DNA from: Desulfosoma sp. | GTDB lineage: Bacteria; Desulfobacterota; Syntrophobacteria; Syntrophobacterales; DSM-9756 | NCBI GenBank assembly: GCA_037481835.1 | Contig: JBBFKW010000007.1 | Location: 1-64,000, forward strand | Length of the DNA stretch: 64,000 bases | Direction of reading: 5' to 3' | Shown: positions 1-64,000 of the stretch, piece by piece | Position numbering within the stretch: the stretch's first letter is position 1 | How the letters are laid out: every line of letters begins with the position of its first letter | Made by a program: the position numbers and the translations under genes | Notes under the pieces: model-generated | What the model saw: the letters and a program-made list of their open reading frames with translations, nothing else | The model's database searches: none | What the model was told of the DNA's origin: nothing

Positions 1-38
1 CCGGATGGCGAGACCCCGGTTGCCGACGAGGTTTCGCC

Positions 39-470
39 ATGACCCCGGAGGTCATCTCCCGAAAACTGGCCAGGATACAAGATGACGTGAGGGCATTGCG
101 GGAGGCGCACGACATCACCTGGGCCGTGTTTCAACAGGACATTCGGGCACGGGCTTTCGTGGAACGCTACCTGCACCTGGCCATCGAAGAAGTGTTGGAC
201 GTGGCCCAACACCTCATCGCCGAAAACAAGTGGCGTGAACCCGTAAGCTACCGGGATGTTTTCACCGTCTTGGCGGAAAACAATGCGCTCCCGCAGGAAG
301 ACTTCAGCCGATTTCAAGACATGGCGTCTTTACGGAACCTTCTGGTGCACGCCTATGAAAAAGTGGATTTGGAAGTCGTCTTCGGCATTTTCAAGGGGCG
401 GCTCGACGACTTTGATCGCTTCGACAGGCACGTTCGGCGCCGGCTGCATCAGTCCGGATCGAAGCGATAG
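39..470 (+). CDS. HEPN/DUF86 (HepT-like) ribonuclease toxin, probably of an MntA-HepT toxin-antitoxin pair
   Basis: 143 aa with RNLLVHAY (RX4HXY) and ERYLHLAIE. GAGG lies upstream, and the ATG overlaps the TGA (40-42) of an open frame entering from outside the window. Confidence 0.88.
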   Translation: MTPEVISRKLARIQDDVRALREAHDITWAVFQQDIRARAFVERYLHLAIEEVLDVAQHLIAENKWREPVSYRDVFTVLAENNALPQEDFSRFQDMASLRNLLVHAYEKVDLEVVFGIFKGRLDDFDRFDRHVRRRLHQSGSKR

Positions 471-1108
471 CCGAATAGTTCGATATCGCGCCGATAGTGG
501 CGCGCCACCCATTCGGCCGTTTCATCGGAGTAATAGGCGCGGTAATCCCGCCGATTCAAAGCCTTTCTCTTGTGCGGCAAGGCCGGGGGGCGGATGCCGA
601 TCCTTCGGCATGCTTCCTGGAAATCGTCTTCCAAATTTTCATATCGCCCGATGAAATCGACAAGAATGGTGCCGTCCAGGTCCATGAGGTAGTCCGCTTG
701 GCGTTCGATGGAAACATCGAAGTGGAAGACGTACGGCCGATGGGGGTCCAGCTTGTGCCTCAAAAACGCCTCGAACGAGTCCAGCCCCTTAAGCAAATGG
801 GGCCGTTCGCGGCGGATGTGGTGGTAGGAACTCACTTGCAGGTCCCAGGGGTTTCTCACGAAGGCGAATTTGAAAAGGCTTTCGAAAAAGTCCCGGGGAA
901 ACATTTCTTTCGCCGCAACGATCTTGGCATGCCGGGGGAGCTTGCACGCCAGGCGGTGCCCCGAAAGGGCGCTCAAACGGCTGCACACGAAAAGGGGGAT
1001 CCGCCACGGGTCCTTCCATTTGTAACCCCGAAGGGCGACGCGGATGCTGGTTCCCCCCGTCTTGGGAATGTGCACGAACAAGAAACGGTACTTGGGCGAA
1101 AAAAGCAT
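449..1108 (-). CDS. Sulfotransferase family 2 protein
   Basis: 5'-PSB motif FVHIPKTGGTSI, 3'-PB motif FVRNPWDLQVSSY, DFIGRYENL and C-terminal DIELFGY. Start placed at MLFSPKY. Confidence 0.88.
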   Translation of the reverse strand: MLFSPKYRFLFVHIPKTGGTSIRVALRGYKWKDPWRIPLFVCSRLSALSGHRLACKLPRHAKIVAAKEMFPRDFFESLFKFAFVRNPWDLQVSSYHHIRRERPHLLKGLDSFEAFLRHKLDPHRPYVFHFDVSIERQADYLMDLDGTILVDFIGRYENLEDDFQEACRRIGIRPPALPHKRKALNRRDYRAYYSDETAEWVARHYRRDIELFGYRFDPD

Positions 1109-1273
1109 GCGTGCGGATCCTCCTGTGCTCCATACCGTGGGGCAGCACATCCGATGGTTCCAGCCGGATCGTATGGATGCCTTTTTCGGCCCTCGGCGTC
1201 AAGCGGAGAACTCCGGGACTCCCGGGATGTTCTCTCTCGCCTTTTCCCGGCGTCTGGCGTTTTTTGAACATTG

Positions 1274-2407
1274 TCAATGAAAAATGCTTATGGGGGCCGG
1301 ACAACCGCCCAATAAGACGTGCAGATACCGCCGGGCGCTGTTTTCCACGGTGTAATCGGACACGGCCTCCCGCAGCCGCTCCGGGTCGGGCGGGTTTTCC
1401 AGCACCCGCAGGATGGCAGCCGCAATGGCCTCGGGATTTTTCATGGGGACCAGGGGAGCCACTTCGCCGCCCCGAAGGATTTCCCGAGGGCCGCTGGGAC
1501 AATCCGTGGCCACCACCGGAGTTCCCAAAGCCATGGCTTCCGTCAGCGCGTTGGGGGATCCCTCCCAGATGGACGACAGCACAAAGACGGACGCTCTTTT
1601 GAGGTACGGGTAGGGGTTGGGGACAAATCCCGTAAAGAAGACATCCTGGGCCACACCGAGACGGTGCGCCAAAGTCTCCAGGGCTCTTCGGTGCGATCCG
1701 TCTCCGATGAGGATCAGGCGGCACCGCAGCGCATCGTGCACCTTGCGGAAGGCCTGAAGCAGGGTGGGGAAATCCTTCTGAGTCGTCAAGCGGCCCATGC
1801 CCACGATGACGGGTGGGCTGGCGTGCCGAAACCAAGGGTGATCCACGGGATGTTCCGCGTGCTTGTAAAGCCGAGGAGTGATCACCGGGTTCGGGATGAC
1901 CACGAGGGAACGCAGGGGCCGTCCCAGAATCCGCTTGAGATCTTCCGCCACGCCCCGGGAGACGGCGACGACGGCATCTGCCCGAGGATAGAAAAGCCTG
2001 ATGGGCAGAAACCAGGCGGCCTTATGCAGTCGCGATTTATGGGCGATGGCGGCCGACGTGGTCGTCCCCAGCCGAAGGACGATCCGGGTCGGCGTTTTGG
2101 CCAGAGCCCGGGCCATGATCGCTGCCTGATTGGCTCGGTCTTTGGCCGCAAGAAGGGCCCCAGGGCGGACTTTTCTCAGGTAAAGAGCCAACCGTGGAAT
2201 GCTTTGCAGCGTGTGATCCACCCCCAGCGACCTCAGGGGAACAGGGGTTTGCAGGCTCCCGAGAAATCGGCTGCGGGTTTTTACGGCCAGGATCTCCACG
2301 GGCTTGTAAAGGCCGTAAAGGCCTTCCGCCAGATTCAGCAGCATGCGTTCCACGCCGCCTTGTCCGGAAAAGGAAAGAAAGAGGGTGATCGGCGGGTGGG
2401 GCGTCAT
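1274..2407 (-). CDS. Glycosyltransferase family 4
   Basis: GGVER, GRLTTQKDF, EGSPNALTEAMALG, TDCPSGPREIL. Confidence 0.92.
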   Translation of the reverse strand: MTPHPPITLFLSFSGQGGVERMLLNLAEGLYGLYKPVEILAVKTRSRFLGSLQTPVPLRSLGVDHTLQSIPRLALYLRKVRPGALLAAKDRANQAAIMARALAKTPTRIVLRLGTTTSAAIAHKSRLHKAAWFLPIRLFYPRADAVVAVSRGVAEDLKRILGRPLRSLVVIPNPVITPRLYKHAEHPVDHPWFRHASPPVIVGMGRLTTQKDFPTLLQAFRKVHDALRCRLILIGDGSHRRALETLAHRLGVAQDVFFTGFVPNPYPYLKRASVFVLSSIWEGSPNALTEAMALGTPVVATDCPSGPREILRGGEVAPLVPMKNPEAIAAAILRVLENPPDPERLREAVSDYTVENSARRYLHVLLGGCPAPISIFH

Positions 2408-3555
2408 GGAGCAGTTTTTCCTTCCGGGACCGCCTCGCCGGTGGAAAAGCCCAAGACCTTCAAGTAGGCGTCCGTTGCTTTTCGTACATCGTAGCGGGAG
2501 GCGGCGGTCATGAGGGCCTGCGGATTCAGGGGGGATGAGAGAACGCGAGCGATGGCCGCCGCCAGTTCATCGGGGGATTTTACGGGCACCAGCGGCCCCA
2601 GGGTTCCGTGATCCAGGATTTCCCGCGGCCCGCTGGGACAGTCCGTAGCGGCGACGGGAGTGCCCACCGCCATGGCTTCCATGAGGACCACGGGAAGCCC
2701 TTCGCACGTGGACGAAAGAACGAAAACGCCGGCTTTCGCCATGTAGGCATAAGGGTTTTCCACAAATCCCGGAAAGTCCACATGGGCCGCCACGCCCAGC
2801 TCATGGGCCAGTTTTTCCAAGGCGGCCCGTTTCTTCCCTTTGCCCAAGATCACCAATCGACACGGCCTGAGTTTCCGCACATTCGCAAAGGCTCGAAGCA
2901 GCGTTGCAAAATCCTTCCGTTCACACAGTTCGCCGGCTCCCAAAACGACCGGCGGTTCCCCGGGCTGGAACCACGGGTGGTCCACGGGTTCTCGAGCCAG
3001 ATCGAGGATGTTTTCCGAAACCACGGGGGAAGGCAGCACGTGGATGAATCCCTTGGGAAAGGAGCCGAGGGCGCTCAGGTCGTCGGCCGCGCCGCGGGAA
3101 GGCACCACCACGGCATGGGCTCGGGGGTAGAGGTGCCGGATGCTCCAGTATTGCAGCGTGCGATGCAGATAACCGCGCCCCTGCAGGTTTTGGGAAACCG
3201 TGGTCCCGACGCGCACCACAAGACGGCCCGTGTAGCCGGCCAAAGCGGCGGCCAGGATGGCCGTGCGGTTGACCCGGTCCTTATCGCAAAGTATGGCGTC
3301 GGGCTGAACCGTTTTGAGGTAATGCGCCAGCCGAAAAAGACTGGAATGGACGTGGTGCGTTCCCAGAGGGATGCGCCGCACGTTGTCCGGCACAGGGTGG
3401 ATGTGCGGGCCGTGGCCTTCCACCTGAAGAAGATCCACGGCAACGGGCCTTTTCCCCAGTTCGCCGAGAAAGTTTTTCATGATCCGGTCCACACCGCTAT
3501 GACCGGATGTGGCCAGAAAAAGGGCCAGCCGCCGGCGTCCTTGGGGCGAGCTCAT
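2404..3555 (-). CDS. Glycosyltransferase family 4
   Basis: C-terminal 383 aa of the 816-aa track ORF. SGVDR, EGLPVVLMEAMAVG, TDCPSGPREIL. ATG 3555 overlaps the upstream stop (ATGA). Confidence 0.9.
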   Translation of the reverse strand: MSSPQGRRRLALFLATSGHSGVDRIMKNFLGELGKRPVAVDLLQVEGHGPHIHPVPDNVRRIPLGTHHVHSSLFRLAHYLKTVQPDAILCDKDRVNRTAILAAALAGYTGRLVVRVGTTVSQNLQGRGYLHRTLQYWSIRHLYPRAHAVVVPSRGAADDLSALGSFPKGFIHVLPSPVVSENILDLAREPVDHPWFQPGEPPVVLGAGELCERKDFATLLRAFANVRKLRPCRLVILGKGKKRAALEKLAHELGVAAHVDFPGFVENPYAYMAKAGVFVLSSTCEGLPVVLMEAMAVGTPVAATDCPSGPREILDHGTLGPLVPVKSPDELAAAIARVLSSPLNPQALMTAASRYDVRKATDAYLKVLGFSTGEAVPEGKTAP

Positions 3556-4739
3556 GAAGCGGGCTCCTCTTGGGCTTTTTCTGCATAGATCCAAGACGGC
3601 GTCTCGAGGCAGGCGGCGCCGAGCATCCCGAAGGCCTTCAGGTGTTCGCGGGTGCTTGCAGAAAGCGTGTAACGGGCCACCGCCTGCTTCAAGAAAGACG
3701 GATCGGGGCGAGCGTCCAGGGTTTCCAGCATGGCCTGAGCCAGAGCCTGAGGGTCGCCGCACGGCACAAGGCGCCCGTAACGGCCGTCTTGAAGGATTTC
3801 CCGGGGACCGCTGGGGCAATCCGTCGCCACCACGGCGGTGCCCATGGCCAGGGCTTCCGTCAGCACGTTGGGGGATCCTTCCCACAGAGAAGACAGCACG
3901 AAGAGGTCGGCATGGGCGAGATACCCGTACGGGTTTTCCACAAAGCCGGGAAAATCCGTCCAGGGGTCGACGCCCAGGGATCGCGCCAGATCCAGGAGCT
4001 TTTCCTTGAGATGGCCTTTGCCGAGAATGAGCAGCCGAGCCGGTCTTTGGCGAATCATGATCGCGAAGGCTCGAAGGAGGGTCGGAAAATCCTTGGCTTT
4101 GCGAAGACCTCCCATCCCCAATACCACGGGCACGTCCCGGGGCGGCTCGTAGAAGGGATGGGCCGGAAGTGGGGGTGTGTGCGCCAGCATTTCCGGCGTC
4201 ACCACGGGGTTGGGCACCACGTGGATCCGCTCGCGAGGAACACCCAGGAGCCGTTCCACGTCGCGAGCAACGCCCTGGGAGACGGCGATCACGCCGTGGG
4301 CTTTTGGGAAGAGGCGGCGCAGCCGCCTCATGCGCCACCAGGTTTTGAGAATGGAGCGGTTTTCGTTTCGCGCCGAAAGGGTCGTCCCAACTCTCAAAAA
4401 GACCCGGGTTGGGGTGCGCGCGGAACGAACCGCGGCCAAGGCTTCGGCGTCGCTTCTTTTTCCCGAAAGGAGAACGTCCGGCTGGCATTCGGCCACGTAG
4501 CGGGTGAGGCGGCCGATGCGTTCCGCCTCGGAGTTTTCGTCGATAACACAGAGCTTTACGGAAGGCGGTAGGCTTCCCAGATAGGGGGCTTGGGCCGTCC
4601 GCGTCAAAAAGTCCACCGTACAGCCGTGCTCGCTCAGCCCCCGGGCGAGATGGACCAGCATCCGGTCGTTGCCGCCGTCGCCTGCGGAAAACGTGATCAA
4701 TCCCACACGAGGTGCCTGCACTGGGTGATTCCTGGTCAT
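3552..4739 (-). CDS. Glycosyltransferase family 4
   Basis: GGNDR, KAKDFPTLL, EGSPNVLTEALAMG, TDCPSGPREIL. Confidence 0.92.
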   Translation of the reverse strand: MTRNHPVQAPRVGLITFSAGDGGNDRMLVHLARGLSEHGCTVDFLTRTAQAPYLGSLPPSVKLCVIDENSEAERIGRLTRYVAECQPDVLLSGKRSDAEALAAVRSARTPTRVFLRVGTTLSARNENRSILKTWWRMRRLRRLFPKAHGVIAVSQGVARDVERLLGVPRERIHVVPNPVVTPEMLAHTPPLPAHPFYEPPRDVPVVLGMGGLRKAKDFPTLLRAFAIMIRQRPARLLILGKGHLKEKLLDLARSLGVDPWTDFPGFVENPYGYLAHADLFVLSSLWEGSPNVLTEALAMGTAVVATDCPSGPREILQDGRYGRLVPCGDPQALAQAMLETLDARPDPSFLKQAVARYTLSASTREHLKAFGMLGAACLETPSWIYAEKAQEEPAS

Positions 4740-6061
4740 GATTGGGGATCCTTGCCGGAGCGGGGCGTGCCCCGAAACAAAGGCCCCGAGGTGATAAGGC
4801 CGGCAAGAAAATTCCAGAAAAAACGCCAGTCGGGATGGAGGGCGCGAAAATCAAAAAGAGCCCAGAGAAAGAGATAGATCAGAAAAGCCAGGGAAAACAG
4901 CCACAGGGAAGTGCTCACGGTCCCTTCTTTCCACGCTCGCTGAACCCCGAGAAAAAGTGCCCCGTAGAGCCAAAGCCACAGGGCGGCTCCCACCGCCCCG
5001 TAATGAAAAAGGATCTCCAGCTGGGTGCTGTGCAGGTGATCCCACCACTGCAGTTCCCCTTTCCAGTTGGGCGATTTCAAGGTCTCGCGGCCGCTTTCCT
5101 GAATGAAGCGTTTGGATGAGGCCGGTCCGGCCCCCCACACGGGGCGCTCGAGGATGCCTTCGAAAGCGAATTTGTAGAGGTGGGCTCGATACCCGGTGGA
5201 GTCTTGAGCCGGCCGGTTGAAGTCGAAGGATTTCAGGTGGAGGAACGTGTCCTTTTCTTCGTTCCATCGCTTTTCCAGGAGGGGCCGGTTTAAGACCGTA
5301 ATCCCGATGAGGAGCGCCCAAAAGACGATGAGTCCGCGTTTGAGACTCACGGGAAGGGGCCGGGACCGATCGGTGGTCCGTGTCATGAAGACGATGACGG
5401 TGATGATGAGGGCCGTCGCTCCAAACCCCAGAAAAACACCTCGCGATTGGGTAAAGAACAGGGCCTGACCCAGGAGCGTGAGAAGCACGGCCCAAAGAGC
5501 GATCCAGAAAGGTTTGAAGCGGCGAGCCTGAAAGAATTCCGGTGTGAAACACACCAAAGCCCACAGGAACGTTCCGGCATACAATCCGAAGGCGACGATG
5601 CGCAGATGAAATCCCGTGCGCATCCCCTGCCACGCGCTTTCCAGCGTGTGGAGATCCACAGCCCGGGTCATGCCCAAAAGAAGGCCGGCAAGGGCCACCC
5701 CGAGAAGCCGCCGGCACCGGGTTTCGTCGCCTCCGCACCACCAAGCGACGACGGGGAAAAGGAGCAGGCGGGCCCATCCCCATAGCCCGTCCATGTGATA
5801 GGCGGCCCATTCCGGCCGCTGCAGCGATGCGGCGGCGGCCCTCAGAACCATGAAGCCGACAAGTGCGGCCCACGGCCAAAGAAGCCATCGCGCCGGGGGG
5901 AAACCCGTTTTTGGCACTTTCAAAAGGAACAGCCCGACCAGGATCCACAGGGCCGCCGTGGCCGTCGTGGTGCTCAGCAAGGCCGTAAAAGCGAACGTAT
6001 AGAGCGCCGCCAAACCGATTCTATCCAGATGCGGCAAATGGTGCGATGACAGTGGGTTCAT
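4736..6061 (-). CDS. O-antigen ligase (WaaL/Wzy_C) family membrane protein
   Basis: Many hydrophobic segments, TQSRG, RPVWGAG, HLHSTQLEILFHYGAVG. Start at 6061 chosen for the ATGA overlap; 6097 is an alternative. Confidence 0.85.
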   Translation of the reverse strand: MNPLSSHHLPHLDRIGLAALYTFAFTALLSTTTATAALWILVGLFLLKVPKTGFPPARWLLWPWAALVGFMVLRAAAASLQRPEWAAYHMDGLWGWARLLLFPVVAWWCGGDETRCRRLLGVALAGLLLGMTRAVDLHTLESAWQGMRTGFHLRIVAFGLYAGTFLWALVCFTPEFFQARRFKPFWIALWAVLLTLLGQALFFTQSRGVFLGFGATALIITVIVFMTRTTDRSRPLPVSLKRGLIVFWALLIGITVLNRPLLEKRWNEEKDTFLHLKSFDFNRPAQDSTGYRAHLYKFAFEGILERPVWGAGPASSKRFIQESGRETLKSPNWKGELQWWDHLHSTQLEILFHYGAVGAALWLWLYGALFLGVQRAWKEGTVSTSLWLFSLAFLIYLFLWALFDFRALHPDWRFFWNFLAGLITSGPLFRGTPRSGKDPQS

Positions 6062-6774
6062 TTTTTTCCAGATCCAGGACAGAGCTTCTTCCACCATCGC
6101 CCGGGAATTTTGAAGAGTCGGTGCACCCTGTTGGGCAAGGCACTATACCCGATACCCTCTTTGGGATGCCATAGCCTTTCGTCAAGAGCCGGCGACTGGG
6201 GAAAGCAACCCTGCCAGCGTCCGGGGTGCTTGGATCCCACGGCGAAGACGTAGACGGAACTCTTCCGATGACGGTTCCAGTTCATATACAGCACATGGAG
6301 GCCGTTCTCCTCGTAGAGGCGCTTTACGGCCATCGGGGAAAACCTCCAAAAGTCTCCATAGTCCGAGTGATACGGTTGCAAGAAAGGAACACAAACCATA
6401 ACGATATCCCGGGACAGGAGGGAAAGATTTTCGAACGCTTTGAAGACGTTGTAGACGTGTTCCAGCGTGGTGTGATTGAAAACCACATCGAATCGGCCGA
6501 TGAGTTCGGCGGGAAGTTCTTGTTCCAGGTCGAGAAAAATTTCGTTCGGGTAATTTTGAAAGCCGCGGGCTTCAGATCTCCAGTTCGTCAACCAATAGCT
6601 TGCGGCGTTGACGAAGTAGTCGCGATAACGGCGTCCTTCCTTGTCCTCGTCTTTCCAGGCGCTCACATTGACGATATCTCCATGAAAAAGATGGGCGATC
6701 TTTTCCAGTTCCCTGTTGGACCAGGCACGCGGCAATCGGAAGATGCGATCGACACCGAAACGTTTTTCAGCCAT
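6058..6774 (-). CDS. SAM-dependent methyltransferase-like protein
   Basis: FDVVFNHTTLEHV and VPFLQPYH..DFWRFS resemble polysaccharide-cluster methyltransferases. The glycine-rich motif I is not evident. Confidence 0.6.
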   Translation of the reverse strand: MAEKRFGVDRIFRLPRAWSNRELEKIAHLFHGDIVNVSAWKDEDKEGRRYRDYFVNAASYWLTNWRSEARGFQNYPNEIFLDLEQELPAELIGRFDVVFNHTTLEHVYNVFKAFENLSLLSRDIVMVCVPFLQPYHSDYGDFWRFSPMAVKRLYEENGLHVLYMNWNRHRKSSVYVFAVGSKHPGRWQGCFPQSPALDERLWHPKEGIGYSALPNRVHRLFKIPGRWWKKLCPGSGKK

Positions 6775-7891
6775 GGGCCTCGTCCGACTTTTCGGCCAAG
6801 AGCGCATCTCGGAGGGTGCGGGCCCGGTTTTCCCAGCTGTACCGGGCGGCGTCCCTTCGGGCGCAGGCCGCCAAATCCCGGGCGACCCCGGGATGCTCCT
6901 GAAGAAACCGGACCGCTTCCAGCCATGCTTCGTTGTCCTCGGGGTCCAGGCACAGCGCATTTCGGCCGTGCCGGGCGACTTCACGGATCGGTTCCAAGTC
7001 GCTCACCAGGATGGGCCGCCCCGCGGCCATGGCTTCGAAGAGCTTCATGGGGCTGATGGATCCCGCGTGAGGCAGATTCCTCTGGTAGGGCATCACGACA
7101 ATATCCGCCTGTTCCAGGCACCGGGGGATCTCGTGGTGCGGAACGAAAGGGACGAGCCGGATGCGGTCCGTTGCCGGGCTGTCTTCCAGGGATCCCACCA
7201 CCGTGACGCGAAAGGCATCCTGCTCGGCCAATTTTTCCAAGATACTCAGCCCTCGATGGCGACTGATCCGACCGACGTACATGATGTGAGGGCGTTCGAG
7301 CCCGGATGGGTCCCACGGAGCGATGTTTTGGAAAAGCCCGAGATCGGCGCCGCAGGGGCAGACATGAACGCCTTCCGGCGGTACCCCGAGATCCAGGAAA
7401 CCCCGGGCTGCAGCGTGGCTGATGGGGAAAAAGCGGCGGATCAAACCCTTTGTAAACCCCTCCGTGAGCCGTTGGAGGAAGCCCTGGCGCCGCAGGGCGT
7501 CCATGTCGTGCACTTCAAGGCTGTGCGGGATGTCGTGTTTCATGAGCGCCAGGCTGAGGACGGCGGAACGGGTGTACACCACGGGGGCCTGCCGTAGCCT
7601 TTTTTTGTGCCTCCAGAAAAACGGGGCGAACGCCATGGTTTTCCAAAAGGAACGCAAGCCGCTTTCCGTTCGGATGCACAATGGCACGCCGACCCCCAGG
7701 TCGTTCAGGATTTCCTCTATCCTTCGTCTTCCTTTCCAGGGCGGCACATAGAGTTCCACCGAGACGCCGATCCGTGCCAAACCTTCCGCGGTTTTTATCG
7801 TCTGGATGACGTTGGCTCGAGGCCGATGCAGACGAGCTCGGGACACATAGATGAACTGCGCGGTGTTTTCCAAGGGCTCGGATGGCGCCAT
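6767..7891 (-). CDS. Glycosyltransferase family 4
   Basis: ANVIQT, YVGRI, SPMKLFEAMAAGRPILVSDL. Confidence 0.9.
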   Translation of the reverse strand: MAPSEPLENTAQFIYVSRARLHRPRANVIQTIKTAEGLARIGVSVELYVPPWKGRRRIEEILNDLGVGVPLCIRTESGLRSFWKTMAFAPFFWRHKKRLRQAPVVYTRSAVLSLALMKHDIPHSLEVHDMDALRRQGFLQRLTEGFTKGLIRRFFPISHAAARGFLDLGVPPEGVHVCPCGADLGLFQNIAPWDPSGLERPHIMYVGRISRHRGLSILEKLAEQDAFRVTVVGSLEDSPATDRIRLVPFVPHHEIPRCLEQADIVVMPYQRNLPHAGSISPMKLFEAMAAGRPILVSDLEPIREVARHGRNALCLDPEDNEAWLEAVRFLQEHPGVARDLAACARRDAARYSWENRARTLRDALLAEKSDEAHG

Positions 7892-7893
7892 GT

Positions 7894-8979
7894 TCAGGCC
7901 TTTCCGAGGATTTCTTCATAGATGCGGAGATTTCCCCGCACCATGGCCTGAGGTGAAAAGCTGGCGCGCACAAGATCCCGGCCGTGATTCCCCATGCGAT
8001 GGGCCTCTTCAGGGTGATCCAGCATCCATAGCACGGCGGATTGGAGTTCTTCGGGACTTTGGGGATCCACCAGGAGGCCGTTCAGCCCGTGCCGGACGAC
8101 TTCGGGAATCCCTCCGGCCCTAGAGGCCACTATGGGGACTCCGGCCGCCGCCGCTTCCAAGAGGCACACCCCCAATCCTTCCAAACTTGCCGGATGGACG
8201 AGAAGATCCAGGCACGGGAAGATCCTGTCCATATCCGATCGAAACCCCGCAAAATGGATCTTATGGGATACCTTTCCATCTTCGGCGATCTGCTGCAGGC
8301 GTTCTCGAAGGGGACCCCGCCCGAAGAAGCACAAGTGCACATCAGGATGCCGGGCGCAAATGGCCGGGGCGACGGCGATGAGCCGTTCATGGCCTTTTCG
8401 GGCGATGAGCTGGGCAACCGTTCCGATGATGCGGCTGCCTTCGGGCAGGCCGAGATCCCGAAGAAGTTCCTTCTTAGCGTAGGGCGATCTAAAACGATCC
8501 TGTGCAACACAGCTGGGAACGCACCGGATCTTTTCTTCACGGATCCCTTCCGATTTCAGGACTTGGACGATGGCCGACGAAATGGCGATGACACGCCGAT
8601 AGAAGCCGTATTTCAGACGGGCGGCCAGAGGGTGTTCGGGGTTGTCCACCCGGCGGGTCACAACGGCGGGGGTTTGCGTCTCGGCGGCGACCAGTCCGCC
8701 CCACCAGTCGGCGCCGCGCCGGCTGTGCACATGGAGAACGTGAGGCTTCCAGCGGAGCACGGCGTGCCGCAATCCCATGGGCAACCTGGGGTCCAATTCC
8801 CCGGAAAAGGACAGCAGGCTGAGGGCTGCGTACGGGCCGGCTTGTCGGGCGATGGCGCTGTCTTCGGGGGCGCACAGGATGTTTTCCACGCCCAGGGCGG
8901 ACAGTCCTTTAATGAGCAGCAGCACTTGGTACGCTCCGCCGTAGAGATGCCTGCCCGTTTCCACGTGAAGAACCCGCAT
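7894..8979 (-). CDS. Glycosyltransferase family 4
   Basis: YGGAYQ, RKGH, EGLGVCLLEAAAAGVP. Confidence 0.92.
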   Translation of the reverse strand: MRVLHVETGRHLYGGAYQVLLLIKGLSALGVENILCAPEDSAIARQAGPYAALSLLSFSGELDPRLPMGLRHAVLRWKPHVLHVHSRRGADWWGGLVAAETQTPAVVTRRVDNPEHPLAARLKYGFYRRVIAISSAIVQVLKSEGIREEKIRCVPSCVAQDRFRSPYAKKELLRDLGLPEGSRIIGTVAQLIARKGHERLIAVAPAICARHPDVHLCFFGRGPLRERLQQIAEDGKVSHKIHFAGFRSDMDRIFPCLDLLVHPASLEGLGVCLLEAAAAGVPIVASRAGGIPEVVRHGLNGLLVDPQSPEELQSAVLWMLDHPEEAHRMGNHGRDLVRASFSPQAMVRGNLRIYEEILGKA

Positions 8980-8983
8980 GGCC

Positions 8984-10087
8984 TCAGCCCTCCGCCGATG
9001 CGGCCAAAACCCGCCGAGCGGCGCTCATGACCTCCTCTTCGTGGAGGGCCGCCATGCAGGGAAAGGAGCCTTTGCAGGTGGGCCGACGCCGGCAGGGGGA
9101 GCAGGGCAAAGGCGTGTACAGGACGAGAGCGCGATCCGAGCGGGTGTGGAGGTAAGGGCATGTGGCTCCGAAGAGGGCGACCGTCGGGCGTTTCAGGGCC
9201 ACGGCCATATGGGTCAGTCCCGTGTCTACGCCGATCACGAGCCGAGCGCCTTGGAGGACGGCGGCGCTTTCCAGAAGGGACGTTTGTCCGGTGAGATTGA
9301 CCATCCACGGCGACAGAGAGCAGAGACGTTCTGCGGTTTCCGCATCGCCGCCTCCCCCCAAAAGAACGACGGGCAAGTTGTGTTCCTCGGCGATCCTTTG
9401 GGCAAGCTTCGCCCATCGTTCGCCGATCCAGTGCTTTTGCGGCCTTGTCGTAAACGGGGCGAAGACGGCGTACGGCCGTGGACCGATCATTCCGATCAAG
9501 AGCCCTTCGGCCCGCTCGGCGGCCTCACGGGGGACGTTCACCCCCATGGGGAAGCCGTCTTTGCAAACCCCCAGGTACCGAACCATGTGTTCGTATTCAG
9601 TCCCGATGGTCCGTGTTCGGGGGCCTTTGGAGATGACTTCGGTCATGAGAAAGCGGCCCGGTTCTTTGGAGGCGAAGCCGACCCGACGCCGCGCGCCGCT
9701 CAGGGCGGCGAGGAGCCGGCTCCTCAGGAGTCCCTGGACGTCTAGAGCCACGTCGATGTGCTGACTCTTGAGCCTTTGACGGAAGGCCGAAACTTCCCGG
9801 GCCAACGCCGTGACGCGCCGCGCCTGCAGGAGTTCCTTCCAGCGGGATTTAGGCCACACCAGCACATCATCCACCCCGGGTTGGGCTCGAAGAAAATCTT
9901 CCACATAAGGTTCGGCAAGCCAGAGCACGGAAGCCTCGGGAAGGGCTTTTTTGATCACGGCCGCCATGGGAAGCGCCATGACCACATCGCCGATGGCGCT
10001 GGGCCGAATGATCAAAAAGCGCATGGCTTGAGTCCCGGTGCGGCGCTGGGAAGATGGTCCGGAGGCATGCCGTGAGGGTTCCGTCAT
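8984..10087 (-). CDS. Glycosyltransferase family 9 (LPS heptosyltransferase)
   Basis: RPSAIGDVV, DVQGLLRS, DTGLTHMAVAL, LFGAT, CSPC..C. Start is 10087 (ATGA overlap) or 10024. Confidence 0.92.
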   Translation of the reverse strand: MTEPSRHASGPSSQRRTGTQAMRFLIIRPSAIGDVVMALPMAAVIKKALPEASVLWLAEPYVEDFLRAQPGVDDVLVWPKSRWKELLQARRVTALAREVSAFRQRLKSQHIDVALDVQGLLRSRLLAALSGARRRVGFASKEPGRFLMTEVISKGPRTRTIGTEYEHMVRYLGVCKDGFPMGVNVPREAAERAEGLLIGMIGPRPYAVFAPFTTRPQKHWIGERWAKLAQRIAEEHNLPVVLLGGGGDAETAERLCSLSPWMVNLTGQTSLLESAAVLQGARLVIGVDTGLTHMAVALKRPTVALFGATCPYLHTRSDRALVLYTPLPCSPCRRRPTCKGSFPCMAALHEEEVMSAARRVLAASAEG

Positions 10088-11166
10088 GGGGTGCATGAGC
10101 CGACCAACTTTTTGTAAAGGTCCAGATATTGCCCGATCACTCGCTCTTGCGAATAGAGTTCGGTCACCATCTTGCGGCCCGCTTCCCCAAGTTCCCGTCG
10201 AAGGCCCTCATCTTCCAAAATGTTTTGGATCGCCCGGGCCATGGCGACGGGGTCCGACACGGGCGTGAGGATGCCGTTTTCGCCTGGGGTCACGAGTTCC
10301 ACCGCCCCCAGCGTTTCTGTGGACACAACCGGCACGCCGTGGCTCCAGGCTTCCAGGATGACGTTCCCGAGGGGTTCATGCCGCGACGGACAGACGAAAA
10401 CGTCGCTCAGGGCATAAAAAGGGGCCGGCTCGTCCTGCCAGCCCACAAAGCGCACATGGGGGCCGAGCCTCAAGGAATCGCTCTGCCTTTGGACATGGTC
10501 CCGATGGGGGCCGTCTCCCGCCACGACGAGGATCACGGGGCGCCCCTTGATGGATCGCGGGAGCCGGGCAAAAGCCGACAGCAGGTCTGTGAACCCCTTT
10601 TTGGGAACGAAGCGGCCCAGGGAAAAAACCACCCAGGCCTCTTGGGGGATCCGCCATGTGGAACGGAGAGTCATGAGGGTTTCTTCGGGGACGGGTGGGG
10701 GCGCGTCCACAAAATTGGGGATGTAAAAGACGCGCCTCGGGGGCAGACCGTTTCGGATCAGGTAGTCGCAGATGCCTTTGGTGTTTCCGATCCAGGCATG
10801 GGCGTGGGTGTAATAGCCTCGAATCTTGTAGTAGCCGCCCAAACGGGCGATGTGCACCGCTCCTGAATCCCGGGGAGTCCGGGTCAGGCGCGTGGCTCGG
10901 CCCATGTACGTTTGCACCACCGGGCATCCAATCCGGCGGATCAAAGCGCGAATCTTGAAAACGGACAACACATCCCAGCCGTTTCTCATGGGGACGGGAT
11001 GGACGGCGATACCCGGGTGAAGAAACCGAGTCACGGGGCTTTTCGGGCGCACAGCGACCCCGATGCCCTCCTGCCTTTCGGCCAAACCGTTCACCAGCCG
11101 GATGAAAAAACGTTCCGCGCCGCCCAGCCCCGGGCTTCCCAAGATATGGAGCGAGGGGCAGGTCAT
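10084..11166 (-). CDS. Glycosyltransferase family 4
   Basis: GGAERF, GRFVPKKGF, EPLGNVILEAW. Confidence 0.92.
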   Translation of the reverse strand: MTCPSLHILGSPGLGGAERFFIRLVNGLAERQEGIGVAVRPKSPVTRFLHPGIAVHPVPMRNGWDVLSVFKIRALIRRIGCPVVQTYMGRATRLTRTPRDSGAVHIARLGGYYKIRGYYTHAHAWIGNTKGICDYLIRNGLPPRRVFYIPNFVDAPPPVPEETLMTLRSTWRIPQEAWVVFSLGRFVPKKGFTDLLSAFARLPRSIKGRPVILVVAGDGPHRDHVQRQSDSLRLGPHVRFVGWQDEPAPFYALSDVFVCPSRHEPLGNVILEAWSHGVPVVSTETLGAVELVTPGENGILTPVSDPVAMARAIQNILEDEGLRRELGEAGRKMVTELYSQERVIGQYLDLYKKLVGSCTP

Positions 11167-12350
11167 GGGGTGACGAGTTTCCAGCCGCCCTGGACCACCT
11201 GGACGATGACCAAGGAGTCCATCCCCAGGCCGTTGTGGTCTTCCGCGGTGAGGTTGTAAATGCCGCTGATGCCCACATAGCCCCGGGTCTGCTCGAGGGT
11301 CGCCCGCAGGGCCTCGCGATCCGTTCCCACCTGGCGCATGGCGTTGGCGAGCATCATGATGGCGTCCCAGGCGTAGCCGCTATGCGTGTTGATGGGGTAT
11401 TGCCGGTCGAACTGGTAAACGTCCTTGTAGAGATGGATGAACTCCTGGATGACGGCCTTCTGAGGGTCACTGTCCGGGAGCTGGTCCGCCACCATGAGCT
11501 TGGTCGAAGGCATGTAGCTCCCCTCGGCGGCGGCTCCCGCCAGTTCCACGTACTTGGGATCGGGCTGCCCATGGCACTGAAACAAAGGCAGGGTCATGCC
11601 CAGCTGTTTCACATTCTTGGCCACACGGGCTCCCGCCGGGCCGATGGTCCAGCAGATGAGCGCTTTGGCGGGCGTGGCCTTGATTTTCACGAGCTGGGGG
11701 GTCATGTCGGTATCGTTCACGTCGAAAGCTTCGTTGGCGACGATCTCGATGCCGTATTCGGGGGCGAGCCGGGTGAGCCATTCCAGGCCGTCCTTGCCGA
11801 AGCCGTCCGTGGCGGTGAGCAGGGCCACCTTCGTCCATCCCTTGGCCTTGAGAAATTCATAGACCTTGGCTACGGCCGTGGACGTCCGCTGCGGCGTTTT
11901 GAAGGTCCAGGTGAAGGGGCCGAATTTGCCTCCGGCGATCACCGGATCTCCGCCGACGGTCATGATGATGGGGATGCGCTCCTTTTCCGTGTAAGCCTTG
12001 ACGGCCATGCCCGTTCCCGTTCGGGTCGGGCCGATGAGCGCCGTCACCTGGTCTTTTTCCACCAGTCGTTTGGCCACGAGCAGGGCTTTGGTGGGGTCGC
12101 CTTCCGTGTCGCCGATGACGAGTTCCAAGGGCCGCCCGTTGATGCCTCCTTCCTTGTTGATCTTGTTGACGACCATTTCGGCGACGAGCTTCGTCGGTGT
12201 GCCGATGGAAGCCGCAGGGCCCGAAAGGTCGAAAAAGGCTCCGATCTTAATGGGTTCGGACGCCCGGCCGGACCCATAACCGAAAAGCACGATCGTCATC
12301 ACAACCGTCATCGCGGCCATGGCCTTGGAAATGTTGCGACGTGCGTTCAT
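11163..12350 (-). CDS. ABC transporter substrate-binding protein, LivJ/LivK (Peripla_BP_6) family
   Basis: Signal peptide, IKIGAFFDLSGPAA, GGINGRPLEL, YAWDA. Confidence 0.92.
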   Translation of the reverse strand: MNARRNISKAMAAMTVVMTIVLFGYGSGRASEPIKIGAFFDLSGPAASIGTPTKLVAEMVVNKINKEGGINGRPLELVIGDTEGDPTKALLVAKRLVEKDQVTALIGPTRTGTGMAVKAYTEKERIPIIMTVGGDPVIAGGKFGPFTWTFKTPQRTSTAVAKVYEFLKAKGWTKVALLTATDGFGKDGLEWLTRLAPEYGIEIVANEAFDVNDTDMTPQLVKIKATPAKALICWTIGPAGARVAKNVKQLGMTLPLFQCHGQPDPKYVELAGAAAEGSYMPSTKLMVADQLPDSDPQKAVIQEFIHLYKDVYQFDRQYPINTHSGYAWDAIMMLANAMRQVGTDREALRATLEQTRGYVGISGIYNLTAEDHNGLGMDSLVIVQVVQGGWKLVTP

Positions 12351-12387
12351 GGCTCCCTCCTCCTTTAAGGTGTCTTGTCCTGCCGGC

Positions 12388-13704
12388 TCAATCTTCCTTG
12401 ATGCGGTGGTCGAAAACCCTTTTGCTCTTTCGATCCGTTCGGGGAAGCGTTCCGTAATCCAGAACTTCCACGGTGCAGCGGACCAGGATCTGTCGGCGGA
12501 TTTCCGAGGCGATGGTTTCTTTCAGCGCGTCATCCTTTTCCGCCGGGCGGCCTTGCGCCCGTTCCACTTTGAGGATCATCACGTCCCGGCCGTCTTCCCG
12601 GTGATGGAGGTGCACCTGGTATTCACTGCCCACGCCGGAAATTTGGGACAGCACATGGTCTATCTGGCCGGGGTAGATGTTGACGGCACGGAAGATGAAC
12701 ATGTCGTCCGAACGGCCCAGGAGATGGTCATGTCGGGGAAGGGGGTTCCCGCACGGACAGGGTTCGGGAATGAGCCGCGTGAGGTCCCGCGTTCGATACC
12801 GGATGAGGGGCGCGGCTTCTTTTCGCAGCGTGGTCACCACCATTTCGCCCAATTCTCCGGGCGGGACGGGTTCCAGGGTTTCGGGGCTGAGGATTTCCAG
12901 GATGTAATAGTCGGCCCAGTAATGGATGCCTTGGTGGGCGGTGCACTCCAAACCCGTGCCGGGTCCGTAGAGTTCCGTCAACCCGGGGATGTCGAACATG
13001 TGTTCCACGCCGGTTATCGCCTGGATGCGGCGGCGCATGCTGCGGCTGTGCCTTTCGGCCCCGAAGATGATCTTCTTGAGGGCGATTCGGTCCCGAAGTC
13101 CCCGCCGTTCGATTTCTTCGGCCATGAGCAGGGCCATGGACGCTGTGGCGCAAAAGACCGTGGACTGCAGGTCCACGAGCATCTGGCAATGGATTTCCGT
13201 GTTGGCCGGACCCACTGGAACGGCCATGGCCCCGAAGCGTTCGCATCCCAGCTGGAAGCCGACTCCGGCCGTCCACAGCCCGTAGCCCACGGCGATCTGC
13301 ACCCGGTCCTGGCGCGTCAAGCCGGCGATTTCAAAGCAGCGGGCGAACATCGTCGCCCAATCATCGATGTCTTTTTGGGTGTAGCACAAGACCTTCCGTT
13401 TGCCGGTGGTCCCCGACGAGGCGTGGATGCGGACGATCTTTTCGTACGGCACGGCCCGCAGCGGGAAAGGGTACCCTTCCTGAAGATCGTCCGCCGTGGT
13501 GAACGGAAGGCGCCGCAGATCGTCCAGGGTGCGGATCTTGTCGGGGGTGACGCCCGCGGCGTCCAGCCGCTGCCTGTAGAACGGCGAATTGTGATAGGCG
13601 TGCTGCACGGTCCACCGCAGCCCCTGGAGCTGCATCTTTTCCAAATCTTCCAGGCTGGAACGCACAGGCATGAAACTCACGGTCATGGGTTGAGCTCCTT
13701 TCAT
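12388..13704 (-). CDS. paaK: Phenylacetate-CoA ligase family protein
   Basis: HASSGTTGK, YGLWTAG, RYRTRD, GRSDDM, C-terminal KSKRV. Confidence 0.88.
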   Translation of the reverse strand: MKGAQPMTVSFMPVRSSLEDLEKMQLQGLRWTVQHAYHNSPFYRQRLDAAGVTPDKIRTLDDLRRLPFTTADDLQEGYPFPLRAVPYEKIVRIHASSGTTGKRKVLCYTQKDIDDWATMFARCFEIAGLTRQDRVQIAVGYGLWTAGVGFQLGCERFGAMAVPVGPANTEIHCQMLVDLQSTVFCATASMALLMAEEIERRGLRDRIALKKIIFGAERHSRSMRRRIQAITGVEHMFDIPGLTELYGPGTGLECTAHQGIHYWADYYILEILSPETLEPVPPGELGEMVVTTLRKEAAPLIRYRTRDLTRLIPEPCPCGNPLPRHDHLLGRSDDMFIFRAVNIYPGQIDHVLSQISGVGSEYQVHLHHREDGRDVMILKVERAQGRPAEKDDALKETIASEIRRQILVRCTVEVLDYGTLPRTDRKSKRVFDHRIKED

Positions 13705-15026
13705 GGCTCCTTTTTTTCGCGAAAGACGGTCTTGTATGTCAATCCTTCTTGCGGCAGCCGTTCAGGCGAAACATCCACAACACGAACGCCAAGGCCCAGT
13801 TCGCGCCGAAGGCGGCTGCGGATCCGTTCCAGGCGGCTGCTCTTGCTTTCCTCGATTAAGGTTCCCAGGCTGATCCACACTTCCAAGCTGTCTCCCAACC
13901 CGAAGCGCGTGCCCACCATGAGGCGGAAATCCTCGATGGCCGGATCCGTTTCCCGAAGGAGCCGTTCCACACGCTGCGGGCTTACGGGAATGCCCCGGAC
14001 GCTCAGACGATGGTCGGTGCGTCGCCGAACCGGGGAGAGGCGCATGGTGTTCAAGCCGCAGGGACACGGTGCCGCGTCCACGGCGACGACATCTCCCGTG
14101 CGGTAGCGGATGAGCGGGTAGGCCTCGGCGGAGAGTGTGGTGATCACCAGTTCGCCTTCCGATCCCGGCCCCATGGGATGCCCCGTCACGGGGTGCACCA
14201 CTTCCGCAAGGAAATGATCCTCAGCCACGTGGAATCCTCGAAAGGCCGGGCATTCTCCGGCAAGGCCCGGCTCCACCATTTCGGCAACCCCGTACAGGCC
14301 GAAGGCCGGGATGCCCAGTCGGGATCGGATGCGATCTCGAAGAGCTTCGGGGATGGGGTCCGGGCCGAGCACCATGAGCTTGAGGGACAGGTCGTGGAAT
14401 TCCCTTCCCCTTGCGCTTTCCTCGTCCAAGGTGTCCATGAGGTGCAGGGCGAAGGACGGAGTGGCGGCCAGCACCGTGGAACGAAAATCGCGCATGATCT
14501 GCAACTGCAGTTTGGCGGACACGGTAGCCGACGGCGCCAGGGTGGCGCCGAGGGCTTCGGCGGCCTGGTTGAAGGTAAAAGCCCCGGGAAACAGGCTGTA
14601 GTTGAAAGCGACCTGGACAATGTCGCGATCGTGAATCCCCAGGCGCTGGAAGAGGCGAACCACGAGGGATTGCCAAAGGTTTGTGTCCCTTTTGGTGAAA
14701 CCCACGACGATGGGCCGCCCGTCCCGGCTCGTTGCGATCTTCAGCCGGACCACGTTTTTCAGGGGCACCGCAAAAAGGCCGTAGGGGTAGTGGTCCGCCA
14801 AATCCTCGCTGGTGGTGAAAGGAAGGCCTCGAAAATCCTCGTCCGTTTTCACATCTTCCGGCACGACGCCCAAGGCGTCCAGGCGGGAGCGATAGAAATC
14901 CACATGGAAATAGGCGCGGTTCAACGTCATCTGCAGCCGTTCCAGCTGGAGGTGGCGGAGTTTTTCCCGACCGAATCGATCGCCCTCAGCCCCTTCCGTC
15001 ACGACTCGCTCTCCCGAAGTGGTCAT
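13701..15026 (-). CDS. Divergent phenylacetate-CoA ligase-like protein with degenerate catalytic motifs
   Basis: Colinear with PaaK (LPFTT, YPYGLFAVP, RYRTGD), but SSGTTG is replaced by IATSRDG. ATGA overlaps at both ends. Confidence 0.8.
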   Translation of the reverse strand: MTTSGERVVTEGAEGDRFGREKLRHLQLERLQMTLNRAYFHVDFYRSRLDALGVVPEDVKTDEDFRGLPFTTSEDLADHYPYGLFAVPLKNVVRLKIATSRDGRPIVVGFTKRDTNLWQSLVVRLFQRLGIHDRDIVQVAFNYSLFPGAFTFNQAAEALGATLAPSATVSAKLQLQIMRDFRSTVLAATPSFALHLMDTLDEESARGREFHDLSLKLMVLGPDPIPEALRDRIRSRLGIPAFGLYGVAEMVEPGLAGECPAFRGFHVAEDHFLAEVVHPVTGHPMGPGSEGELVITTLSAEAYPLIRYRTGDVVAVDAAPCPCGLNTMRLSPVRRRTDHRLSVRGIPVSPQRVERLLRETDPAIEDFRLMVGTRFGLGDSLEVWISLGTLIEESKSSRLERIRSRLRRELGLGVRVVDVSPERLPQEGLTYKTVFREKKEP

Positions 15027-15748
15027 CGTTCCCATTTGTGCCGGTAGTCCCGTCCCAAATACGCCCGCTGCACGTCCTCGTGTTCGGCCAGGTCGTCGGC
15101 CGATCCGGCCAGCACGATCCGGCCCGTTTCCATCACGTAGCCCCGCCGGCAAATATCCAAGGCCCCCATGGCGTTTTGTTCCACCAGGAGCACGGTGGTG
15201 CCGGAGGCGTGGAGTCTTTGCACTGTGGCATAAATTTCGTCCACAATCAAAGGGGCGAGTCCCAGGGACGGCTCATCCAGCATGAGCAGCTTGGGCCGGG
15301 CCATGAGGGCCCGGGCGATGGAAAGCATCTGCTGTTCCCCGCCGCTCAGCGTGCCGGCTTTCTGGCGGCGCCTCTCGGACAATATGGGAAAAAGCTCGAA
15401 GACTTCCGCCAGGCCGTGGGAAAGGCTCCGTCGACCGTGGATGTAGCCGCCCAGTTCCAGGTTTTCCATCACGGTGAGGTTGGGGAAGAGCTGGCGGGCT
15501 TCGGGCACGTGGACGAGCCCCCGCCGCACGATGCGTTCCGGCGCTTCCCCGTGGATCGGCACGCCGTCGAAGAAGATTTCTCCTTCGCTGGGTTTCATGA
15601 CCCCGCTGATGAGCTTCAAGAGCGTGCTTTTTCCCGCGCCATTGGCTCCCAGCAGGCAGACGATCTCCCCCGCGTCCACATGAAACGTGACCCGCCGAAG
15701 CACCGCGAGCGGCCCATAATGTGCCGAAACGTTCACGACTTTAAGCAT
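15023..15748 (-). CDS. livF: Branched-chain amino acid-type ABC transporter ATP-binding protein (LivF family)
   Basis: GANGAGKS, LSGGEQQM, LDEPSLGLAP, VEQNA. Confidence 0.93.
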   Translation of the reverse strand: MLKVVNVSAHYGPLAVLRRVTFHVDAGEIVCLLGANGAGKSTLLKLISGVMKPSEGEIFFDGVPIHGEAPERIVRRGLVHVPEARQLFPNLTVMENLELGGYIHGRRSLSHGLAEVFELFPILSERRRQKAGTLSGGEQQMLSIARALMARPKLLMLDEPSLGLAPLIVDEIYATVQRLHASGTTVLLVEQNAMGALDICRRGYVMETGRIVLAGSADDLAEHEDVQRAYLGRDYRHKWER

Positions 15749-15784
15749 TGCCGTGCACGTCCCGGATCCTTGAGCGTTCTTGAT

Positions 15785-17638
15785 TCATGTTTCCTCCCGC
15801 CGATCCCGGCCGGGGCGGGCCCGTCGCTTCGTTCCCAGGTAGGCTTCGATAACCCGGGGGTCCTTGCGGATGACAGCGGGCGGGCCTTGGGCGATGACGC
15901 GGCCGTGGTGGAGCACCACCACCCGGTCCGCATAGGCCATGACCACGTTCATGTCGTGTTCCACAAGGACCATGCCCATGTCGGCTCGCCGATGGGCGGC
16001 GATCCAGTCCATGAGGGCCCGGCTCTCGTTGGGCGTGCATCCCCCCACGGGCTCGTCCAGCAAAAGAACGGCCGGCCTTAGGGCCAGAGCCCTCAGGATT
16101 TCCAAGAGCTTTTGTTCGTAAAGGGAAAGGGTCGAGGTGGGCTCGTGGGCTTTGGGTTCCAGAACCGTGCCCTCCAGGAGCGCCGACGCACGGCGCCGGA
16201 GCGTCTCTTCTTCCCGGCGTTCTTGCGGCGTGTGGATCATGGCCCGGCAAAAGCCCGATCGGGCCGAAAGATGATAGCCCACCATCATGTTTTCTAACGG
16301 AGTCAAGTGCCCGAAAATTTGAACGGCTTGAAAAGTGCGCCCCACCCCTGCGGCGGCGGCTTCATGAGCCGACCGACCGGTCAAAGGGACGCCGCGCACC
16401 GTGACCGTTCCCTCCGTCGGGCGGACCAAGCAAGAGATGGCGTTCAGCACCGTAGTCTTGCCGGCTCCGTTGGGTCCGATCACGGCGAGGATTTCACCCG
16501 GCTGGACGTCGAAAGAAACGTGCGCAAGGGCCTGGAGGCCTCCGAAGCGGACGGAAAGGTTTTCGACGCGCAGCACAGGGGCCGAAGAGCTTCCGGGTTG
16601 CCCTTTTTCGTCGCGATGATGCGACCGGGCTTCACGGCCTTGGAGCGTTTTAACGATGGCGGCGCCGTGCCGGGAAGCGGGGGCGGCTTGCCCGAATTTC
16701 TTGAAAAGGCCGATCACGGCGGGGAGCAGCCCTTGAGGGAAGTAGATCAAGGACAGGGTCAAGAGCAGGCCGTAGGCCAGCACCTGGAAGTCTTCCACGG
16801 CATGGAGGAGTTCTCGAAGGCTCGTGAGAAAAACCGTTCCCGCCAAGCCGCCCCATAGACTTCCCGGGCCTCCCACCACAACCATGGTGATCACCTGGAC
16901 GGAATAAAAAATGTCGAACGTGCTCGGGCTGATGAAAGTCATGTAATGCGCGTAGCTGAACCCAGCAAATCCTGCAAGCACGGCGCTCAGGGTGAACACC
17001 TGGACCTTGTAGCGATGGGTCGGTACCCCCAGGGTCCGGGCGGTGAGTTCCTTGTCGTGAAGGGCTTTGAGGGCCCGGCCGATGCGGGAATCTTCCAGGT
17101 TGAGCATCCAGGCGAAGAGAATGAGAAAGCTCGCCCATGCAAAGGCGAAGAAACGGCGGTCGGAATCCACGGCCACGGGGCCCAGGTGCAAGGCCGGAAT
17201 GGCGGCGAGTCCGGACGGGCCGCCTGTGAGGGGTTCCATTTGGTTGAGGCAGATGCTCACAATGATGTTGAAACCCAAGGTGGCCATGACCAGGTAGTGA
17301 CCTTCCAGCCGAAGGGTGGGGACCGCCAGGCACACGCCGAAAAGTGCCGTTACCGCCAAGGCTAGAGCCAGTCCCGCCCAGAGAGGCCAGCCCAGCTGGG
17401 TTGTCACGATGGCGCTGCTGTAGGCGCCGAGTCCGAAAAAGGCCGCATGGCCCAAAGAAATCTGACCGGCGCAGCCGATGAGGAGATTCAGGCCCAGAAC
17501 CACCACGGCGTTCAAGGCCATGATGTTAAAAAGCACGAAAAAATAGTCGTTTCTCACAACAAGTGGGAGCAGGCAGACGACGGCGGCCAGGGCGCCCAGG
17601 GCCTTCCAGGCTTTGGGGATAAAGGGGATTCGGCCCAT
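15785..17638 (-). CDS. Fused ABC permease/ATP-binding protein (LivM-LivG fusion)
   Basis: N-terminal permease (GQISLGHAAFFGLGAY) and C-terminal ATPase (GPNGAGKT, LLDEP, VEHDM). Confidence 0.92.
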   Translation of the reverse strand: MGRIPFIPKAWKALGALAAVVCLLPLVVRNDYFFVLFNIMALNAVVVLGLNLLIGCAGQISLGHAAFFGLGAYSSAIVTTQLGWPLWAGLALALAVTALFGVCLAVPTLRLEGHYLVMATLGFNIIVSICLNQMEPLTGGPSGLAAIPALHLGPVAVDSDRRFFAFAWASFLILFAWMLNLEDSRIGRALKALHDKELTARTLGVPTHRYKVQVFTLSAVLAGFAGFSYAHYMTFISPSTFDIFYSVQVITMVVVGGPGSLWGGLAGTVFLTSLRELLHAVEDFQVLAYGLLLTLSLIYFPQGLLPAVIGLFKKFGQAAPASRHGAAIVKTLQGREARSHHRDEKGQPGSSSAPVLRVENLSVRFGGLQALAHVSFDVQPGEILAVIGPNGAGKTTVLNAISCLVRPTEGTVTVRGVPLTGRSAHEAAAAGVGRTFQAVQIFGHLTPLENMMVGYHLSARSGFCRAMIHTPQERREEETLRRRASALLEGTVLEPKAHEPTSTLSLYEQKLLEILRALALRPAVLLLDEPVGGCTPNESRALMDWIAAHRRADMGMVLVEHDMNVVMAYADRVVVLHHGRVIAQGPPAVIRKDPRVIEAYLGTKRRARPGRDRREET

Positions 17639-17644
17639 GGCGGC

Positions 17645-18535
17645 TCAGAGCCTCCGCACCCGTTCGCTGCCGAACAGGCCGGCGGGCCGAAGAAACAAGA
17701 CGGCCAACAGAATGATGAACGCGAAGGCGTCTTTGTAGGCGGAAGAAATGAAGCCCGCCCCCAAGGATTCCAAAAGCCCCAGCCCGTAACCCCCGAAAAC
17801 GGCTCCCACCGCACTGCCGTAGCCTCCCAGGATGGCGGCCGAAAAACCTTTCAAACCCAGCATGAGACCGCCACTGTAGCTCATGCTGGTGAGCGGCGTG
17901 ATGAGGATGCCGGCCAGGGCGCCGAGGGAACCGGCCATGGCGAAGGCGAGAGCCGTCACCCTTTTGACGGAAATGCCGACCAAGGCCGCCCCGTACGGAT
18001 TGTCGGCCGCTGCCCGCATGGCTTTACCCAGGAGGGTGTGCCGGTAGAAAAAAAAGAGCAGTCCCAGGATGCCGACAGACAACCCGATAATCCACAAAAC
18101 CTGGGGAACGATGGCTGCAGTGCCAAGGATCAAGGGGCTTTCACTGCCGAGGGGAGGGAGCGAATGGACATTTTTCCCCCACAGGAGCATCCCGGTTCCC
18201 CGAACGGCGATGGAGACACCAACGGTGATCATGACGAGCACCAGGACATCCCGATTCCGGGCGGCGCGCAGCGGGCCTCGTTCCAGGGCCAGGCCCGCTA
18301 AGGCCCCAAAGAGGACAGCACCGAAAAAGGCGGGGATCACGGGCACGGAAAGCTTCTGCATGAGGGTGACGGCCATGAGCGCGCCGAGCATGACGAAGTC
18401 GCCTTGGGCGAAATTGACGATCCCCGTAGCGTTTTGGACCATGCAAAAGCCCAGGGCGATCAACGCATAGATGCTGCCGTTGGTGAGACCCGCCACGAAA
18501 AACTGAGGGATCTGCTGCAGGAGCGTTCCGTCCAT
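17645..18535 (-). CDS. livH: Branched-chain amino acid-type ABC permease (LivH family)
   Basis: GSIYALIALG, NFAQG, GKAMRA, AILGG. Confidence 0.93.
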   Translation of the reverse strand: MDGTLLQQIPQFFVAGLTNGSIYALIALGFCMVQNATGIVNFAQGDFVMLGALMAVTLMQKLSVPVIPAFFGAVLFGALAGLALERGPLRAARNRDVLVLVMITVGVSIAVRGTGMLLWGKNVHSLPPLGSESPLILGTAAIVPQVLWIIGLSVGILGLLFFFYRHTLLGKAMRAAADNPYGAALVGISVKRVTALAFAMAGSLGALAGILITPLTSMSYSGGLMLGLKGFSAAILGGYGSAVGAVFGGYGLGLLESLGAGFISSAYKDAFAFIILLAVLFLRPAGLFGSERVRRL

Positions 18536-18689
18536 TATGTGCGGTCCTTGCCCGGGGCCTTTTTTCGGGAGCGGCTCCGGGGCTGCTCCGAGCCGGTTTC
18601 TTGGAGGAACCGGCTTGTATCAGGGATCTTACTCTTGGGCCATGAGCCTCATCCACACAGCGGGCTGCGGGCCCGTTGAAGAGTTCTCG

Positions 18690-19259
18690 TCAATTGGGCT
18701 CGCGCCGGCGGGCCGCACAGGCTCCAGCCTCCAAGGCCTTCATGCTGAGTTCCAATCGCGTCCCGGCCGATTGCCTGAGCGCCTCTTTCACATCGTCCAC
18801 GGTGCAAAAAAGAATCCCCGAAGCTGCCGCATGGCCCAAGAGAACAAGGTTTGCGGCGACCGCATCCCCCAGGTCCTTGGCGATTGAGACGGCGTCGAGG
18901 TCTCCGACCCCTTGGGGATCGGAGCGATTGCAAAAAACCGCACCGCCCGGCTTCAAAAGATAGCCGTGGGCGGCCAAACCTTCTTCATGGAGCGCCAACA
19001 GGACATCCGCTCGACCGGGGCGAATGAGCGGGCTCGTCAAAAAACGGGAACGCAGGGACGCGCCCTGGGAGGCGCATGGGGCATGGATTCGGGGAAAGAC
19101 CTTCAGGTGGCTGATGACATTTCCTCCCCGCTGGGCCATGCCATGGGTTTCGGAAACCAAAACGGACAGGTCCTTCTGGAGGGCCGCCTCCGCAAGGAGT
19201 TTGGTGACGTAAAGAACGCCCTGCCCTCCCAGACCGCTGACGGCGATTTGCTGTTGCAT
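18690..19259 (-). CDS. iorB: Indolepyruvate:ferredoxin oxidoreductase beta subunit
   Basis: GLGGQG, SETHGMAQRGG, NLVLLG. Start at MQQQIAV. Confidence 0.9.
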   Translation of the reverse strand: MQQQIAVSGLGGQGVLYVTKLLAEAALQKDLSVLVSETHGMAQRGGNVISHLKVFPRIHAPCASQGASLRSRFLTSPLIRPGRADVLLALHEEGLAAHGYLLKPGGAVFCNRSDPQGVGDLDAVSIAKDLGDAVAANLVLLGHAAASGILFCTVDDVKEALRQSAGTRLELSMKALEAGACAARRREPN

Positions 19260-19281
19260 GACGGCGATCCTTCTCTTTTCT

Positions 19282-21153
19282 TCATGCGGTGCGGCTCGAA
19301 GGCCGTTCGATGGCTTGATGAGGGCACACGTGAAGGCATACGCCGCACCCGGCGCAGAGGTTTTCGTCGATGGAGACGGCTTCCTTTTCCCCGTGGAAAA
19401 TAAGGGCGGGGCATTCAAAAGACTTAATGCAAAAGCCGCATCCCTCGCATTTTTCCGTGACAACGGGAGCCGGGGCACGGCTTTTCCGACCCTCGTGCCG
19501 AGCGCGCTCCATGAGGCACGGACGGCGTGCGATGACCACGGCCATGCCGCCGTTTTCCGCGTCCCGGCAATGGTCTTTGGCGGCCTTGAGCAATTGGATG
19601 AAACCCGGAACGTCGTATGGATCCCCCACCGACACGTGCCCGACGCCGCAGGCCGCCGCCAAAGCTTCGATGGTCACGGGTGGAACTCTTTGCCCGTCCG
19701 CCGTCATACCGGCGGCCGGCGTCGGCTGATGCCCCGTCATGGCCGTGGTGCCGTTATCCAAAACGATGACGGGAAACCGGCACCCTTGGGCCACGGCGTT
19801 GATGAGGGCCGGGATGCCCGCGTGATAGAAGGTGGAATCGCCGATGGTGGCGACGATGGGCCGGGTGTTGTGGCCCGAATCCCGATAGGCATGAAAGAAT
19901 CCTGCGGCCTGGCTGATGGAAGCTCCCATGCAAAGGACCGTGTCCACCGCCCCCAGGTTCAGTCCCAGAGTGTAACAGCCGATGTCGCTCGCATAAATGC
20001 CCTTGGGGAAAACCTTGCGCATGGCGAAAAAAGCCGCTCGATGGCCGCAGCCGGCGCACAGCGTCGGGCGACGTCCCGCAGCCGGGGAAACATTTTGTTC
20101 TGAAGGTGGAAGCCCGGCAAAACGGCGGACGATCTGTTCCACGATTTCCGGAAGCAGTTCCCCTTCCCGAGGCACAAAGCCGTTCAGCCGCCCCCGGACC
20201 TTGCCGCGGTCCCTGAGTTGTCCTTCGATCACCGGCTGGGTTTCTTCCAAGACCAAAATGTTCTGACAGTTTTCAAGGAGTTCGACGCTGAAGCTTTCGG
20301 ACAGGGGGAAGGGCATGGGCACCTGGTAGATGGGAATCCGGTGCCACAGATCCAAGTCCCGAAGCACTTCCACCGCATGAGCGCACGCGGCCCCCGAAGC
20401 CACAATGGCTTTGTCGAAGGTCGGCTCGACCGAACCGCTTTGCCCGCCAAGAGTTTCGGTCCGGTTCAAGAGTTCCGGCTGCCAGCGGGGGTCTTGCGCG
20501 ATTTGGTCTAGCTTTTCGTTAAGCTTTTTATGGAGAAGATAGCGAAATTTCGGGGTCGCCGCCCATCGGGCCGGATCTTTTTCGAAAACGGGCTGGGACG
20601 GGGCCGTCTGGAAGGCACGGACGGGCATGTCCTGGCGGGCATGGCATACCCGGGTTGTGGGCCGTAGAATGACCGGAATTTCGTAGTCTTCCGATAAGGC
20701 ATAAGCGTGGACGATCCATTCTCGGGCTTGGACAGGATCGGCCGGATCCAATACCGGCAGCTTGGCGAACATGGCAAATTGACGGGTGTCCTGTTCCGTT
20801 TGGGAACTGTGCGGGCCGGGATCGTCGGCCACGATCAGCACAAACCCCCCTTTGACCCCCGTATACGCGGCGCTCATCACCGGGTCGGCCGCCACGTTGA
20901 GCCCCACCTGTTTCATGGCCGCAGCGGAACGTCTTCCAGCGTAGCTGTTGGCCAGAGCCGTTTCCACGGCCACCTTCTCGTTGATGGACCACTCCAGATG
21001 GCACGGCACGGCATGACGACGCCTGAGCTGCATCAAGGCGGCCATGATCTCCGAAGCAGGGGTTCCGGGATAAGAGGCCGCCAGGGTGCAGCCGGCTTCC
21101 AGAAGCCCATGGGCGATGGCTTCATTGCCCAGAAGGATTTTTCTCTCCGTCAC
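19282..21153 (-). CDS. iorA: Indolepyruvate:ferredoxin oxidoreductase alpha subunit
   Basis: LGNEAIA, YPGTPASE, MKQVGLNVAAD, CAGCGH, DIGCY, GDSTF and two C-terminal CxxCxxCxxxCP motifs. Confidence 0.95.
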   Translation of the reverse strand: MTERKILLGNEAIAHGLLEAGCTLAASYPGTPASEIMAALMQLRRRHAVPCHLEWSINEKVAVETALANSYAGRRSAAAMKQVGLNVAADPVMSAAYTGVKGGFVLIVADDPGPHSSQTEQDTRQFAMFAKLPVLDPADPVQAREWIVHAYALSEDYEIPVILRPTTRVCHARQDMPVRAFQTAPSQPVFEKDPARWAATPKFRYLLHKKLNEKLDQIAQDPRWQPELLNRTETLGGQSGSVEPTFDKAIVASGAACAHAVEVLRDLDLWHRIPIYQVPMPFPLSESFSVELLENCQNILVLEETQPVIEGQLRDRGKVRGRLNGFVPREGELLPEIVEQIVRRFAGLPPSEQNVSPAAGRRPTLCAGCGHRAAFFAMRKVFPKGIYASDIGCYTLGLNLGAVDTVLCMGASISQAAGFFHAYRDSGHNTRPIVATIGDSTFYHAGIPALINAVAQGCRFPVIVLDNGTTAMTGHQPTPAAGMTADGQRVPPVTIEALAAACGVGHVSVGDPYDVPGFIQLLKAAKDHCRDAENGGMAVVIARRPCLMERARHEGRKSRAPAPVVTEKCEGCGFCIKSFECPALIFHGEKEAVSIDENLCAGCGVCLHVCPHQAIERPSSRTA

Positions 21154-21554
21154 GAAAAACTCCTGATTGCCTTTCCATTGGGTTCAAAAAATCGAAGGCC
21201 GCGGACGACCGAGCCGTCCACGGCCTCAAAGGGGTTCACGCACGGCCCCTGGGTGGACGGGCGGATCTTTTCGCTCCACACCACCACTTACCATGGCGCC
21301 ACAAGGAGGGCCCTGTTGTCATGATCCCGATCTCCCTGGAAAAGTGCCTTTTCAAAGCGCTCCGTTTGTAGCAAAAGAGTCCCGCGAGGGTCAAGCCGTG
21401 TTCCCATGCATGATCCATGTTGAAAATGTTTGGTCCAAGGGCTTCGACGGCGGATTTGGTGACGGCAAAACCGAGGAGAGAAAGTTCAAAGTGCATCGGC
21501 TCGGGGGGACCGGTCCCCGGCGGCCGTTGGAACTGTGCTGAAGGGAGGCACCCC

Positions 21555-21977
21555 ATGGATGAGAAGGTCAAAGAGTTCCTCACGGAAAAGGTGGCCGCCG
21601 AACCCTACGCGCGCCATTTGGGCATGCGCCTTCTGCGAGTGGATGTCGGCTATGCCCTTGTGGAAATGGATTTCGATGAAACCAAGCAGAACATCTTCGG
21701 CTTGGCCCATGGCGGTGCAGTCTTTTCCCTCATCGACGAAGCCTTCGAAGTGGCCTCCAATTCCCACGGTATCATGGCCGTAGCCCTCAACATGAACGTC
21801 ACCTACATGGCCGCCCCGAAACTTGGAACCACCCTGCGAGCCGAAGCCGTGGAAATCCATAGAACGGTGCGCACGGCCAGCTACCAGATCCGCGTCACCG
21901 ACGCCGACGGCACCCTCATCGCCCTGTGCCAGGCTCTTGTTTATCGCAAGAAAGACAAGGCCTTTGCCGCCACGTAA
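21555..21977 (+). CDS. paaI: PaaI-family hotdog-fold acyl-CoA thioesterase
   Basis: NIFGLAHGGAVFSLID with GGGAGG RBS. Divergent from iorA. Confidence 0.87.
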   Translation: MDEKVKEFLTEKVAAEPYARHLGMRLLRVDVGYALVEMDFDETKQNIFGLAHGGAVFSLIDEAFEVASNSHGIMAVALNMNVTYMAAPKLGTTLRAEAVEIHRTVRTASYQIRVTDADGTLIALCQALVYRKKDKAFAAT

Positions 21978-23143
21978 TCGCCGATGGCAAGAGAGGATGT
22001 GGCCGCCGGGGAGGGGGCGTTCAGCACATGAACCTGACCCGGCGCGGTGAGGATGGAAAAATCGTCCAAAAGCCGGCCGTCGGGACTCAGGGCTTGGGCG
22101 CGAAGCCCTGCGCCCCCAGGGGCCAGATCGTCGGCCGTCACCTCCGGCACTAGTTTTTGCAAGGCCTTGGCGAAGAGCGCCTTGGAAAAGGATCGAATCA
22201 TTTCCTGGAGGCCCGTTTTCCAGTACATCCGGGCGAGGCGCCAAAAACCGGCGTAGGTCAAAGTCTCCCAGGTTTCGTCGAGCCGCACGGACTTGTGCGT
22301 GTAGCCTTCCCGCGCCCAGGCCAGCACGGCGTTGGGACCCGCCTCCACCGAACCATCGATCCTGCGCGTAAAATGGACTCCGAGGAAGGGAAACCGCGGG
22401 TCGGGAACCGGGTAGATGAGGGAACGGACCAGATGGCGGCGGCTTTCCTTGAGGCTGTAGTATTCCCCTCGAAAGGGCACGATACGGCACGGCGGGTTCA
22501 TGCCGGCGAAGCGGGCGATGCGGTCCGCGTACAGCCCGCCGCAGTTCACGACAAGCCGCGCGGCATAGTGGGCATTCGGTGTGGAAATCGTCGTCCGGGT
22601 TTTTTCCACGCTCAGGGCTGTGACGGGCTGGGCGAAAAAAACCCGGCCGCCCCGGGCTTGAACGGATTGGGCGAGCTTTTTGGCTACCTCCCGAAAATCG
22701 ACGATGCCCGTGGTGGGGACCCACAGAGCCCGAACGCAGCGCACGTGGGGTTCCATGGATCGGGCTTCTTCGGCGGAAAGTACCCTCATGCCGGCAACGC
22801 CGTTGGCGGTTCCCCGCCGGAAAAGGTCCTCGAGCCTTTCCGTTTCCAGGGCATCCGTTGCAGCCACGATTTTTCCGCAGATTTCGAATGGGATGGAATG
22901 ATCCCGGCAGAAGTCGACTAGCGCTTGAGCGCCTTCCACACACAGCCTCGCCTTCAGGGATCCCGGCCGGTAGTAAATGCCGGAATGGATGACCCCGCTG
23001 TTGTGTCCCGTTTGGTGAGCGCCAGGGCTGGATTCCTTTTCCAAAACCACGAGGTCCAAAGACGGCTCGCGTTCCAACAGCCGATAAGCCGTGGCCAATC
23101 CCACGATGCCCGCGCCGATGACCACTGCATCACACGTTTTCAT
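21941..23143 (-). CDS. lhgO: L-2-hydroxyglutarate oxidase/dehydrogenase (FAD)
   Basis: GAGIVG, HQTGHNSGVIHSGIYY, PFLGVH, NAPSPAATSSL. Confidence 0.9.
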   Translation of the reverse strand: MKTCDAVVIGAGIVGLATAYRLLEREPSLDLVVLEKESSPGAHQTGHNSGVIHSGIYYRPGSLKARLCVEGAQALVDFCRDHSIPFEICGKIVAATDALETERLEDLFRRGTANGVAGMRVLSAEEARSMEPHVRCVRALWVPTTGIVDFREVAKKLAQSVQARGGRVFFAQPVTALSVEKTRTTISTPNAHYAARLVVNCGGLYADRIARFAGMNPPCRIVPFRGEYYSLKESRRHLVRSLIYPVPDPRFPFLGVHFTRRIDGSVEAGPNAVLAWAREGYTHKSVRLDETWETLTYAGFWRLARMYWKTGLQEMIRSFSKALFAKALQKLVPEVTADDLAPGGAGLRAQALSPDGRLLDDFSILTAPGQVHVLNAPSPAATSSLAIGDYVAAKALSFLR

Positions 23144-24449
23144 CTTCACCTCTTCCGTGGAGTTCTTGTTCGGGGTCGAGACACGGGTTGAAATAACCGA
23201 AGCGAATGTCGGGAAACCGATCCCGGATTCGCTCCATGAGCCGAAGAATTCCCAACGGCTTTCCTTTGCTCTGAAAGCCCAGGCGGGAGAGGATCCACTC
23301 GGGGTCCGCGCTCAGGTTGCGCATCTGAATTAGATCCACAGGTGCTTTTTCCAACAGAGTGCATAGCGCTTGGAATTCCTGCGGGTCGTCCGTAAAGCCG
23401 GGAAGGACGAAGTAGTTCAGGGACACGAAACGGCTGCGCGATTTCATGGCCTGGATGGAACGGACGACGTCGTCGAACCCGTAGCCTCGGGGACGGTAAT
23501 ACGCGTGGTAGAATTCAGGCCGGGCGGAATTGAGGCTCACCCGCAGACTGTCCAGCCCGGCGTCGGCCAGCCGGGCCGCCACGTCCGGGAGGCTGGCGTT
23601 GCTGTTGCAATTGATGGTTCCTCGGCTTGTCTCCCGGCGCATGATCCGGATGGCCACTTCCAGGGTTTTCCCCTGGAGGAGCGGTTCGCCTTCGCAGCCT
23701 TGGCCGAAACTCACCACGGCCCGCGGGGCTTTCAGCAGATGCGGCACGGCCGTTTCGGCGATTTCTTCCGGTGTGGGCACAAAGCCGATCCTATCTTGAG
23801 TGGCGCATAGGCCCGATTCTTCCTGCAAACTGATGCAGCCCAGACACCGGGCGTTGCAGACGGGCGATGTGGGCAAGGGCGCTTCCCAGCGGTTCATGAA
23901 AAGGTTTCGCGCCGCAGGGCACCCATAGGTCAAGGCGCACTTTCCCAGATGCTGAATGAGGCGGTTGGAAGATAAACGGCTCATGCGGCGGCGCGCGTTA
24001 CGGGCGATGGCCTCCCGGTCGAAATTCTTGAAATCCTGCCTCGGATCGGGATCGACCCGCACAGCGGTGGTGACGAAGCCCCCGTCGCACCAGCCCACGG
24101 CCGTGTAGGCGAAAAGGGGCAAAAGGGGCGCATCCGGCCGGGTCTTATAGGCGGCCGAATAGAGCTGGGTATGGGCCGGGGCGATGAAGGCGGCGACGGC
24201 TTCCACGGACCGGTGGGGGTTGTATGGGTCGCGGGTGAGGACGTGGTAGCGTTTCTTGTGGCGGTCGTATCCTATGGGATAGCGTCCGGGCAGGCGAAAG
24301 AGTTCGCTCCCCTCAGGCAAGGGGATGAGTTCCTTCGGGGAAGGCCGGGTGAGACGCCCCGCGCTGGATCCCGTCATTTCCAAGAAGGGATGCTCGAGGA
24401 TGCGACCGGACGCGTCAGCGTAAAGGAGAAGGGGGCGTGAGGCGGTCAT
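23130..24449 (-). CDS. Radical SAM protein of unknown function
   Basis: CNARCLGC motif and SFGQGCEGEP. Start is 24449 or GTG 24464. Confidence 0.88.
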   Translation of the reverse strand: MTASRPLLLYADASGRILEHPFLEMTGSSAGRLTRPSPKELIPLPEGSELFRLPGRYPIGYDRHKKRYHVLTRDPYNPHRSVEAVAAFIAPAHTQLYSAAYKTRPDAPLLPLFAYTAVGWCDGGFVTTAVRVDPDPRQDFKNFDREAIARNARRRMSRLSSNRLIQHLGKCALTYGCPAARNLFMNRWEAPLPTSPVCNARCLGCISLQEESGLCATQDRIGFVPTPEEIAETAVPHLLKAPRAVVSFGQGCEGEPLLQGKTLEVAIRIMRRETSRGTINCNSNASLPDVAARLADAGLDSLRVSLNSARPEFYHAYYRPRGYGFDDVVRSIQAMKSRSRFVSLNYFVLPGFTDDPQEFQALCTLLEKAPVDLIQMRNLSADPEWILSRLGFQSKGKPLGILRLMERIRDRFPDIRFGYFNPCLDPEQELHGRGEDENV

Positions 24450-24471
24450 GGCGGACGGGGGCACGGCTCCT

Positions 24472-25296
24472 TTAAGAACCTCGCAACAGATCGTCGAAGG
24501 ACACGATTTCGGCTCTATCGGAAGAGCGCAGTTGGCCCATCAGTTCGTCGAGGAATGCGAAGGCGAAAGGCGTCATCCTCTGGTGATGGATCATGATCCC
24601 GACAACGGCGTCTTTGGAAAAGGCGCTGGTCAATTCGTGCAGCAGCAGGTCGTAATCGGCAGCACCGTCATCATTTTTCCGAGTGTGAAGATCGATGGCG
24701 ATCCGAAAGTTTTTGAGACGATGGGTATTCTTTCCGGTTTTGGGCAGGGGATCCGTGGTCGAGACGGCCTTGAATCCCATCTGATCGAGCACTTCCAGGG
24801 TCATGGCGCTCAATCGGTTCCACGGTGGGGTGAAAACGGGAAGGAGCCGCTCCTGAAAGACCGTCATGAGTCTCGTGTGCCCTTGCCAGACGTCCTTCCA
24901 TTGCTTTTCCAGAGGGCGCTGGTCGCCGAATTCGCACTTTTTTCCGGTTTTTTGCCAGTTGACGTGGCGCCAGCCGTGCTGATGCCATCCCCAAAGACTT
25001 TCGTCGGGGGGAGCCGAGGCGAAAAGCTGGTCAATCCGCGCTTCCGTGAGCCACGCCGGGACGACGGCCAAAGCGAGCGGCACGCCGTGCTCGCGAAACA
25101 AGGCGCACAGGGCATGGAACCGGTGTCCGCCCGCACCGATATCGTCGGCGCGGAAAAAGACTCGAACCTTGTGTCGACCCGGAAGGCGCTGCACCGTCTC
25201 CACAAGGCGTTCCCGCCATGAGGGCGCCGGGTTGCTCCAAAGGGCGGAATAGGTTCTCGGCTTTTGAATGCGCATTTCATCCTTTATGACGGCCAT
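24472..25296 (-). CDS. Polysaccharide deacetylase (NodB/CE4-like) family protein
   Basis: FFRADD, HQHGWRH, FTPPWN, IMIHH. Confidence 0.8.
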   Translation of the reverse strand: MAVIKDEMRIQKPRTYSALWSNPAPSWRERLVETVQRLPGRHKVRVFFRADDIGAGGHRFHALCALFREHGVPLALAVVPAWLTEARIDQLFASAPPDESLWGWHQHGWRHVNWQKTGKKCEFGDQRPLEKQWKDVWQGHTRLMTVFQERLLPVFTPPWNRLSAMTLEVLDQMGFKAVSTTDPLPKTGKNTHRLKNFRIAIDLHTRKNDDGAADYDLLLHELTSAFSKDAVVGIMIHHQRMTPFAFAFLDELMGQLRSSDRAEIVSFDDLLRGS

Positions 25297-25668
25297 ACGA
25301 CAGCCTTTCTTGACGCCGACCCAAAAGATCGCTAGGACGCTCTCTGGCAAGGGCGTTTTGGACACCGTCCCGTCTAGCGCATCCGGGCGGCGAAGGCAAC
25401 GGTTTGCTTGGTCGATCCGGCGAAAAGGCAACTCATGAGGAACCCGAAGAAAAGCCGAGATTTAATGGTAAAAAACCGCCAATGATCCCCAATGGAGGCA
25501 CACGGGCTTTGGATTCATTGTCGGGGATGCCTTATTCGCGATTCCCATAGCCATGCCGGAAAGACTCTGGCCGCCCTCCGCCTCGGCGGCGTAACGGATC
25601 CTACTAAAGAGACAGGATTGTGGGACGGACGATCTTTTATGGTCCCGCGAGCGCATGAGCCACTACTG

Positions 25669-26862
25669 ATGTCGGAACGACGCATTCGGACGCACATTCG
25701 GGCCAAGGAACACCAATTCGCCGCAGTGGTTCCTCGCGAACTCTTGGGCGTGTGCCGCCGCGAAATGGAACAGCTGGGACTGGATATCCTGGAAGAATCC
25801 GAGGCGGGCGTGGAATTTCGGGGAAAGCTCGAAGCGTGCTACTTGGCGAACTTGTGGTTGCGCACGGCCGCCCGGGTGCTTTGCCGGTTTCCAGCCATGA
25901 AGGTCGGCGCGAGGGAAGAGCTGTTCTCCAAGACGGCACGCCTTCCGTGGGAGTTGTGGATTGATCCGCGAGTCGCCGTGCGCGTCGATGTTTACCTAAA
26001 CGCGTCACGGTTGACGCACACCGGCTGGGCTCGAAAGGCTTTCCAGGATGCCCTGCGAAAGCGTTTCGAAGGATTCGGCGCCGGAATTTCTTTCGTCGAC
26101 TCCGACCCTGCGGCCGGGCCCGCCGCGATGGAAGAAGAGGCTTTGGTCCAGCGCATTATGCTGCGCATCGAACACAACCGATGCCGGATCAGTTTGGACA
26201 CGTCCGGAGCGCATCTCCATCAGAGGGGCTATCGTTTGAAGCACGCCGGGGCGCCGCTTCGGGAAACCTTGGCGGCGGCCTTGGTGCTTCAGTCGGGCTG
26301 GAAGCCCCCCGAACCTTTCCTGGACGGCATGTGCGGCTCAGGCACGGCCGTGATTGAAGCGGCCCTTCTTGCCGGAAAGATTCCTCCGGGAAGGCGCCGG
26401 AGGTTTCTCTTTCAGAGATGGCCGTCGTTTCAGGAAAAGACGTGGCAATATCTATTGAGGAAAGCGGATGAGGGCGTCCGGGATGTCGCGCCGGCCCGGT
26501 TCATCGCGGTGGATCACGATCCCAAGGCCGTGGCCGTGGCTCGGGAAAACGCCGTTCGGGCCGGCATCGCGCCCTGGGTGGCATGGCACACCATGCCCTT
26601 CGAAAAACTGGATCCTCTGGACTTGGGGCTGGATCGGGGGCTGGTGTTCTTGAACCCGCCATACGGCGTGCGGCTTCAAGCGGACCGAGGCCTTTATGAA
26701 CGCCTGCTCAACCACCTGGGCCGGTGTTTCGCCGGCTGGAAGGCCGTCGTGTTGGCTCCGGAGCGCGACCTCTTGGTTTCGGGGTCGGTGCGGCCTCGGA
26801 AGATAAGACGGCTTCGCCACGGCGGTTTGCCCATCAGCGCCGGGTTTTACGATTTTCCCTGA
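25669..26862 (+). CDS. THUMP-domain RNA m2G methyltransferase (RlmL-like)
   Basis: NLWLRTA, SLDTSG.LHQRGYR, APLRETLAA, DGMCGSGT, NPPYG. Start uncertain; the ORF is open from 25492. Confidence 0.88.
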   Translation: MSERRIRTHIRAKEHQFAAVVPRELLGVCRREMEQLGLDILEESEAGVEFRGKLEACYLANLWLRTAARVLCRFPAMKVGAREELFSKTARLPWELWIDPRVAVRVDVYLNASRLTHTGWARKAFQDALRKRFEGFGAGISFVDSDPAAGPAAMEEEALVQRIMLRIEHNRCRISLDTSGAHLHQRGYRLKHAGAPLRETLAAALVLQSGWKPPEPFLDGMCGSGTAVIEAALLAGKIPPGRRRRFLFQRWPSFQEKTWQYLLRKADEGVRDVAPARFIAVDHDPKAVAVARENAVRAGIAPWVAWHTMPFEKLDPLDLGLDRGLVFLNPPYGVRLQADRGLYERLLNHLGRCFAGWKAVVLAPERDLLVSGSVRPRKIRRLRHGGLPISAGFYDFP

Positions 26863-27099
26863 AAGTGCGGAGGCATCGAGCGGGAGAACCGCTCGGCGTC
26901 AGCGCGCCGGACTTCTGTGCGCTTGTAACCGGACGCCTTCCGCCGTCAGGCTCCGCCCCGCCCCGGCCTTCAAACAGCGGAACTCGTAAGCCCGCGGCGC
27001 AGCCGTGGGTTCCGGGGCGATAGCGAACCAAACCAAACCCCGAAGGGCTGAAAAGCCCTGAGGCGAAACGCATAATGCTGCAACGTGAAGGACCCTCCA

Positions 27100-27975
27100 A
27101 TGCCCATTCTCATTGAAGAAACCGCCCCGCGCGACGGCCTTCAAAATGAAGCGCTCCTCTTGAGCGTCCCTCAAAAGATCCGACTTATCGAAGAGCTGGT
27201 CGCCTGCGGATTCCGCCGCATCCAGGTGGGCTCGTTCGTGAATCCCCGAGCTGTGCCCCAAATGGCCGATACGGAAGAAGTCTTGCGGCGGCTCCGTAAG
27301 GAGCCGGGCGTGATCTACCGGGCACTCGTCCTCAACGAAAAGGGATTGGAGCGGGCTCAAGGGTGCGGTGCAGCCCACGTGGGCGTTTTCGTTTCCGCGT
27401 CGGAAACCCATAGCCAGAAAAACAGCGGCTGTGATGTGGAAGAGGGACTCCGCAGAGCCTGCGCCGTGGTACGCAGGGCCAAAGCCGCCGGAATTTCGGT
27501 GCAGGCCGGGGTCATGAACGCCTTCGGCTGTCGCTTCGAAGGTCGTGTTCCCGAAGATCGGGTGCTTTCGCTGGCTGCTTCCCTTGCCGAGGCCGGCGCG
27601 GACGAACTGTGCCTTGCGGATACCTCCGGGTTGGCCAACCCCTTGCAAATGGAAAGGATCGTCGGTGAGGCGCTGCGGACTTTCGCGCTTCCTCTGGGAC
27701 TGCACCTGCACGACACCTTCGGCTTCGGGCTGGCCAACGTATATGCGGCCTGGAAGCTTGGCGTCACACGGTTTGACGGGGCCTGCGGCGGACTCGGCGG
27801 ATGCCCCTTCATTCCGGGAGCTCCAGGGAACATCCCTTCGGAAGATCTCGTGCACCTTTTTCACGCCATGGACGTTCCTACGGGTATCGACCTGGAAAAG
27901 CTGATCGCCGTGCGCCGCTCTCTAGAATCTACTTTCCAGCGTTCCTTACCCGGCCGCTACGGCCGCTCTTTTTAA
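27100..27975 (+). CDS. hmgL: Hydroxymethylglutaryl-CoA lyase
   Basis: PRDGLQNE, SFVNPRAVPQMAD, HLHDT, GGLGGCPF.PGAPGN. Confidence 0.9.
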   Translation: MPILIEETAPRDGLQNEALLLSVPQKIRLIEELVACGFRRIQVGSFVNPRAVPQMADTEEVLRRLRKEPGVIYRALVLNEKGLERAQGCGAAHVGVFVSASETHSQKNSGCDVEEGLRRACAVVRRAKAAGISVQAGVMNAFGCRFEGRVPEDRVLSLAASLAEAGADELCLADTSGLANPLQMERIVGEALRTFALPLGLHLHDTFGFGLANVYAAWKLGVTRFDGACGGLGGCPFIPGAPGNIPSEDLVHLFHAMDVPTGIDLEKLIAVRRSLESTFQRSLPGRYGRSF

Positions 27976-28202
27976 GGCCTTACCTGCGGCGTAAGGATCT
28001 TCGCCGGCCCGGGTGCCTTCCCCCCCATGGCCTCCTTCGAGCCGGGTGTTTTGCCCTCTCGGCATCGTTTCTTCCAATCGCCCTTGAAAAACGACCTCTA
28101 TGAAAGGCCGCTTCATCCAACATCTCCCGGCACGAAAACCCGTCCGGAGAAGAGAGGCGCCCCTGGGGTGCCTCTGCCGGTGACTATGTGAAAAAATTTT
28201 TC

Positions 28203-28233
28203 TTGACGAGCGGAGAATCTGGTTTTGTATTTA
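28203..28233 (+). promoter_or_regulatory. Possible sigma70-type promoter of the giant oxidoreductase operon
   Basis: TTGACG at 28203, preceded by an A/T tract and followed by TGTATTTA. Spacing is imperfect. Confidence 0.3.
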
Positions 28234-28342
28234 GCGTTACCGCCGAGCGACGGTCCCCCATTGCCTACCCTCGATGGACGGCCCGCCGCGTTTTTTCCAA
28301 GTACCCATCGATGTGAGCCGCTGACGGCCAGTGCCTGGTATC

Positions 28343-28427
28343 TCCCGTGAAGCGGGCGCAGTCGCCCTGCGAAGCGGATTTCTCTTCTCCCGCGACGGTT
28401 CCTCATCCTCCCTTTTCCCGTGAAGCG
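28343..28427 (+). repeat. 12-bp direct repeat TCCCGTGAAGCG in the operon leader
   Basis: Exact copies at 28343-28354 and 28416-28427. Confidence 0.6.
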
Positions 28428-28463
28428 CCAGCGGCCGAAAGGACATGAAGGAGGATCAACGTC

Positions 28464-31400
28464 ATGGGTGAGACTCTTTTCCCTTGGATGCCCCACTTTC
28501 CCCTGTCTTTCCAAGTTCCAGACCGTCGCCTTCCCTTGGGGGGAGCGGCTTGGCCTGTACGCATAAGCGGCGACGGCATCGGGGCCTGGATGGAGACCTC
28601 TCGAGGTCGATATCGGATCGTTTCCGAAGAATGGCTTGCGGCCGGAATGCGCCTGGGATTGCTGGGCGCCCGTTTCGCCCAGGACGGGTTTGATCAAGAA
28701 GCCGTGCCGCCGGAGGCGGCATCTCTATGGCGGGAGCACCTCACGGACGGCCGGTTCTATGCCCTGATCGTCCATCCACCCCAGGAACCCGAAGCCGCTT
28801 TCGCCGCCGCAGTTTTTCTTCAGGATCCCGGTGGCGATTACACCCTCATGGAGACGCCTCTCCAAGGCGCGGATCTTTTTCCTTATCTTCTCGCCTTCGC
28901 ACAGGTTGTGGGCCTGCGCGTCCAGGATCCGGCACGATTCGACGATTACGGGGATTTTATGGTCCTCGGCGGCCACAACATCGTGGAACGGCACAGCACG
29001 GACAAGCGGGTGCGGTATTTATCCCGCAAGGTGCGCGTGGATGATGCCCAATGCACCCAGTGCCTTCACTGCGTGGGTTTGTGCCATGAGATGCGAACCG
29101 CCGTTACCCCTGCGGGCGTGGAGCTCCTCGGACCGGCGGAAGACCACTGCACCCATTGCGGATTGTGCCGCATGCGTTGCCCGTATCTCCTTTCCGTGCC
29201 GCACACGGAAGCCGCAGGGAGGGACGGATCGCGCCGAGCCCTGCTGGAACTAGGCGCCGGCGTCAAGCTTTACAGCAAACATGCCGCCGACTGGGCTGAA
29301 TGGTTGGAATTCCTGGAGGATTCACCCCCCCGGGGCTGGCCTTACACCGTGCATCCCGTCTTTTCCAGGGATGAGGCCGACGGCGGCATGCCCAGCCCTG
29401 GAACCCGACAAAAAATCCTGACGCCTCAAAGGCCGGAAGGGTTTCCCGGGGCGCTACCGGAAAAGGGCTTGGTCGTCACCTTGTTTTCTCACGCGGATGC
29501 GCTTCAGTGCCTCATCCGGCCGCGAGTCGTGGCCGGGCTGTTGTGTTCGACGGAACACGGCCGGGTGGAGCGGGACATCTTTGAAGCGGCTTTGGCGGCG
29601 GGGTTGGAAATCCGAGGGGCCGGGCTTTTCGAAACGTCCATCGTGGACGAAGAGGCTGGAGGCGGTCTTGCCGCTCAATCCGTCCGCGTTCGGGTTCCGG
29701 CAAACGATTTTACACGTTTTCTCAAAAAACTCGGGCTGTGGGACGGTCGCTCCATCGCCCGGTTATGGCGGGAAAACACCGTCGATCTCATCCTTGCCCC
29801 TCGGCAGGACGATGTGCCTGTAAGCGTCCAAAGGGAGGTGCTACGCGAAATCGGCCGGGAAGCCCTCATTCTGGCCCCCCATGTGCCCCAAAAACAGCCT
29901 GTGACCAAAAGCCCGCTTTTGAACGACGTGGTACGGCGCCTCCAAGACATCTTCCATCGGCATCCCGAGCTGTTACAGGCTGAATCGGAGACTGCCCGCA
30001 GACTTCTCGACGGTCTTCCTCGATCCGCCGCGCAGCTCCACGCCCGGTACGGCCCCATGGCGTTCGCCGGCGGGCATTCGGCGTGCCCCTCGTGTGCCGA
30101 AGCGCAAGTTTTGGCCGTTCCCGTGGCCATGGCCACGGCCATGAGTCTGGCGCGGGGCGAGGTGCCTCAAGTGGCCTTCACGTGCGAAACGGGATGCATG
30201 AGCGAAACCCTGAACAAGATGACGGAGACGGCCCAAAAAGTCCCCGGAGGTCGCACCGTTTTCGGAGGCGGGTTTGCCTTCGGCGAGGCCATGACCCAGG
30301 TGTTCGACCGAGCGGTGCGCATGGGATTGCTCAGGAAGGGCCGCCGTTACGTGGTGAGTCAAGGGGGCGACGGCGGGGCCGTGATCGGCCTTCCCGCATG
30401 GCTGAACGCATTGCGTCAGCAGGCTTTCCTCATTCGACAGCGATGGGCCAACGCGCTGCACTTCATCACCATTACCGACACCCAGGTCTATTCCAACACG
30501 GGCGGCGAAAGTTCCGCGACGTCCCTCCTGGGCATGGGGACCCTCACCACGCCCATTGGTAAGTTCCTCATGGGCAACCAGAAAATTCAGTGGGCGCTCA
30601 TCAATTTGGCCGCCGAATTCCCCGGTGTTCTGGTAGGGATGGGACACAGCGCCGATCGGGCGTCCATCCAGGAATTCTGGCTGCTCGCCGACCGGTTGGG
30701 ACAATCGGCCATCCGCTGGGATGTGACGCCGTGCCCGGAAACGGGCAAATTTTTCGGGCAGGATCCCGACGACTACGCCCGGATCATGGCCCATGCGGGC
30801 ATGCTGCCTCAGGTGGTCTTCTACGGCCGATATCGAAAACGGGTCGCCCCCTATCATCCGCAAGACCGAGGGAAACCTTTCGACGAATGGCGCAAGGATC
30901 CCAAACCCTTGCTCTATTGGGTGTCCCGGGATCAGCGCTACAAGGCCATGCTCGTCAAGGATCCGACCACCGGTGAATGGGTCCCTCGGAACGCCGCGGC
31001 CCGGTTTCTCATCATGCAGTTGGAAACCTACCGGGATCAGATGAACTGGCAGATCGACTTGGAAACCCGGCTGATTCTTCAGGCGGAAAAACGGGTCCAG
31101 GAGTTCCTCGGCGCCTTGCGGACCCGATGGGAATCGTCCCGGCACAGCGGGGCGGCGTTTCCCTACGCCGTGCTTTTCGACGAGCAGGGGCATCTCAAGC
31201 CGCACTTCGCCTACAGTTTGGAACGGGAGATGGTCCTGCGGCTCTTGGGCCAGGAAGCGGGGGTGCGGTACGCTGATCTTCGCGATGCCTTCCAGGACGA
31301 AGAGGAAAAGCGATGGCAGGCGGTCCTTCGGGCTTTGGAAACTCTGGAAGCGTTTGAAGCCGGCCTGGAACCCTTCGGCGACGATGAAGAGCGACTCATC

Positions 31401-34400
31401 CGGTTGCGCACGGAGGCCCGCGAGGCCTTGGATCAGGTGCAAAAAGCCTACGGCAGGCTGCGGGATGCGGTCACGGCCCTTTGGGCATCCGATCCCGTCG
31501 GTAAAGAACTGCTGGGAACCGGAGACGACTCCAACGCCGGTGCCGACGAGGCCTCCGCGGGGCCGCTCTTCGGCATCCTCGATCGCATCCTGGAAGAAAG
31601 GACCCTGGCCGCATGGACGGAACTTCAGCAGTATCGACTTTCCCAGCGCCTCAGAAGGGATTTTCTCCAAACCGGCGGCCTTATCCGCGTGCACCACGTG
31701 CAGGCCGAATTCCGGGAACGGGAAGCGCTCCGGCAATCCGTGTCCCGGCTTGGACCGTTTTCCATCGCCGTGGCGAGCTTGGCCGGCGATAGAGGGATTG
31801 CCATCAACCGGGTTTTCGCGCAGTTTCTCACCGCCAAGGGCTGTTGGGCCGGCATGGCCTGGCAGTTCGGCTCCTCCAAAAGAGGCACCCCCGTCCTGTC
31901 GGCGACTTTCGTGGACAGCCGCCCGCTGGAACGCAAAGATGCCATGTTTTCCTTTTCGACTCTTGTGGTGGCGGTGACCAACTTCGAAGAGATGAAAAGA
32001 GACCCGGATTTGCTTTTCGGGTCCCTGAGGGTCGGCGGCACCGTCATCGTCAATCATTGGGAGGATCCGGAACGGCTCTGGCGGGATGTGGTGCGTTTCT
32101 GCCCGGAAAACATCCGGCCCGTCGTCACCGTGGTGCGCGATCGGGCCTATAAGGACGGCGGCTGGACGCCGGAGCGGCTGGAACGGGAACTGGATGAAGC
32201 TTTGGAATCCCTGGGTGTTCGCCCTGGATCCCGAGAAAGTGATCGAATCCGAACCTTGTGCCGGGCTTTGATTTCGTGCCGGATGGTCACGGTGGATATG
32301 GACGGCATCATGGAGCGGGTTTCCGGCCGGCCGGGAATGGTGTCCAACCTTGTGGCCGTTTCCCCCATCTTGGACGCCTTGAGCGCAGCCGGCCTCCCCT
32401 TCGACTGGGCACAGGACAAAGATGCGCTCGTCCAAGGCTTTCCCGATGCGGTTCTGAAAAATCCCAAGCTCCTCGGCCTCTATCGGGAAGCCATGGAAAG
32501 GGCTCGTCGCGAACGCCGCGAGTGGCCGTCCCCCGTTGCAGGAAATGGTGCCGGCAAAAGCGATTTCGGGGAAGCATCCGCGGGAGCCACACCGGCCTTT
32601 CCCGCTGGGCAAAGCCGGGGGTGCGCGGAAGATCCCGGGGATGCGCTCATGATCATGGGTGGCACATTGGCGGGGATGGTTCTCTCCCAGATCGCCCTGC
32701 CGGAACACCCGCTTTTTTACGTGGGATTCCCCATCACGCCCGCGGGCAATCCCTTCTATGCCATGGCGGAAGCTTTTGCCAACGGGCACCCTTATATCGT
32801 GGTCGATGAGCTGAACCCGTCGGAAAAAGTGGCCGCGGAAAAGCTCTTGGGAGTGGCCCGAACGGGACTGTTTCTCCCCGTGACGTTTACGGCTTCCCAG
32901 GGCTGGCGGCTTTTTACTGAAATCATCCCGCAGTTCGTCGGCGCTCGCTTGGAAGGTCTCTTTCTTTTGACAAAGAGGGCCCTTGCGGCGCCTAACCTCA
33001 ACATCGAGGAAAGCCATACCGATTTCATGACCTTTAGGGACGACGGCGGGATCATGCTGGCCCCCAAGAGCATTCAGGAATACGTCCCCTGTTTGTACCT
33101 GGCTCGGCTGCTCACTCACTTCGCCAAGCTCCCCGTCGTTCTTTCCATCGGCGGCATCACGGACACGCACAAGATCGGCCTGACCCGGGTGCCGCCCGAC
33201 ATCGTGGTGCGCCGCTGGCTTACGGAGACGCTGCAGGGATTCGATTTCTTGGAAGGGCGGATCGTCAATCCATCCGGCCACCGGGTGGTGCACGGTCCCA
33301 GCTGCACCGCCGCCACGTACCAGGAAACCCAAAGCGAAGTGGAAAAAGCCCACGCCATGGTGTGCCGGGTGTGGCCCTATGCGGTGGAAGCCGTGCGCCG
33401 GCTGACCGGGGTGGCTTTGAACCCGCTGGAAGTGCGGGTGGCCGGAACGGCCATGGAAGAAGCCGTCCCAGAGAGCGCTTCCTCCGTCGAAACTCTGCTC
33501 ATGCTCCAAGGCTCTCTCTTCCCCAACGCCGTGGAAGCTTTGCAGGAATTGGAAGAAGAAGGCTGGCGGGCAATGGGCTGCGTGTCCGTGCGGCTCATGA
33601 ACCCCTTCCCCGAAGAAGAGATCCAACATTGGATCGGCGGTCTCAGGGCTTTGGCGGTTTTGGATCGATCCAACAGTTTCGGGTCCGTCCCGCCGCTGGC
33701 TTCCCGCATTTTCAACGCGTGCGCCCGTCGCCGAAAGGATGGATCCAGAGCCGGGCCGATCGTTTTGAGAACTCTTGTGGGAGGTTTGGGCGGCCGGGAA
33801 ATCACCGTGCCGGAAATGAAAGCTCTGATCCTTTCCACCCATCTTCTTTTCAGTCCATGGGAACCCTGGGAAGGTGAAGCCCTGGGACGATGGGTAGAGG
33901 AAGACGGCGCGCTTCGGGATTGGATCGAAGAATTGGCTGCTTTGGAGATGCGAGCTCTGGAACGGCATACACGGGTACCGAAGCCTGTCAAGGCCCAGGG
34001 GCCGGATGGAGATCTGTTCTTCAAAGAGCGGATCCGCCGCCAGATTGTCCAACGGGACTATGTGGGCCTGCTCGCCCACTACAACCAGGTGGAATTCGTG
34101 GCGCCGAGAGAAGTTTACGGAGAGACGGCCCTGAGGCAGCAGCTGGTCATCGAGCTGGAAAAGCGCCTCGCTCGGCTGGCCGCCGAAAGCGGCCGCCGTG
34201 ACTGGCGCCGTGCCTTGGTGCTCCTGCACTACGGGACTTCGGAGGAGGATCGCGAAAGAGCGCGAATCTTGCTTTCGGGATTGACCGAGGCCCCCTTTGC
34301 AGGGCGACTGCTGCGTCGCTACGGCCTGGACGGTGATGAGAGAGGAGGGCCCGTCGCGGCCCAAGCCCGCCCAATGGACCTTTCCTCGGGTGCGCCCGCC

Positions 34401-34952
34401 GTCCCGTGGACGTGCCTCCTTGAAGAGGAAGAAAGAAAGGCCGAAGCGCTTCCCGCCGTGGCCTACGAGGCGGAAGAAGCCGAGCGCATCGAAAGAGCGA
34501 TTCGGAACCTTGTGGATCTTTCGAGCAGGCGGCCGCTGTTCCTCAACCCCGAAGACTACGATCGTCTCCTCCTGGAAGCCCTGGCTCACGAGGCGGATTC
34601 CCAGTGGGCCCGGATCGTGACGGCCTCGGGGGAACCCTCGGCTTCCCAGCAGGAAGGATACCTGTGGACCTATCGGGATGTGATCGATCGATGCCTGCAC
34701 CGCGAAGTTCTGGGGAAATTTTACGCTCCGGAAATTGAAGAGCTTTTCGACGGGCAGGGCCGGGATGGGCTTAGAAAACTTTTCGAAAGCCTCGAACCGT
34801 CCCTGGCCTTGGAAGAAAAGAAAAGGATCGTGGAAGAGCATTTGCGGCGCCGCATGTCCACTGAATGGACCAAGTCCCATGATTTTTATCTGGAAGTTTT
34901 CCGAACTTGGGTGTGGCCCGAAATCAGCGGACAGGGCGCAATGGGCACATAG
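28464..34952 (+). CDS. Giant single-chain 2-oxoacid:ferredoxin oxidoreductase (PFOR/OFOR family), domain order ferredoxin-beta-gamma-alpha, with unknown extra domains
   Basis: AAGGAGG RBS. Ferredoxin CTQCLHCVGLC and CTHCGLCRMRCP (~29052-29185). Beta HSACPSC, TGC, GGDGG, DTQVYSNTGG, TPCP (~30070-30740). Gamma SLAGDRG, FGSSKRG (~31780-31890). Alpha FPITP, SE, TASQG, RALAAP..HTD, DRS, GGLGGR (~32720-33800). Confidence 0.88.
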   Translation: MGETLFPWMPHFPLSFQVPDRRLPLGGAAWPVRISGDGIGAWMETSRGRYRIVSEEWLAAGMRLGLLGARFAQDGFDQEAVPPEAASLWREHLTDGRFYALIVHPPQEPEAAFAAAVFLQDPGGDYTLMETPLQGADLFPYLLAFAQVVGLRVQDPARFDDYGDFMVLGGHNIVERHSTDKRVRYLSRKVRVDDAQCTQCLHCVGLCHEMRTAVTPAGVELLGPAEDHCTHCGLCRMRCPYLLSVPHTEAAGRDGSRRALLELGAGVKLYSKHAADWAEWLEFLEDSPPRGWPYTVHPVFSRDEADGGMPSPGTRQKILTPQRPEGFPGALPEKGLVVTLFSHADALQCLIRPRVVAGLLCSTEHGRVERDIFEAALAAGLEIRGAGLFETSIVDEEAGGGLAAQSVRVRVPANDFTRFLKKLGLWDGRSIARLWRENTVDLILAPRQDDVPVSVQREVLREIGREALILAPHVPQKQPVTKSPLLNDVVRRLQDIFHRHPELLQAESETARRLLDGLPRSAAQLHARYGPMAFAGGHSACPSCAEAQVLAVPVAMATAMSLARGEVPQVAFTCETGCMSETLNKMTETAQKVPGGRTVFGGGFAFGEAMTQVFDRAVRMGLLRKGRRYVVSQGGDGGAVIGLPAWLNALRQQAFLIRQRWANALHFITITDTQVYSNTGGESSATSLLGMGTLTTPIGKFLMGNQKIQWALINLAAEFPGVLVGMGHSADRASIQEFWLLADRLGQSAIRWDVTPCPETGKFFGQDPDDYARIMAHAGMLPQVVFYGRYRKRVAPYHPQDRGKPFDEWRKDPKPLLYWVSRDQRYKAMLVKDPTTGEWVPRNAAARFLIMQLETYRDQMNWQIDLETRLILQAEKRVQEFLGALRTRWESSRHSGAAFPYAVLFDEQGHLKPHFAYSLEREMVLRLLGQEAGVRYADLRDAFQDEEEKRWQAVLRALETLEAFEAGLEPFGDDEERLIRLRTEAREALDQVQKAYGRLRDAVTALWASDPVGKELLGTGDDSNAGADEASAGPLFGILDRILEERTLAAWTELQQYRLSQRLRRDFLQTGGLIRVHHVQAEFREREALRQSVSRLGPFSIAVASLAGDRGIAINRVFAQFLTAKGCWAGMAWQFGSSKRGTPVLSATFVDSRPLERKDAMFSFSTLVVAVTNFEEMKRDPDLLFGSLRVGGTVIVNHWEDPERLWRDVVRFCPENIRPVVTVVRDRAYKDGGWTPERLERELDEALESLGVRPGSRESDRIRTLCRALISCRMVTVDMDGIMERVSGRPGMVSNLVAVSPILDALSAAGLPFDWAQDKDALVQGFPDAVLKNPKLLGLYREAMERARRERREWPSPVAGNGAGKSDFGEASAGATPAFPAGQSRGCAEDPGDALMIMGGTLAGMVLSQIALPEHPLFYVGFPITPAGNPFYAMAEAFANGHPYIVVDELNPSEKVAAEKLLGVARTGLFLPVTFTASQGWRLFTEIIPQFVGARLEGLFLLTKRALAAPNLNIEESHTDFMTFRDDGGIMLAPKSIQEYVPCLYLARLLTHFAKLPVVLSIGGITDTHKIGLTRVPPDIVVRRWLTETLQGFDFLEGRIVNPSGHRVVHGPSCTAATYQETQSEVEKAHAMVCRVWPYAVEAVRRLTGVALNPLEVRVAGTAMEEAVPESASSVETLLMLQGSLFPNAVEALQELEEEGWRAMGCVSVRLMNPFPEEEIQHWIGGLRALAVLDRSNSFGSVPPLASRIFNACARRRKDGSRAGPIVLRTLVGGLGGREITVPEMKALILSTHLLFSPWEPWEGEALGRWVEEDGALRDWIEELAALEMRALERHTRVPKPVKAQGPDGDLFFKERIRRQIVQRDYVGLLAHYNQVEFVAPREVYGETALRQQLVIELEKRLARLAAESGRRDWRRALVLLHYGTSEEDRERARILLSGLTEAPFAGRLLRRYGLDGDERGGPVAAQARPMDLSSGAPAVPWTCLLEEEERKAEALPAVAYEAEEAERIERAIRNLVDLSSRRPLFLNPEDYDRLLLEALAHEADSQWARIVTASGEPSASQQEGYLWTYRDVIDRCLHREVLGKFYAPEIEELFDGQGRDGLRKLFESLEPSLALEEKKRIVEEHLRRRMSTEWTKSHDFYLEVFRTWVWPEISGQGAMGT

Positions 34953-34966
34953 GACGGGGGGCGACC

Positions 34967-37900
34967 ATGGGCATGGAAGGACTCAGCTCGCAGTATTCCC
35001 TGGAACAATTCTATGCGGAGCTTTCCACAGACCAGGAACGAGCCTTTCACAAGACGGCGCGAGACGTCACCGCGGCTTTGGCCGAACGCTTCCGGTTCCG
35101 GGATGCCGTTCGGGACGTGCACAACGCTGTGGAACAAGCTCTCGTCGCCCTGCGAAAAATCGACATGGCTTGGGACAGCGCCCCCGAAGGGGCGTGCCTG
35201 CGGGTTTTTCGCAGGAAATGGTTCGAGGCGGCGCCTCTTGTGGAACATGTCCGACGTGTGGGTTTTTTTTCAACACACCCCGTGGATCTTCTCCCCTGGG
35301 TCCGATGGTTCCTCCTTGTGGAAAACTACCATCGGACGGACCCTGTCCACCACGACCGCCGGTTGGACCGCCTGCGCTTCCTCAAGACCGAAAATCCCCA
35401 CGCCCCGTGCATCAGCCACGAAGATGTGCTTCTGTGGCTCGAACACCAGCTTCTTGTCCACGAACGCGAGCCCTTGTCCGCGATCGCTGAAAAATGCGCC
35501 GAGCAGCTCCGAAACCGGTTGGATGAAACCCTCAGGCCCCACACGGCCCTCGATGCTTTCTTTTTCGTCCTGTTGCGATGCCACCAGTTTTGTCTGGCTG
35601 AAACCATGACCGAAGACGATGCGAGGCGTCTTCAAACCGTCCTGGGATGGCGCCGGTTCCTCTCTCTGACGGATCTCATGCTCGTGGTCATCCATCGGGT
35701 CCTCGATCGGGAACCTTTGCCGGACGCCGTGACGGTTCTCGATGAGCTGATGGCGGATGGGTTCCAGATTCGCCATGCGAGCTTCAAAGACCCGTACGAA
35801 GCGGATGTGGTGGCCGCGGAAGATACGGCCCGCTTCGATGAGACGACGATCCGGCTGTTCGCATCGGTGGATAAGCTTCACGGCATTTTGGAAAGAGATT
35901 GCGCGGCGGTCTTCCAAGAATGGCAGGCTCGGCGGGGAAAGGTTTTGGACGAGCTTGAGGAGGAGATTTGCGAGCTGAGGGAGATGATCGCCAACCCGCT
36001 GCCTCGAAAACACCTCATCGGCCGAACCATTCGATTGCTAACGTCCTGGTGCTTGGCTCACGGGAAGCCGGGTGACGAGGCCTGGGAAAACATGTCGTCC
36101 GAAGAAGGCCTTAGAGCGCTCGTCGATCGGGTTCGGGCGTCTTTTCCCGAAGGGGTTCTCAAGGCTTTGGTGCGCCAGCGGCGCGGGTATGAATTGACCA
36201 CTCGAAAAGAGCTGGCCCTTCGGATCGAAAGGGAATGCCGCCTGCAGTGGGAAAGTTTTCGAAAAGAGCCGGGTTCTCGAGCCTACGGGGAGGTTGATTT
36301 CCGGATTGCTGAGCGCGTTCGGGCCTTGGCTTCGGGGCCGGTCCCACCGGAAAAGGGTGATGCGGACGCACTCAAGGTCGAAACCCTTGCCGGCTTGGCC
36401 GACCTAATCCGGCGGCGCAAGATTTCCGATGAGGCGGTTTCGTCGTCGTTATGCTTGGGATTGGACGTGTTTTTCCCCACCATGGGAACGCCTTTGGAAT
36501 TTGTGGAAAGCCTAAGAGACTTGGTACCTTACGAAGAATTGTGCAACCGCGCTCCGTCGGCGCAAAAGGGCGGACCGGAGGAGGCTGTGGCCTTGTACGA
36601 GAGAACCCTGGCCCGTTTTGCCGGGGCGTTCTACCGATTCGTTGTTGCCCAGGGCAAGAAGGAGGCCGGCCTGCCGCTTGAGCTTTCTTTAAGCGAAATT
36701 CCTGAACTGGCGGCGGTGATGGTCCCTCCGTGGGGTGCCCTGACCGAGGGGTTGCTGCGCAGTGCCGTCCGTAAATTTCAGCATCAATCGGCGCCTCTTT
36801 ACCGCCGCCGGAAGAATCCCATCTGCTTGGATGAAGAAGAATTCGGCGTGCACCTGGCTCATTTCGTCATGTGCGAGCTCAAGGCCGATGTGAAGCACTC
36901 CGCCGAAACGGGGACCCTGGCTGCGGTGCGAAAAGCCGTGACGGAGGAAGCTCTTCGGGTCGTCGTTCCGGACCGCGTCCGAACCCTCACGAGCCCGGAA
37001 AGATTCCTACTTCAATGGGCGGGGATCTTGGACTCCCGGCAGGGCGCCGAAGAGCTGCAGAGAGCCGTGGCGGGGGCTCTTCCCGGCTTGGACTGCGGTG
37101 CGTGTGGGGAAAGCCGATGCGCCTCCTTTGCCCAGGGACTCCTCCAAGGGCGGCGTCGCATCCGCGAGTGCGTACATCTCAGCCCCGCGGGGCAGCGGCA
37201 CATCGAGGCCATGGTGCAGGAACATCTCTCCAAAGTCTCGCGAGGAAACGGTGTCGGATCGGCCTACGAACTTTTCCGGAATCCGGCCCTGTGGAGGCGT
37301 CTGCCGAAAGCGGACCCATTGAGGCGTTCGGTAGTCAAGGTGGTAGATGTGGGCCGACAAGAGGAGCGGCGTCGGGTCATGGATCACGCTTTCCGGAGCT
37401 GGCAGGGGCTCGATTCCAAGCCGGACGTTTACAAGAGGCCGGACCCGGAGGCTTTTTATCAAGCTCTTGTGGAAACCATCGGGTATGAGGCCACCGAAAG
37501 GATTCGCCCCGAGGAACGCCGGTGGTTGGCCGAGCACGGCCGAATCCGCCTGGAGAAGGAACTGGAAAAGCTGGAGAAGCGCACGGATTGGCTCACGCTG
37601 GAGCGGCTCCTCATTTCCGGCGGGCCTTCGAGCCTTGAGGCGGATCCCGAAACCCAAGCCCTGCGCGCCTATGAGGCGATGGCCTACCTGCATCAGCTGC
37701 ACGAGGACGACCGACGGCGCCTTTTGGTCCATCGCCTGGAAAGCTTCGAAGAGGGGTTTTCCCAGTGGTGGAATCAAGATCTCCTCACCATGAACCACCC
37801 CCGCTACCGGATCGATAACTGGGAAGAATTTTCCAAGGTCATCAAGAACGCCTTTTGGCATCAGGAAAATTTCCCGCCGCCCCGGCGTGTGGCGGAAGAG

Positions 37901-39832
37901 CTCTTGGAGCACATGGAGCAGAGCGGCGAAAAGGAAGTCTTTTTCCGGGATGTGCTGTCTTCATGGGTCCAGGACTTTCGGGGGGCGGGGGATCTTTTCC
38001 CGCAAGGGCGGAGGGACGAGGCGGGAACCGACCGCCGGGAAATCGAAAACTTGTCCGATCTGCGCCGGATTTTGGCTCGGTTGTGCCGGGATACGAGGCC
38101 TGCCGCCGAAAAGGCGGACTTTTCCGCATCGGTGCCGGGTTCAACCCGCCGTCGCATCGACGCCGTTTGGAAGGCCTTTCAAAAGTCGCCCGTGACTTTC
38201 GCGGCGACCTTTTCCCTGTCCGACGGGGATTTCACCGACCTGGAAAAACAGCATGTGAGGGATCGCCTCGGGGGGCAGCTCCCGGCGGATCTTTCCCTGG
38301 TGCCGTCCATGGCCGGAGGCCTTGAAGCTCTCGTGCTGGGATTGATCGGCGCCCTGCTGGAACAACAGGATCATCAAAGGCGGTTGGCTGCCCTGACGGA
38401 AGAAGCCGTGCGCTGCGAACAGGCCGAAAAGCTTCCGCAGGAAGCTGTGCGGGCGTGGATTTTCGAGGCCCTGGAGGCAGGCCATGAACCTCGGCAGATT
38501 CTGGAAAAAGTGCTGGGGTGGTTTCACCAGTTTCCCCTGTGGAAAGACCGGATCCTCGTGGATGCGCTCCAGAAGATGGTGAGCCTGACCCGCTGGCGAA
38601 ACCTCCTGGAAACTTTCCCGGGGGTGGTTCTGGAAGGGATTCCTGCGGAAGTCAGGGAAAGCTACGCGCGAACGTTTTCTCGATGGATGGAAAGGGTCGC
38701 AGAGGCCGTAGGGCGATTAGGGGATTTTGATCGAGAACGGCTGCTTTACTACCTATTTGTTCTGGCCAAGAGGGAAGGCGATTTGGACGTCATCACGGCC
38801 CTTTTGCGGGAAATCCGGGAGACGTCGGATGTCATCGAGGCGGCGTGGCTGCAGTTCACCAACGATCGGCTGACGGAAGTTCTGCCCGCCCCTCCGACCA
38901 AGGGCCTGGAAGCTCGCTACAGCCTGCTGATCAACCGCCTCAAGGACCTGGAACCCGTGTGTCGAGGTCTGATGCAAGGCCTGTCTCGAAGCGAAAAACC
39001 TGATGTGGCGGCGGCGGTGCGCGAACTGCAGCTCTACATGCGATTTCACATGGTTCGCGATGAGGCCGAAGCCATGGATGCGGACGCCTGTTTCGAAACT
39101 TTTTGGGAGGAAGGCTACAACCTGGAAGGGTTGGACAAGGAAACGCTCCGTCAGGCTTTCCTGGCGGAATGGAAAAACCGGGAACGATGGCGAAAAGACC
39201 GGGTGTGGCTCATGACCATGGCCGTCGCCCGAAGGCTTGCATCCCAGAGCCATGAGCTCTACGAGGCGGACAAGGCTTTTGCCAAAATGCGCCAGGGCCT
39301 TCTCAAGGAGGATGGACCTGAAGAAGGCCGGGATGTGTGCCGGCGCCGGGGAATCGCCCTGGGCACGGTCAAGGAAGCCATGTACCGCGAGTTGTCCGAA
39401 CTCTTGGAAAGGGAACGGATGGATTCCTTCAGGACGCGTATTCGCCAGATCGTGCATCAGTTGGACCGCAAAAGATTGCGGATCGTGCAGGCCTGGTTTT
39501 CGGGATCCATCGACCGCTACAGCGTTTTCCACGTGCTCAGGCAGTATCAGAAGCGGGCTGAGCCGCCGAGCGACGACGATTTTCGAGAGTTTTTCATGGA
39601 ACAGTGGTTTCGGCGTGTGGACCGGCTGCGGGAATCGGATCGCGCGGACCGCGACGATCGGATTCGAGAAGTGGATGAAGGATTTCACGCCCTCTTGGGG
39701 GTGTCTCCTCTGGCGCTGGAAAAAGAAGCGGCAAAGGAGGCAGCCGAGGCCTGGAAGTCCTGGATCCGAGAGACCGAAGAAGAGATCCGTCGTAGGCTGA
39801 TTGCGGACGAGGTGCCTACGGCGCCCTTATGA
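34967..39832 (+). CDS. Very large protein (~1620 aa) with one central Fe-S domain (RnfB/AcsC N-terminal type); otherwise unassigned
   Basis: LPGLDCGACGESRC...ECVHL at ~37080-37175. Starts 14 bp after the OFOR stop. The rest is charged and helical-looking, with no other motif recognised. Confidence 0.8.
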   Translation: MGMEGLSSQYSLEQFYAELSTDQERAFHKTARDVTAALAERFRFRDAVRDVHNAVEQALVALRKIDMAWDSAPEGACLRVFRRKWFEAAPLVEHVRRVGFFSTHPVDLLPWVRWFLLVENYHRTDPVHHDRRLDRLRFLKTENPHAPCISHEDVLLWLEHQLLVHEREPLSAIAEKCAEQLRNRLDETLRPHTALDAFFFVLLRCHQFCLAETMTEDDARRLQTVLGWRRFLSLTDLMLVVIHRVLDREPLPDAVTVLDELMADGFQIRHASFKDPYEADVVAAEDTARFDETTIRLFASVDKLHGILERDCAAVFQEWQARRGKVLDELEEEICELREMIANPLPRKHLIGRTIRLLTSWCLAHGKPGDEAWENMSSEEGLRALVDRVRASFPEGVLKALVRQRRGYELTTRKELALRIERECRLQWESFRKEPGSRAYGEVDFRIAERVRALASGPVPPEKGDADALKVETLAGLADLIRRRKISDEAVSSSLCLGLDVFFPTMGTPLEFVESLRDLVPYEELCNRAPSAQKGGPEEAVALYERTLARFAGAFYRFVVAQGKKEAGLPLELSLSEIPELAAVMVPPWGALTEGLLRSAVRKFQHQSAPLYRRRKNPICLDEEEFGVHLAHFVMCELKADVKHSAETGTLAAVRKAVTEEALRVVVPDRVRTLTSPERFLLQWAGILDSRQGAEELQRAVAGALPGLDCGACGESRCASFAQGLLQGRRRIRECVHLSPAGQRHIEAMVQEHLSKVSRGNGVGSAYELFRNPALWRRLPKADPLRRSVVKVVDVGRQEERRRVMDHAFRSWQGLDSKPDVYKRPDPEAFYQALVETIGYEATERIRPEERRWLAEHGRIRLEKELEKLEKRTDWLTLERLLISGGPSSLEADPETQALRAYEAMAYLHQLHEDDRRRLLVHRLESFEEGFSQWWNQDLLTMNHPRYRIDNWEEFSKVIKNAFWHQENFPPPRRVAEELLEHMEQSGEKEVFFRDVLSSWVQDFRGAGDLFPQGRRDEAGTDRREIENLSDLRRILARLCRDTRPAAEKADFSASVPGSTRRRIDAVWKAFQKSPVTFAATFSLSDGDFTDLEKQHVRDRLGGQLPADLSLVPSMAGGLEALVLGLIGALLEQQDHQRRLAALTEEAVRCEQAEKLPQEAVRAWIFEALEAGHEPRQILEKVLGWFHQFPLWKDRILVDALQKMVSLTRWRNLLETFPGVVLEGIPAEVRESYARTFSRWMERVAEAVGRLGDFDRERLLYYLFVLAKREGDLDVITALLREIRETSDVIEAAWLQFTNDRLTEVLPAPPTKGLEARYSLLINRLKDLEPVCRGLMQGLSRSEKPDVAAAVRELQLYMRFHMVRDEAEAMDADACFETFWEEGYNLEGLDKETLRQAFLAEWKNRERWRKDRVWLMTMAVARRLASQSHELYEADKAFAKMRQGLLKEDGPEEGRDVCRRRGIALGTVKEAMYRELSELLERERMDSFRTRIRQIVHQLDRKRLRIVQAWFSGSIDRYSVFHVLRQYQKRAEPPSDDDFREFFMEQWFRRVDRLRESDRADRDDRIREVDEGFHALLGVSPLALEKEAAKEAAEAWKSWIRETEEEIRRRLIADEVPTAPL

Positions 39833-39941
39833 AAAAGGCCGCACCCTTATTTTCCGCCCTTTTCGACCTCGGCGGGTCGTCACGGCGTGATGAACGCCGC
39901 GGCCGGCCACGGAAAAGAAGAATATTCAAGGAGTCGTCGCC

Positions 39942-42900
39942 ATGAGCGCCTATCAACCTTTGGACCCGAACATGACATGTCGTCCCTCGTGGTGGGTGGA
40001 ACGTCTTCGGTGCGTTTCGGGCCGCCCAGTTCCAGTTCGGGACACGCGCATCCCGAAAGACGGGAAACCTCTGGCGGCGGTCGTCGGTGCCCTTCGGGCA
40101 GGATTGGACGAGCTGCGGTTGCTTGTAGGGGCGGATTCGGAGGCTTTCCGGGGTTTTGTCGAAGGGCTGCGCGCCGAGGCCTTGGGACCGTGGGGAGAGG
40201 ATCCTGAGCGCCGTTTGGTCGGGCTGGTTAAAGAGGCTTTGGGGCGAAGGGATTGGCGCGAAAAAGACATCATCGACATGATTCTCGCCTATCTCACGGC
40301 GCTGGGTCCTTCGCTGCCCGAAGATGTGAGAATGTCTTGGGAAAGGTTGGAAAGGGCGGCGAAGGCGCGCAACGGTGCCGAGCGCACGCTCATGGAAGGC
40401 CTCATCAGCGAAGCGCGGGGGCGTCTTGGCGGCTTGGCGTGGGCCCGGGAGCATGCCTTGGAAAAAGGACCCCGTGAGGGCGCCTTCGGCCTTTCTTCCC
40501 TTCGATGGCTTCGAGAAACACTGGCCGCCATGACGGGATGCGCCGGCGATCTCGCCGACCGTTCCGATGAGGAGTTGGCGCGCCTGAGTCCGGCCGAGAT
40601 ATGGCAGGATTTGGACGAGGCTTTGACGAAAGCCTGGGGGAAAACGGGCCGGAGCTTTCCCGTCAAAGATTTGGAAAAAGCTTCCTTGTATCTCATGGAG
40701 GACATGGGAGCGAGGAGTCCCAACCATCGGTTCTTCATCCGTTTTCTCATTGAAGACGAAGCGGCCTATCGGCGCCTCTTGAGAACCTGTTACGCCGACG
40801 AAACGGTGCAGAGGGCCTGTTTGGATCAGGAATGCGAGCGGTTCAACCGTCTTCCGGAACATGCGGCCCACCGGGTGTTCTACGACGCCGACGAAAAAAC
40901 GTGGTGGCTTAAAGCGTTTTTCCTCAGGCCGGACGTGGTGCACTGTTTCGTGGAACGGGAAAGAGCCAAGGATATTTACCATGTCCTCGCGGGACTGGAA
41001 CCTAAAGCCTATCTGCCTCGGGTGCTCCATGAAGTTCAAGGGCTTTTCGGGTATGTGACACCGGAGGCGTGCCGCCACATCGTCCAGCGCCTCGGCTTGG
41101 ATCCCGAAGACGTTCTTCGGGTGATCGCCTCCTACAAGCAGTACAGCGCCGATCCCTCGGGGGACATCATCATCTACGTGTGCAAGGGAACAGCGTGTTT
41201 TCTCCGCGGCCAGCCTGAACTGTCGCGTCGGCTCACTGAGGAAATCGGGGCGGAAGTGGACGCCGTGGGCCGCTACGGGGTGCAGTATGTGGAGATGGAT
41301 TGTTTCGGGGTGTGCCATCTGGCTCCCGTGGTGCGCGCCGGAAATCGTTTCTATGGAAAGCAAAAGGCGGAAGATATTCCCCGGCTGGTGAATAGCCTCA
41401 TCCAGGGCCCCGACTACGAAAACCGGCAACGGTTCGTGTCGCGCCTTTTGGAAAAGATGCGTGCCGACAGCGTCAGCGAGCCCGTGGATGCTTTGAGGGT
41501 CGAATCCGTGGGAAAATTTTCCAAAGTCGACCGCTTGGGAGTGCGGGAAGAGGGCGCGTGGGACGATTCTTTGGAGGGATGTTCGGTAATTTTGGACGAC
41601 AAGGGCGCTGTTTCCATACTCCTACCGGACGGTTTCGCGCACGGCGTAGGCCGACTGGTCCCTCGGGTTCTTCCTTTCATCATGCGGGATGCGGACGGTT
41701 TCAATCGTTTCGGCGCCGTCGTTCTCGATGATCATCGTCGGGCGGCACGGGTGTTGGGCGTGCCCGACCTGACGGACGAGGAGGTGATCCGGGGCGCGCT
41801 TCGTCCGACGGCTCGAGTCGTGGACGGCCGCGTGGTGCTCTCTTCCCATGAAAAGACCGTGGTGCTGGGCCCTTATACGGATCGGGTGCTCATCGCCGAC
41901 GCCCCTGATGCCTACGTCGCCGTTGTTTTGGCGGAAGGAGGTGCTTCAGGTCCTTTCGTCGAAACCGAAGCAAGAGGCCCTGACAGGGTTGCGTCCGAAG
42001 AGGCCTCTTTCCGGGCGGGCCAAGACCGGGTTGTTTTGGATTTCGCCGCTGCAGGGCGTCCGTCCTGCATGGCGTCCTATCGAGCGGCGGGGGGCTATGA
42101 GTCGGTCTACCGGGTGCTGGGATTTCGCGGGGAGCCCCCGTGGGATCCGGAACGGATCATCGCGGAAGTGCGGGACGCGAAGCTTCGGGGACGGGGCGGG
42201 GCGGGCTTTCCCACGGGACGCAAGTGGGAAGCCATGTTACGGGCCGTGTGTCGGATCGATCCCGAAGACGGCAACCAAGACCCGGTGAAACTCATCGTGG
42301 CCAACGGCGACGAAGGAGACCCGGGGGCCTTCATGGACCGCACGCTCATCGAGGAAAAACCCCATCAGGTTCTGGAAGGAATGATCTTGGCCGCCGTTGC
42401 CGTGGGCGCCCGCTACGGGGTGATCTATGTGCGAAAAGAGTATGAAGACGCCGTGAGAAGCCTGGAGGACGCGCTTTTCGAGGCACGGCGCTGCGGGTTT
42501 CTCGGGCGGGATATTTTTGGAGTGTCCGGATTGCACTTTGACGTGGAAATCCGATTGGGGGCCGGGGCGTTCGTGGCCGGAGAGAAGCGGGCCATCATGC
42601 GGGCCATTGAAGGAAAGCCTGCAGAACCCACCATCAAGGCCCCGTCCAACACCGTGCGCGGGCTTTGGGGAAAGCCCACACTGCTCAACAACGTGGAAAC
42701 CTTTGCCAATGTCCCCGTCATTCTTCACCGAGGGAGCGCCTGGTATGCCCGGCTGGGCACGTCCCGAAGCGGCGGGACCAAAATCTTTTCCGTCGCCGGC
42801 ATTGTCAAGAAAACCGGGCTCGTGGAAGTCCGCTTCGGCAAGACCCTTGGGGATGTCATCGAAATCTGCGGCGGAATCCAGGACGGAAAGAAACTCTCCG

Positions 42901-43607
42901 GAGTCCAGATCGGGGGGCCGTCCGGAGCCATCCTGTCCTTGACCGGCGCTCGGGCTTACCTGCTCCAGACGCCTTTGGATTTCGACACGTTCAACGATGC
43001 CGGCGCCATGTTGGGTTCCGGCGGGTTGGTCTTTATCGGAGAAGACGACGACGTCGTCCGGCTGGCTCGCCATTTTACGGATTGGCTTTCGGAAGAATCC
43101 TGCGGTCAATGCCCGTCGTGTTTTCGAGGCACCCGGGCCTTGGGGCGTGTCCTGGACAAGATCCTGGCCGGTCAGGGCACAGCGGGCGATATTCACGAAT
43201 TGTGGGCTTTGAGCGATGTGGTGCGGGCCGGAAGTCAGTGCGGCCTAGGAACAACCGCCGCCAACCCCGTGACCAGCGCCTTGCGGTTTTTCCCCGCGTC
43301 CTTTTTCCACTACCTGCTCGGCAACCCGGAGATGCAACCTCGCGATGTCTTTGAGGCCCTGGAGGCCCTGAGGCTCCTGACACGACAGGAAATCGTTCGT
43401 GTTGCGGGAGTGCGCCGACACGTGGAAGGGGCGGCTTTCACGCTGAAACGGCATCTGGTGCGGTTCCTGGTGGAAGAAATCGAAAAAATCGATCGCTACC
43501 GGCCGTTGCCTTCCCGAATGACCGATCGGTTGCTCCGGTTGCTGGGCCTGCCGCGCTACGAAGTGGGCCAAAGAGAAGTCGTCATGGAATGGCGCGATGT
43601 GGCATAA
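39942..43607 (+). CDS. Fused NuoE-NuoF (HydC/HydB-like) NAD(P)H-flavin/Fe-S module with N-terminal extension
   Basis: AAGGAG RBS. NuoE [2Fe-2S] CKGTAC...CFGVC. NuoF LRGRGGAGFPTG.KW, NGDEGDPGAFMDR, NNVETF, GGPSG, and [4Fe-4S] CGQCPSC...CGLG. Confidence 0.9.
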   Translation: MSAYQPLDPNMTCRPSWWVERLRCVSGRPVPVRDTRIPKDGKPLAAVVGALRAGLDELRLLVGADSEAFRGFVEGLRAEALGPWGEDPERRLVGLVKEALGRRDWREKDIIDMILAYLTALGPSLPEDVRMSWERLERAAKARNGAERTLMEGLISEARGRLGGLAWAREHALEKGPREGAFGLSSLRWLRETLAAMTGCAGDLADRSDEELARLSPAEIWQDLDEALTKAWGKTGRSFPVKDLEKASLYLMEDMGARSPNHRFFIRFLIEDEAAYRRLLRTCYADETVQRACLDQECERFNRLPEHAAHRVFYDADEKTWWLKAFFLRPDVVHCFVERERAKDIYHVLAGLEPKAYLPRVLHEVQGLFGYVTPEACRHIVQRLGLDPEDVLRVIASYKQYSADPSGDIIIYVCKGTACFLRGQPELSRRLTEEIGAEVDAVGRYGVQYVEMDCFGVCHLAPVVRAGNRFYGKQKAEDIPRLVNSLIQGPDYENRQRFVSRLLEKMRADSVSEPVDALRVESVGKFSKVDRLGVREEGAWDDSLEGCSVILDDKGAVSILLPDGFAHGVGRLVPRVLPFIMRDADGFNRFGAVVLDDHRRAARVLGVPDLTDEEVIRGALRPTARVVDGRVVLSSHEKTVVLGPYTDRVLIADAPDAYVAVVLAEGGASGPFVETEARGPDRVASEEASFRAGQDRVVLDFAAAGRPSCMASYRAAGGYESVYRVLGFRGEPPWDPERIIAEVRDAKLRGRGGAGFPTGRKWEAMLRAVCRIDPEDGNQDPVKLIVANGDEGDPGAFMDRTLIEEKPHQVLEGMILAAVAVGARYGVIYVRKEYEDAVRSLEDALFEARRCGFLGRDIFGVSGLHFDVEIRLGAGAFVAGEKRAIMRAIEGKPAEPTIKAPSNTVRGLWGKPTLLNNVETFANVPVILHRGSAWYARLGTSRSGGTKIFSVAGIVKKTGLVEVRFGKTLGDVIEICGGIQDGKKLSGVQIGGPSGAILSLTGARAYLLQTPLDFDTFNDAGAMLGSGGLVFIGEDDDVVRLARHFTDWLSEESCGQCPSCFRGTRALGRVLDKILAGQGTAGDIHELWALSDVVRAGSQCGLGTTAANPVTSALRFFPASFFHYLLGNPEMQPRDVFEALEALRLLTRQEIVRVAGVRRHVEGAAFTLKRHLVRFLVEEIEKIDRYRPLPSRMTDRLLRLLGLPRYEVGQREVVMEWRDVA

Positions 43608-43665
43608 AGGCAAAAGTGAAGAGGGAAATCCAGCTGTCAGGAAAACGTTGCCCTGGAGGGGGACC

Positions 43666-44235
43666 ATGATGACCAAAGAGAGAACGTACTTCCAAGCCTT
43701 TCGAGAAATGGTGCAGGTGGTGAGCGGCACCTTGGATGTGCAGGTGGTGCTGCAGGCCATGGTGAGCACGATTCCCCAGGTCTTGGGGGCCAAGGCCTGT
43801 GCCGTCCGCCTCCTGGACCCCAAAGGCCGCACTCTGGAATTGGCCGCCAGTCACGGACTCAGTGACGCCTACATCCACAAGGGGCCTGTCGATGCGGACC
43901 AAAGCCTTGCCGAAACGCTTCAAGGAAAGACCGTCGTCATCCACGATGCATCGACGGACCCTCGAGCCCAGTACGGCGAAGCGGCCCGCAAGGAGGGGAT
44001 CGTGGGCATCTGTTCCGTTCCCCTTAAGGTCAAAGGGAGGGTGATCGGGGTCCTGAGAATTTACACCGAGGAGCCCAAGGAGTATGTCCCCGACGAGCTG
44101 GCCTTTGTGGAGGCTTTGGGAGAATTGGGAGGCATTGCCATTGAAAACGCCCGTATGTACGAGCGGCTGAAAAAGGATTACGAAGAGGTCATGAGCGATG
44201 TCTTTCGCTTTGTGGGGTATCGGCGCAGCCTGTGA
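43666..44235 (+). CDS. Stand-alone GAF domain protein
   Basis: LELAASHGLS..Y, SVPLKVKGRVIGVL, AIENARMY, with GGAGG RBS. Confidence 0.87.
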   Translation: MMTKERTYFQAFREMVQVVSGTLDVQVVLQAMVSTIPQVLGAKACAVRLLDPKGRTLELAASHGLSDAYIHKGPVDADQSLAETLQGKTVVIHDASTDPRAQYGEAARKEGIVGICSVPLKVKGRVIGVLRIYTEEPKEYVPDELAFVEALGELGGIAIENARMYERLKKDYEEVMSDVFRFVGYRRSL

Positions 44236-44315
44236 TCCGGACTGCACGGGGGGGAGCGGCTGGGGAAATCCTACGAAAACGGTCGTGTAAGATATCAGGA
44301 AAGTTAAGAAATTTT

Positions 44316-44342
44316 TAAAGTTTCCCGCCGATTCGCCGATAG
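44316..44342 (+). promoter_or_regulatory. Sigma28 (FliA)-type promoter upstream of the HD-GYP gene
   Basis: TAAAGTTT-N11-GCCGATAG, matching the consensus TAAAGTTT-N11-GCCGATAA at 15 of 16 positions with exact spacing. Confidence 0.8.
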
Positions 44343-44420
44343 TTTTTTTAGATGGCGGCGAACGCCCGCTCAAGGGGAGAGCGTGCGGGCTTGAATCCGG
44401 TCAGAGTGAGGGCGGCGGAA

Positions 44421-45476
44421 ATGGCGGTCGGGGCGGTTGCAGCGGTTGCGGAGAAGGACTACGGCGCTCTGGATTTTCGAAAAGCGAAGAAACAGTCCCT
44501 GGACGGGCCGGTCAAAATCGAAGATCTGGGCTACGTGCCTTTTCCGGTGAAATTTTTGGTTCCGGATTTCATGATCCCGTGCGATCTCTTTGTTCCCGTG
44601 CTGGCCAAAGGGGAAGAGCTTCCCACCTTCGTCAAGGTCTTGGACCGAGGGCAGTTTTTTTCCGAGGAGTGGAGGTTCGCGCTCAAGGAACAGCGTGTGG
44701 ACATGCTCTATGCGGAAGAAGACGCCGCGATGGGCCTCGACGACTATTTCGCCGAAGTCCTCCATGCCTTCACCGAAGACGAGGTGACCCCCACGTGGCA
44801 AAAGGCCCTGGTTTTGTACAATTACGGGGAATTTCTCGCCCGGCGCCTCTTTCAGGATGTGCATGACGGGGATCTCTTCGAAAAAACGATCCATTGGGCA
44901 GACTCCGTCGTTGGGCTCGTCCAGGGGCAGCAGGCGAAGGTTTCCGTGATCTATCGGCTGTTTTCCCGAGATTACGAAACTTTCAACCACAGTGTCCAGG
45001 TGGCGATGCTGGCCGCGGCTTTTTGCGGCTTTTGCGGCTGGCGCTCCGAGGACGCGACTCGTGTCGGTGTCGCCGGGCTTTACCACGATATCGGAAAAAT
45101 CTGGGTAGACCAGAGGATCCTTCTCAAGCCCTCATCCCTCACCCGTGAAGAATTCGGCCAGATCCGTCGGCATCCGCAGGCCGCTTACGACCATTTGGCG
45201 GCCTTAGACTGGATGAACGCCGATCAGTTATCCGCCGTTCGCGAACATCACGAATCCATGGACGGCACGGGCTATCCTCAGGGGCTCAAAGGAGCGGACA
45301 TCCATCCATACGCTCGGGTTTTGCACATCTGTGATTGTTTTGACGCCTTGACCACCCACCGGCCCTACAAAAAAGCCGTCACCCCTTACAAGGCCTTGAA
45401 GCTCATGCAAAGTGAGATGAGGCTTTCTTTCGATCGACACCTCCTGTATAAATTCATTCAATTTCTCGGTTCTTGA
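44421..45476 (+). CDS. HD-GYP domain protein (putative c-di-GMP phosphodiesterase)
   Basis: [31 protein letters not shown]. Start uncertain (44352 or 44421). Confidence 0.88.
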
Positions 45477-45534
45477 GCCGTACCGGCCGAGAAAGCCGAA
45501 AAATTCGAAACTGGAGACAGTATTGAGGTGCGCG

Positions 45535-47136
45535 ATGCCTGAAAGACAGGTCTATCTTTACGACACCACTTTGCGTGACGGGACGCAGGCCGAGGACTTC
45601 AACCTTTCCTTGGCCGATAAGATCCGGGTGGCTCTGAAATTGGATGATCTTGGGATTCATTACATCGAAGGGGGATGGCCGGGATCCAATCCCAAGGACG
45701 AGGAATTTTTTGCGGAGATCCGAAATTACGAACTGAAACGGGCCAAGATCGCCGCCTTCGGATCCACGCATCACCCGAGTAATCGGGCCGATCAGGACGC
45801 CAATCTGCGCGCCTTGGTGGACGCCAAGACTCCCGTGGTTACCATTTTCGGCAAGAGTTGGACGGTGCACGTCAAGGATGCCTTGAAAACCACGTTGAAC
45901 AAGAACCTGGAAATCATCCGAGACAGCTTGGCTTTCCTCCGGCCGCAGGTGGAGACGCTCTTCTATGATGCCGAACACTTTTTCGACGGTTTCCGGGACA
46001 ATCCTGAATACGCTCTGGCCACCTTGGCCAAAGCCGTGGAAGGCGGGGCGGAATGCCTCATTTTGTGTGACACCAACGGCGGGAATCTGCCGTCGACCAT
46101 TCAGGAAGCCATCAAAGCCGTGCAGGCCCGTTTTCCCAACGTTCCCTTAGGGATTCACGCCCATAACGATTCGGACTTGGCTGTGGCCAATTCACTGGCG
46201 GCGGTGGAAATGGGCGTCGTCCAGGTTCAAGGGACCTTCAACGGTGTGGGGGAGCGCTGCGGTAACGCAAACCTGTGTTCCATCATCCCCACGCTGTGCC
46301 TGAAGATGAACATCCCGTGTTTGGCTCCGGAAGATCTGAAAAAACTCAGGCGAGTCAGCCGATTCATCCTGGAAATTGCCAATGTGCCGCCCAACCGTTA
46401 CCAACCTTACGTGGGCCGAAGCGCCTTCGCCCACAAAGGCGGGGTCCATATCAGCGCCGTGGAACGCAGCCCCCGCACCTACGAACACATTGATCCGGAA
46501 CTGGTGGGCAACAAGCGCCGATTTCTCATCTCCGACCTGTCTGGCAGGGCGGCTGTTCAGAGAAAAGCCGTGGAATTCGGCATCCCCCTTACTTCCAAGG
46601 ACCCTGTGGCCTTGCAGGTGCTCAATCAAATCAAGGAACTGGAACATCAAGGCTATCAGTTTGAAGCCGCCGAGGCCAGCTTTGAACTGCTCATCAACAA
46701 GGCCATGGGCCGGTTCAAGAAATACTTCGAACTCATCGGATACCGCGTGGTGGACCAAAAGCTCAGCGAAAACGGGGAGCCGGTGTCGGAAGCCACCATC
46801 CGCGTCCGCGTCGGGGGGCAGGAAGAGCATACGGCGGCCCTGGGGCAGGGGCCGGTGAACGCCCTGGACAACGCGCTGCGCAAGGCTCTGGAAAAGTTCT
46901 ATCCCGAACTCAAAGGCATGGAGCTCACGGACTACAGGGTTCGCGTTCTTCCCGGCAAGGAAGGGACGGCGGCCAAGGTGCGCGTGCTCATCGAATCCCA
47001 CGACGGCAAGGAACACTGGGGGACCGTGGGCGTTTCCCACGACATCTTGGAAGCCAGCTGGCAGGCCCTCGTGGACAGCATCAACTACAAAATGTACATG
47101 GGGGAAAAGGCCCAAGAAACCAAGACGGCCAAATAA
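45535..47136 (+). CDS. cimA: Citramalate synthase
   Basis: [39 protein letters not shown], and a LeuA-type regulatory C-terminus. Confidence 0.92.
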
Positions 47137-47478
47137 TCTTAATGGGCCTGGCGAGGGCGAACGGCAGCGTGACGGAATAATGGGGATTGCCGACGGCATG
47201 TTGTCGCCAGTCCCGAACGATCATGGGTGCCCTTGCCTCACCCGGCATGGGTGAAAAAGCGGGCCGGGCAGGCACTCTTTGTGGAAGCGCCGAGAGGGGC
47301 GACCGTCCCTCATCGCGCTTTTCGCCTCTCCCACTGTAGACCAAAGCCGAAGTTTTTTCACAACAAGGTGTCCCGCTCCCTCGTTTCCGCTCACGATGCT
47401 TTCTTTGCGCCTGGGCGCGAGACCTTTTTTACCTCGCGCCAAGGGGAGTCGTCTCGGTCGCTCCGGTTCGTCGCCTTT

Positions 47479-48852
47479 CTAGTTGTTGAGGCTTTGGACG
47501 GGTGCGGGGATGCGGCCGCCGAGCCGAATGAATTCCGTGGAGAGATCCCCATTGGGTATGGGAATGATGGTCGCCTCTCCCAGTAGGCCCCCGAAGTAGG
47601 CTTTTTCTCCCGCTTTTTTTCCGGGGACTGGGATGAGCCGGGCTGCGGTGGTTTTTCGGTTGATAACACCGATGGCCATTTCGTCAGCGATGATGGCGGC
47701 GAGGGTTTCGGCGGACGTATCGCCCGGCAGAGCCACCATATCGAGCCCGACGGAGCAGACGCTGGTCATGGCTTCGAGCTTTTCCAGGCTGAGATGCCCC
47801 TTTCGGGCCGCCTCGGAAATGTTCAGATCTTCGCTCACGGGGATGAACGCGCCGCTCAAGCCGCCCACATAGCTGCTGGCAAAGGCGCCGCCTTTCTTGA
47901 CTGCATCGTTGAGCAAGGCCAAGACCGCCGTCGATCCCGGGGCGCCGATGCTTCCCAGGCCCAGGCTCTGGAAGATTTCCCCCACACTATCCCCCACGTT
48001 GGGTGTGGGCGCCAGGCTGAGGTCCACGACACCGAAGGGGATTTCGAGGCGGCGGGCCACTTCCCGGCCGATGAGTTCCCCGACGCTCGTGACTTTGAAG
48101 GCCGTCCGTTTGATGACTTCGGCCAGCCGGCCCAAATCCAGCGCGGGATTGGTCCGTCGCGCCCGATCGATGGCTTTTCGCACCACTCCGGGACCGCTCA
48201 CCCCCACGTTGATGACGCATTCCGGTTCGCCGACACCCAGGTAGGCTCCCGCCATAAACGGAATATCTTGGGGAATGTTTGCAAAGACGCACAGCTTGGC
48301 GCACCCGATGCCGTCCGCGTGGGCGGTAGCCGAGGCGGTGCGTTTGATGACATGGCCCATCATGAGAACGGCATCCATGTTAATGCCCGCCTTGGTGGCG
48401 GCCACGTTGACCGAAGCACAGACCCGCTCGGTTTGAGCAAGGGCTTCCGGAATGGCGTCGATGAGGCTCACATCTCCGTTGGTGAACCCTTTTTCCACCA
48501 AGGCGCTGAAGCCGCCGATGAAGTCCACGTGAACCTCTTGGGCGGCCTCGTCCAGCGTTCGGGCGACCTTGATGAGATCGTCCCGAGCGAAAGCGGCGCC
48601 CACCACGGCGATGGGGCTGACGGCAACGCGTTTGTTCACCACCGGGATGCCGTACTTGTCTCCCACGTCATCGCACACGGCAACGAGATTTTGGGCAAGG
48701 CGGACGATTTTTCGTCGCACCTTGTCGCAGAACCTGTCCACGTCCGGGTCGGCGCAGTCGAAAAGACTCACGCCTAGGGTGACCGTGCGGACATCCAGAT
48801 GTTCGCTGCGAAGCATTTCCAGAGTGGAGAGAATTTCCCGATCCGAGAGCAT
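47479..48852 (-). CDS. PFL-like DUF711/UPF0210 family protein
   Basis: LDVRTVTLG, GVSGPGVV, DLSLAPTP, VCSVGLDM. Confidence 0.9.
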   Translation of the reverse strand: MLSDREILSTLEMLRSEHLDVRTVTLGVSLFDCADPDVDRFCDKVRRKIVRLAQNLVAVCDDVGDKYGIPVVNKRVAVSPIAVVGAAFARDDLIKVARTLDEAAQEVHVDFIGGFSALVEKGFTNGDVSLIDAIPEALAQTERVCASVNVAATKAGINMDAVLMMGHVIKRTASATAHADGIGCAKLCVFANIPQDIPFMAGAYLGVGEPECVINVGVSGPGVVRKAIDRARRTNPALDLGRLAEVIKRTAFKVTSVGELIGREVARRLEIPFGVVDLSLAPTPNVGDSVGEIFQSLGLGSIGAPGSTAVLALLNDAVKKGGAFASSYVGGLSGAFIPVSEDLNISEAARKGHLSLEKLEAMTSVCSVGLDMVALPGDTSAETLAAIIADEMAIGVINRKTTAARLIPVPGKKAGEKAYFGGLLGEATIIPIPNGDLSTEFIRLGGRIPAPVQSLNN

Positions 48853-48898
48853 GGTGCGTCCTGACTCCTAAAGGAATGTGGCCCTTGAAAGGATGGGA

Positions 48899-49456
48899 TC
48901 AAATGCGGTGGATCGCCTCGAAAATGTCCCTGTGTTGAAGACTCAAATCCAAGCCCAGGTCTTCCGCCCTTTGGCGAAGAGCCTTGCGAAACGCCTGCTG
49001 GTCGATATGCAAGGGAATATCCACTTCGTAGATCATGATGTTTCGCCGGGGGTCGGCCCCTCCGCGGAAGGCGGCCCGAAGATTTGTGATGTTCACCCCG
49101 AACCGGGCCATCACGTCCGTAATGCCGGCCACAAGCCCCAGGCGGTCCGGACCGATAGTGGTGACGACGAAAGGTTCGCTGGGTGGTGCCTCATACCGGC
49201 CGGCTTCTTGCGTGGGCTTGAGGAGCACGGCCAGGCCCATGGGCTTGAGGTGCTCCTGCAGTTTCTTTTCCAAGTCCTCCATGGAGAGGTCCTCGGGCAA
49301 GGAAGCGATAAAGATGCCGGCGAATTCCGACTGCAAAATGGTTTGACTCACATCTTCGATATTGCATCGGTTTTCCGAAAGGACTCGGGAAACCGCGGCA
49401 ACAATCCCGGGCCTGTCGGACCCGAGGACGGAAATGACAACCTTAGCCGCAGGCAT
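48899..49456 (-). CDS. Tandem ACT-domain protein (GcvR-like)
   Basis: Two ACT repeats, GSDRPGIVA and GPDRLGLVA, with C-terminal IFEAIHRI. Upstream of DUF711. Confidence 0.85.
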   Translation of the reverse strand: MPAAKVVISVLGSDRPGIVAAVSRVLSENRCNIEDVSQTILQSEFAGIFIASLPEDLSMEDLEKKLQEHLKPMGLAVLLKPTQEAGRYEAPPSEPFVVTTIGPDRLGLVAGITDVMARFGVNITNLRAAFRGGADPRRNIMIYEVDIPLHIDQQAFRKALRQRAEDLGLDLSLQHRDIFEAIHRI

Positions 49457-49938
49457 GGCCGAAACCTCCGTGTGCAGGGACAAACTCATCGAGAGGCCCG
49501 CACGCTAGCGTGAGCACGAAAAGAAGTCAATGATCCGAAAAGGAAGCTTCAAGGTTTGCTCGACGGGACTGAAAAGACATGCCGGTATCAGCATGCCACC
49601 GATGATCCTTGTGGCGCCGGCGCCCTATCGATACGAGATTCAATCGAGCGGCCCCTTTCGTCATGGCCGTTAAAAACCCTCGGCACCGCGTTCCGCTGGA
49701 AAGGGCGGCCTCCAAGCCCGATCGGGCGTCCCGGCGGGTTTCCAATGAGGCGCTCGGCGTGCTTTTGTGGAAACCCGATAGGGTCTTGGTCGCACGGGAG
49801 CTCCGACACGAAAATGTCGCTCGACTTTGAGCGCCCCTCTTGTTAAAAGTTTCAGTAAGCGTGTCCCTGAAGAGCAGGTTTTATGCGTCCGTATGTTTCC
49901 GACGTGACGTGACCGTCACGTTCTCGAGGAGCGTTCCC

Positions 49939-51456
49939 ATGAAAGTCCTTTTGGTTTATCCGGAAGTTGCTGAAACGTTTTGGAGTTTCAAGCATGCGCT
50001 GCGCATTGTGCGCCGCAAGGCGGCGTTCCCGCCGCTGGGTCTTCTCACCGTGGCCGCCCTCCTGCCTGACCATTGGCAGAAAAAGGTCGTGGACATGAAC
50101 ACGCGACCGCTGGAAGACAGAGACCTACTGTGGGCGGACTATGTGTTTGTGAGCGCCATGATCGCCCAACGGCGTTCCACCAGAGAAGTGGTCCAGCGGT
50201 GCGCTCGCCTGGGTGTGCCCGTGGTGGGGGGAGGGCCGTTGTTTTACGGCTACGCTGAAGATTTTCCAGAGGTCTCCCACCTGGTCATCGGGGAGGGTGA
50301 GGCCCTTGTTCCGGAATTGGCGAAGGATTTGGAGGGAGGGCGCGCTCGGCCATTGTATCGAACGGACGAGCATCCCGACTTGGATCAGACGCCGCTGCCC
50401 CTTTGGGACCTCATTCGGTTGAAAGATTATGCCAGCATGAGTGTCCAGTATTCCCGGGGATGCCCGTTCAACTGCGAGTTCTGTGACATAATCGTCTTGA
50501 ACGGCAGGAAGCCGCGCACCAAGTCTCCGGAACAAATGATCGCCGAACTGGAGGCCCTTTACAGCAGAAAATGGAGGGGGTCGGTCTTCATCGTGGACGA
50601 CAACTTCATCGGCAACAAACACCGTGTGAAGGGAGTACTGGAAGCCATAATCCGCTGGCAGGAACGGCGCGGGTGGAAGTTCAGCTTTTACACCGAGGCG
50701 TCCGTGGATTTGGCCGAAGACAAGGAACTCATGGATCTCATGGTGCGTGCCGGTTTCAACAAAGTTTTCTTGGGATTGGAAACCCCGGCGACGGAAAGCC
50801 TCAAAGAATGCGGCAAGGGTCAAAACCTTCGCCGCCCCTTGGATGAGTCGGTCCGAATCATTCAGAACAGTGGCCTTGCGGTCATGGGCGGCTTTATCAT
50901 CGGCTTTGACAACGATCCACCCGACATCTTTCAAAAGCAGGTCCATTTCGTCCAGTCCACGGGCGTCGTGACGGCCATGATCGGCCTGCTGACCGCCGTG
51001 CCCGAAACGCGACTTTACAAGAGGCTGGAAAGGGAGGGTCGACTATTGTTCAAGCCCAGCGGCGACAATACGAGCCTCGAAGGGACCTTGAACTTCATTC
51101 CGAAAATGGATCGGCAAAAGATCATGGAAGGCTACCGGTGGGTGATGGATACCATCTATTCCCCCACCATGTATTACGAGCGGATCAAAGCTTTCTTGGA
51201 AACATATCGGCCGCGGGCCAAAGCCGCCTTGGAAAAAAACGATCTTGTCACTTTCGTGCGTTCCCTGTGGTATCTTGGGGTGCGTGACACCAAGGCGTCT
51301 CGATCCTGTTTCTGGAAACTCCTCAAGGAAACCCTCGTGCACTATCGTTCAAGCCTTACCGATGTGGTGACCGTGCTCGTCTACGGCTATCACTTCCGGA
51401 AGCTCTTTCACTCGGGCATGTTCCACGGCCATGAGGTTACCGACGGGCGTTCCTGA
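49939..51456 (+). CDS. B12-binding radical SAM protein with DUF4070-type C-terminus
   Basis: FPPLGLLTVA, RGCPFNCEFC, VDDNFIGN, GGFIIGFD. Confidence 0.9.
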   Translation: MKVLLVYPEVAETFWSFKHALRIVRRKAAFPPLGLLTVAALLPDHWQKKVVDMNTRPLEDRDLLWADYVFVSAMIAQRRSTREVVQRCARLGVPVVGGGPLFYGYAEDFPEVSHLVIGEGEALVPELAKDLEGGRARPLYRTDEHPDLDQTPLPLWDLIRLKDYASMSVQYSRGCPFNCEFCDIIVLNGRKPRTKSPEQMIAELEALYSRKWRGSVFIVDDNFIGNKHRVKGVLEAIIRWQERRGWKFSFYTEASVDLAEDKELMDLMVRAGFNKVFLGLETPATESLKECGKGQNLRRPLDESVRIIQNSGLAVMGGFIIGFDNDPPDIFQKQVHFVQSTGVVTAMIGLLTAVPETRLYKRLEREGRLLFKPSGDNTSLEGTLNFIPKMDRQKIMEGYRWVMDTIYSPTMYYERIKAFLETYRPRAKAALEKNDLVTFVRSLWYLGVRDTKASRSCFWKLLKETLVHYRSSLTDVVTVLVYGYHFRKLFHSGMFHGHEVTDGRS

Positions 51457-51500
51457 CCCGGAAAGGGAAAAAACGCGCGCCACACTTTCCCGTTTTTCGT

Positions 51501-52001
51501 CTAGGTGGGGTTGATTTCGGCCGCCGCCTCAAGGCGGCCGAAATGGGCGAACCGGCGGCGAAGGTCGCCTGTGTGAGGAACAAAACGCAGCCGACGCGTC
51601 GTCGGGCCGAGGATTTCCAAGAAAATATCCAGCCTTGCCGAAGGGAGGAAGGGCCCGAGCCGTTCGGGCCATTCCACCACGGCGACGCCGTCCCCGAAAA
51701 GAGCTTCCCTCCAGGGGAGGGTTTCCAACTCGTCGGGATCGCCCAGGCGGTAGCCGTCCATGTGGTAGAGGCGAAGCCGCCCTTCGTATTCGTTGATGAT
51801 GGTGAAGGTCGGGCTCGTGACGGCCGTTCCCGCGGGGACTCCCAAGCCTCGAGCGATCCCTTTGGTAAGGAGGGTCTTGCCCGCTCCCAGTTCTCCCCAC
51901 AAGGCCACCACATCGCCCGCGACCAAGCGTTTTCCCACGGCTTCCCCCAAGGCCAAGGACGCCTCGGGTGACGCGGATTCCACGCACAGGCTTTCCGTCA
52001 T
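51501..52001 (-). CDS. tsaE: tRNA threonylcarbamoyladenosine biosynthesis ATPase
   Basis: GELGAGKT, VTSPTF, YHMDGYRL, VEW. Confidence 0.93.
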   Translation of the reverse strand: MTESLCVESASPEASLALGEAVGKRLVAGDVVALWGELGAGKTLLTKGIARGLGVPAGTAVTSPTFTIINEYEGRLRLYHMDGYRLGDPDELETLPWREALFGDGVAVVEWPERLGPFLPSARLDIFLEILGPTTRRLRFVPHTGDLRRRFAHFGRLEAAAEINPT

Positions 52002-53551
52002 GCTTTTTCCAACGCTCCGATCACGAAGGGGATGTGTTCCAAGAGATCCCCCGCCAAAAGACCGCGCGTCGTCAGTCCTCGGCACACCTTTTCGGCCGCG
52101 GCGCCGTGGACGTACACCCCGAGGCACGCCGCATGGAACGGATCCAGTCCCTGGGCGATGAATCCCGCTATCATACCGGTCAAGACATCCCCCATGCCGC
52201 CCGAGGCCATGGCTGGTGTCCCGGAGCCGTTGACGGCCAGCCGCCCGTCCGGGGCGGCGATGACGGTGCGATGGCCTTTGAGAACGACGATGACACCGTG
52301 CGTGCGGCTGAATTCCTGAGCGGCCCGGAGCCGATCGGCCTGGACGTCCGGGACGGAGCAGCGGAGCAATCGCGCCATTTCCCCCGGATGGGGCGTCAGG
52401 ATCACGGGAACGGCCGCCTTGTGCAGGGTTTGGGGAGCATCAGCCAGGAGGGTCAAGGCGTCCGCATCCAGCACCAAGGGGCAGGGCGAGCGGGCGATGA
52501 GATCCTCGACCAGGCGGCGGGTTTCTTCATGGAGTGAAATACCCGGCCCGAGGGCGAAAGCCTCTTTGTCTTCCAGGAAGGCAAGGATTTCCGGTCCCGC
52601 CGCCTCCGCGGCGCTCTGCTCCGACGTTTCCGCAATGGGCAGGGTCATGGCTTCGGTGAGCTTGACTTCCAGGATGGGGTTCAGGGAACGGGGAATGAAA
52701 AGGGTCACAAGCCCCGCCCCCACCCGCGCCGCGCCCAAGCAGGCCAGCGTCGCGGCACCGGTTTTTCCCGGGGAGCCGGAAAGGACGCACACGTGCCCCG
52801 CCCGTCCTTTGTGGGTTTCGGCCGGCCGCGGCCGCAGCCACTGGCGGCAGGTGTCCTCGTCCAGCCACCATCGCGGGATGCCCGCGGAGGCCACCACGGC
52901 GGGAGGAATGCCGATATCCACCACATGGAGCGTCCCGACCAGGGCATCTCCCTGGGCGATTCTCTGGCCGACTTTGGGCAGTCCGAAAGTGGCCGTCGCC
53001 GTCGCGCGAACGGCCGCCCCCAGAATCTTTCCCGTGGAGGCATCCAGACCCGACGGCACATCTACGGCGAGCACCGGTTTTTCCAAGGCGTTGAGCGCTT
53101 CGATGACGTCGCGGTACAGCCCTTGGACGGGACTGGACAGACCCGTGCCGAGAATGGCATCGACGATGACGTCCGCTTCGCGGATGAGGGCGAATTGAGA
53201 TGAAAAATCGGAACTTTCATCCCAGTGGCAGGGCCTGAGTCCGATGTTTTCCAAGATCCGGTAATTGATCAAAGCGTCGCCCCGGAGCCGTTCCGCCGGT
53301 CGCAGGCAGACGACGCGCACCGAGGCGCCGCGAGTGTGCAAGAGGCGCGCGATGACGAAACCGTCTCCCGCGTTGTTGCCTGTGCCGGCAACAACCACGA
53401 CGCGGCGTTGGGCCAGGTCGGGAAGAATCCGTTCAAAAAAGGCCAAGGCCCCCCGAGCCGCGTTTTCCATGAGCACGACCCCGGGAATGCCGATTTCTTC
53501 GATGGTCCGTCGGTCCAGTTCGGCCATTTCTTGAGCGGTGACGAGAATCAT
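51998..53551 (-). CDS. nnr: Bifunctional NAD(P)H-hydrate epimerase/dehydratase
   Basis: LMENAA, GNNAGDG, DVPSG, HKG, LDADAL, TPHPGE, GMGDVL. Confidence 0.94.
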   Translation of the reverse strand: MILVTAQEMAELDRRTIEEIGIPGVVLMENAARGALAFFERILPDLAQRRVVVVAGTGNNAGDGFVIARLLHTRGASVRVVCLRPAERLRGDALINYRILENIGLRPCHWDESSDFSSQFALIREADVIVDAILGTGLSSPVQGLYRDVIEALNALEKPVLAVDVPSGLDASTGKILGAAVRATATATFGLPKVGQRIAQGDALVGTLHVVDIGIPPAVVASAGIPRWWLDEDTCRQWLRPRPAETHKGRAGHVCVLSGSPGKTGAATLACLGAARVGAGLVTLFIPRSLNPILEVKLTEAMTLPIAETSEQSAAEAAGPEILAFLEDKEAFALGPGISLHEETRRLVEDLIARSPCPLVLDADALTLLADAPQTLHKAAVPVILTPHPGEMARLLRCSVPDVQADRLRAAQEFSRTHGVIVVLKGHRTVIAAPDGRLAVNGSGTPAMASGGMGDVLTGMIAGFIAQGLDPFHAACLGVYVHGAAAEKVCRGLTTRGLLAGDLLEHIPFVIGALEKA

Positions 53552-53569
53552 TGGCGTTCCCTCTGAAAT

Positions 53570-53974
53570 TCAGGCGAACGGAGTGGGAGGATCGTGGGTT
53601 TCCAGGAGTGCGACCGCTGCGCCGTAGAGGCCGTCGTCGGTCAGGCTGATGTGCCAGGCATGCACGCCCAGAGCGTGGACGAAGGCTCGAGCCCTTTCGG
53701 AAAGCATGAGAAGTGGTTTTCCAGAAGGGTCATTGCGGATTTCCATGTCTTTCCAATGAAGCGGGGCGCGCACGCCCGTTCCCACCGCTTTGGCGAAAGC
53801 CTCTTTGGCGGCGAAACGCAGAGCGAAGCACGCCGCTCTATTTTTTTTGGCCCCGCAGGCCTGCTTTTCAAACGCGGTAAAAACCTTTTCCAGGAATCGG
53901 TCGCCCCACCGGACCAGGCCCGCCTCCACGCGGTCGATGCGCACCATATCGATCCCGATGCCGTAGACGCCCAT
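53570..53974 (-). CDS. acpS: Holo-[acyl-carrier-protein] synthase
   Basis: GIGIDMV, RFAAKEAFAKA, HISLT. Confidence 0.94.
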   Translation of the reverse strand: MGVYGIGIDMVRIDRVEAGLVRWGDRFLEKVFTAFEKQACGAKKNRAACFALRFAAKEAFAKAVGTGVRAPLHWKDMEIRNDPSGKPLLMLSERARAFVHALGVHAWHISLTDDGLYGAAVALLETHDPPTPFA

Positions 53975-54690
53975 CAGCCGTTCACCAAATCGATCATTTC
54001 CCTCACGGCCCGCTCCATTCCCACAAGAACGGCCCGGGCGATGACAGCGTGGCCGATGCTGAATTCTTCGATTTCCTTGATCACGCGGAGCCAGAGCACA
54101 TTGCGGTAGTCCACGCCGTGGCCCGCATGGACGATGAGGCCGATTTTGGCCGCCAGCTTGGCCGCCTCTTGGACCCGGTCGAATTCTTCCTGGCGTTGGG
54201 CGTAGGATTTTGCTTCGGCGAAGGATCCCGTATGGATTTCCACGCAATCGGCGTCGATTTTGGCCGCCGTCTTGACATGTTTGGGATCGGGATTGACGAA
54301 AAGGCTGACAAAAATGCCCCCCTCATGCAATCGCTTGATGGCTTCGGCCAGGGGCTCTTCATACAGGACCACGTCCAGGCCGCCTTCGGTGGTCAGTTCC
54401 TGGCGTTTTTCCGGGACCAGGGTCACCAAATCCGGCTTGATCCTGAGCGCCGTCTCGATCATTTCCGCCGTGGCCGCCATTTCCAGATTCAGCCGCGTCT
54501 TGACCGTGCGGCGAAGGATTTCCACATCCCGATCCTGAATATGACGACGATCTTCCCGAAGATGAACCACGATGCCTTGGGCTCCGGCCAATTCCGCCAG
54601 GGCGGCGGCCACAACCGGGTCCGGTTCCGAGGCGAGCCGGGCTTGGCGTACCGTTGCCACGTGGTCCACATTGATGGCTACCCGTGCCAC
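53974..54690 (-). CDS. pdxJ: Pyridoxine 5'-phosphate synthase
   Basis: NVDHVATVRQAR, HLREDRRHI, TTEGG, HAGHG, IGH. GTG start after GGAGG. Confidence 0.95.
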   Translation of the reverse strand: MARVAINVDHVATVRQARLASEPDPVVAAALAELAGAQGIVVHLREDRRHIQDRDVEILRRTVKTRLNLEMAATAEMIETALRIKPDLVTLVPEKRQELTTEGGLDVVLYEEPLAEAIKRLHEGGIFVSLFVNPDPKHVKTAAKIDADCVEIHTGSFAEAKSYAQRQEEFDRVQEAAKLAAKIGLIVHAGHGVDYRNVLWLRVIKEIEEFSIGHAVIARAVLVGMERAVREMIDLVNG

Positions 54691-54703
54691 GTTTTTATCC
54701 CTC

Positions 54704-55189
54704 CTAGGCTTCCTGCGAAAAATCCGTCCGATACCACGCAAAACGGGCAGGTTCGCGCCCAAGTTGATCCAAGAGGTTCAATGTGAGAGCGTCCATGGTG
54801 GCTGCTTCGGCGGGGTCGGCGTGATCGTAGCCGAGCAGGTGAAGGATGCCGTGGACCAAGAGGAGGTCCAGGATTTCGTCCAGGGAGCAGGCCGCCTTCT
54901 CGGCCATGGCCTGGGCCGTTTCCACCCCGATGACCACATCGCCCAGCATCTGGGGCGCGATCTCGGCGAAGTCCCCCTCTCGCATGGGAAAAGACAACAC
55001 ATCGGTCGGCTCGGCGATGCCGCGGAACCGTGCGTTCAAATCGGCCATTTCTTCATCATCCGTCAAGACAAGGCTCAATTCCCCGTCACTGCAGTCCAAG
55101 GCGTTTAAGATCCGTTCGGCTGTTTGCACCAGCCGCCCCAGGTCGATCTTTATCCGGTCGCAATTCACGCTGATTTGAATCTGGGCCAT
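54704..55189 (-). CDS. ybeY: rRNA maturation endoribonuclease
   Basis: TDVLSF, LGDVVI, HGILHLLGYDH. Confidence 0.94.
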   Translation of the reverse strand: MAQIQISVNCDRIKIDLGRLVQTAERILNALDCSDGELSLVLTDDEEMADLNARFRGIAEPTDVLSFPMREGDFAEIAPQMLGDVVIGVETAQAMAEKAACSLDEILDLLLVHGILHLLGYDHADPAEAATMDALTLNLLDQLGREPARFAWYRTDFSQEA

Positions 55190-57578
55190 GGGGTTTCCCC
55201 TTCGCGGAACACGGCTGTGCCGGGTATTCGATGCGCTTGTGATGCACGGTGGCCAGGATCTGGTGGAAATGCTTGGCGATTTGATGGAGGTCCTTGAGGG
55301 TCAGCTCGCATTCATCCAGTTGCCCGTCGGTGAAGGCATTGTTGATGAGGCGGCTCACCATGCCCTGAATGCGGGCCGGAGTGGGTTCACTCAAGGAACG
55401 GCACGCGGCTTCCACCATATCCGCCAGCATGACCAGACCGGCTTCCTTGGTCTGCGGCTTGGGGCCGGGATAACGATAGTCGTCGATGTTGATGGGGGGC
55501 AACTCGGCCCCCTTGGACGTTATCGCCTTTTCCCGTGCTTCCAAGGCCTTCTGATAGAAATAGGAAATCAGGCTCTTGCCGTGATGCTGGTTGATGATGT
55601 CGATGATGGGCTTTCCGAGGCGATGTTTTTTCGCCAATTCCACCCCGTCTTTGACGTGGGAAGTGAGGATGAGGCTGCTCATGGATGGGGCGAGCTTTTC
55701 GTGCCGGTTTTCCGCGTCGAACTGATTTTCGATGAAGTACAAAGGCTTCTTGATCTTTCCGATGTCGTGGTAGTAGCCGGCCACCTTGGCGAGCAGGGAA
55801 TTGGCCCCGATGGACTTGGCGGCCGCTTCCGTCATGTTGCCCACGATGAGGCTGTGATGATAGGTCCCCGGGGCTTGAATCATGAGTTCCTGAAGAAGGG
55901 GCTGATCCATGCTGGCCAGTTCCAAGAGTCGGATGTCCGTGGTGTAGCCGAACAAGAGTTCCGCTAGGGGGGTAAACCCTGTGGCCAGGACCCCTGAGAC
56001 GATCCCGCCCATGAAGCCCAGGAAGGCGTTGGTCAGAAGGGCGACCGAGGTCGAATCTTCGTGGAAGAGAGCCAGGAGGACGACGCAGGCGGCGTTGCCC
56101 GCCCCGGTGAGCAACCCGGCGCGGATGGGAACCAGCCGGTTGCGGCAAGGATTGACCCCGTAACTGCCGATGAGCGACCCCAGGAGGACGAAAGCGAACA
56201 CCTGGAAGTCGTTGCCGCATACCAAGGCGACGAACACACTGACCGCCACGGAAAAAAAGACGGCGACCGTCAACCCGAAGAAAATGCTCGCCAGCATGGC
56301 GCCGGCGGCCACGGGCACGGCGAAAAGGAAGCTGCGGTGGTCGAAGTAGCCGGGGTTGTTGCCGACCGAGGCGCTGATCCACTCGGCGGTGCGGCATAGG
56401 ATCAAGAGAACGAGTAGGAGGCTAGCCAGGAAGACATAGTCGCTGCGTTGAAGACGCACGGACGGGATCCGCAGCGAAAGCATGTGCCAGAGCACGGCCA
56501 GGAAAAGGCAGGAGAACAGGAAAACACCCGTGAAGGCCGAAACTCCGTGCCCTTTGGGCAGCATGGCGGCGTAGGCGCCGAGCCTATGAACGTCTTCGTC
56601 TGTGAGCCGCTGGCCGTCCCGGATAATCATCTCGTTTTTCTTGATTTGGATGTAGACCGGTTTGACGGCTTCTGCAGCGGCGCTTTCAGCCTGTTGGGTT
56701 TCAAAGCGATTGAAGAAAAGGTTGGGTTCCAGAAGCTGGGCACAGAGGAAGGCGACGGCCCTGGCCAGATAGATGTCGCCCTCTTGCTGGAGAATCATCG
56801 TCACGGCCTTTTCACGGGCTCGACGAATGTCGGGAAATTCGCTGAGGGACCCGAAGGTTTCTTCTCGAAGCGAAGGGATCATTCGGACCACAATGGGCCG
56901 GGCTTCCATTCGAAGGTGCTGAAAGGCGGCCAGGTCCGGATCGTCGGCTCCGGGCAGAATCCCGTGGTCGAAAAAGGTCTGAAGCCATGTGCCGACACGG
57001 TTTTCCAAGGATTCCGAAAAGCCATCGGCAGTCAGGATCAGGTAGATGTTGTCCGGGACGGAAAAGCCCAAGGCCCCTTCGAAGGTGGGCCGATGGGGTC
57101 CGAACCGGCTCTCCCGGGACACCCCGTCACGGTGCGGGAAGCGCCTGAGGAGCTCCACCCGGCGATCGGGCATGAGTCCCAGGGTTTCCTGAAGCAGGAG
57201 ATCATGGAGGACTCCCCGCATGGTTTTAAAGGCTTTGGCCAATCGAAGCGCCGCGGTCTGAGCGGCCTTTTCATGAAGGTCAAAGATGAGCGGCGCTTCG
57301 CGGCGCGCCGCGTCTCGCTTCCGGGTCGTCGCCTCGTTGTCCAGGAGCAAAAAATCCCGGTCCGCCTTGATGTTTTGGGTGGCCACGTCCCCCACCCGAT
57401 AAACGGGAGGGCGTTTGACAAAAGACGGGGTGATGATGAGGGCGGCTGCCAGAGAGAAGGCCAAAACCAAGATGACCTTGGCGTGTTCGGGATGGTTCCA
57501 CCACTCAAGGATCCGGGCGCGGCCGTCGGGGGTTTCAGGGGACAACCGCCGGTTTTCCGGTTTCTTGTCTTTGTCCAT
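55086..57578 (-). CDS. 7TM-HD (PgpH-like) membrane phosphohydrolase
   Basis: Extracellular domain and 7TM region, APGTYHHS, YHDIGK, HHG, YRYPGPKPQTKE. Confidence 0.9.
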   Translation of the reverse strand: MDKDKKPENRRLSPETPDGRARILEWWNHPEHAKVILVLAFSLAAALIITPSFVKRPPVYRVGDVATQNIKADRDFLLLDNEATTRKRDAARREAPLIFDLHEKAAQTAALRLAKAFKTMRGVLHDLLLQETLGLMPDRRVELLRRFPHRDGVSRESRFGPHRPTFEGALGFSVPDNIYLILTADGFSESLENRVGTWLQTFFDHGILPGADDPDLAAFQHLRMEARPIVVRMIPSLREETFGSLSEFPDIRRAREKAVTMILQQEGDIYLARAVAFLCAQLLEPNLFFNRFETQQAESAAAEAVKPVYIQIKKNEMIIRDGQRLTDEDVHRLGAYAAMLPKGHGVSAFTGVFLFSCLFLAVLWHMLSLRIPSVRLQRSDYVFLASLLLVLLILCRTAEWISASVGNNPGYFDHRSFLFAVPVAAGAMLASIFFGLTVAVFFSVAVSVFVALVCGNDFQVFAFVLLGSLIGSYGVNPCRNRLVPIRAGLLTGAGNAACVVLLALFHEDSTSVALLTNAFLGFMGGIVSGVLATGFTPLAELLFGYTTDIRLLELASMDQPLLQELMIQAPGTYHHSLIVGNMTEAAAKSIGANSLLAKVAGYYHDIGKIKKPLYFIENQFDAENRHEKLAPSMSSLILTSHVKDGVELAKKHRLGKPIIDIINQHHGKSLISYFYQKALEAREKAITSKGAELPPINIDDYRYPGPKPQTKEAGLVMLADMVEAACRSLSEPTPARIQGMVSRLINNAFTDGQLDECELTLKDLHQIAKHFHQILATVHHKRIEYPAQPCSAKGKPHGPDSNQRELRPDKDRPGAAGANSRTDLKRLGLQ

Positions 57579-57586
57579 AGGGCCGC

Positions 57587-58585
57587 CTATCGAGGATCCG
57601 TGGGTTTTCTCGGCGGTATCCTGCGCTCGGCATTTTCGTAGGCTTCGATGATATCTTGGACGAGGCGGTGGCGGACCACATCCACATGGGAGAAGAAGAT
57701 GAACCGGAGTCCCCGAATGCCCTGCAGGAGCTCCATGGCTTCAATCAGGCCGGACGGTTTGTTGTCGGGCAAGTCGATTTGGGTCACGTCCCCTGTGATG
57801 ACCGCCTTGGAGCCCAAGCCGAGGCGGGTCAAGAACATTTTCATCTGTTCGCTGGTGGTGTTCTGCGCCTCATCCAAAATGACGAAAGCCTCGTTCAGCG
57901 TGCGCCCCCTCATAAAGGCCAGCGGGGCCACTTCGATGGCACCGCGCGCCAGGAGCTTGGACGCCTTCTCGAAATCCATCATGTCGTGAAGGGCGTCGTA
58001 GAGGGGTCTCAGGTAGGGGTTGACTTTTTCGGCCAGGTCCCCCGGGAGGAACCCCAGTTTTTCTCCGGCTTCCACGGCCGGCCTGACCAAAATGATCCGC
58101 CGCACCTGATCGGCCGTGAGCGCCGACACGGCCATGGCCATGGCGAGGTACGTCTTTCCCGTACCGGCGGGACCGATGCCGAACACGATGTCGTGGGATC
58201 GAATGGCCTCGATGTATTCCTTCTGCTTGAGGCTCTTGGGCGTGATGACGCGCTTGCTCGACGTCACGAAGACCTTGTCGAGGAAGATGTCTTCCAGGCG
58301 GCTCCGGGGATTGTCGCTGAGGATCCTGACGGCGTACAGGACATCGGATGCATAGAGAGGGTAGCCCTTGTGCAGGAGGGCTTCCAGTTCGTCCAGAACG
58401 CGTTCCGCTAGGGTCACATGCGCTTTCTCTCCCGTGATGGTCACTTGAGTGCCGCGCACATGGAGGCGCACATCCAGCTGTTTTTCGATGATCTTGAGAT
58501 GGGTGTTGCGTTCCCCGGCGAGGTCCTGGAGCACGGACGGGTCGTCGAAGACCTTGTTTTGAGAGCAGGCGACGGAATCGGGCAT
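57587..58585 (-). CDS. phoH: PhoH family ATPase
   Basis: GPAGTGKT, RPAVEAGEKLGFLPG, MRGRTL, DEAQN. Start uncertain. Confidence 0.93.
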   Translation of the reverse strand: MPDSVACSQNKVFDDPSVLQDLAGERNTHLKIIEKQLDVRLHVRGTQVTITGEKAHVTLAERVLDELEALLHKGYPLYASDVLYAVRILSDNPRSRLEDIFLDKVFVTSSKRVITPKSLKQKEYIEAIRSHDIVFGIGPAGTGKTYLAMAMAVSALTADQVRRIILVRPAVEAGEKLGFLPGDLAEKVNPYLRPLYDALHDMMDFEKASKLLARGAIEVAPLAFMRGRTLNEAFVILDEAQNTTSEQMKMFLTRLGLGSKAVITGDVTQIDLPDNKPSGLIEAMELLQGIRGLRFIFFSHVDVVRHRLVQDIIEAYENAERRIPPRKPTDPR

Positions 58586-58837
58586 GCGAGACGCCAACAA
58601 AGGGTTTTCCTTTCTTGCGGAATCGTGCGGGATCGTCCCAACACAGCTGTGAAATATCATCCGCCGCACCGTCTGACAATGACTTCTTGAAAACCGAACC
58701 GGATGGGTGCCCCGGCATCCCTCCCCAAAATGGGAAAATCCGTTGAACCGCCCTGGGCAAATATTTTATGGTTCATTTCGAGATGCGGGCGGTCAAAGCG
58801 GTTTCGGTGAAAAAAGCTGCTGCGGGAGAAAAGGGCG

Positions 58838-59437
58838 GTGAACGTTCTGGATTGGATGCTCATCATCGTGGGCGCCTTATCCCTGGTGCGTGGGCTCTGG
58901 CGCGGCGCCGTTTCTCAGATTTTCGGCCTTCTCGGCTTTGCGGGCGGCTTTTTCCTGGCTTACCGTCACGGGGAGGCTCTCGGCGCTCGCCTGGCGATGC
59001 ATTTTCCGTCTCTTCCCCAGCCCGTGCTCTTCAGCGATGTTCTGCTGTTCGTTCTCACCTGGTTTTTGGTCGCCCTTGCCGGGGCGTGGATCGCTCGGAG
59101 CCTGCACAGCGGAGGCCTGGGAGGGCCGGATCGGCTCATGGGCGGGTCCTTGGGCCTGCTTAAAGGGGCATTGGTGGTGATCGTCCTGGTGTGGGGGCTG
59201 AGCTTCATGGTGCCTCCGGATCATGCGCTCTGGAAGCAGTCTCGGCTTGTCCCTTATGTGCAGCAGGCGACCCAGCTCTTGGTGGAGGCGGCTCCTGAGA
59301 GTTTTCGCCAAAAACTGCACGATCCCACGAGGAAATCACCCGCTCTACCGCGCGGAAAGAACGGACAGCCGCCGGGTTCGGAAAGGGAGAGCAATGCCAG
59401 TTCCGGAAAAAATGAAAGCGGAAAACGAGCCCTGTGA
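58838..59437 (+). CDS. cvpA: CvpA (colicin V production) family membrane protein
   Basis: N-terminal (V)NVLD..RG, DRLMGGSLGLLKG, S.LVP. Confidence 0.85.
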   Translation: MNVLDWMLIIVGALSLVRGLWRGAVSQIFGLLGFAGGFFLAYRHGEALGARLAMHFPSLPQPVLFSDVLLFVLTWFLVALAGAWIARSLHSGGLGGPDRLMGGSLGLLKGALVVIVLVWGLSFMVPPDHALWKQSRLVPYVQQATQLLVEAAPESFRQKLHDPTRKSPALPRGKNGQPPGSERESNASSGKNESGKRAL

Positions 59438-60194
59438 GAAAAATGATCGATGGGGCAAGGTGGCGCGGCTTTGGGAGATCATCGATCGCCTGCGGGGTGA
59501 AAACGGCTGTCCCTGGGACCGGCAACAAACCCCCGAAAGCGTTCAAACCTACCTGGTCGAAGAGGCTCATGAAGCGGCCGCCGCCGTCCGAGCCGGAGCC
59601 GTGGAAGAGGCCTCCGAAGAATTGGGGGATGTCCTGTTCATGGTTCTCTTCCTGATCCACCTCTATGAAGAGGCGGGTCGGTGCACCTTGGAGGCGGTGT
59701 GCGACCGCATCGCGGACAAGATGATTCGCCGGCACCCCCATGTTTTCGGGACAACGACCGTGGATTCCGCGGCGGATGTTCGGATCAACTGGGAAAAGAT
59801 CAAGGAAAAAGAAAAGAAGGACCGTCCCTTGGCGGAATTGGGTGTCCCTGATACGCTCCCGGCCCTCATTCGGGCCTACCGCGTGCTTAGCCGGGCGAAA
59901 AGCGTCGAAGTTTTCGGCCTGCCCGCCGAAGACGAAGAATCGGCGCTTCTCGAGTCCTTGTCGCGCCTGGGGCGGACTCAGGAAATGGAAAAAGAACAAG
60001 CGTCGCACGAGATCGCTCGTGCCCTGTTGGCATTGGTGGCCCTGGCTCGACGCCACGGGCTCCGCCCGGAAGATTGCCTCCACGCCTACTTGAACCGCGC
60101 GGAACAACAAGCACGGGACCGGGACCCTGCCACGGCGTCCGCCCCGAGCGATCAGAGCGGGTCGTCCCAGCGCAGGGCATCCATGACCGCATGA
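59394..60194 (+). CDS. mazG: MazG family nucleoside triphosphate pyrophosphohydrolase
   Basis: GCPWDRQQT, EEAHE, EELGD, KMIRRHPHVF. The second domain looks degenerate. Confidence 0.88.
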   Translation: MPVPEKMKAENEPCEKNDRWGKVARLWEIIDRLRGENGCPWDRQQTPESVQTYLVEEAHEAAAAVRAGAVEEASEELGDVLFMVLFLIHLYEEAGRCTLEAVCDRIADKMIRRHPHVFGTTTVDSAADVRINWEKIKEKEKKDRPLAELGVPDTLPALIRAYRVLSRAKSVEVFGLPAEDEESALLESLSRLGRTQEMEKEQASHEIARALLALVALARRHGLRPEDCLHAYLNRAEQQARDRDPATASAPSDQSGSSQRRASMTA

Positions 60195-60871
60195 CACGAA
60201 CAGCTGGTGGCCACCAGGTAGGCGCCGGGGGACCGGAGGATCACAGACAGGGCCTCCTTAAGCTGTTCTCCCGTGTATCCACCGACTCCCGGCGCCAACT
60301 GCCGGCTCTGGATGACGACCGTGCCGTAGTCGGCGATGGCCATCTTTTGGAGGGTTTGATAGAGTTTTTCAGGGCGCGGCTTTTTGGTGATGGTGCAGAA
60401 ATCTTCAGGCTCCGGGCAATCGTCCGGGCAGCGGAAAGCGGCGTGGCTGGCGTAAAGGGTGCCGGACGGCGTGCGGATCGGATGGGGCACCAAAGCGTCC
60501 ACATCGTGGGGGACCGGCATACGGTGGACCGTGCCCCGCTTCCCCAGTTCCATGACGATCCAGCCGAGGGCCACATGAACGGGGACGGCAGGGATGATCC
60601 ACTGGTTGTCGAAAAGGACATGGTTCGACAGGAACACGAAAACATCCCCGCGGACCATGATCAATCCTTCTTTTTTCGGAATCTCGCGAAGCCGATGGGG
60701 ATCGGCGTCCACGATCACGCCCTGGGTCGGCTCATCGCCTTTGAAAAGCCGCTCCACTGCGAGGCGCCCGAAACGGCCCGCACCCAAGATCCACACCGTG
60801 GCTTCAAGGCCCATGGGGTGCGGAAAGGGTTCTTCCGCGGGCCACATCCACACTTGGCTCGTCTGCGCCAT
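60152..60871 (-). CDS. Hypothetical protein with Rossmann-like N-terminus and Cys-rich C-terminus
   Basis: ILGAGRFG, CPDDCPEP..FC, SRQLAPGVGGY, ATSCSCH. Confidence 0.65.
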   Translation of the reverse strand: MAQTSQVWMWPAEEPFPHPMGLEATVWILGAGRFGRLAVERLFKGDEPTQGVIVDADPHRLREIPKKEGLIMVRGDVFVFLSNHVLFDNQWIIPAVPVHVALGWIVMELGKRGTVHRMPVPHDVDALVPHPIRTPSGTLYASHAAFRCPDDCPEPEDFCTITKKPRPEKLYQTLQKMAIADYGTVVIQSRQLAPGVGGYTGEQLKEALSVILRSPGAYLVATSCSCHAVMDALRWDDPL

Positions 60872-60921
60872 CCCGTTCCACCTCCGTCGTGGAAAAAATC
60901 GTTGCCGAAAAGGGGCACGCC

Positions 60922-61323
60922 ATGAGCAATCTGTTTACCATTTTTGAGAAGATCGCGGAACAGAGGATACAAGAAGCGATGGAACGGGGGGAATTCGACA
61001 ATCTTCCGGGCGCCGGAAAGCCGCTGACCCTGGAGGACGACAGCCATTTGCCTGCCGACCTGAGGATCGCCTACAAAATCCTGAAAAACGCGGATTGCCT
61101 CCCGCCCGAATTGGAACTGCGCAAAGAAATTCGCACCACCGAAGAGCTCCTCTCGGGGATCCAAGACACCCAGGAAAAATATCGCCAGATGAAGAGGCTC
61201 AATTATCTCATCCTCAAGCTCAATACCATGCGCCGGATATCCCCCCTCCTGGAGGAGCACCAAGTCTACTATCCCAAGGTTTTGGACCGCCTGGCCAAGG
61301 ATAAGGAGAAGAAGGACGCGTGA
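60922..61323 (+). CDS. DUF1992 (DnaJ-associated domain) protein
   Basis: IAEQRIQEAMERGEFDNLPGAGKPL, KILKNA..LPPE. Confidence 0.88.
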   Translation: MSNLFTIFEKIAEQRIQEAMERGEFDNLPGAGKPLTLEDDSHLPADLRIAYKILKNADCLPPELELRKEIRTTEELLSGIQDTQEKYRQMKRLNYLILKLNTMRRISPLLEEHQVYYPKVLDRLAKDKEKKDA

Positions 61324-62531
61324 CGAGCATTCCTGCGGCCTCCCCAACGTGTCGATTCGGATGTGATGTCTTTCTCGAGGATCCTCCCAGCTGGCTTTTC
61401 CAAAAGCGCATCGGCGTCTTGGCCAATCAGGCGTCGGTGTGTGCCGACTTTACCCACGTCATCGACGCCCTGGCGGCGCGTGGGGCGCGGCTGAGCGCCG
61501 TTTTTTCGCCGCAGCACGGCTTTTACGCGGAAAAACAAGCCAACATGATCGAATCCGATCATGGCCGCCACAAGGACTATGATGTGCCCATCTTCAGCCT
61601 TTACGGCGAGACGCGGCAACCCACGGAGGCCATGCTGGACCTCATCGACGTCCTCCTCGTGGACCTCCAAGACGTTGGCACCCGTGTCTATACCTACGGG
61701 ACCACGGTCGGGTTGTGTGTGGAAGCTCTGTCGAAACGTTCCATCCCAATGGTGGTTTTGGATCGGCCCAATCCCATCGGAGGCTGTCGAGTGGAAGGCA
61801 ATGTGGTTCGGGAAGGGTACCGATCCTTTGTGGGCCGTTATGCCCTGCCCATGCGCCACGGGCTGACCATCGGGGAACTGGCCTCGTGGGTGGCCCGGCA
61901 GGAAGGCTGTGAAGGGCTTGTGAGCGTCGTCCGAGTTCAAGGCTGGAGGCGAAATAATCTGTGGCCCGCCACCAAGCGGCCGTGGATTTTCCCGTCGCCC
62001 AATATGCCGACGTGGGAAACGGCGCTCCTTTATCCCGGGATGGTCTTGCTGGAAGGGACCAACCTGAGTGAAGGGCGGGGAACGACCTTGCCGTTCCAGT
62101 TAGTGGGCGCACCGTACCTGGACCCCGATGCCGTGCGGGACCGCATGGATGCCTCGGCTCTCCAAGGCCTTGTGCTCCGAACCGTGGAATTCGAACCCAC
62201 CTTCGACAAATGGGCGGGAAGGCGATGCCGCGGCTTTCAACTCCACATCACGGACCCCGAAATTTTCCGGCCGTATCGGTTCGGTTTGGCCTTTCTTCAG
62301 GCGGTCCTTCGGGTGCATCGGAAATCGTTTCGATGGCTCCCGCCCCCCTACGAATACGAAGAGCGGCACCTGCCCATCGATATTCTCACAGGAGACCCCG
62401 TGATCCGCACAAAATTGGAGGACGGTCAAGCGGTGACGGATTTGGAGCGGGGGTGGGAAGAAGATTTGGAAGCTTATGAGGCCGGGCGCCGTGGGATCCT
62501 TCTTTACGACGGTGAGCCCGAGGACCCGTAA
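61320..62531 (+). CDS. Exo-beta-N-acetylmuramidase NamZ (DUF1343) family protein
   Basis: FSPQHG, DLQDVGTRVYTY, DRPNP, RHGLTIGE, PSPNMP, SEGRGT. Confidence 0.88.
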   Translation: MTSIPAASPTCRFGCDVFLEDPPSWLFQKRIGVLANQASVCADFTHVIDALAARGARLSAVFSPQHGFYAEKQANMIESDHGRHKDYDVPIFSLYGETRQPTEAMLDLIDVLLVDLQDVGTRVYTYGTTVGLCVEALSKRSIPMVVLDRPNPIGGCRVEGNVVREGYRSFVGRYALPMRHGLTIGELASWVARQEGCEGLVSVVRVQGWRRNNLWPATKRPWIFPSPNMPTWETALLYPGMVLLEGTNLSEGRGTTLPFQLVGAPYLDPDAVRDRMDASALQGLVLRTVEFEPTFDKWAGRRCRGFQLHITDPEIFRPYRFGLAFLQAVLRVHRKSFRWLPPPYEYEERHLPIDILTGDPVIRTKLEDGQAVTDLERGWEEDLEAYEAGRRGILLYDGEPEDP

Positions 62532-62543
62532 CGGCGCAAGGAC

Positions 62544-63998
62544 TTAACCTTCCAGAGTGAGCAAGACCGCCTCGGCCACGTGCCTCATGGACTTGCGGGT
62601 GTCCATGCTCTTTTTCTGCAACCAGCGGTAGGCTTCCTCGCCGGTGAGGTTGAGCCTGGAGATGAGGACATCTTTGGCCTTTTCGATGATCTTCCTCTTT
62701 TCCAGTTCTTCTTGAATGATCGTGGTCTTCACCATGAGTTCGGTGTTTTCGATGGCCACAGCGGCTTGATTGGCCACGGCGGTCAGCACGTTCATCTCCA
62801 GCTCGGTGAACCGATGGGGCCGGGACGTGTAGCAGTTGATGACGCCGATGACGCGGTCCTTGACGCGCATGGGGATACTGAGCATGGAGACGAGGCCGAG
62901 GCGCTTGGCCAGTTCTTTTTCCTTGTAATAGGGGTCCTCCAGGACGTTGAGGGAAATGTGCGGTTTGTTTTCAACGACGACCTTGCCGACGACGCCTTCC
63001 CCGACCTTGAGCACCCGATCTTTGACGTAATCGGGATTGATGGCTTGCGTCGCCCGCAGGCGCAGCACGCGTTCTTGCTCATCGAGGAGCCATAAGGAAC
63101 ACACGCTGGAATTCATCACTTCCGCGGTGACCATCACGATGAGCCGCAAAATATCTTCCAGGTATTGGTCCGAAGTGATGGCCTTGCTGATCACGGTGAG
63201 AGCTTCAACACTCTTGTCCGCGGGGCTGGGTTCCATCGATCTTTGCGCCGCCTGAGCGAATTCGTCCAGATACCCTTCAGCGAACCGTAGCGGCGGGCGG
63301 CGCTTGTGGAGCGTTCGGGACCGGAGCTCTTCAATGCGTTTTCGAACCGCTTGGGGCACCGCCGCCTGGCGGCCGCTCAAAAAGCTATCCAGGTGCTTGT
63401 AGGTGAAGCCCATTTCCCCTTCGTCGGTCTGACCGGCCCACAACCCCGCCGAAGGGGGTTTCGTGATGATGGAATGGGGAAGTTTCAGCGCTCGGGCCAG
63501 CTTCTGAACGTCTTTTTTCAGCAGGTGAATAATGGGTTGGATGTCCGCCGCGCCGTCTCCATGCTTCGTGAAGTACCCGATTTCCCATTCGCTGCGATTG
63601 CTGGTGCCCATGACCAAGAAGCCGAGTTCGGCGGCCTTGTGGTAGAGGACGGCCATGCGCACTCTGGCCTTGAGGTTTCCCAGGAGACGGGGATCGTTGC
63701 AGGAGAGGGTTTCCGCGAGCCGATCCACGACAGGCCCCAGATCGATTTCTTCGCAGGAAATGCCCACGTGCCGACAGACCAATCGCGCATCGGCCAGATC
63801 GTCCGGAGCATTGTGACATGGCAGGATGAGCCCGAGGACGTGCTCCCCCAGGGCCTTTTTCGCCAAAGCGGCACAGACGGCGGAGTCGATGCCTCCGCTG
63901 ATGCCGACGACCACGCCCCGGGCTCCGGCGCCCCGGACGCTCTCCGCAATCCATTGCACCAGACGCGCGATGTCTTCGGAGTGCTTTCGGCCGGCCAT
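62544..63998 (-). CDS. nadE: NH3-dependent NAD+ synthetase fused to GAF and ANTAR domains
   Basis: SGGIDS, NLKARVRM, GTSNRSE..GYFTKHGDG, PSAGLW.GQTDE; then GAF (SIPMRVKDRVIGVI..AIEN); then ANTAR (RKIIEKAK..EEAY..LQKKSMD). The start is at the window edge and may lie further upstream. Confidence 0.88.
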   Translation of the reverse strand: MAGRKHSEDIARLVQWIAESVRGAGARGVVVGISGGIDSAVCAALAKKALGEHVLGLILPCHNAPDDLADARLVCRHVGISCEEIDLGPVVDRLAETLSCNDPRLLGNLKARVRMAVLYHKAAELGFLVMGTSNRSEWEIGYFTKHGDGAADIQPIIHLLKKDVQKLARALKLPHSIITKPPSAGLWAGQTDEGEMGFTYKHLDSFLSGRQAAVPQAVRKRIEELRSRTLHKRRPPLRFAEGYLDEFAQAAQRSMEPSPADKSVEALTVISKAITSDQYLEDILRLIVMVTAEVMNSSVCSLWLLDEQERVLRLRATQAINPDYVKDRVLKVGEGVVGKVVVENKPHISLNVLEDPYYKEKELAKRLGLVSMLSIPMRVKDRVIGVINCYTSRPHRFTELEMNVLTAVANQAAVAIENTELMVKTTIIQEELEKRKIIEKAKDVLISRLNLTGEEAYRWLQKKSMDTRKSMRHVAEAVLLTLEG

Positions 63999-64000
63999 GC

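Follow-up and report, generated by a model that had tools for sequence, protein, structure and literature searches.

The stretch of Desulfosoma sp. DNA analysed here (the window, 64,000 nucleotides) ends in a gene that joins an NAD+ synthetase to GAF and ANTAR domains, and it raises the question of what an enzyme does at the head of an RNA-binding regulator. Comparison of sequences leads us to propose, with a probability of roughly 0.7, that the fusion acts via leader hairpins as an antiterminator controlling glutamate synthesis, and that its input domain derives from an enzyme and forms dimers. The protein would work as one polypeptide, as a dimeric, one-component RNA-binding antiterminator.

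Gene structure and integrity of the reading frame

The gene lies on the minus strand, a detail that the original prediction had left out, and its ATG is located 2 nt from the end of the window, beyond which the contig runs on (Table 1). A GGAG is found 9 nt before this ATG. An alternative in-frame TTG, 57 nt upstream, would give a protein of 503 aa, whereas the near homologues are 484 aa long with 100% query coverage. The continuation of NadE in frame into GAF and ANTAR was borne out as a single open frame of 484 aa with Pfam matches to the three domains. A check of the sequence over the linker had also been proposed. Two independent runs each gave a contig that covers 62400-64000 and with it the junction, X2 (4215 nt) and X4 (9889 nt), with 5 and 15 substitutions respectively relative to the window and 0 gaps, and a 612-nt contig (X3/X5) bridges 62985-63596. 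No indels over 62400-64000 were listed in the independent contigs.

A frameshift or assembly error could give a false fusion, and separate NadE and GAF-ANTAR proteins could be made from an internal start, for which the Met at residue 254 (63237-63239) in the linker offers a candidate. We regard this as very improbable and it is already contradicted by the indel-free independent contigs and by the open frame kept in 15 genomes and about 80 protein clusters. Met254 is not conserved in the family alignment and therefore a conserved internal start is unlikely.

Table 1. Coordinates of the fusion gene, its domains and the candidate target leaders (plain positions refer to the window; C6 and C12 are other contigs of the genome).
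Feature	Position	Strand	Basis or remark
NadE-GAF-ANTAR coding sequence, complete, 484 aa	62544..63998	-	ORF listing and translation
Stop codon of the NadE-GAF-ANTAR gene	62544-62546	-	
NH3-dependent NadE domain, residues 10-236, without glutaminase domain	63291..63971	-	PF02540, TIGR00552, alignment to solved chains
P-loop SGGIDS, residues 34-39	63882..63899	-	family motif table
Linker and conserved helix leading into GAF, residues 237-279, includes Met254	63162..63290	-	
GAF sensor domain, residues 280-417	62748..63161	-	PF13185, PF01590
ANTAR RNA-binding domain, residues 429-479	62562..62714	-	PF03861
gltX leader twin hairpin	C12:105942-105994		hexaloops A1/G4; second hairpin competing with terminator; whole leader C12:105942-106040
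gltX, 521-aa glutamate-synthase-like gene	C12:106071-107633		
Split glutamate synthase operon	start C6:55475		downstream of second leader, C6:55331-55430

Domain organization

The NadE half, predicted to be intact and NH3-dependent, looks so from its motifs and its matches. In Pfam, NAD_synthase (PF02540) matched residues 10-236 at 4.6e-68 (229 bits) and no match to the CN_hydrolase glutaminase domain (PF00795) was found in the fusion protein. In NCBIfam, TIGR00552 (nadE) scored 246 bits against a cut-off of 63.65 and the NadE equivalog NF010587 scored 248.2, just below its cut-off of 255. Among solved NadE structures, chains 2e18 (E 3e-56) and 3fiu align with 229 residues of the domain and have the P-loop SGGxDS and other signature stretches in common with it, and a profile search of the genome placed the domain at C7:63291-63971, C7 being the contig of the window. 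We take SGGIDS to be the ATP-pyrophosphatase P-loop. A second NadE of this genome is glutamine-dependent and encoded by a separate gene.

The linker was observed to be variable to about residue 258, with many invariant columns from S263 on in the family alignment. The following domain matched GAF_2 (PF13185) at 8.8e-23 and PF01590 at 1.5e-20, and these two families together with PF13492 all scored above their own cut-offs, which indicates a GAF fold. In NCBIfam it comes closest to the GAF regions of PtsP (8.7e-14) and NifA (7.2e-13).

The ANTAR domain (PF03861) was matched over residues 429-479 at 8.4e-19, with 67.6 bits against a cut-off of 27.3, and a search of the whole genome returned this single ANTAR match (C7:62562-62714, 71.5 bits). 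The hallmark of the domain, as stated in the available part of PMC3369931, is a set of five exposed conserved residues comprising three alanines, one alanine or serine and one aromatic residue. Across 34 fused proteins, and in the numbering of the fusion rather than that of the published five, no variation was seen at A441, A477, S464, S470 or W459, while A456 and Y457 reach at least 90% conservation.

Distribution and age of the fusion

The original prediction called for a search for the NadE-GAF-ANTAR architecture in other genomes, where it is indeed present. Full-length homologues without stops were found in 15 of 41 related genomes and about 80 fused protein clusters were collected, at 47-94% identity. 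Each of the 15 fusion genomes has exactly one ANTAR match, and the remaining 26 genomes have none. Among the 80 contig-search loci listed, at least 19 hold full-length fusions, carried by Desulfosoma, Desulfacinum, Desulforhabdus and Syntrophobacteraceae. The neighbourhood is constant, with lepB upstream and namZ convergent in 11/11 genomes examined. From these sequences the fusion is judged to be monophyletic and old. The suggestion of a recent fusion of neighbouring genes was rejected because of this age, the single origin and the constant neighbours.

Leader RNAs in this genome

A regular expression describing a pair of AC-A..G..-GT hairpins, each stem at least 4 bp long, was applied to the whole genome and to the reversed genome, and gave 2 matches (the C6 and C12 leaders) against 0. 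The generic patterns gave no such excess: A1/G4 hexaloop pairs numbered 190 against 219 in the reversed control for stems of at least 4 bp and 1228 against 1250 for stems of at least 3 bp, and the twin-hairpin scan of intergenic DNA returned 196 against 177. The proposed genome scan for ANTAR twin hairpins picked out no targets in its generic form, and further ANTAR targets may exist unseen. The predicted link to nitrogen was supported, as the only ANTAR-type leaders found in the genome precede glutamate-synthase-type genes.

In the unconstrained fold of the gltX leader, the 3' part of the P2 hairpin is taken into the terminator, and the second hairpin and the intrinsic terminator exclude each other. 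The alignment of the gltX-type leader family has 94.3% of its cells paired and its covariation score was reached by 0/500 shuffles. The structure of the C6 leader is kept in 9/9 genomes of family f1, where 96.1% of cells are paired, 11/26 pairs change on both sides and 0/500 shuffles reached this result. In most f1 genomes the second hairpin of this leader abuts the terminator without overlap, so classical mutual exclusion cannot account for read-through there. Neither the C6 leader nor any part of the window attained the gathering score of an Rfam family.

The fusion gene is not adjacent to gltX or to the glutamate synthase operon, its proposed targets. The genes glnA, glnB and amtB, suggested as possible neighbours, are located on other contigs. 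The leaders of amtB, glnK, glnA, glnB and the glutamine-dependent nadE carry sigma-54-like -24/-12 elements, and no twin hairpins were found in them. No ANTAR-like element was seen in the lepB-nadE* spacer or in the lepB/pilM divergent region, and the terminator search listed no site on the strand of the fusion gene.

Leaders in related genomes

Model R2, which describes the gltX-type leader, combines 25 foreign leaders of free-standing GAF-ANTAR genes in other orders with this genome's own. At E<=0.05 it matched 14/15 fusion genomes and 0/26 fusion-less genomes, and 13 of the 14 matches are followed directly by a gltX homologue. G006 was missed by R2 and the match in G032 looks spurious; the motif is present by eye in both. 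gltX itself is present in 19/26 of the fusion-less genomes, where none of the 10 regions read upstream of it has the twin-hairpin motif. This co-occurrence of leader and protein among relatives may reflect few evolutionary events. The model of the C6 leader (R1) yielded no convincing match in those f3 genomes that carry the fusion, and its weak matches there resemble coding sequence. The free-standing GAF-ANTAR loci have the same twin hairpin and T-run just downstream of the regulator in 35 of 61 cases, and the 29 such loci in which flanking ORFs were scanned have Glu_synthase-like (22) and GDH (5) neighbours.

Taken with the domain matches, these leaders suggest how the protein would act. Its C-terminal GAF-ANTAR module is probably orthologous to the free-standing GAF-ANTAR regulators of other Desulfobacterota and, like these regulators, would recognise the pair of hexaloop hairpins (A1, G4, closing AC...GT) in nascent leader RNA, the candidate targets in this genome being the gltX leader (C12) and that of the split glutamate synthase operon (C6). 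We infer that RNA binding would allow RNA polymerase to read through, so that glutamate synthesis would track a metabolic signal. The NadE domain fills a slot that is empty, or held by a second GAF domain, in the relatives, and would add another contact to the dimer and, probably, another ligand-sensing input.

Predicted dimer

Two copies of the fusion modelled together gave an ipSAE of 0.81 against 0.00 for the best control. Among proteins of solved structure, 20/30 that pair two copies of one chain and 1/23 that are single chains reached the mark used for a dimer, counts that are only rough here since our own alignment was supplied. At least 83% of the contacts agree between runs and pLDDT is at least 80. 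The predicted interface involves NadE residues 85-124 and 145-158, linker residues 258-275 and residues 400-435. NadE dimers are among solved structures and therefore part of the score may be recall.

Role of the NadE domain

The GAF-ANTAR half is 75-98% identical across the family, while the NadE catalytic motifs are lost in 64/81 fused clusters, independently and in at least 2-3 events. The P-loop SGGIDS is kept here and in clusters P0001-P0017 and P0019, whereas the remaining 63/81 have a changed one, and the NadE signatures are all intact in the clade of the window, where NAD may still be made from ammonia. Across the fused family, catalysis would be dispensable. The NadE-derived domain, of about 240 aa, is nevertheless full length in 81/81 clusters. 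Conservation in the N-terminal half of the 17 motif-intact clusters was found to be 0.934 at catalytic-motif positions, 0.809 at the interface and 0.753 elsewhere. In the 63 decayed clusters the predicted interface scored 0.544 against 0.459 for other positions, a difference that 80/5000 random sets reach, and the catalytic-motif positions were lowest at 0.385.

These patterns bear on two readings of the domain. It may be a passive scaffold which only dimerises and which, where intact, makes NAD independently, the GAF domain doing all of the regulation; we regard this as possible but short of an even chance. The decayed clusters fit it well, as they conserve the interface above the rest of the N-terminal half and the motifs least, and the NadE helices lie within the interface of the predicted homodimer. 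Free-standing relatives make do with an N-terminal stretch of about 50 residues or with a second GAF domain. However, the strong motif conservation in the clade of the window would then need a separate cause, namely retained enzyme function, and the domain has stayed full length in every cluster though GAF and a coiled coil dimerise in the relatives.

The other reading, which the original prediction had put forward, is that the domain is an active NH3-dependent NadE whose catalytic or substrate-bound state sets RNA binding by ANTAR, in other words a trigger enzyme. The ligands would be ATP, NaAD, the adenylated intermediate, NH3 or NAD, and the glutamate synthase genes would then be under the direct control of free ammonia or NAD status. 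This fits the intact signatures, which align with those of the solved enzymes, and the finding that the motif positions are the most conserved of the N-terminal half in the 17 motif-intact clusters even though identity there falls to about 51%. The separate glutamine-dependent NadE would leave the fused copy free to specialise, and the candidate targets are ammonium-assimilation genes. On the other side, the 64 clusters without motifs retain the GAF-ANTAR half and the gltX leader, and G004, in which the NadE domain is decayed, carries both leader types. The GAF sensor could also carry the whole signal. We hold this reading as doubtful. Applied to Desulfosoma and Desulfacinum, the equally tentative form of it is that an active ammonia-dependent NadE is the sensor of the antiterminator, the occupancy by ATP or NaAD and NH3 deciding the transcription of glutamate synthase. 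If so, the sister lineages would represent successive stages of decay from enzyme to pseudo-enzyme sensor or scaffold, and the protein would be the first enzyme-gated ANTAR regulator, with a natural series leading from trigger enzyme to pseudo-enzyme.

Comparison with known systems

Known ANTAR inputs are receiver, NIT, PAS and GAF domains. We found no account in the literature of an enzyme domain serving as the input of an ANTAR protein, and a full-text search gave no relevant paper linking ANTAR with NadE or NAD synthetase/synthase. In the available part of a 2025 review, NadE-GAF-ANTAR is not named among the 11 commonest of 149 Pfam ANTAR architectures.

The antiterminator proposed here resembles EutV and its dual-hexaloop RNA from Enterococcus faecalis, as presented in the available sections of Ramesh et al. 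2012 (PMC3369931) and Walshe et al. 2022 (PMC8934654), in its ANTAR output and in a target of two short hairpins with A1/G4 hexaloops, the second of which competes with an intrinsic terminator (here in the gltX leader); a dimer is expected in both. It differs in its input, which is a phospho-receiver in EutV and GAF plus a whole NadE here, with no partner kinase, and in the C6 leader, whose second hairpin and terminator share no overlap. The same sections of Ramesh et al. describe a nitrogen-metabolism theme, including matches before glutamate synthase genes, and the portions of its supplements available have no Syntrophobacter, Desulfacinum or nadE entry. NasR (NIT-ANTAR) and AmiR/AmiC, one-component or partner-controlled regulators, likewise join a ligand-sensing domain directly to ANTAR and control nitrogen operons through leader terminators, according to the parts of PMC3369931 and PMC7496416 available, but their sensors are NIT and a pseudo-receiver with AmiC respectively, and neither has an enzyme domain.

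Also comparable are the free-standing GAF-ANTAR proteins found in Desulfobacterales, Desulfatiglandales and related MAGs (L115-L175), which share 56-70% identity with residues 255-483. Their twin-hairpin RNA is the same, as are their gltX-type or GDH neighbours, and lepB is upstream in two loci. NadE is absent from them, and their leader follows the gene immediately whereas here it lies on another contig. Compared with the solved NadE proteins 2e18 and 3fiu, the whole domain can be aligned, the P-loop and signatures are common and the predicted interface uses the same helices, but the fusion has a C-terminal regulator of 245 residues and most of its fused relatives are pseudo-enzymes. Trigger enzymes, reportedly defined by Commichau and Stuelke as metabolic enzymes that also control gene expression, combine, as the fusion does, an enzyme fold with a regulatory output in a single protein and have their targets in a linked pathway. 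Most fused family members differ from these in having no catalytic motifs, and coupling of catalysis to regulation is only putative here.

The two glutamate-synthase leaders give the protein a testable candidate regulon. Some cultured thermophilic sulfate reducers keep the enzyme domain intact, while in their relatives it has decayed, and two questions thereby become open to direct test: how an enzyme fold comes to serve as a sensor, and whether NadE chemistry is the route by which free ammonia is sensed. Public records name the fusion proteins 'NAD(+) synthase', a name that would conceal a regulator.

The fused gene and its distribution

The NadE-GAF-ANTAR gene forms a single open frame in which the matches to all three domains lie far above the Pfam cut-offs. 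Against the NCBIfam nadE domain model TIGR00552 the protein scores 246 bits (cut-off 63.65), and against the archaeal-type equivalog NF010587 it scores 248.2, slightly below the cut-off of 255. The ATG lies 2 nt inside the end of the window (C7:1-64000), with the contig running on past it, and this start is supported because close homologues are also 484 aa long and cover 100% of the query. Contigs from independent public sequencing runs, X2 (4215 nt) and X4 (9889 nt), span positions 62400-64000 with 5 and 15 substitutions respectively and no indels, while a 612-nt X3/X5 contig bridges the linker. The in-frame fusion of the original prediction, including the linker that it proposed to check, is thus confirmed. 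The internal methionine that it pointed out (Met254) is present but was observed not to be kept among the fused relatives.

Features of the fusion and of related loci in the same genome (contigs C6, C10, C12 and C20) and in the related genome G002
Feature	Location	Strand	Description
NadE-GAF-ANTAR ORF	window 62544-63998	minus	484 codons
NAD_synthase domain	residues 10-236	minus	Pfam, 229 bits
GAF_2/GAF domain	residues 280-417	minus	Pfam
ANTAR domain	residues 429-479	minus	Pfam
Neighbours of the fusion			lepB (signal peptidase) directly upstream, same strand; namZ downstream, convergent; pilMNOPQ divergent from lepB
Nitrogen cluster	C6:116447-124494 (L031:6447-14494), outside the window	one strand	GAF-sigma54 activator, nadE(Gln), glnB, glnD, 144-aa ORF, glnA
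Tandem repeats	C6:124480-124900 (L031:14480-14900)	minus	at least 6 copies of ~45 nt: G-rich hairpin and GCAGCTGC-like core
Split glutamate synthase operon	C6, from 55475		amidotransferase-like, 376 aa; Fer4 + Glu_synthase, 544 aa; GXGXG + GltD-like, 779 aa
gltX leader	C12:105947-105989		twin hairpins
Weak NAD_synthase-like match	C10:47765-48460		third in the genome; 44 bits (65.5 with in-frame neighbour), 349-aa frame
CRISPR-like array	C20, ~4200-10800		repeated unit with CTCAAAGCGGGGCCTGCCTTCGGAC at spacer-like intervals
gltX region of G002	G002:C4:43325-44880 (L186)		leader intact; in-frame TAG at codon 5 of gltX

Full-length fusions without stops were found in 15 of the 41 related genomes, the window's own counted. 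They occur in all nine genomes of the window's family (f1, window's genome included), in six of 26 in f3 and in none of six in f2. About 80 clusters of a large protein collection carry all three domains, with identities falling from 94% to 47% and with Desulfosoma caldarium, Desulfacinum hydrothermale and Syntrophobacteraceae among those that have names. Among species-representative genomes, 19 of the 80 kept loci were full-length fusions, and these come from Desulfosoma, Desulfacinum infernum and hydrothermale, a Desulforhabdus MAG and Syntrophobacteraceae/-ales MAGs. The proposed search for this architecture elsewhere therefore succeeded. A whole-genome domain search shows the fusion to be the only ANTAR protein of its genome; exactly one ANTAR match was found in each fusion-bearing relative and none in the other 26.

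The fusion is neither an assembly artefact nor recent. A recent joining of neighbouring genes had been considered, but the fusion is old and monophyletic and its neighbourhood is identical in all 11 genomes inspected. The fused proteins formed one clade (SH-aLRT 99) in a quick maximum-likelihood tree of 80 fused proteins and 11 free-standing GAF-ANTAR proteins as outgroup, which was built without a mixture model, has long outgroup branches and omits the truncated P0081.

Conservation of the two halves and the predicted dimer

The two halves have diverged very differently. When 81 fused clusters were aligned with the window's protein as reference, their C-terminal halves retained 75-98% identity to it and their NadE halves 24-93%. 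About 100 invariant columns were found in the GAF-ANTAR half of a 34-sequence alignment against a single one (P155) in the NadE half. Four NadE signatures were scored, namely the SGGxDS P-loop, GTSNRSE...GYFTK.GDG, the PSAGLW.GQTDE loop and HKR, whose individual residues we take to have their usual NadE roles. The window's cluster is one of 17 among the 81 in which all four are complete (P0001-P0017); P0019 keeps the P-loop alone and the remaining 63 have lost it. The Pfam NAD_synthase score likewise drops from 229 bits in the window's fusion to 114 (P0037), 55 (P0065) and 45 (P0078).

The motif-intact proteins lie near the base of the tree and in three separate places, and therefore at least two to three changes of state are needed. 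Most simply read, these sequences derive from one old fusion with a NadE that still worked, which then decayed repeatedly. In the motif-intact set, mean conservation of the N-terminal half is 0.934 at catalytic-motif positions, 0.809 at the predicted interface and 0.753 elsewhere. In the 63 decayed clusters the catalytic-motif positions are the lowest (0.385), with 0.544 at the interface and 0.459 elsewhere; this interface mean was attained by 80 of 5000 random position sets.

A two-copy prediction of the fusion gave an ipSAE of 0.81 (best control 0.00), with contact agreement between runs of at least 83% and pLDDT of at least 80. The ipSAE mark is passed by 20 of 30 solved same-chain pairs and 1 of 23 solved single chains, counts that are approximate here because the fold used our own alignment. 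Part of this pass may be recall since NadE dimers are already solved. The predicted interface would extend along the entire chain, from the NadE helices 85-124 and 145-158 through residues 258-275 to 400-435, reaching into ANTAR.

Other NAD synthetase and nitrogen genes

Contig C6 also encodes a glutamine-dependent NadE of 607 aa (CN_hydrolase and NAD_synthase). A NadE match in a frame of 545-640 aa is present in all 41 genomes and therefore the fused copy is not necessarily required for NAD synthesis. The proposed inspection of neighbouring genes found no glnA, glnB or amtB beside the fusion: glnA and glnB lie on C6 and amtB (with glnK) on C14, and the fusion is on C7. No nifH was found in this genome. 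Upstream of glnA and amtB there are sigma-54-like -24/-12 elements and a palindrome of the ACAA-N-TTGT type; with such promoters and no hexaloop twin hairpins, these leaders were rejected as ANTAR targets. The tandem repeats on C6 lie upstream of the GAF-sigma54 activator gene.

RNA leaders of the glutamate synthase genes

The proposed genome scan for ANTAR twin hairpins depended on the pattern used. Generic hexaloop scans gave no excess over reversed-sequence controls, and the C20 array was a source of false matches. A regular expression for AC-A..G..-GT twin hairpins (stems of at least 4 bp) found exactly two sites, the leaders of the C6 operon and of gltX, and none in the reversed genome.

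The C6 leader contains a promoter-like TTGACA, two A1/G4 hexaloop hairpins and an intrinsic terminator, in that order, and precedes the same operon in all nine f1 genomes. Its loops keep G4 in 18 of 18 cases and A1 in 17 of 18. Pairing holds in 96.1% of cells, and 11 of 26 pairs have changed on both sides. This support was attained by none of 500 shuffles and slid controls were far lower. The RNA model of this leader (R1) gave one strong match per f1 genome and none among the 32 f2/f3 genomes. In most genomes the second hairpin abuts the terminator without overlapping it. A third A1/G4 hexaloop hairpin (GGAC-AACGTC-GTCC) was noticed 3' of the terminator, ~60 nt past the second, in all four genomes of the window's genus (G000-G003, L036-L039).

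Free-standing relatives of the GAF-ANTAR half (61 loci, 56-70% identical to residues 255-483) often adjoin similar genes. Among 29 loci scanned (48 flanking ORFs of 263 candidates), a ~530-aa Glu_synthase-like protein adjoins the regulator in 22 and GDH in five, with lepB upstream in two. Two AC-A..G..-GT hairpins and then a T-run lie just 3' of the regulator in 35 of the 61 loci, where the terminator overlaps the second hairpin. The gltX leader has the classical ANTAR design, in which terminator and second hairpin compete: in its unconstrained fold, the terminator takes up the second hairpin's loop and 3' arm. The gene encodes a 521-aa Glu_synthase-like protein divergent from gdhA.

A second RNA model (R2), trained on 25 foreign leaders and this gltX leader, has 94.3% of cells paired and a covariation score attained by none of 500 shuffles. 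At E<=0.05, E-values being rough for both models, it matched 14 of 15 fusion-bearing genomes and none of the 26 others; the match was directly upstream of a gltX homologue in 13 and none, respectively. R2 missed G006 and its match in G032 looks spurious. The motif was seen by eye before gltX in both, which brings the leader to all 15, and in none of ten fusion-less genomes read. Since gltX is present in 14 of 15 fusion-bearing and 19 of 26 fusion-less genomes, the leader travels with the regulator and not merely with the gene, although related genomes are not independent samples and a small number of gains or losses may account for the co-occurrence.

In the close relative G002, gltX matches piecewise with gdh sequence after it, and is probably broken or rearranged. 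Past their first terminator, the gltX leaders of G014, G018, G033 and G032 (L180, L183, L181 and L193) contain another twin-hairpin unit, which suggests tandem attenuators.

Proposed mechanism and related architectures

The genome thus holds a single ANTAR protein, ANTAR-type leaders precede two of its glutamate-synthase-type loci, and leader and protein occur together among relatives. As established for ANTAR regulators, a dimer binds two hexaloops of nascent RNA and blocks terminator formation (PMC3369931). By analogy, the fusion dimer would bind both hexaloops of the nascent leader so that the terminator could not form. Judged by sequence, the system appears to work like EutV, NasR and AmiR-type antitermination and to carry the testable hallmarks of that class. 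A metabolic signal would enter through the GAF domain, which by profile comes closest to the GAF regions of PtsP and NifA, sensors of 2-oxoglutarate and glutamine. The NadE domain would add a second dimer contact and, in the window's clade, possibly a second signal input (ATP, NaAD, NH3 or NAD). Read-through under nitrogen limitation would be physiologically sensible, though this is a guess. This mechanism does not account for the lack of overlap in the C6 leader or for its third hairpin.

Within the searchable literature, NadE as an input architecture for ANTAR is new; the accessible text of a study of the NadE family (De Ingeniis et al. 2012, PMC3376133) has no mention of a GAF or ANTAR fusion. 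P0108, a 611-aa protein from a single JGI cluster on an 8-kb contig, has GAF-ANTAR (27-226) running straight into glutamate dehydrogenase (237-609), and several free-standing loci have the order regulator, leader, gdh. P0108 may represent another fusion to an enzyme, or else reflect a deletion or a wrong gene call. P0104, P0107 and P0122-P0139 (~390-430 aa) have the architecture GAF-GAF-ANTAR, with a second GAF in the slot held by NadE, and share 50-55% identity with the C-terminal half of the fusion.
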